DNA from: Eledone cirrhosa
Taxonomy: Eukaryota
NCBI GenBank assembly: GCA_964016885.1
Contig: OZ024740.1
Location: 345,030,001-345,094,000, forward strand
Direction: 5' to 3'
Length of the DNA stretch: 64,000 nt
The notes under the pieces are model-generated. The model had not been told where the DNA came from. It saw only the letters and a program-made list of their open reading frames with translations, and made no database searches. Every line of letters begins with the position of its first letter. The stretch's first letter is position 1. This document shows positions 1 through 64,000 of the stretch, one piece after another. The translations under genes were made by a program, and so were the position numbers.

Positions 1-14110: not shown

Positions 14111-14474
14111 CGATATTAAATAAATGGAAACTAAATTTATAAAACCATATTTATTTCATTATATATATTTCAGGGATATCATATTAAAATATGTTATGCC
14201 TTCTTCAGAAAAAATACAATATGAACAGTCTTATAAATAGATAGATTCGACATACCTTTCAACTTCGACTTCTATTTGAAAAGTTGATTTGGTAGATCAA
14301 CTTTTCAAATAGAAGTCGAAGTTGAAAGGTATGTCGAATCTATCTATTTATAAGACTGTTTATATTGTATTTTGTCTGAAGAAGGCATAACATATTTTTA
14401 ATATGATATCCCTGAAATATATATAATGAAATAAATATGGTTTTATAAATATAGTTTCCATTTATTTAATATCG
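14111..14474. mobile_element. Near-perfect ~180-bp-arm palindrome (inverted pLTR fragment)
   Basis: Axis at AAGTTGAT-ttggtag-ATCAACTT (~14292); (TA)n on both sides; each arm carries a hammerhead. Confidence 0.8.
14370..14431 (+). ncRNA. Type I hammerhead motif; mirror copy at 14154-14214 (-)
   Basis: TTTTGT-CTGAAGA-AGG.ATA.CATATT-ttt-AATATG.TAT.CCT-GAAA-TATATA-TA-ATGAAA. Confidence 0.7.
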
Positions 14475-14518
14475 TATATATATATATATATATATATGCA
14501 TATATGTATATATATATA

Positions 14519-14649
<131 letters not shown>

Positions 14650-14759
14650 GTATTGTATGTCTACATATATATGTATATATTTATATATATATAAATATAT
14701 ATATGTAAGTATGTATGTATACGTACATACATATATATATACAGACGTACAGTACCATG

Positions 14760-14793
<34 letters not shown>

Positions 14794-15112
14794 TACAGGC
14801 ACACATATATATATGCACGTATCAGTTTACCGAACATTTATTATAATGTTCGCATTGTTCGTTTGTAAACAAACGAACAGCCTGATTTACGCCGTACAGT
14901 GTTCAGGCAACCACGTCACCTTTTTGTTCAACACTGACACAGGAAAGATGTACTAGTTTCAAGCGTGTTAGCTATCGTCAGCACCGTATACCTTTCTGCC
15001 AGATGGTTAAACGTTCGAAAGTATATACTTTCCTTATGAAAATTAACGGCTAAGCAGCCTAATTTGCATATCGAGTGAGTTCAGTCGGCCAAGCGCACCG
15101 AAAACGATAAAT

Positions 15113-15218
15113 GGAATAGAATGAAACGAAATTTCATTTCTCACTCTTAGTACGGCACTTACTTAAATGTAAGTGCCGTACTAAGAGTGAGAAATGTAAT
15201 TTCGTTTCATTCTATTCC
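15113..15218. repeat. ~50-bp-arm palindrome adjacent to (TA)n
   Basis: GGAATAGAATGAAACGAAAT...GGCACTTAC / GTAAGTGCC...ATTTCGTTTCATTCTATTCC. Confidence 0.85.
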
Positions 15219-15259
15219 AATATATATATGCATATATATATATGTATATATATATCTAC

Positions 15260-15362
<103 letters not shown>

Positions 15363-15633
15363 ATTAATGTATAATCTGTAATCCAAGACAGACGATGATT
15401 GTGTTGTTATCAGTTGCTTAAATTGGATCTCAGTATTGTTCAAGGTAAGACATCTTTCTAAAACATAAGCCGACTATGCGTCGCCTAATCGACGGTTGGC
15501 TAAATTTTACATACATACTTACACAGAATGCATAAGACAAACACATATTCATTCAAACAGGCCCACCCAGATGGGCAAACATACACCCCCACACACACAA
15601 CCACAAACGAATATACATATTTATATGCGGTTA

Positions 15634-15668
<35 letters not shown>

Positions 15669-15847
15669 TTTACACACACATATATACATATATTTATATA
15701 TACACACATATTTACACGCCCATATATATATATATATATATACATATATACATATATATATGTATATATGTGTATATGTGTGTGTAAATATGTGTATGTA
15801 TATATATATGTATATGTATGTGTGACGGGGGTGTATATATATATATA

Positions 15848-16100
15848 TATTAATTCAAAATATTAACAAAATATATATGCTTGTGATCAATTATATTTTA
15901 TTTTTCATGTTTCATAGGTACTGAGTTAACTTCAACAGTACGTCCTCATCAGATAAAATAAGATGATGCATGACATACCCTGACATAGTAAATGGTTAAG
16001 ATTCAGTCATGGTTGTGAGTAATATATGACAAAACTCAATATTTATATACCTTAATATTGAAAACATGAAAAAAACTACATATAATACATATAATAGAGG
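15848..16100 (-). mobile_element. pLTR-like repeat with hammerhead (15894-15960), homologous to 48630-49055
   Basis: Minus strand TATTTTAT-CTGATGA-GGACGTACTG...CAGTACC..TGAAA. Confidence 0.65.
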
Positions 16101-16204
16101 GGGTGCGGGTGAGAAATCTTAAAAAATACATGGCAGCAATATAACTGTTAAATATTCAAATAATTTTAATTACTGAAGAAAGAGGAAAGAAAAGAATGGC
16201 ATAT

Positions 16205-16354
16205 TCTTGAATTCCGAGTCCAAAAATAGCCGTCGAAACTGCTTGAGCTCTGCCGTCGGGGTCATACTTTTTCCTATTTCTCACTCTACTACCCAAAGTA
16301 TTGAGTACTCTGGTGCGTTATGGTCCATCTGGTTCCTTACCACATTTCCTTTGT

Positions 16355-16386
<32 letters not shown>

Positions 16387-16410
16387 TATAAATATATATA
16401 CGACTGTTTT

Positions 16411-16460
<50 letters not shown>

Positions 16461-16625
16461 AAAACAGTCAGGAAGGACCCCGACGGCTGAGCTCTGCCCA
16501 TTTCGACACGGCTGGGGCTCAGCCGTCGGGGTCCTGACTTGTTTCCTATTACCCTCTCTACTACTCTAAGTATCGAGTACTCTGGTGCGTTATGGTCCAC
16601 CTGGTTCCTAACCACACTTTCTTTG
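16205..16625. mobile_element. Fragments of a pLTR-like repeat (also 22290-22485, 49085-49270)
   Basis: Shared GAAACGGCTTGAGCTCAGCCGTCGGGG...GAGTACTCTGGTGCGTTATGGT sequence, partly palindromic, separated by (TA)n. Confidence 0.7.
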
Positions 16626-16651
16626 CCATATATATATATATCTATATATAT

Positions 16652-17277
16652 ATTTGTATTTTAACTCCTAGAATTAACGATTAACTGATTAATTTAATTA
16701 GACAATTCTATTGATTGATTAATTGTTTATGTTTGTTTGATAACTTCTGGTTGGGTGCTTAATTCGGTTTGTCTAAGGGAATTTCATTCCTTTGTCCCAA
16801 ATTTCGAATTCACCGTCAAAACGCGGGTTACCTCCGTTTGAGAAAACCACGTGTCTATAGCGAATTTACTGCTAGAAAACACACCCGCTGAGGCAATAGA
16901 ACGCAAGACTTGTTGACGAAGTAAATCCTTTGTTTTATTGTCAAAGGCCATTAACTTGCAGACCCATGCAAGCGGAATTAGCAGATCTCCGATTTACAGA
17001 AACCTAGCGTGTATATCGTATGCTATACGATATGCGTTATGTGTTGCATTCGATCTCATGGCCCAGGTCAGTCAAAATCTTTCCCTGAGTTCAGTCTTTT
17101 TCGTTGCTATGGCAATGCGACTGGACTGCCAGTCCCTATATTTGATTTGCAAAGCTGTCTAAAGGTATTATTATAACTCTGGGGTAATATTCTCCATCGA
17201 GTGCTAAAGCTACATTCCGAATCTGCATTCATTAGCTTAGCCGCAGCCTAAAGCTTCGTTAATGCTGTACTAAAATT

Positions 17278-17281
<4 letters not shown>
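16652..17281 (-). repeat. Unclassified ~630-bp interspersed repeat (family B)
   Basis: Diverged homolog of 47855-48518; (TA)n on both sides. Confidence 0.7.
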
Positions 17282-17321
<40 letters not shown>

Positions 17322-17324
17322 ATC

Positions 17325-17398
<74 letters not shown>

Positions 17399-17650
17399 TT
17401 GTGTGCGTATGTGTCGTGTAAATCTGATGCATATATGCGTTTAAACTTATCTTTATCACTAAGTCTTCCACTTTCTTCATTTTTACAATTTTGTTCCATT
17501 TGTTAATGTTGATGCAGTATCTGTTGCTGCTGAGGCGCTACAACAAATATATACATATACACAAATAATTTTCAGTCAGATATTCATATAGAATAACGTA
17601 TGTACACACGTGACACACACCTGTCCAAACACACTCAGACAAACACACAT

Positions 17651-17685
<35 letters not shown>

Positions 17686-17779
17686 TATATATATTTACAT
17701 ATGTATACATTCATCATCGTGTGAGAGAAAAACAGACTGATAAACAAATATGTGTACTTCTGTCACTTCTGCCGCACCT

Positions 17780-17844
<65 letters not shown>

Positions 17845-17871
17845 ATATATATATTTTTTTTAAGTTGAGAC

Positions 17872-17944
<73 letters not shown>

Positions 17945-17994
17945 TACACATGTATAAATATATATATATATATTTATATACATGTGTACAAATG

Positions 17995-18090
<96 letters not shown>

Positions 18091-18275
18091 GTTTTAATAT
18101 AGATGAGATTCTACAGGACTAGAACTGTTTCATTCTTTAGAAATCATCAGATGATTTCTAAAGAATGAAACAGTTCTAGTCCTGTAGAATCTCATCTATA
18201 TTAAAACTTTTATACTCTGCTATGTATTGAGTACCTTACTTACTGTGGTTACCTCCGATTCAACCCGGAATAACG
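18091..18275. mobile_element. Family C pLTR palindrome (18091-18207, axis 18149) with hammerhead on the minus arm
   Basis: Perfect 58-bp arms; minus strand CTGATGA-TTTC-taaa-GAAT-GAAA-CAG..CTG-TA-GAATCT. Confidence 0.8.
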
Positions 18276-18314
<39 letters not shown>

Positions 18315-18441
18315 ATATATATATATTTATTTATATATATATATATATATCAACATGAATGGACCTGTTGTATTTATCTAAAAACATTTATTTCCAATTC
18401 TAACCCACCCGTCCACTCAATCTATCTTATTTTTCATTCTT

Positions 18442-18477
18442 TCTTCTGCTGAAGGACTAGGGACCGAAACGTTAAGA
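18442..18477 (+). ncRNA. Minimal PLE-type hammerhead, A6->C mutated
   Basis: TCTT-CTGCTGA-aGG-actaggga-CC-GAAA-CG-TT-AAGA; palindromic AACGTT stem III. Confidence 0.6.
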
Positions 18478-18562
18478 CCCCCTCCCTACTATATCTAGCG
18501 TTAACCTAATATATGCCTTCCATATAGCATACCGATTGTGTTGTTATTTCTGTTTACCTGTT

Positions 18563-22265
<3,703 letters not shown>

Positions 22266-22521
22266 TATATATATATATATATATATATATAACGAAGGAA
22301 ATGTGGTAAGGAACCAGGTGGACCATAACGCACCAAAGTACTCAATACTTAGGGTAGTAGAGTGGGTAATAGGAACGAGTAGAACCCCACGGGTGAGCTC
22401 AAGCCGTTTCGACGGCTATTTCTGGACTCAGAATTAGCCGTCGAAACGGCTTGAGATCAGCCGTCGGGGTCCTACTCGTTCCTATATATATATATATATG
22501 CATACATTTGTACACATGTAC

Positions 22522-22586
<65 letters not shown>

Positions 22587-22949
22587 CGTATATAGACTTT
22601 ATGTGAAATATTGAATGTCCAAACAGCGTCTTTAGAATAGAGTTATGTTACAATTGTGTTACAACCTTTAGTAGCCTTTTTATTTCTCTCGTTTCGACAT
22701 TTATTGTTTGGCAGTCTACATGTATTTGCAGGAAGATCGTTAAGTGTCTGTCCACACATTGATTTCAGTTACTCGGCTTAAAATATGTTTTAGTGTGTTT
22801 GGGAGTTGGTACATTAATTAGAGAGATCACGCACACACAGACTTACACATACAGACATACAGGCACAGACACGCATATATACAAACACACATACACAAAC
22901 ACAAATATGCGCACAGTCATTTATGTCCTGACACACACACACACATATA

Positions 22950-22986
<37 letters not shown>

Positions 22987-23207
22987 TATGTATGAGTGCG
23001 AAAAGTAAACGTAAAGGAGCACAGCAAATAATACGGTTTAACGCGCGATATAGTAGGAAAATTGTTATAAATTATTGAAGGTTCGGCGTCCGAAAATTTA
23101 CAATTATCCAACAATATTTCGCGTTAAACTAATATAGTGGAGCGCATCACTTGCTGTGTTCCGGTACGTTTGCTTTTCGCACACACGCACAAATACATAT
23201 ATATATA

Positions 23208-23318
23208 TATACATATAATTTCTGAAGGATATATTAGATAGAAACTTAGCAAATGAATACAACTATTTATTTGCTAAGTTTCAATCTAATATATGCTTCA
23301 GAAATTATATGTATATAT
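23208..23318. repeat. ~50-bp-arm palindrome between microsatellites
   Basis: CATATAATTTCTGAAG.ATATATTAGAT.GAAACTTAGCAAAT and its reverse complement. Confidence 0.75.
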
Positions 23319-23320
23319 AT

Positions 23321-23407
<87 letters not shown>

Positions 23408-23664
23408 TGTGTGTGTGTGCGTGTGTGTGTGTATGCGTGTGTGTGTGTGCGAAAAGTAAACTTAAAGGAACACAGCAAATGATCCGCCGATATACTTCGG
23501 CTAGCACTTAATCCATTGTATTGTAATAATCTAATAGGTATTCTCTCATATTTATATATTGTAAAAGATACTGATACATTATTAACACGATATATTAATT
23601 TATTTAGCCAGTTCAAAGACAGTTATGTATTGCAGCTATTAAAACCAAGAAATTATTTGCTGAA

Positions 23665-24512
23665 GCTTCGTCAGTTTTCCTCGGCGTTTTTTTCTTCGTA
23701 GCCTTTCGTAAATACCTCAAGTTGGCATAGTACTCTCCATTGGTAGTGTCGCAATTTTGAATATAAACACAATGCCTTTTCCTTCCACCAAACTTACAAC
23801 CTTCACCTTCGATGCAAATGAAACGACCTTGGCCTTCTTTGGAACAGGTGTGAGGGGTGTTTCGATTGCATGAAATTGTCTCTTTGTCTCTGGGTCACAG
23901 TGATTAACCCAATACTCACCCTGGGTTAAAATATTTCAAGGAAACCAGCTGAATCTACATCAAACTGTGTCAGATTGTCCCGTGAGGTGATCAGCTTGGT
24001 GTGCTTTTGATCAGGTGTGAAAAGACATGGCACCCTCACAACAGAATCCTTCGTCATGCCAAGTTCATTGTGCATAATATTTTTAAATCTGTCACAGGAT
24101 ATACTAATAGCATTGGCTATTTGATTTAATTCACCATGAGATAAACATGATCAATGTTTTCCTCGTTGGTGGCAGTTGCAGGACGTTCAGACATTGATTA
24201 ATCTTGAACACTCGCCCATCCCCTCATATATGGAGCTGCCCACTTGCATTGTTAATAGATCGAGAGCCTCATCCCCTAATCTAGCAATCATTTCAGCATG
24301 GATGTTGTTGGGGCTAAACGCTTATTCTGCAGCTACCTCAGGCCAATTTGTATCCATTTTCAAGAAAACCCGTTTCAAATTACTTTCGAAGTCTTCAGTT
24401 TACCCGGATTGAAACAATAATAAGAAAAATTGCAATTAATGCATGCAAGATTTTACCACGATAACGTCACTCCTTCATTAGTCAGCCTATGAGCTTTGCA
24501 GGCCATCCTAGA
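23665..24512 (-). mobile_element. Degenerate mariner transposon (5' TIR and transposase remnant)
   Basis: Minus strand remnants WVNHCDPETKRQ, PKKAKVV, KGIVFI, GEYYANL; TIR-like end abuts (TA)n. Confidence 0.8.
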
Positions 24513-24575
<63 letters not shown>

Positions 24576-25989
24576 CGCGTGTTCCAGCCGACAGGCTGAG
24601 GCCATGCTGTGGCCTCGCCATTAAAATTATAACCTCAGCTATGGGGAATGAAACGCCAGTCGGCTTACCACTATACTACCGACGTTTTACTTAGTCATGC
24701 GTAGGCGTATTTTCGTCCTATTTCTGTTTGATCAGTGACATCTATAAATAATTTCCCATTTTAGTTGGCAAATATCGTATAGCTATATGTTTAATTAAAT
24801 AAATTGCTATATATGATTGCTTTAAATTTCAATAGGACATGTGGTGGTTGTAATGAACAAATCTTTACGTTGACCATCTAATAAAAACAAAGTTTGATTT
24901 GTGGAGTTTTCGAATGAATTGAGAGAGGGCTGACAACACATATGGCCTTCTCGAGGCTCCAATGGAAATAAATTATCTGCTTTACGGACCCAGGGCTAGG
25001 TTGTGCTGTTACTCATAGCTACGCATTTGATTCCAGGTCAATCCTCATCGAGCAAAGATATGAAGAAAATCCCTCCAGTTTTCACCCTACTCTCTTTTTG
25101 TGCTTCAGTGACTACATTTTCAATATACATTTATTTGTTTATTTCATATGGAAGCTTGTGATTTTGTAGCAAAGATTTTTTTCTTTCATGTATCACTTTC
25201 ACTGAAGTGAAAGAAAAAAAATATATCACTTAGCTCCAATTACATTTTGGGTGTTTAGCTCTGTATTTTACCATCGAAATCTGATGAGCAACATATTGAA
25301 GCTGCATCGGATACAACATATAACATATCATATTCCCACATGATGAAGCTAGAGATTAATGACAATCAGTTAGTACTAAATAACCTATTGGTGAATCTAA
25401 TCTGGGTGTAGGTGTTCCAGCTCAGGGCTACGCTACACACACTAGAAAAGCAGCTATGGAAATAATTTACACAATGTACATTATTTTGCCTAAAATCAAA
25501 GCACCATATTAACCTTAGCAATTAACATCAGTTCATTTCATATTTTCAACTAATTATAGCACCAGATTCTGGACTAGATCTATTTCTCTGTAGTGACTTT
25601 TAATCTGCTAGTCATGGAATATATTACGGTGACATATCCACTGAGTCTTTACTAAGCTTCGGAGTAATTTTGAATATTATTCGGTAATGATATCCTTGCA
25701 GTCAATATTAAATTTCTATACAGGATATATGACATCATGGCTTAGTAAGTTTGTGATAAATAGTAAAAGTATATTCGCAACCAAAAGTAACGCGTTGTTT
25801 GATACAATAATGACGCTGTGGTCATGGATATTTGTATATAATTTGTTATTCAGTATGTTCTTAGTTAATTTACATCTCCATAGTATTTCAAATATATAAC
25901 TTACAGAACATTAAACAAAAAATTATGACGCATTGTGAGATTACAGTATAATAATAGTCTTCTCCGTTTTCTTCGTCACCCACTTAATC

Positions 25990-26560
25990 CTGGAAGAGTC
26001 TTTGGAGTAGAGTAGTAGAGTACTCAAACACGCCTTCCAGTGGAATCTGTCTGGATCCCCATTGATCCGCATGGATCCTCAAATGCGACCAGCCAAGCTC
26101 ATAGGTATTATCCAAACATCTTCTTCGGGTTCTATCCCTGGGACTCCTGTCGGCTGGCTTTTGCCCGTAGAATCTGTCCTGCGATTCTTTCCTGAAACAT
26201 TCTAACCATATGTCCGTGATCTCTCAATTCAGTGAAATAGTTGCTCTACCTGGAAGGACACTCTGATCTCTCAGCTACGCACTGTATCGAATAACGTTAT
26301 TCCAAACCCTATCAGACTAACCCCATTTTGGCAGCTTGTATTCGCTATCGTATTATTTCGATTAAGCGTTGGCATGAATATCGAATTGAAAATAGCAAGT
26401 TTGGCTTTTACAGCTACGTCTCTTCTGATGACCCAATGCTACAGCTGGCGCGAAACTGCCCCAGCTCCTGCAATTCTTACACTTAATGCATCCTCCTGTC
26501 TGTCATCACTCGGGAACACAACTCCAGGACACTTGTACTTCTACACTTACTTTAGTCGAC
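25990..26560 (-). mobile_element. Degenerate RTE (Rex3/Expander-like) LINE 3' fragment
   Basis: Minus strand remnants KYKCPGVVFPSDDRQEDALSVRIAGA, RIQAAKMG, GHMVRMFQERI. Confidence 0.7.
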
Positions 26561-27779
26561 CTCTGGTTAAGATATTAGGTTTATATCAGATATCACAGAT
26601 TGTTTATTGGAATTATTTGGCAGTTTCATTATACTACGTGAAAATTCCTAACATAATCAAGATTACTCTTAACCCACTTGAGACTAATATGAAATCGGCA
26701 CTAATAATATACGTGGGTAGAATCAATTGAGTTGTTTCTATAATATCTAGTCGGAAGGAAAATGATGGACTGGTCTGGTCGGTGGCGTGCCCAAGTAATT
26801 TGAAGTTCTGCAGGTTAACACCTGTGTGGAAATCACTCGTAATGTGGAATTTCTTGGGAAATGCAACCGGGAAAATATTTAGTACAAGGTTTATTGGCGA
26901 GACAACCCTCACAAAGAAACGAAGATAAGGTAAAGCATCAGCATAGAGGAGCAAATATGTGTTAATTCAAGAGAGGGGGAACAGCTAGTGTTCCAGTATA
27001 AGAGAAAACGATATCACCTCAATCTGCTATGTTTTGCAGCGCTTTGGGAAGGTTTTAAATGCAAGGTAAAAGTTAAATTGGTCCCTTCCCAATGCGGTTG
27101 ACGCCGGTAAAAATATATGGGCTACAATCAGCTGTTATCCTTGTTAACGTGTAGTCAACTTCATCTCCAATATGAGAACAATTTGAACGTCTACTAAAAT
27201 ATTGTTCTAGGCATGTTTAATACAATTCGAGAGAGGCCAGACATTTCCTTCCGATGACACCATTTTCGGAAATTGCATGATAAATACGAAATCAAATCTG
27301 TGATTTTCCCAACATTTCGTAAGGATTATAGTCTAACCGAAAATCCAAATATCATCCAGTTAAAACGTTAGGGTTTCAAATCACACACACGCACGTTCAC
27401 CCCCCCCCCCACCACGACCCCCCTCCCCCATATATATATATATAAATAAAAAGTCTCCCAGGTACGTCAACTGAGAAAGAAAGGAGTGAACATTGCACGA
27501 AAGCTTAGTGAAAGGGAACAATATATAGAAAGGAGAGAAATAGTAACCAGAAGAGAATAATATTGACTGCAGTACAACGCGCTAACAAAGAAGAACGACA
27601 CTTGAAAGAAGGGAGAATATTATAGACCGGGCGATGTGATGTCTATAATATGATACTTTCAAATAAAGCCCACATGGCTAAGTCTTCAGAATATAAATTC
27701 AAAATAATGGGCGCACAGGACAAAGACAATGGAAAAATACAACGGAACGATCGACAATTCCCTCTCCTCCGTCAACGTC

Positions 27780-27855
<76 letters not shown>

Positions 27856-28113
27856 AACCAATTGAATTTCGAAGTATAGTGAATTAGGAAATCTTAAATG
27901 TAGTCATCTCAATATCACTATAACATTAACAGTCGATTGCTAAATGACCAGAGAAATGCAGGTAGATTAATCTGGAGAATGGTAACAATTTGGTGAGAAT
28001 CGAACCCCACACACTCGAGCCGTACTTTATTTTAAGCGATCCATTCAACTAATATTTATAGTGATCGGCTTTTATAATAAGGGTCATTTTCGTTCGGTCG
28101 ACCATATTTCAAA

Positions 28114-28209
<96 letters not shown>

Positions 28210-28479
28210 TCACACTATTTCATTTTGTTTATTAGAGTGTGGACATATTGAAATATCGCTGTTTTCCTGGTAAGTGTAAAACAATTGAATTTGAAAACAG
28301 GTCCTTCTTTCAAACGAAATTCAGGACCAACAAATAGATAGCAGGATATTCCTCAGTCTCGTTCGTTGTATTTACTAATTATAGGATTTATAGTTATATA
28401 GCGTGGGTGGAATGAAACTCTCTATTGAAAACTAGTTATCACTTTTAGCCTAGTGTGACTATTTGGGACATCAAAGATG

Positions 28480-28750
28480 GCAACCCTCACCATTTTACCC
28501 GCACTTTACGTGAGTGCTTTGATGTGCAATTTCTAGAACGTTGCCTGGGTCATGGAGGTCCACATAAATTTTCAGTAAGACGTTCTGACTTGACGCCATA
28601 CAATTTTTTTGGCTGTGGGGGTGGGCGAATGAAGATGTCTATAGCTTAAAACCAAAAACTCTGATTAAATTGGAGGAATACATTCGCCATGTACTGATCA
28701 TCATAACGCCTGGTTCCTTATTAAGTCAGTCGAGGATTGACTTACCCGAT
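28480..28750 (+). mobile_element. Tc1/mariner-superfamily transposase C-terminal remnant
   Basis: DGNPHH..FLERCLGHGGP..SDLTPYNFF..WG resembles QDGAPPH..FP.RWIGRGGP..SPDLTPCDFFLWG. Confidence 0.75.
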
Positions 28751-29177
28751 TACAATTACTAGTGGGCAATGCTGTACAGTACTTCTACTATAACACTGTT
28801 CAGAATAAAGCATTTTTTATAAAAATCAAACAATAATTAATAAAGTTAGCAAATAAATTGTAAGTTTCTTTCAACCCAAACTCTAGTATGCAGATTAGCA
28901 CTAATAATTCCCTGTTTTCGTAATTTTACGTATTTTTCGTTTTTATAAGCGAATATGTCTGCAATGTAATACTCATTTTTCCTTCTTTAGTATAATCAAT
29001 TTGTTTAGTTGGATGTGTGTATGGATTTCGGTGTTTTGGTGGAAATAATTTTAAATATAAATGAAACCTTTTATCTATTTTGATTTTTGTTGTCGAACAT
29101 GCCAAGTGTTAATATGTCTTGCTTTTTTTGTATACTATTACTGATATTTCCTCTTGACTATATATTTTTATAAAACG

Positions 29178-29330
29178 GCAGCTAATTGGCAGTCGTTAGA
29201 ACGTCGGGTAGAATGAGTACCTTATTAGTTCCTGTTCTCTTCTCTCTAAATTCAAATCCTGCCGGTGTCAACTTTGCATTTCATCCTTTTGGAGTCAATA
29301 AAAAAATGCTAGTATAGTACTACCAGTAAC
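29178..29330 (+). mobile_element. Diverged SINE family 1 copy
   Basis: TTCAAATCCTGCCGGTGTCAACTTTGCATTTCATCCTTTTGGAGTCAATAAAA. Confidence 0.65.
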
Positions 29331-30484
29331 CTGCTGAAGACCTGAAGACCAAGCTTAAAATGTCCTAGAAACGATGTACGCCATTACGGTGCTCCTATGA
29401 CTGCATAGATTTTTATATAACAGTTGCTATTACTAGCAGTTCAAGCAGACACACTAGATTCCTTGTTTGATCATGTAAATGCAATACGTGGTGTTGGGTT
29501 GAATGTTTTTATTTTTTAAAGAATGAGTGAACCGTATGGCATGCGAAACCGGCTCAGTGAAATCTACCCCGTAATATTACTTCTATATTTATACATTATC
29601 AAATATATCAAGCACGCATGTAGGATCACACCAACCCATACACTTATAGACAGATACATAAACTCACATATACTCACACACACCTACAAATATTCATGTT
29701 GGGAATATTAAATATACGTAATCGTAAACACACTCATCCAAATGGAGACAGACGCAGAGACGCATAAACACACACATATGTAAATATTTAGATATAGTTA
29801 TAGTGGTCCATACGCCAATATTTATGTATGTATGCATATATGTATGTATGTATGTATGTATCTATATATGTATGTAGTTATGTTTGTATGTGTATATGTA
29901 TACATGTATATATATATAGAGAGAGATATATATGTGTGTATGTGTGCGTGTATTGTGTGTCTTTATGTGTCTTTATGTATGATTGTTTGCGTGTGTGTTA
30001 GTGCTTGGTTTTGTGTGCACACATAAATGTTTAAATAGAAATTAAATGAAAGTCATAGATGGGGAAAGGAATCTAGGGACAAGACAGATAGATAGAGAGA
30101 AGGAGAGAGATGAGGAGGAGGATGACGATGAGGAGGAGAAAGAGAGAGGATCAAAGAAAGAGAGAGATCAAAATAATGAATGGGTGAGAGGGATAGAGAG
30201 AGGAAAATAAAAGAGTGAGAGAATTTGTGCGAGGCTTATATAGAGAGATAGAAGAAGAAGGGAGAAGTTAGAGCAAACTTGAAAATAGAGAGGGAAAGAT
30301 GAAGTCGCTGCGAGAGAGAGGGAAATAGAAAGAGAAAGAGAAAGAGAGATAGAAAGAGAGAAAGAGCACAACATCAATCTGTCATCTAATCTTCGTGTAC
30401 TAAGGAAGCAGCCTTACTTCCTGTTTGGTGGTGTTCTTTGCATTATACACATATCCACATTTCCACACACACGCATACGGCATG

Positions 30485-30580
<96 letters not shown>

Positions 30581-31314
30581 TGTATGTGTGTGTACATATA
30601 TAAATATACATTTATGTGTACCTTCATACTTACGTGTATACAGTCAGACATAAAAACAGACATAAATATATACATAAATATATACATAAATATATACATA
30701 CAAAGACTAACAAACATCCTTAAACCAAACCCGTTTTACAGTTTTCTACTGCCACAACTTAATCGTCAAAATGGCACCGATGTCTTTGGTATTTCTAAAC
30801 TCATCTATGTCTGATCTTCCGGCCATTACCTTATTAAGCAGCCACATTGTTTTGTGTATGGAGTAGAAAGAAGACCAGATGCCGTTACTGAATTCAGTTG
30901 ATTACACAGGTTTAATTACACTTGTTCCTGTTAGTCTATACTTTCGTGTAGCAAAATATAAATATTAAGAAATCTACAGCAACCTCATCATAACAAAGTA
31001 AAACAGAAACAGAAAGAAATAACAAAAAGTGGACAGAAAAGACGCATAGAAATGTTAAACTAAAACTATAGAAATACAATTATATGTTCCCCTCAGTCAC
31101 TCAATGACTGTCCCTAACTCCTCTTTTATAGTTTGTCTATTTCTAAAAAATGCTAATCTTGTCGTAAAATCGTTTTTCCTCCAATTTATCCTTTCCTTTT
31201 TATCGATGTCTCTTTTTATATATTTTCTTTCTTCTGCTCCCCTCTGTATTCTATCAACGTTTTCTTTTTACAAACAAGTCCTAAGTATAATTGTATATAT
31301 ATATATACATATAT

Positions 31315-31924
31315 ATGGTGGCTGCCAACTCGTTTTCGAGTACGGCCACTACTTTATATCCATGTAGGAGAACCCCTACTGATGCGCTGAACGAGTGTGA
31401 CTTTTTAGTCCAGCCAGCGACTTGAAAACTCTGGTACAAAGACTACACTTGTGACAATTATTGACACATAGTGTTGGGCCCATGGTACCATGTGACGACA
31501 AGTGCAGAGAGATCTCCAGATATAAAGCAATGCCTGTGCCGTGAAGCTTTTATAGTGAGCAAAGGCACTGCACAAAGCCAGTCCCACTCTCTTAACCAAG
31601 ATGATATTTACCAAAAAGAAGAACAAGTCAACATCATTGGATACCATCAGGGTTGCAGGTGTTATATCAGAGTTTTCCTTCTCCTAGAATTCTGCCTTGA
31701 CAAAGGCTAAGGGGTCATCTCTCCCGGTGATTTTGGATGGCCATTGACTCTTAAGAGCTCCTTTACCCTTTGACAGGTTTTGTTTTTAGTCCTGCAGGAT
31801 GTCCAAAGTCACCCTCCTCACCAAGAAACCTTGGTGGGGTTGCCAGTTTAGTCGCCAACGACCCGACCATGAGACAGGTTGTACTGGGATACATGTTACC
31901 AGTAGCACCAACTGGTGACCTGAC
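31315..31924 (-). mobile_element. Non-autonomous bipartite RTE-derived element, copy 1
   Basis: Highly similar to 39862-40470 end to end; homologous to the RTE 5'UTR (51870-52105) and RTE 3' ORF end (55850-55903). Confidence 0.8.
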
Positions 31925-31938
31925 ATATATATATATAC

Positions 31939-32066
<128 letters not shown>

Positions 32067-32099
32067 ATATATATATAAGTGTGTATATATATATATGTT

Positions 32100-32156
<57 letters not shown>

Positions 32157-32244
32157 TTGTGTATGTGTGTGTTTCAGTGTGTTTGTATGTGTGTGTTTAT
32201 ATATATATATATGTATATATGTATATATATATGTTTATATATAT

Positions 32245-32440
32245 GTATAAAGGTTTTGCAACATTCTTGATGGGAAACAGATATTGTTATATTTGGGAGA
32301 GTCATGCTTCTAATAAAAGCACACGCACTATTTCTTCAGTTTATTGTATATTATTGTATTTTTCCTGTCGTTACATTCCTGTGTGTCGTTGTCACAGTGT
32401 GTCGTTGTCAAACTACTCTCCTTTTTAATCAATTATATAT
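32245..32440 (-). mobile_element. PLE pLTR terminal fragment related to family D
   Basis: GATATTGTTATATTTGGGAGAGTCATG..TAATAAAAGCACACGCAC matches 7667-7720. Confidence 0.6.
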
Positions 32441-32443
32441 ATG

Positions 32444-32492
<49 letters not shown>

Positions 32493-32688
32493 TCATATAA
32501 ATATATATATATAGTGGTAGAACACTGGAACGTACTATCCGTAGTGGTAGAGCACTCAGTCCATGGGACGAGTTAGGTAGAAGTGGTTACACAACAGTTA
32601 GTTCACCATACCGAGAACAATTGTTTCACCTTAGCGGTTCCTCAGCACGTAATGGACATGGTTATACGGAACAGGAAGGACAACCGTA

Positions 32689-32721
<33 letters not shown>

Positions 32722-32725
<4 letters not shown>

Positions 32726-33166
32726 CTTTGATAACTTTGATAACTTTGATAGGTTTCGGCCAGCATTGGCCCAGGCCATGTCTAACTGAATAGCACCACC
32801 TGGCGAAGTCTTACAAATCAGTGTTACGGCACCATGTCACACTTGAGCAGAGAGTTATTTTTTATGGAGGCATATCTGGGTGTAGGAGGCTTATCCGGGA
32901 TTTCTTGAAGAAATTTATCCAAAGACTTCTTGAACTTGATGGGGTCTGTCTCTGCTTTGATGTGTCTTGGTGTAATGTTAAAGAGTGTAGGGCCAATTGA
33001 AGTGAAATCATTGTGCCGTATTGTTGTTATGTGATGCGAGTGAGGTTTTTGTTGTGGGCGGATAGCACGGGGCCCAAGCCTTGGGTGTACACTAAAGGTG
33101 ATGGCAACATCATTTGGGCTAAGCTGATGGAATATTTTCCACATCATACAGATAATGTAGCGCTCA

Positions 33167-33170
<4 letters not shown>
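32722..33170 (-). mobile_element. CR1/L2-group LINE 3' end
   Basis: FTSIGPTLFNITPRHIK..FKKSLDKFLQEIPDKP..NNSLL C-terminus, followed by a short UTR and a 9-bp tandem tail (TATCAAAGT)x3. Confidence 0.75.
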
Positions 33171-33240
<70 letters not shown>

Positions 33241-33246
<6 letters not shown>

Positions 33247-33700
33247 ATACTTGGGGAGGGTCATATTTATGTAATATTGCCAGAATTAATAACAGTACAC
33301 ACTCACTGTTTGGTTCGTTTTCGCTTTTCGGTTCTGTGTCTTTTATATCTTTTATAAACAGACTATATAAAGATGGCGTAGAAATACAATGCAACGGGAG
33401 GAAACTATAGCACCACTGACGATGTTGCAGATGTGCAACGAAAGAACTTTGATAAACTATATATATGTGTTTGTGTCTATATTGTATCTGTATTATTTTT
33501 GACCGCTGGTCAGTCAATGGCAACATTGAGGACCGAATAAATTAGATTACCGATATAAAAGACACAGAAGCGAAAAGCGAAAACCAACCAAACAGTGAGT
33601 GTGTTCTGTTATTAATTCTGGCAATATTACACAAATATGACCCTCCCCAAGTATAACTATTTGTTTCGACACACGATTTCATATAAAAAACCTCGCAAAA
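33241..33700. mobile_element. PLE pLTR with ~110-bp inverted arms
   Basis: Arms 33244-33349 / 33552-33657; terminus GTTATACTTGGGGAGGGTCAT shared with family D. Confidence 0.75.
33412..33453 (+). ncRNA. Minimal hammerhead (family D-like)
   Basis: CA-CTGACGA-t-GTTGCA-gatg-TGCAAC-GAAA-gaac-TT-TG; stem II covaries with GTCACA/TGTGAC of family D. Confidence 0.75.
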
Positions 33701-33701
33701 C

Positions 33702-33738
<37 letters not shown>

Positions 33739-33855
33739 GTATATATTATATATATATATCTATATATATATACATACACACACATATATATATATGTATG
33801 CATTAAATAAATATATATATACACATATATATAGGTAATTATATATATATATATA

Positions 33856-33894
<39 letters not shown>

Positions 33895-34535
33895 CCTAAT
33901 ACACACAAATCGACAGACAGAACACGATTATACTTACAATATATACACACATACACACACAAAAAAGAAAACAACTCTGAATATGGTCTTTGAAATTCGT
34001 GAGCTGCTACAGTGATAAACAGCCACAAGCTAGATATCTTTAAATACCGACATGGCTTCAACTGGCACCAGGAATCTGAAAATCTGTTTATAATTCCATT
34101 TTCTTGTTCTGTTTTTACAGTCGACAGTCTGTTGAATGAGGTATGGATCTATTAAAAGTTCGCTGTTTCTGTCATGAAAATCCTTTATGATTTCTGGTAT
34201 TAACATCGACACGTAAAGAAAATGGTTTCAGTCTGCCTGCAAAGACATTAAGATGACCTTGAATATGTTCGAAACGAACTGAACACGACACAACGTGTAG
34301 GTGTACTAACCCATATAAACTAACCACATACACGCATCCCATGAGCCAAGCACATTAGCTCTCAGGCACACATATTTGTAAATTCAAAGACAGAGCAATA
34401 TGCATGCAGAGTGTTGAAAAAATACTCCCAACTTCCACGTTATGTATTGATTGCCCTGTTTAGCTTCTCATCATAATTGTATTCTTCCATATACACACAC
34501 ACACACATGCACACACACACACGCACGCACACACG

Positions 34536-34569
<34 letters not shown>

Positions 34570-36290
34570 CGCATATATGTGCGTGTGTGTGTGTTTATAT
34601 ATACATATATATATACATATATATATATATATAAGTTTATCCCGGGTTCAATCGGGGTTAACCACAGTAAGTAAGGTACTCAATACATAGCAGAGTATAA
34701 ATATTTAATATAGAAATGGTTTCTATAGGACTAGAACTGTTTCATTCGGGAGAACCTCCCGAAAAAATCAGGTGTGTGTGTGTGTGTGATGTTTATGGAC
34801 GAGCGTATGATTACTCGATACCGATGTAGATTTAGAATAGTCTTCACTATGGCTAAGTGATGAGGCTTGTTACTCTGCAATTTCTTCCGTGTAATCACAA
34901 CATCATAATCACGTTTTCACGCACACACATACCCACACGCATACACGTACACTCACACAGACACACACACGCGCATATTCCAGAACATACGTTGAAAAGA
35001 CAAGATGGATTAGAATAAAGCAAACAGGAGACAGAGTAACAAGAATATTCGCTGAGGAGGTCACAATGTATATGCCGAAAGAGCTTTTACAATTATCAAT
35101 TAAACAAACTCCAGGTAACTAATTACCTGATGAATGGATTAGTTACTCAACTAATATCATTAAAAAGTTGAAGTAACTTGATTTGTGTTTGTATTGTATT
35201 GGATGAGTGTGAATTTGTGCATTCGTGTGTGTACAACTAATTCTCTTAATGACCTTAACTTGACCATTAATATATCTAGAACTAAATAATGCTATGAACG
35301 AACTCAAGAAAACGGAAACCAAAACATACAAAACACATGCCACGCATAGAAACATTAAAATCACACAAGTTCAGGAATAACTTATCAAACCCTCCCGAGA
35401 GTCACCAGGCAGCAGCCGCCGTACTCATGTTTGTGAGTGTCTGTGTGTGTATGTGAGAGAGAAAGAATGTGGGTTTGAGTGTGTATGTGTGTGTGTGTGT
35501 GTGCAAGAGTGTGTGTGTGTGTGTATGTGTGTGTTGCTGTGTAATGTGTCTCTGCGTGTGTTTGTGCTTGAGATTATATAGGAACATTTTTGAAGAAGAG
35601 CCTGGTTCGGCGAAATTTCGAACATACTTTTACTTAATATATTTATGTGTGAGAGAAATGGGGGCGAGGAACAAGCATCTGAGTGTACGTGCAGTCATAT
35701 GAAACAACCATACCCGTTGAACAAAAGCGCCAAAACTGAGAGACATCTATTTATTGAGTGCAAAGCCCGTTTTTTTAACAACGCTATACAACGAAGTTCA
35801 ACTTGACGCTTCTTAAATGAGAATGGCATGTAGCCAATTCGGCCTTCGATTTTTCTTAGATTTCTACATCGGTTATTTCTTTCTTTTCCAATTCTTCTAT
35901 CTTTTAAACACTTATAACTCTGATTCGGTGTTTTCTTTGTGGTCATTTGTTTATTTATCCATTGAACTATTCAATATTTGTCACATTATGTTTTGGTTTC
36001 TTTACACACACACCCACACACACACGCGCGCGCGCGGGCGCGCACATACACTTACACACCGTAGATACAAATATTATGTTTCAGTGTAGATATCATTATA
36101 AAACGTTTATCCATTTCTGTTCAGTATTTCGAATCGTCCACGAAACATTGTATTTCCTTTTCCGACAGATTCATAATTTAGTGACACCCCTCTAATATGG
36201 GGTTCTCCCTTTTGTTGCCTATGTTTCCTGATTCTTTCACAGTGACTTTCGGTTCTGAGGGGTGTATTTTTGTTCAGTTGGGAAATTACC

Positions 36291-36340
<50 letters not shown>

Positions 36341-36589
36341 GTATGTATACTTATATATATAATCAATATACAATTATAAATACGAAAGGGTGATACTGTT
36401 AATAATGATGTATCTTAATGAATGTTCTAAAGACTAGGAATATAATTACTTGTTTAAACATTGTGTATGCTCCGATGATGCCAGACAGTTTTCTGGAAGA
36501 AACGGTCGTCACCAATTATATGGATTAAACAAACATTTGATTGTTTTATATGTTGTATATCAGATCAGATCAGATCATTTTTACGTTCG

Positions 36590-36815
36590 CTTTTCCCTGC
36601 TTTCAAGGGTGGGACGGGAACTGATTTTGGCTCGATTTCTACAGTTGAATGCCCTTACTAACACCAACCTCATTTACAGTGAGTAATGGGTGCTTTTTTG
36701 ACGTGGCACCGCCACGACCACTTCGCAGTGGAATGATAGGGATCCCAGTCCCTATCATTTCTACAGCTGAGTAAACTGGAGCATTGTGAAATAAAGTGTC
36801 TTGCCCAAGGAAACA
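36590..36815 (-). mobile_element. SINE fragments (family 2-like)
   Basis: TACAGCTGAGTAAACTGGAGC..TGTGAAATAAAGTGTCTTGCCCAAGGAAACAAC is related to 60500-60560 in reverse orientation. Confidence 0.55.
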
Positions 36816-36827
36816 ACACACACACAC

Positions 36828-36863
<36 letters not shown>

Positions 36864-36981
36864 CTGTGTGTGTGTGAGTCCCGGGTTCAATCGAGGGAAG
36901 CTACAGTAAATAAGATAATCAATACATTACTAATTTGTATTTAACAAATTCAATATTGAAATGGCTTCTAAAGGACAAGAA

Positions 36982-37028
36982 CGTTCTGATGATTTCCTTC
37001 GAAAGAAACAGTTCTAGCCCAGTAGAAG
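36982..37028 (+). ncRNA. Degenerate family C hammerhead
   Basis: CTGATGA-TTTC-cttc-GAAA-GAAA-CAG-ttctagcc-CAG-TA. Confidence 0.55.
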
Positions 37029-37589
37029 TCATATACATATATATGATCCATATGTAAATTGTGAGGTGACCATTGCCCAAAACGGTACTCAATATGTTAG
37101 TAGAATGAAGGGGTATTCATTTTGATTTAGAAATGACAACTACAGAACAAGTACAGTTTCATTCGCAAGAAATCATCCGGAAAATCAGATTATGTTTGTC
37201 TCCTTCAGTATTTATTGTTTCATTGGAAAGGATGTTGGGAATGGGGAATAAAGGCGGAAGGTTAGATAGTGGGGGAGAGATAGAGATGGATGTGGTGTAG
37301 TAGGCGATGGAGTTAGGATGAAGTAGATGGTAGGTAAGGTAGAATGAAGACGAGGAGGAGGGTGAGGGGGAGAAGAAGAAGAAGAAGAAGAAGAAGAAGA
37401 AGAAGAAGAAGAAGAAGAAGAAGAAGAAGAAAGCAAAATTAAGTAATGAAAAAAAACAAACAACGGTGAAAATTTAAACGAGTGCGGAGAAAGCTATATA
37501 GGAATATAGAAGAAAGGACTAGATGTTAAAAAAAGAAGCGAACGAGCGAGGATAATTAGGTAACGGGGAAAGAAAGGAAGGCGAGATAC

Positions 37590-38430
37590 TCTGTGCCTAG
37601 ATCGGGTCAGTTTCAGCTGTTTCTGCACATTGCAGTCAAAGGTGTTTCCGGGGACATTGTCCAGTGACACCGGCTGCAATGGAACCCCCACCTCGACCGG
37701 CTGATTCCTCTGACGTGCTGCTGCGTTTCCGATTTTAAGGAAAATCTCGGCTCTATAAGGTCCGAGGATGCCTGAGGTCTCGACGGCGGCCGGTACTAAG
37801 AGGAAACGACCGAACAAACACCAGTATATGCTTGTCTTCCTCCTCTTTACATTGCGGGCCGCGGTACCAGGGTTTGTGGCCGAAGCGTCTAAGTTGGTGA
37901 TTTACCTCCTTTGAATGGAACGAGGGTAATTCCGTTGGGGTGCCTGCCGTCTCCAAGTGCACTCGTCATTAACAAGGGTACCGTTTGTTGAGGAGGGTAC
38001 CGAATTGCACCACGCACCGCTGTTTAGCTATGAAGTTGATCGGAGGCAGGAGAGGCGGTGTTTGTTCAATTCAGGCTCTATCCGCCTAAAGGAAGAATCT
38101 GCACTTGATATATCCCTATTAATTTGGACATTTGTATACTGGGGAACAGAGAGGCCTTTGCCGATCTAATCGACCAGACCCTGCCCCAGTTCTGGGACCA
38201 CATCAGGATTCGGCCGTGTTGCTGAGGATCTCGTTGCTGAGTTTGAGTTGAAGAAGGCCTGCAGCGCTCAGATCCTAAACGCGAGGTGGGCCGAGGCCAC
38301 CGAATTTTACTGGGAGTTTCACCAGCGGTCGAAATTAACATTATAGATGAGTTCTGCACAGCGTAAGATTTTGGCGTTAAGTACACTGAGGTGATCTGGA
38401 TGAGGGTGACATGGCACAGCGCGCATCGTG
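37590..38430 (-). mobile_element. CRE-clade-like non-LTR retrotransposon remnant (restriction-like endonuclease end)
   Basis: SGAWCNSVPSSTNGT and FLLVPAAVETSGILGP..IG..RQRNQPVE..LQPVSL..GN motifs. Confidence 0.7.
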
Positions 38431-38459
38431 AATAAGAATATATATATACATATATATAC

Positions 38460-38810
38460 ATTTAGGTTTCTTGGTTCACAACTGGATAGAACTGGTCATT
38501 CCGTATGGTCAACCTCGATGTAATAATAGGGAGAGCACTCGACGTAATGCAACTCACCCGTATTCGTTTGTGTGGTTAGTAGTGCGAATACGGAATTAAA
38601 AATTATAAAATAACAGGAGGCTGGACTGATGTAATTCCTTAGAGGTGTATTATACTATGAATATTTCAATGACCGGGTTCAGTATGAATTCGGTGATATC
38701 ATCAGATTTTCGAAATTTAACAAATGAATATAACCCATGGGGCTGAAAAAGCAGAGAGACAAGAAGGAGGCCACACATTTAGCAGTTTCTAGTTCGGTCG
38801 GCCGCATTCA
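38460..38810 (-). mobile_element. pLTR fragment with hammerhead (38652-38709), homolog of 1660-2200
   Basis: Minus strand CTGATGA-TATCACCGAATTCATACTGAACCCGGTCATT-GAAA. Confidence 0.65.
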
Positions 38811-38858
<48 letters not shown>

Positions 38859-39154
38859 AAACGTTTGTATATGTATAATAAAGCCAAAACAATGCAGGTA
38901 TAGACATAAAATAAAGAATGCAAATGCAAAAGATATTGTTGACAATTAGTCTTTTACGTTAGATTTATTTAAATGTCCTTAATTTTCGAGATAATATCTC
39001 TTCTGCGGAGGGAAGTAAAACGGTTAAACCAGTGTTCTAAATAGCTTGACAAGTGATGCTAACCTCCTCCATAATATTTGTATGTATCCAATATATATAT
39101 ATATGTATACCTCCTTGTGGTTAATAAAGAAACCATTATTATAATATATATATT

Positions 39155-39342
39155 AGGTGGTTTGGCAGTATCGGTAGAGGGTCGGACAACATGCTTTGTA
39201 GTACAGAGTTACGCCCCTTTCTGATCCGAGTTCAAATCCTGCCGAGGTTAACTTTGCCTTTCATCCTTTCGGGGTCGATAAAATAAAGTACCAGTAATGT
39301 ACTGGGTAATTGCTGGCCTTGTGCCAAAAAGTAGAAACAGTT
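39155..39342 (+). mobile_element. SINE family 1, near full length
   Basis: A box TGGCAGTATCGGTAGAG, B box GAGTTCAAATCC, conserved body and tail. Confidence 0.85.
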
Positions 39343-39382
39343 ATAATATATATATATATATATAAGTCTTAATATAGATGAG

Positions 39383-39430
39383 TTTCTACAGGACTAGAAC
39401 TGTTTCATTCTTTAGAATTCATCAGGAATT
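39383..39430 (-). ncRNA. Family C hammerhead, best preserved copy
   Basis: TTC-CTGATGA-ATTC-taaa-GAAT-GAAA-CAG-ttCTAGtc-CTG-TA-GAA; all three stems pair; GUA cleavage triplet. Confidence 0.85.
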
Positions 39431-39730
39431 TGGCTTTCCAAAAATAAATGTTGTGGTATTTATATCTTTTCAGGTGGTAGGAGAGGGTGGGGAGTGGGAT
39501 GGGTGGAAGTCATTGGTTGAAAGAAAAGGGAATTCATTAATTCATGTATATATGTATATATGTATATATATGTGTATATGTGTATATATATATATGTATG
39601 TATATGTATTTATATAAGTATATATATATGTGAGTGTGTATGTATATATGTATGTGTGTGTGTATGTATATATATATATATATACATATATATGTATATG
39701 TATGTGTATATATATGTGTATATATGTATG

Positions 39731-39788
<58 letters not shown>

Positions 39789-39861
39789 CATACATATATA
39801 CACATATATATACACATACATATACATATATATGTATATATATATGTATATATATATATAT

Positions 39862-40470
39862 GTCAGGTCACCATTTGGTGCTACTGATAATATGTATCCC
39901 AGTACAACCTGTCCCATGGTCGGGTCGTTGGCTACTAAACTGGCAACCCCACCAAGGTTTCTTGGTGAGGAGGGTGACTTTGGACATCCTGCAGGAGTAA
40001 AAACAAAATCTGTCAAAGGACATAGGAGCTCTTAAGAGTCAATGGCCATCCAAAATCACCGGGAGAGATGACCCCTTAGCCTTTTGTCAAGGCAGAATTC
40101 TAAGAGAAGGAAAACTCTGATATAACACCTGCAACCTTGATGGTATCCAATGATGTTGACATGTTCTTCTTTTTTGGTAAATATCATCTTGGTTAAGAGA
40201 GTGGGACTGGCTTTGTGCAGTGTCTTTGCTCACTATAAAAGCTTCACGGCACAGGCTTGCTTCATATCTGGAGATATCTCTGCACTCATCGTCACATGGT
40301 ACCGTGGGCCCAGCACTATGTGTCAATAATTGTCACAAGGGTAGTGTTTGTACCATAGTTTTTAAGTCGTTTGCTGGACTAAAATGTCACTCGTTCAGCG
40401 CACCGGTAGGGCTACTCCTACATGGATATAAAGTAGTGGCCGTACTCGAAAACGAGTTGGCAGCCACCAT
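39862..40470 (+). mobile_element. Non-autonomous bipartite RTE-derived element, copy 2
   Basis: See copy 1; zinc-finger remnant CTIVFKSFAGLKCH near the 3' end; (TA)n flanks. Confidence 0.8.
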
Positions 40471-40674
40471 ATATGTATATATATATATATATAAGAACAA
40501 AAGATGGTTAAAAGAGTTCCATGTAACTCTTTTAACCATTTTTAACCATCTTTTGTTCTTATATATTATGTATACTCCAGTCCTACAAACTGTAGAGTGC
40601 TTCTCATCCGATATCTGCATTGCTTTATTGTACTACAATAAAACTCACCTCCTACATTATATATATATATATAA

Positions 40675-40733
<59 letters not shown>

Positions 40734-40735
<2 letters not shown>

Positions 40736-41216
40736 AATATAAATTACCGAGAATCGTATTTCAGCTCAGGAATTAACGAAAATCAACGTCCGATATTTGT
40801 GGCAAGCGCTCGATGATTCATGTGAATCAGAGCTACAACATACGTTAAGGGCCAAACACACTGAGATGATGGTTAAACATATCATCCGCACAGCCAAAAC
40901 AAACGACCAATTAATATGGGTCAAACAACAAAAATATATGTGTTGATACTTTCCCGGACCCTGGACTGATGGTAAAATCCAGTATTGGTTTTCTGCGACT
41001 CCAAAATCAGGTACTGTCCGCCTACATAAAGAATGTTGGGCTTCTGGTAAGATGATTGAACAAGGAAGTCGTGTTATCAACGGGTTTTGCTCCAAAATGC
41101 TATAGATAAGTGTGGCTATTACTGACCCCACGTGGGGTTCAGCAAGGGAGGCAACACCTCTATTAGGCGAATGATTCAGTTGTGTATAATATTGCGAGAA
41201 TGCAAAATATCACAAT
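40734..41216 (+). repeat. Unclassified interspersed repeat (family A)
   Basis: Clear homolog of the 581-bp tandem unit at 63031-64000. Confidence 0.75.
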
Positions 41217-41322
41217 ATATATATATATATTTGTGTTTGTGTTTATGTATATTGTATATGTGTATATATGTGTATTTCTGTAGATGTGTTTGTATATGTT
41301 TATATATGCGTATATTTATGTG

Positions 41323-41441
<119 letters not shown>

Positions 41442-41449
41442 ATATATAT

Positions 41450-41584
41450 ACAATATGTTGAAAAGGTAACACACCAGAGAGAGATATACACTGCGCTATC
41501 AATAAAACAGGGGAAAAACCCCCAGTGTATTTGATAGCGCACTGTATATCTCTCTCTGGTGTGTTACCTTTTCAATATATTGTA
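41450..41584. repeat. ~55-bp-arm palindrome next to (TA)n
   Basis: ACAATATGTTGAAAAGGTAACACACCAGAGAGAGATATACA and its reverse complement. Confidence 0.85.
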
Positions 41585-41665
41585 TTTTAAAGAGCTCAGG
41601 ATTTCTTCTCCTTTGAGCACATTATTTACAGGGAATGGCGAGGGCCTATGGCTCCGTTAATTTAT

Positions 41666-41721
<56 letters not shown>

Positions 41722-41808
41722 TTGTGTATATATATATATATGTGTGTATATATTTGTATGTGTGTATGTATATATATATATATATATATGTGTGTGTATA
41801 TGTTTGTA

Positions 41809-41847
<39 letters not shown>

Positions 41848-41922
41848 TTATATATATATATATGTGTGTGTGTGTGTATATATCTATATATATATATCTA
41901 TATATGTGTGTGTGTGTGTGTG

Positions 41923-41962
<40 letters not shown>

Positions 41963-42378
41963 TATCTGTTGATACCTGGAATATAGCTTCAGAGAAATAT
42001 GACAATAATGATATGATAGGCACCATATATTACGAAATGGTTTATAGAATTCTCTTGGCCTTCGTCACTCTAAGTAGAGCTTTAAAGAATTAGATTATAA
42101 AGAATTTCCCTTTTCTTTAAATGCATCAACCATCTTATAGACACCTGAAGTATAGGCATTGTTAGCTTAAGAGAAACTTAAAAATAAGGAGTGGCACCCT
42201 ATTCTGAACTTGTTTATAGAATTATTTCCGCCTTTGTCACTCTACATATAAATTATAGCCTTAAAGCTTTTAATGAATTCCCTTTTCTTTCAACCAATGA
42301 CCTCCACCCATCCCACTCCCCACCCTCTCCTAACACCTGAAAAGATATAAATGCCACAACATTTATTTTTGAAAAGCC

Positions 42379-42429
42379 AGATTGCTGATGATTTCTGAAG
42401 AATGAAACAGTTCTAGTCCTGTAGAATCT
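42379..42429 (+). ncRNA. Family C hammerhead within a longer pLTR (about 41970-42515)
   Basis: AGATTg-CTGATGA-TTTC-tgaa-GAAT-GAAA-CAG..CTG-TA-gAATCT. Confidence 0.8.
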
Positions 42430-42529
42430 CATCTATATTAAAACTTTTATACTCTGCTATGTATTTTTACCTTACTTACTGTGGTTACCTCCGATTCAAC
42501 CCGGAATATCTTGCCTATATATATATATA

Positions 42530-43525
42530 ATTATATATAGTAATAATAATAAAATTGAAGACTAAAATCCAAAGAGTGCTCGATAAGGATAAATATATAT
42601 CAAATATATAAGAACCATAGAGCAAATATTTATTAAATAACAGATTAAAGTTTAAGCAAATAATCGCTGCTTTCACCCTTAACAGGATCTTCTGAAACTA
42701 ACAAAGTCAATCTGTAAACGCAGAACTGGATATTTCAAAAACGTTGCAACCGGAGGAAGACGGGAAGACGATACTTTGAAACGTTAGCAATGCTGGGTTC
42801 CACGGGGGGTTATTATAGGTTTTAAATCCAAATTTATCCTGTTTGTTGTCTGTTTTTCGCGGATTATCGAAATAAAAGGCACGCCAACGCAACCTTTTAA
42901 TGAACGCGTCTGTTTTCTGTATCAGGAGTTTTAGGTATGTTTTCCTGCTTGGTACGGGTATGTTCTTTGTAGAAATATTCAGATATTGTTTCTGCATGAT
43001 GAATATAAGTCAGTAGAGTGCTCAACCGAGGGAGCCAAATAGTAATAAAAATAAAATTGAAGACTAAAATCCAAAGAGGGCTCGATAAGGATAAATATAT
43101 ATCAAATATATAAGAACCGTAGAGCAAATATTTATTAATTAACAGATTAAAGTTTAAGCAAAGAATTGATGCTTTCACCCTTAACGGGATCTTCTGAAAC
43201 TAACAAAGTCAATCTGTAAACGCAGAACTGGATATTTCAAAAAACGTTGCACCCGGAGGAAGACAGGAAGACGATACTTTGGTTCGTGGAAACGTTAGCA
43301 ATGCTGGGTTCCACGGGGGGTTATTATAGGTTTTAAATCCAAATTTATCCTGTTTATTGTCTGCTTTTCGCGGATTATCGAAATAAAAGGCACGCCAACG
43401 CAACCTTTTAATGAACGCGTCTTTTTCTGTATCAGGAGTTTTAGGTATGTTTTCCTGCTTGGTACGGGTATGTTCTTTGTAGAAATATTCAGATATTGTT
43501 TCTGCATGATGAATATAAGTCAAAT
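42530..43525 (-). mobile_element. Tandem dimer of an internally deleted PLE (502-bp unit)
   Basis: Each unit has the PLE ORF N-terminus MQKQYLNISTKNIPVPSRKTYLKLLIQKTDAFIKRLRWRAF..FGFKTYNNPP fused to pLTR with a hammerhead-like motif (42649-42699, 43151-43201). Confidence 0.8.
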
Positions 43526-43536
43526 AAATATATAAT

Positions 43537-43557
<21 letters not shown>

Positions 43558-43569
<12 letters not shown>

Positions 43570-43812
43570 TTAGCTTTCACCGTATTTTTGACTAAAGGAA
43601 TTTTAGCCTGATAATGGGGTTTAGAACCCTCAGATAAATGGAAAAAGATGAGTATTGACGTACAGAACCCTCAGATAAATGGAAAAAGATGAGTATTGAC
43701 GTACATGTACGTCAATACTCATCTTTTTCCATTTATCTGAGGGTTCTAAACCCCATTATCAGGCTAACATTCCTTTAGTCAAAAATACGGTGAAAGCTAT
43801 ATATTTTCTAAT
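43558..43812. repeat. Palindrome (axis ~43705) with a 41-bp direct duplication in the left arm
   Basis: Centre GACGTACATGTACGTC; AGAACCCTCAGATAAATGGAAAAAGATGAGTATTGACGTAC duplicated. Confidence 0.85.
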
Positions 43813-43849
43813 TTCAAACCTGCTCACTGTTTCAAAACATACTTACTTA

Positions 43850-43904
<55 letters not shown>

Positions 43905-43905
<1 letters not shown>

Positions 43906-57094: not shown

Positions 57095-59185
57095 ATAATA
57101 ATAATAATGTCCGTTTACAATTGTTTCGGTTCTCCATATAATATTTCTGGATCAAATGATTATATATCATTATTGATCTGGCTCAGTTGAAAATAATTAA
57201 CATAGGTATAAATAGAGCAGCTCATCGAAACTTCAAAAGGAATATAAATTAAAATAAGGATAGAATGTTACATAAATGTAATGTTCCATATGTTGGTATT
57301 TCACTATGGTGTCCTGGGTATATCAATTGTCTGCCATAGTATAGCAGTATTCTTCTGTCGAGGCTGCATTGTGTGAGATCTGCCTATGGGTAACAAGATG
57401 GCCGCCAATGGACATATTTACCTTACTAATTAGAGGGTGGTTTCAGGGGAAGTAACTCCTCGAGAGATTAGAAATTGTGTGTAGTTTATAGTTAAGTGCT
57501 AATTTTTTAATTTTTTAATTGAGCGACAATTATAATTATTTGCTACATGTAAAAATGGGGCTAGATGACTATGCTGGGTCAAATATTCTGTTGGCGAAGG
57601 AATTAGCCCTTTAATGTTGACAGCTAATAGTTACCTCCGTTCTATCGTTAATCGGTAGAGGTCGTGATAGAGTCATGTAATATTCTTCGGTAAGACAGAG
57701 TTCACAAGATTTTCTTCGTCCATTGAACGGTTGGGCCCTAGCCAAGATATCCCATGTTAGTGAGTGTTCAATGTTGGTTAATTTAAGGTTTTTATTGAGC
57801 CTAGCTAGAGATGTCGAATATCTGTTGTTAGAGTCTCGGAAGGAAAAAGAGTGGTGCGCGTTATAGCGTACCTTAAAAGGGTTAGAGGTAGACCCGATAT
57901 ATGAGCTGGTCTGCCAAGCAGTTTTAACCGTGCACCTATAGACTATGTTGGGTGTCAGGCAATGTCCATTTAGTGGGCATGCATTAGGGTAACGGCAGTT
58001 GCAGTTACTCCTGCGGTTAGTGAGAGTAGGGTTGTTTAACCTAAGCGGTTGGTCAGTGCTAGAAGGATTAGATGGGGGAGGTGTGCTACTAGAGTAAGTA
58101 TTGGTGTAGTGGCGTGGTGTATTTGATGGGGGTGGTGTTACCGCGGTGTGGGAGTTATACTGTCTTAGTTTATGATGGTTACTGAATGCGATGTGGCTAG
58201 CTAGGTTAGGTGTTGTGGAGAATGAGATTTTAATGTTATTTGTATTAAAGAGTTTGTAATATCTATGGTTGGGGGGTGGATGTTTAGATAGGATAGAGAA
58301 GAAGCGTTTATGGATATTAGTGGCTAGATTAGATTAGAATGGAGGGTTAAGCCAGGTGATATTTCTAGGCCTATTCCTTTTAGGGGTTCTAGTGGAGTTG
58401 GTAGGGGCCTTCATAGGGCTATTATTACCTGGGCATTTGTTATTTGTCATCCCATTGCTCATTCCTATTCTAGGGTTGATTTTTAATTTGCTACTTGGAA
58501 GCAGGCCACTGCCACTATTATGGTTCCCTGTATAAGTGCTGTTATTGCTAAAATTCCGGCGAATCTGACTATATGCTAAGGTATTTCTAGTTCTAGTGTT
58601 AAGTTTATTATGGTTGCGGTGAATTGCTGTGTTATGGTATTTAGGTATGTAGTAAATGGACTGTTCATAACCAGATTCAGAAAGAGCCTTATTATAATAT
58701 GCTGCATGGTTTATAAATATCTCCTCATTTGCTGATAGCATGGAGATCCTATATGAGATACATTTGATTACTGCTCTGATGACTGCCGGTGGGTGGTTAG
58801 AGAGTGGGCTAATATATGTAAGATTTCACCTGATTTATGGTAAGGGTAATATAGGTTTTATTGTTAAGATCCAGGGTAACGTCTAGGAAGTTTACTACTT
58901 TATGGTTCGGCTCGATGGTGATAGAGAGACCGTTATTTATAAAGAATCTGTGTAATTGATATTTGAGCAAGTCAATGCCTCTATTAGAGCAATTGTGGAC
59001 TGTAAATAGGGCGTCGTCCCTATATATTCCGCTTTGCAAGGGCTGGATTTCGGGTCTGATGTTATGTAATAGGTAAATTCCAACTAAATGGGTGATTTGC
59101 GCAGATCAATAATGATATATAATCATTTGATCCAGAAATATTATATGGAGTAGCGAAACAATTGTAAACGTACATTATTATTATT
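57095..59185 (-). mobile_element. 5'-truncated PLE (YRDD-type RT + C-terminal GIY-YIG, tentatively Hydra clade) with inverted pLTR piece 59062-59185
   Basis: GIYRDDA, VNFLDVTLDL, SNHPP, RNITWLNPPF, CNCRYPNACPLNGHCLTPNIVY..YIGST..FKVRY, CELCLTE; inserted in (TAA)n. Confidence 0.9.
57113..57233 (-). ncRNA. Degenerate hammerhead with ~95-nt stem II domain
   Basis: GTT-tcGATGA-GCTGCTCTAT...ATGGAG(TAGC in the 59150 copy)-GAAA-CAATTG-TA-AAC. Confidence 0.65.
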
Positions 59186-59194
59186 ATGAGTTCG

Positions 59195-59505
59195 ACGGAT
59201 TGGCGGTATTGGTAGAGTGTCGGATGCCATGCTTTGGCGCATAGAGTTACGACCCTTGCCATTCTGAGTTCAAATCCCGCCGAGGTTAACTTTGCCTTTC
59301 ATCCTTACGGGGTCGATAAAATAAAGTACCAGTAATGCACTGAGTAATTGCTGGCCTTGTGGCTAACATAAAAACAATTATTATTATGAGTTCAAATCCC
59401 GCCGAGGTTGACTTTGCCTTTCATCCTTAAGGGGTCGATAAAATAAAGTACCAGTAATGCACTGGGTAATTGCTGGCCTTATGCCTAAAGTAGAAACAAT
59501 TATTA
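59195..59505 (+). mobile_element. Two tandem SINE family 1 copies (full 59195-59385; 5'-truncated 59387-59505)
   Basis: A box TGGCGGTATTGGTAGAG, B box GAGTTCAAATCCC; body repeated twice. Confidence 0.85.
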
Positions 59506-59620
59506 TTATTAATATTTTTATTAATATCCTCTACATTCCTTACATCAAACTAAATTATGTTGACAATCTTTTAATAATGTCTTCCTTGTGAAATCTGTGG
59601 TCTTGTTTTGCTTAACTAAT

Positions 59621-59656
<36 letters not shown>

Positions 59657-59719
59657 ATTTAGAGTTTTCACTCAGGAGTCAAATACAATTATTAAGCTCT
59701 AAGAAATATTTCTGAGCAG

Positions 59720-60412
<693 letters not shown>

Positions 60413-60426
60413 TATAAGTAAAACGT

Positions 60427-60705
60427 GCAGGCACGTGGCCTAGTGGTAAGAGTGTTGGACTTACGATCATAATGTCGTGAGTACGATTCCTGGGTTGCGT
60501 GTTGTGTTCTTGAGCAAAGCACTTCATTTCACATTGATCCAGTATGTTGAAAATGAATACAAGCATTGGCTGGGGGTTTAACCCTGCGATGGACGGGCGT
60601 CCTGTCCAGGGGTGGTGGGGGAGTATTGTACTCCCAGTCGCTTCACGCCATGAAACCGGGATAAGCACCGGCCAAATGAGTCTTCTGGGTTAAGACAGAC
60701 GGACA
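60427..60705 (+). mobile_element. tRNA-derived SINE family 2
   Basis: A box GTGGCCTAGTGG, B-box-like GTACGATTCC, body TGTGTTCTTGAGCAAAGCACTT and AACCCTGCGATGGAC..GTCCAGGG, (GACA)n-like tail. Confidence 0.8.
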
Positions 60706-60725
60706 GACTATAAATAAAACAATTT

Positions 60726-61166
60726 GTGTTTGAATTTCTTTTTAATTGAAAAAAGGGGCTCACGAAGGCTTTTTTTTGGTTGGTTATAAAAAAGCCTTCG
60801 TGAGCCACCTTTTTTTTAAGTAAAGAAATTCAAACACACACACACACAACACACACACGCACACACACACAAGCACACAAATAAACATACATATCTTTAC
60901 TTTCTTTATTCAATAGAAAATCTGAATTCTGACACCCCAGCGAACTAACCATATTCACTGAACCAGAACAATTCTCCCATCCCTTTCTCTTGACCATTAT
61001 CTTTCACTTATCAAAAAATTCTCTAAAAAGGCTACAGAATGGATTTCCAAATAAGGGCACGAAAATTTAATGAAAACATGTGCACGTGACAACCATAATT
61101 TCATTTATAACCAACCCAAAAAAGCCTTCGTGAGCCCTTTTTTCAATTAAAAAGAAATTCAAACAC
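60726..61166. repeat. Nested inverted repeats of an unclassified element
   Basis: GTGTTTGAATTTCTTT..GGCTCACGAAGGCTTTTTT with reverse complements at 60788-60837 and 61104-61165. Confidence 0.7.
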
Positions 61167-61387
61167 TCATATATGAAAAAACAACCTGTGACAACCCCCC
61201 CCCCCCCCTCTTATATGAAGAACTATTGTAACGCGAACTGGCGCGAAATTTATTATAATTATTGACAAACCAATCAAATTACTTCTCGAAAAACCTGACA
61301 TTTCGAGCCACTTTTTCCATATAAAACAAGTAACATTCAGAGACCAACCAGATGTGAGAAAAACCGCAGACCCTCCATCTCAACTCA

Positions 61388-61425
61388 CCTTTTGGAAAGC
61401 AGAAGAACTGCGAAACCGGTAAAGG
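61388..61425 (+). ncRNA. Second U3-A8 hammerhead copy (A6->G)
   Basis: CCTT-TTGGAAA-GCAG-aagaa-CTGC-GAAA-CCGG-TA-AAGG. Confidence 0.65.
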
Positions 61426-61519
61426 AACCAAATAAATATATATATTTTTTTTAAAAATAAGACTCCTGTTGCATTTTCGATTTCATCTCTTTTTCTTTAT
61501 ATATATATATGGGTGGAGG

Positions 61520-61900
61520 TGACGATTGTATATCAATTAATATACGATATGTTTGCGAATAAACATTTGAAAGCTTTTAGCTACGAATTTTATAGGCGAT
61601 GACTAACGTCATCTACTCTGTTCCAGGTGTAATCTCCATATGCAAATGAGGCTAATCAGTCCTTATACGTAAGCGGAAAATATATATGTTCATGGCTTAT
61701 ATTGACTTCCAGTAAGAAGCAGGGAAGGGGCGCGTCATTTTGACAGCGTTCAGGGAACCAGAAACAACTGTCGCTTGATTTCTCTTGCATCTTCTTGAAA
61801 AAGGTAGATGACGTTAATCATCCTCTTTACAATTCTTAAGTAAAGGCTTTGAAATGTTTATTTTTAAACATATTGTATATTATTCGGTATACAACCCTCA
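61520..61900. mobile_element. MITE-like element with ~95-bp imperfect inverted termini
   Basis: ..ATAAACATTT.AAAGC..GATGA.TAACGTCATCTAC / GTAGATGACGTTAATCATC..GCTTTGAAATGTTTAT. Confidence 0.55.
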
Positions 61901-62031
61901 TAAAGACGTATGTATACAGCTATGTTGAAGCTGCTATCGTTCTATTTCTAATTATATATACATATCACCATTTCCTCACTATATATTTTAGAAAACATAT
62001 TTTCACTAGCTCCGACAGTTAGCAATATACT

Positions 62032-62072
62032 GCATTGAAGAAGGGTAATCACCCAGAAACATTAGTGTCTGC
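62032..62072 (+). ncRNA. Hammerhead motif with C3->U
   Basis: GCA-TTGAAGA-aGGGT-aatc-ACCCa-GAAA-CA-ttag-TG-TC-TGC; GUC cleavage triplet. Confidence 0.65.
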
Positions 62073-62219
62073 TGTTCTGTTTACATGCCAATACAAGAGC
62101 AAGAATGGTACTGTCATGGCTTAAAAAGAGACCATTTGCATAATTGTAAACTAATCGATTATTATTATTAGTATTCGAAAACCTCAGATTACATTTATTG
62201 TATTCTGCGATATAGAGCG

Positions 62220-63030
<811 letters not shown>

Positions 63031-63034
<4 letters not shown>

Positions 63035-64000
63035 ATAAGTTATCGAGAATCGCATTTCGGCCCACGAAATGACGAAAAACAACCTCCGAGATGTGCGGCA
63101 AGTGCTCAATGATTCAGAAGAACCAGAGCTATAACAAACGTTAAAGGCCAAACACACTGAGACGATGCTTAAACAATCATTCGCATAGCCAAAAAAACGA
63201 TCAAGTAATTCGGGTATTGAAAATTTACCCGGACCCCTGGAAGTTTGGTAAAATCCAGTATATGGGTTTCTGCGGCTCCTAAATCTAGTACTGTCCGCTT
63301 ACATATATACTGTCAGGCTTCTGGTAAGATGATTGAACAAGGAAGCCACTTTCTCAACAGGTTTTAGTTCAATGTTAATACAAGGACTGACTATTGATGA
63401 CCCCACGTGGGGATCGGCAAGGGAGGCAACCCCTATATCTGGCGAATGAATTCAGTTGTGTATATTCTTGCAAGAATGCAAAAACATCACAAATCGAATA
63501 GAGTTCTCAACAGAAGGGTTAAAATTAACATAAGCTATTCATCAGTCAATAGAATCAACTAAAAAATCAACAAAATTAACTGGTCAATAGCTAGAGTCTG
63601 GAGAATAATACAAACATAAATTATCGAGATTCGCATTTCGGCCCACGAAATAACGAAAAACAACCTCCGAGATGTGCGGCAAGTGCTCAATGATTCAGAA
63701 GAACCAGAGCTATAAAAAATGTTAATGGCCAAACACACTGAGACGATGGTTAAACAATCATTCGCATAGCCAAAAAAACGATCAAGTAATTCGGGTATTG
63801 AAAATTTACCCGGACCCCTGGAAGGTTGGTAAAATCCAGTATATGGGTTTCTGCGGCTCCTAAATCAAGTACCGTCCGCTTACATATATAATATCAGGCT
63901 TCTGGTAAGATGATTGAACAAGGAAGCCACTTTCTCAACATGTTTTAGTTCAATGTTAATACAAGGACTGGCTATTGCTGACCCCACGTGGGGATCGGCA
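63031..64000 (+). repeat. Head-to-tail tandem of the family A repeat (581-bp period), runs off the window
   Basis: AAACATAA.TTATCGAGA.TCGCATTTCGGCCCACGAAAT at 63031 and 63612; the units are highly similar. Confidence 0.85.

What the first reader, a model, noticed from the sequence alone, without database searches (positions are those of the whole stretch)
42530..43525. 502-bp ribozyme-delimited mini-Penelope in tandem (retrozyme-like)
Seen: two head-to-tail units on the minus strand, each with the first ~73 codons of a PLE ORF fused directly to the pLTR and hammerhead-like motif. Both have the fusion at the same ORF position (AAACGTT). The undeleted pLTR at 44465-44905 continues differently from that same AAACGTT, which defines a microhomology deletion. 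The motifs are 502 bp apart and the units differ by substitutions and small indels. Established: metazoan non-LTR retrozymes are short tandem hammerhead repeats that yield circular RNAs and are thought to use PLE machinery. Inference: a snapshot of a retrozyme-like parasite arising directly from a PLE, predicting a ~500-nt linear or circular RNA.
Basis: partly seen in the sequence, partly recalled or inferred. Interest (0 to 1): 0.72.

Follow-up and report, generated by a model that had tools for sequence, protein, structure and literature searches.

The report
Penelope retroelement's one-off mini-repeat byproducts
This double repeat is found at only one place in the genome and was likely made when a Penelope-type jumping gene copied a short piece of its own RNA almost twice over; the same family has left dozens of similar mini-units, mostly with different joints, which would show how small ribozyme-bearing parasites (retrozymes) can be born, although this one has not spread and its ribozyme is predicted to be weak or dead.

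Summary
The tandem is real: two ~510-nt units, 95.5% alike, each joining the first 71 codons of a Hydra-type Penelope-like element (PLE) to its hammerhead-bearing 3' end. Two details fail: the overlap at the joint is 1 nt, not 7, and the hammerhead core has A at U4, as does the whole family (21,838 exact motif matches). The joint occurs only here, so this is no retrozyme family. Yet it is not a local duplication either: it spans 1.95 periods, ends at the family's fixed start site and is flanked by a 17-nt direct repeat. Such joints are routine: 18 of 92 ORF-start-bearing copies carry one; 54 loci show 39 different joints, but a locus with several joints repeats the same one (8 of 8 within 1 nt; 23 of 1431 pairs between loci). 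Best reading: the PLE enzyme copies one short RNA past its own end, by end-to-end jumping or round a circle. The joints are not at the ribozyme cut site. PLE origin of retrozymes is already proposed in print; earlier scan notes report fixed ends and single-template copying on other DNA of this genome; none of those shown reports these joints. No RNA data.

The parts
43528..43544 (-). left copy of a 17-nt interrupted (TA)n direct repeat, likely target-site duplication
   Evidence: its 16-nt core occurs only at the two flanks in the window
43013..43522 (-). unit 1 (510 nt): end of 5' UTR, ORF start, joint, pLTR with hammerhead-like motif, full tail
43296..43507 (-). first 71 codons of the Hydra-type PLE ORF in unit 1, frameshifted by a 1-nt loss
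43295..43296 (-). ORF/pLTR joint in unit 1 (1-nt overlap), 3 nt past the 3' splice site of the parent's 3' UTR intron
43151..43201 (-). type I hammerhead-like motif, core CAGAAGA (U4A); predicted cut after 43156
   Evidence: layout as Hydra-1_aJap in Craig 2021 File S2
43013..43038 (-). native 26-nt stretch between the family's second fixed end and the next unit; present once, so not derivable from a monomer insertion
42537..43012 (-). unit 2 (476 nt), ending at the family's second fixed 3' end
42785..42997 (-). first 71 codons of the ORF in unit 2, in frame
42784..42785 (-). same ORF/pLTR joint in unit 2
42649..42699 (-). second hammerhead-like motif (U4A); predicted cut after 42654
42523..42539 (-). 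right copy of the 17-nt direct repeat (overlaps the unit's last 3 nt)
44457..45298 (-). separate 5'-truncated copy of the same family (3' UTR with intron part, motif, first fixed end); not part of the dimer

Best explanation
The dimer is a single-locus, decaying insertion that was likely made in one event, when the reverse transcriptase of its high-copy Hydra-type PLE copied a short (~510 nt) RNA spanning the pLTR-to-ORF boundary almost twice, either by jumping from the RNA's 5' end to its 3' end or by running round a circle. Shown: parent family, unique joint, 1.95 periods, fixed 3' end, flanking repeat, equal private decay of both units, and a large class of similar mini-units whose joints differ between loci but repeat within a locus. 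Inferred: short transcripts that begin about 50-300 nt upstream of the family's first fixed end and stop 45-230 nt into the ORF carry both internal start sites; the enzyme starts at one of them, reaches the 5' end, continues on the 3' end of the same molecule and can go round again. The joint is not made at the hammerhead cut site. I put end-to-end jumping slightly ahead of a covalent circle (about 55:45).
For: Joint only here: 2 of 2 exact matches, 2 spanning hits of 40 scored. Unit 2 ends at a fixed family end (31 of 72 alignment ends at unit position 484-486, 30 of 72 at 394-395). 17-nt flank repeat; background 4 in 464 TA tracts. Removing one period leaves a monomer without the native 26-nt spacer, so unequal crossover cannot build it; the same holds for L288 and L291. 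Each unit has 6 private substitutions; only 2 substitutions are shared, one of them common in the family. Census: 18 of 92 ORF-start loci have a short joint, 16 distinct, none joining to the middle of the element. 54 non-passenger loci: 39 distinct joints; 8 loci with 2-4 joints repeat the same one (7 exactly, 1 within 1 nt), 7 of them also on the opposite arm; between loci 23 of 1431 pairs. Loci sharing a joint share a rare variant in 1 of 10 groups. Overlap of 1+ nt in 43 of 54 (49% expected), 2+ nt in 26 of 54 (19% expected), which fits a polymerase jump. In vitro, another PLE starts internally at two sites, extends both strands, accepts short templates and does not need hammerhead cleavage (PMC11167929).
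Against: No RNA was seen; the template is inferred from DNA alone. Local expansion does occur in such units: 6 of 28 passenger loci gained a period, so expansion followed by a 5' deletion cannot be excluded here. Flank repeats were not evident in the other short-joint loci I read by eye, and 5 unassigned bases lie between the left repeat and unit 1. Some joints recur at 2-5 loci (3 loci), which could mean small donor-derived families. Pattern searches need exact anchors and miss diverged copies; the assembly may lack a donor. A second identical jump onto an RNA end already paired with cDNA is harder than rolling round a circle, while only 2 of about 19 opposite arms stop at the joint's 5' side (read by eye), so jump versus circle is unresolved. 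Overlap counts used one reference copy and tolerate mismatches.
Confidence: 0.68

Rival explanations
1. One reading: an established retrozyme-like parasite, cut by its two hammerheads to a ~502-nt RNA, circularised and spread by the PLE; donor lost or unassembled.
For: Two same-strand motifs 502 nt apart with intact stems; insertion hallmarks; fits the preprint's working definition of tandem units each with a hammerhead if the motif is accepted.
Against: Joint unique; U4A core; hammerhead fold 2-7.5 kcal above the best fold and stem I pairing probability 0.18 or less; folding z -0.7 to -0.8; units have decayed independently; 8 of 9 predicted Xenopus dimers did not cleave in vitro.
Confidence: 0.1
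2. Pure DNA history: an ordinary partial-tandem PLE lost 2.75 kb by deletion, gained a period by unequal crossover between its two pLTRs, then lost its upstream pLTR.
For: Internal deletions exist (3 of 92; L013, L016); period gain seen in 6 of 28 passenger loci; microhomology deletions of Penelope copies are described (PMC3846280 passages).
Against: Needs three events; the left flank repeat sits 5 nt from unit 1; random deletion does not explain 16 distinct joints that all land in the last ~420 nt with none in the middle, nor identical joints on opposite arms at 7 loci.
Confidence: 0.13
3. A small DNA circle excised from a native tandem copy by short-overlap end joining was transcribed or copied in rolling fashion and then inserted by the PLE.
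For: Explains 1-2 nt overlap enrichment together with exact repetition of the joint within a locus.
Against: No direct evidence; does not by itself explain why the ORF side clusters (8 of 16 distinct census joints at 82-97).
Confidence: 0.09

Closest known systems
Hydra clade of EN+ Penelope-like elements (Craig et al. 2021, PMC8557442; section 11, passages, File S1/S2 parts read)
   Same: Parent ORF (709 aa in L056) has RWR, DKT, CxCX5C, CxxC, CxH and a YIG motif; (TA)n targets; hammerhead layout like Hydra-1_aJap with U at the cut site; partial tandems and inverted arms.
   Different: 3.26 kb between motifs, with a 750-nt 3' UTR intron; U4A core and 9-nt loop III; the window holds only an ORF-less derivative; four peptide/DNA probes of this family found nothing in the paper's supplement.
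Metazoan non-LTR retrozymes (Cervera and de la Pena 2020, PMC7229834, part 2 of 6 and passages; Li, Clavereau, Pollet 2026, bioRxiv 10.64898/2026.07.22.740005, parts 1-3 of 5)
   Same: Short head-to-tail units with a type I hammerhead motif, low GC, long target duplication, PLE pLTR ancestry.
   Different: One locus only; non-canonical core; keeps 71 codons of the parent ORF; no RNA shown. The preprint argues PLE origin from phylogeny and suggests local amplification; here the units appear to arise during insertion.
Internal initiation by Poseidon_Ac (Frangieh et al. 2024, PMC11167929, parts 1-2 of 4)
   Same: Two internal start sites, both strands extended, short pLTR-ORF RNA is enough, hammerhead mutants still insert.
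   Different: The parts read report no copying past the template's 5' end; other clade; start sites there lie in the ORF, here in the pLTR tail.
Non-autonomous PLE derivatives such as MRC1 of Chlamydomonas (PMC8557442, passage)
   Same: ORF-less, head-to-tail, share the parent's 3' end.
   Different: MRC1 is an amplified active family; this unit has not spread.

Membership tests
non-LTR retrozyme | short tandem units, each with a hammerhead motif | tested here: met
   two units, motifs 502 nt apart
non-LTR retrozyme | canonical type I core (C3 U4 G5 A6 N7 G8 A9 ... G12 A13 A14) | tested here: not met
   U4A in both units; 63 of 66 sampled family motifs CAGAAGA, none CTGA; consensus from PMC3088659 passages; no Rfam hit
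non-LTR retrozyme | dispersed multi-copy family | tested here: not met
   joint only at this locus
non-LTR retrozyme | self-cleavage; linear and circular monomer RNA | not testable with these tools
   no RNA holder listed
non-LTR retrozyme | non-coding, no LTR/PBS/PPT, long TSD when present | tested here: met
   only a 71-codon remnant; 17-nt flank repeat; PBS/PPT not searched
Hydra-clade PLE (parent) | RWK-like motif, DKT, CxCX5C linker, CxxC and CxH, C-terminal GIY-YIG-like motif | tested here: met
   motif scan of the L056 ORF against Craig section 11; RWR for RWK; Pfam gave no RT or GIY-YIG hit on two parent ORFs
Hydra-clade PLE (parent) | (TA)n insertion | tested here: met
   3' flanks
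Hydra-clade PLE (parent) | canonical hammerhead in the 3' end | tested here: not met
   layout matches, core U4A; all 26 Hydra rows of File S2 have ctga, but they were found with a canonical descriptor
Hydra-clade PLE (parent) | placement in the RT phylogeny; absence of the CCHH motif | not tested
   no tree built, CCHH not scored

The most novel reading that the evidence does not exclude
A Hydra PLE routinely circularises, or jumps end to end on, its own short promoter-proximal transcripts, so that about one in six ORF-start-bearing insertions is a newly minted 170-550-nt mini-element, some already multimeric. This would be the birth route of animal retrozymes, independent of ribozyme cleavage, and it operates in a 20,000-copy family whose hammerhead carries a fixed core change.
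Probability: 0.45. Interest if true: 0.72.

Novelty: new variant of a known kind. Interest (0 to 1): 0.52.

Why it matters
How retrozymes arise from PLEs, and how PLEs make their more-than-unit tandems, are open questions: the PLE link rests on co-occurrence and trees. A marked joint that is unique to each insertion but repeated on both arms and in successive rounds is a natural barcode showing that one RNA molecule templates a whole insertion and can be copied past its end. It gives exact RNA ends to look for and a simple in vitro test. The locus itself is a dead copy and matters only as one of three clear direct multi-round examples found.

Tried and rejected
Rfam: no hammerhead in the region nor among the 150 of 243 rows listed for the window. 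Folding gave no excess stability. Splicing as the cause of the joint: rejected, the joint is 3 nt past a real acceptor and the ORF side has no GT. The 95-match 367-nt joint first looked like a spreading mini-family; 29 of 30 loci share the 5' flank and over 1 kb beyond it, so it rides in a larger repeat. The 699 canonical-core matches are not an intact subfamily as far as seen: 6 of 6 examined are fold-back joints. 57095-59060 as parent: rejected. Sequencing runs: no RNA holder listed, no evidence either way; no bridging piece among the 24 of 841 listed, no evidence either way. A genome-wide count of close motif pairs could not be run, so short tandems outside the sampled joint ranges are uncounted. 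Lunse et al. 2017 (core variants in PLE hammerheads) was not available and is unread; it may report U4 variants. Searches found nothing on U4A. The preprint's supplements are closed; Craig's supplement was seen only in part.

Full report
Observation. The minus strand holds two head-to-tail units, 43522-43013 and 43012-42537, 95.5% identical. Each has the end of a 5' UTR, 71 codons of an ORF, a joint, and a 3' end with a hammerhead-like motif; the cores lie at 43196 and 42694. The period is about 510 nt; 502 results from small indels, chiefly 8 nt lost in unit 2. Unit 1 is frameshifted. A separate truncated copy of the same family lies at 45298-44457.

Parent. The genome (G000, 3.0 Gb) holds 21,838 exact matches to the 28-nt motif and 784 to the ORF start. 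Twenty 9-kb stretches showed full units of about 3.26 kb and ORFs up to 709 aa with RWR, DKT, CxCX5C, CxxC, CxH and YIG motifs, the marks of the Hydra clade in Craig et al.. Pfam did not recognise these ORFs and I built no tree. The PLE at 57095-59060 is another family (37-42% protein identity).

The joint. Intact copies continue GCTA|CCCTTC on the ORF side and read GCGA|ACGTTT on the pLTR side; reads show both continuations at 43296. The overlap is one base, so the proposed 7-nt microhomology does not exist. The joint lies 3 nt past the acceptor of a 750-nt GT-AG intron in the parent's 3' UTR, whose spliced form is also inserted (3 of 62 distinct contexts), but the ORF side has no donor. The joint is unique: 2 exact matches, both here; a gapped pattern adds one other, different joint; 2 spanning hits among 40 scored of 586 candidates.

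The motif. Stems I-III pair in both units, in the layout of Hydra-1_aJap in Craig's File S2, with a predicted cut after CUU. The core has A at U4. This is family-wide: 63 of 66 sampled motifs, none canonical; 6 of 6 examined of the 699 canonical-looking matches are fold-back joints centred on that base. U4 is part of the consensus core, though a U4C variant with much reduced activity still supports a viroid (PMC3088659 passages). The fold is not favoured and Rfam misses it. Activity is untested; I expect it to be weak or absent. The predicted cut lies about 140 nt from the joint, so the ribozyme did not make the joint.

One insertion, not a local duplication. In 40 loci sampled from the start of contig 1, alignment ends fall at unit position 394-395 (30 of 72) or 484-486 (31 of 72); unit 2 ends at 484. 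A 17-nt interrupted-TA repeat flanks both sides and is rare elsewhere (4 in 464 TA tracts). The insert spans 1.95 periods; take one period away and the native 26-nt spacer (43038-43013) is missing, so no unequal crossover from a monomer can build it. Each unit has 6 private substitutions (about 1.25%; family median 2.1% over 65 alignments) and they share two, so the copies parted at about the time they left the family stock.

A class, not an accident. Of the first 92 ORF-start matches on contig 1, 70 run on for 1 kb or to the end of the stretch, 3 have internal deletions, 1 just ends and 18 join the ORF start to the last ~420 nt of the element; 16 joints are distinct, periods 169-549 and one of 1101. 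Three of the 18 share a joint that has 95 genome matches, but these ride in a larger repeat (29 of 30 share flanks). A narrow gapped pattern gave 92 matches genome-wide. I examined the loci of the first 30 rows and all later rows not of the passenger type, 62 loci after removing three duplicates; 8 were passengers and 54 were scored (one of these likely a passenger too, two poorly resolved). They show 39 distinct joints. Eight loci hold 2-4 joints: identical in 7, within 1 nt in L288; 7 of the 8 have it on both arms of an inverted insertion, and L288 and L291 in direct repeats that, like the window, cannot be reduced to a monomer. Between loci only 23 of 1431 pairs agree, and loci that agree share a rare variant in 1 of 10 groups. 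Overlaps of 1-2 nt are enriched (43 of 54 against 49%; 26 of 54 against 19%).

Mechanism. The joint behaves as a property of each insertion event, hence of one template molecule. Most likely short transcripts run from just upstream of the motif through the tail into the ORF start; they contain both start sites; the enzyme starts internally, reaches the 5' end and continues on the 3' end. Internal starts at two sites, extension of both strands, sufficiency of short templates and dispensability of hammerhead cleavage are shown in vitro for another PLE (PMC11167929). Overlap enrichment, a 1-nt variation among L288's joints and 2 of about 19 opposite arms that stop at the joint's 5' side favour end-to-end jumping; exact repetition in direct multimers favours a circle. 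End-to-end jumping by other retroelement enzymes is recalled, from no call. All steps at the RNA level are inferred.

Against. No RNA data. Period gain after insertion is real (6 of 28 passenger loci). Flank repeats were not evident at other short-joint loci. Some joints recur. Exact-anchor patterns undercount, and the census covers part of one contig.

What is known. Circular templates for PLE tandems were proposed in 2014 (PMC4209133, part 1 and passages), PLEs as retrozyme carriers in 2020, and pLTR origin of retrozymes in a 2026 preprint. Ten searches of the held library (listings and abstracts' starts only, apart from the papers named) showed no description of per-insertion ORF-start joints; subscription papers, Lunse 2017 and closed supplements were not seen. 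Earlier scan notes (16 shown of about 1500; one search found no look-alike) describe two fixed ends and single-template copying in other families of this genome; they are unchecked leads, not support.

Verdict. A dead, single-copy product that fails retrozyme membership on core and spread but works like a first step towards one. New variant of a known kind; interest 0.52, carried by the class rather than the locus.

Noticed in passing
parent family, e.g. L049 (intron at element positions ~2226-2975); spliced in L017/L060, L062, L080: A 750-nt GT-AG intron in the 3' UTR with a second donor 32 nt downstream; both spliced forms have been inserted into the genome (3 of 62 distinct contexts).
   Followed up: partly
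genome-wide; window 8895-9179; L033-L038: Inverted insertions turn at the TTC(A/T)GAA palindrome at the start of the hammerhead core; 699 exact matches have the fold-back signature and 6 of 6 examined are fold-backs. The U4A change creates this palindrome centre on one arm.
   Followed up: partly
genome-wide: A family of more than 20,000 copies with a fixed U4A hammerhead core: either a tolerated variant or a sign that cleavage is dispensable.
   Followed up: partly
L202-L231 (95 matches): A 367-nt mini-unit with the same pLTR-side breakpoint as the window's joint is carried as a passenger in a larger, unidentified repeat, and has gained a period in 6 of 28 loci.
   Followed up: partly
L288 (G000:C8:36315000-36319000), L291 (G000:C10:15351900-15354800): Younger multimers of 353- and 356-nt units (about 99% alike within the locus); better candidates than the window for RNA tests.
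   Followed up: partly
window 43560-43850: A 290-nt fold-back insertion with an internal 41-nt duplication, between TA tracts; no other copy in the window.
   Followed up: no
window 57095-59105, 7854-8507, 54111-55903: Other retroelement remains: a decayed PLE of another family; a GIY-YIG frame; an RT frame followed by a C2H2 zinc-finger frame.
   Followed up: no
window, e.g. 1942, 7406, 14376, 18148-18150, 38705, 39425, 42385: Several further CTGANGA...GAAA motifs of other repeat families, some in inverted pairs.
   Followed up: no
parent 3' UTR, window 44618-44891: An old internal duplication of about 135 nt (75% alike) upstream of the motif, present across the family.
   Followed up: no
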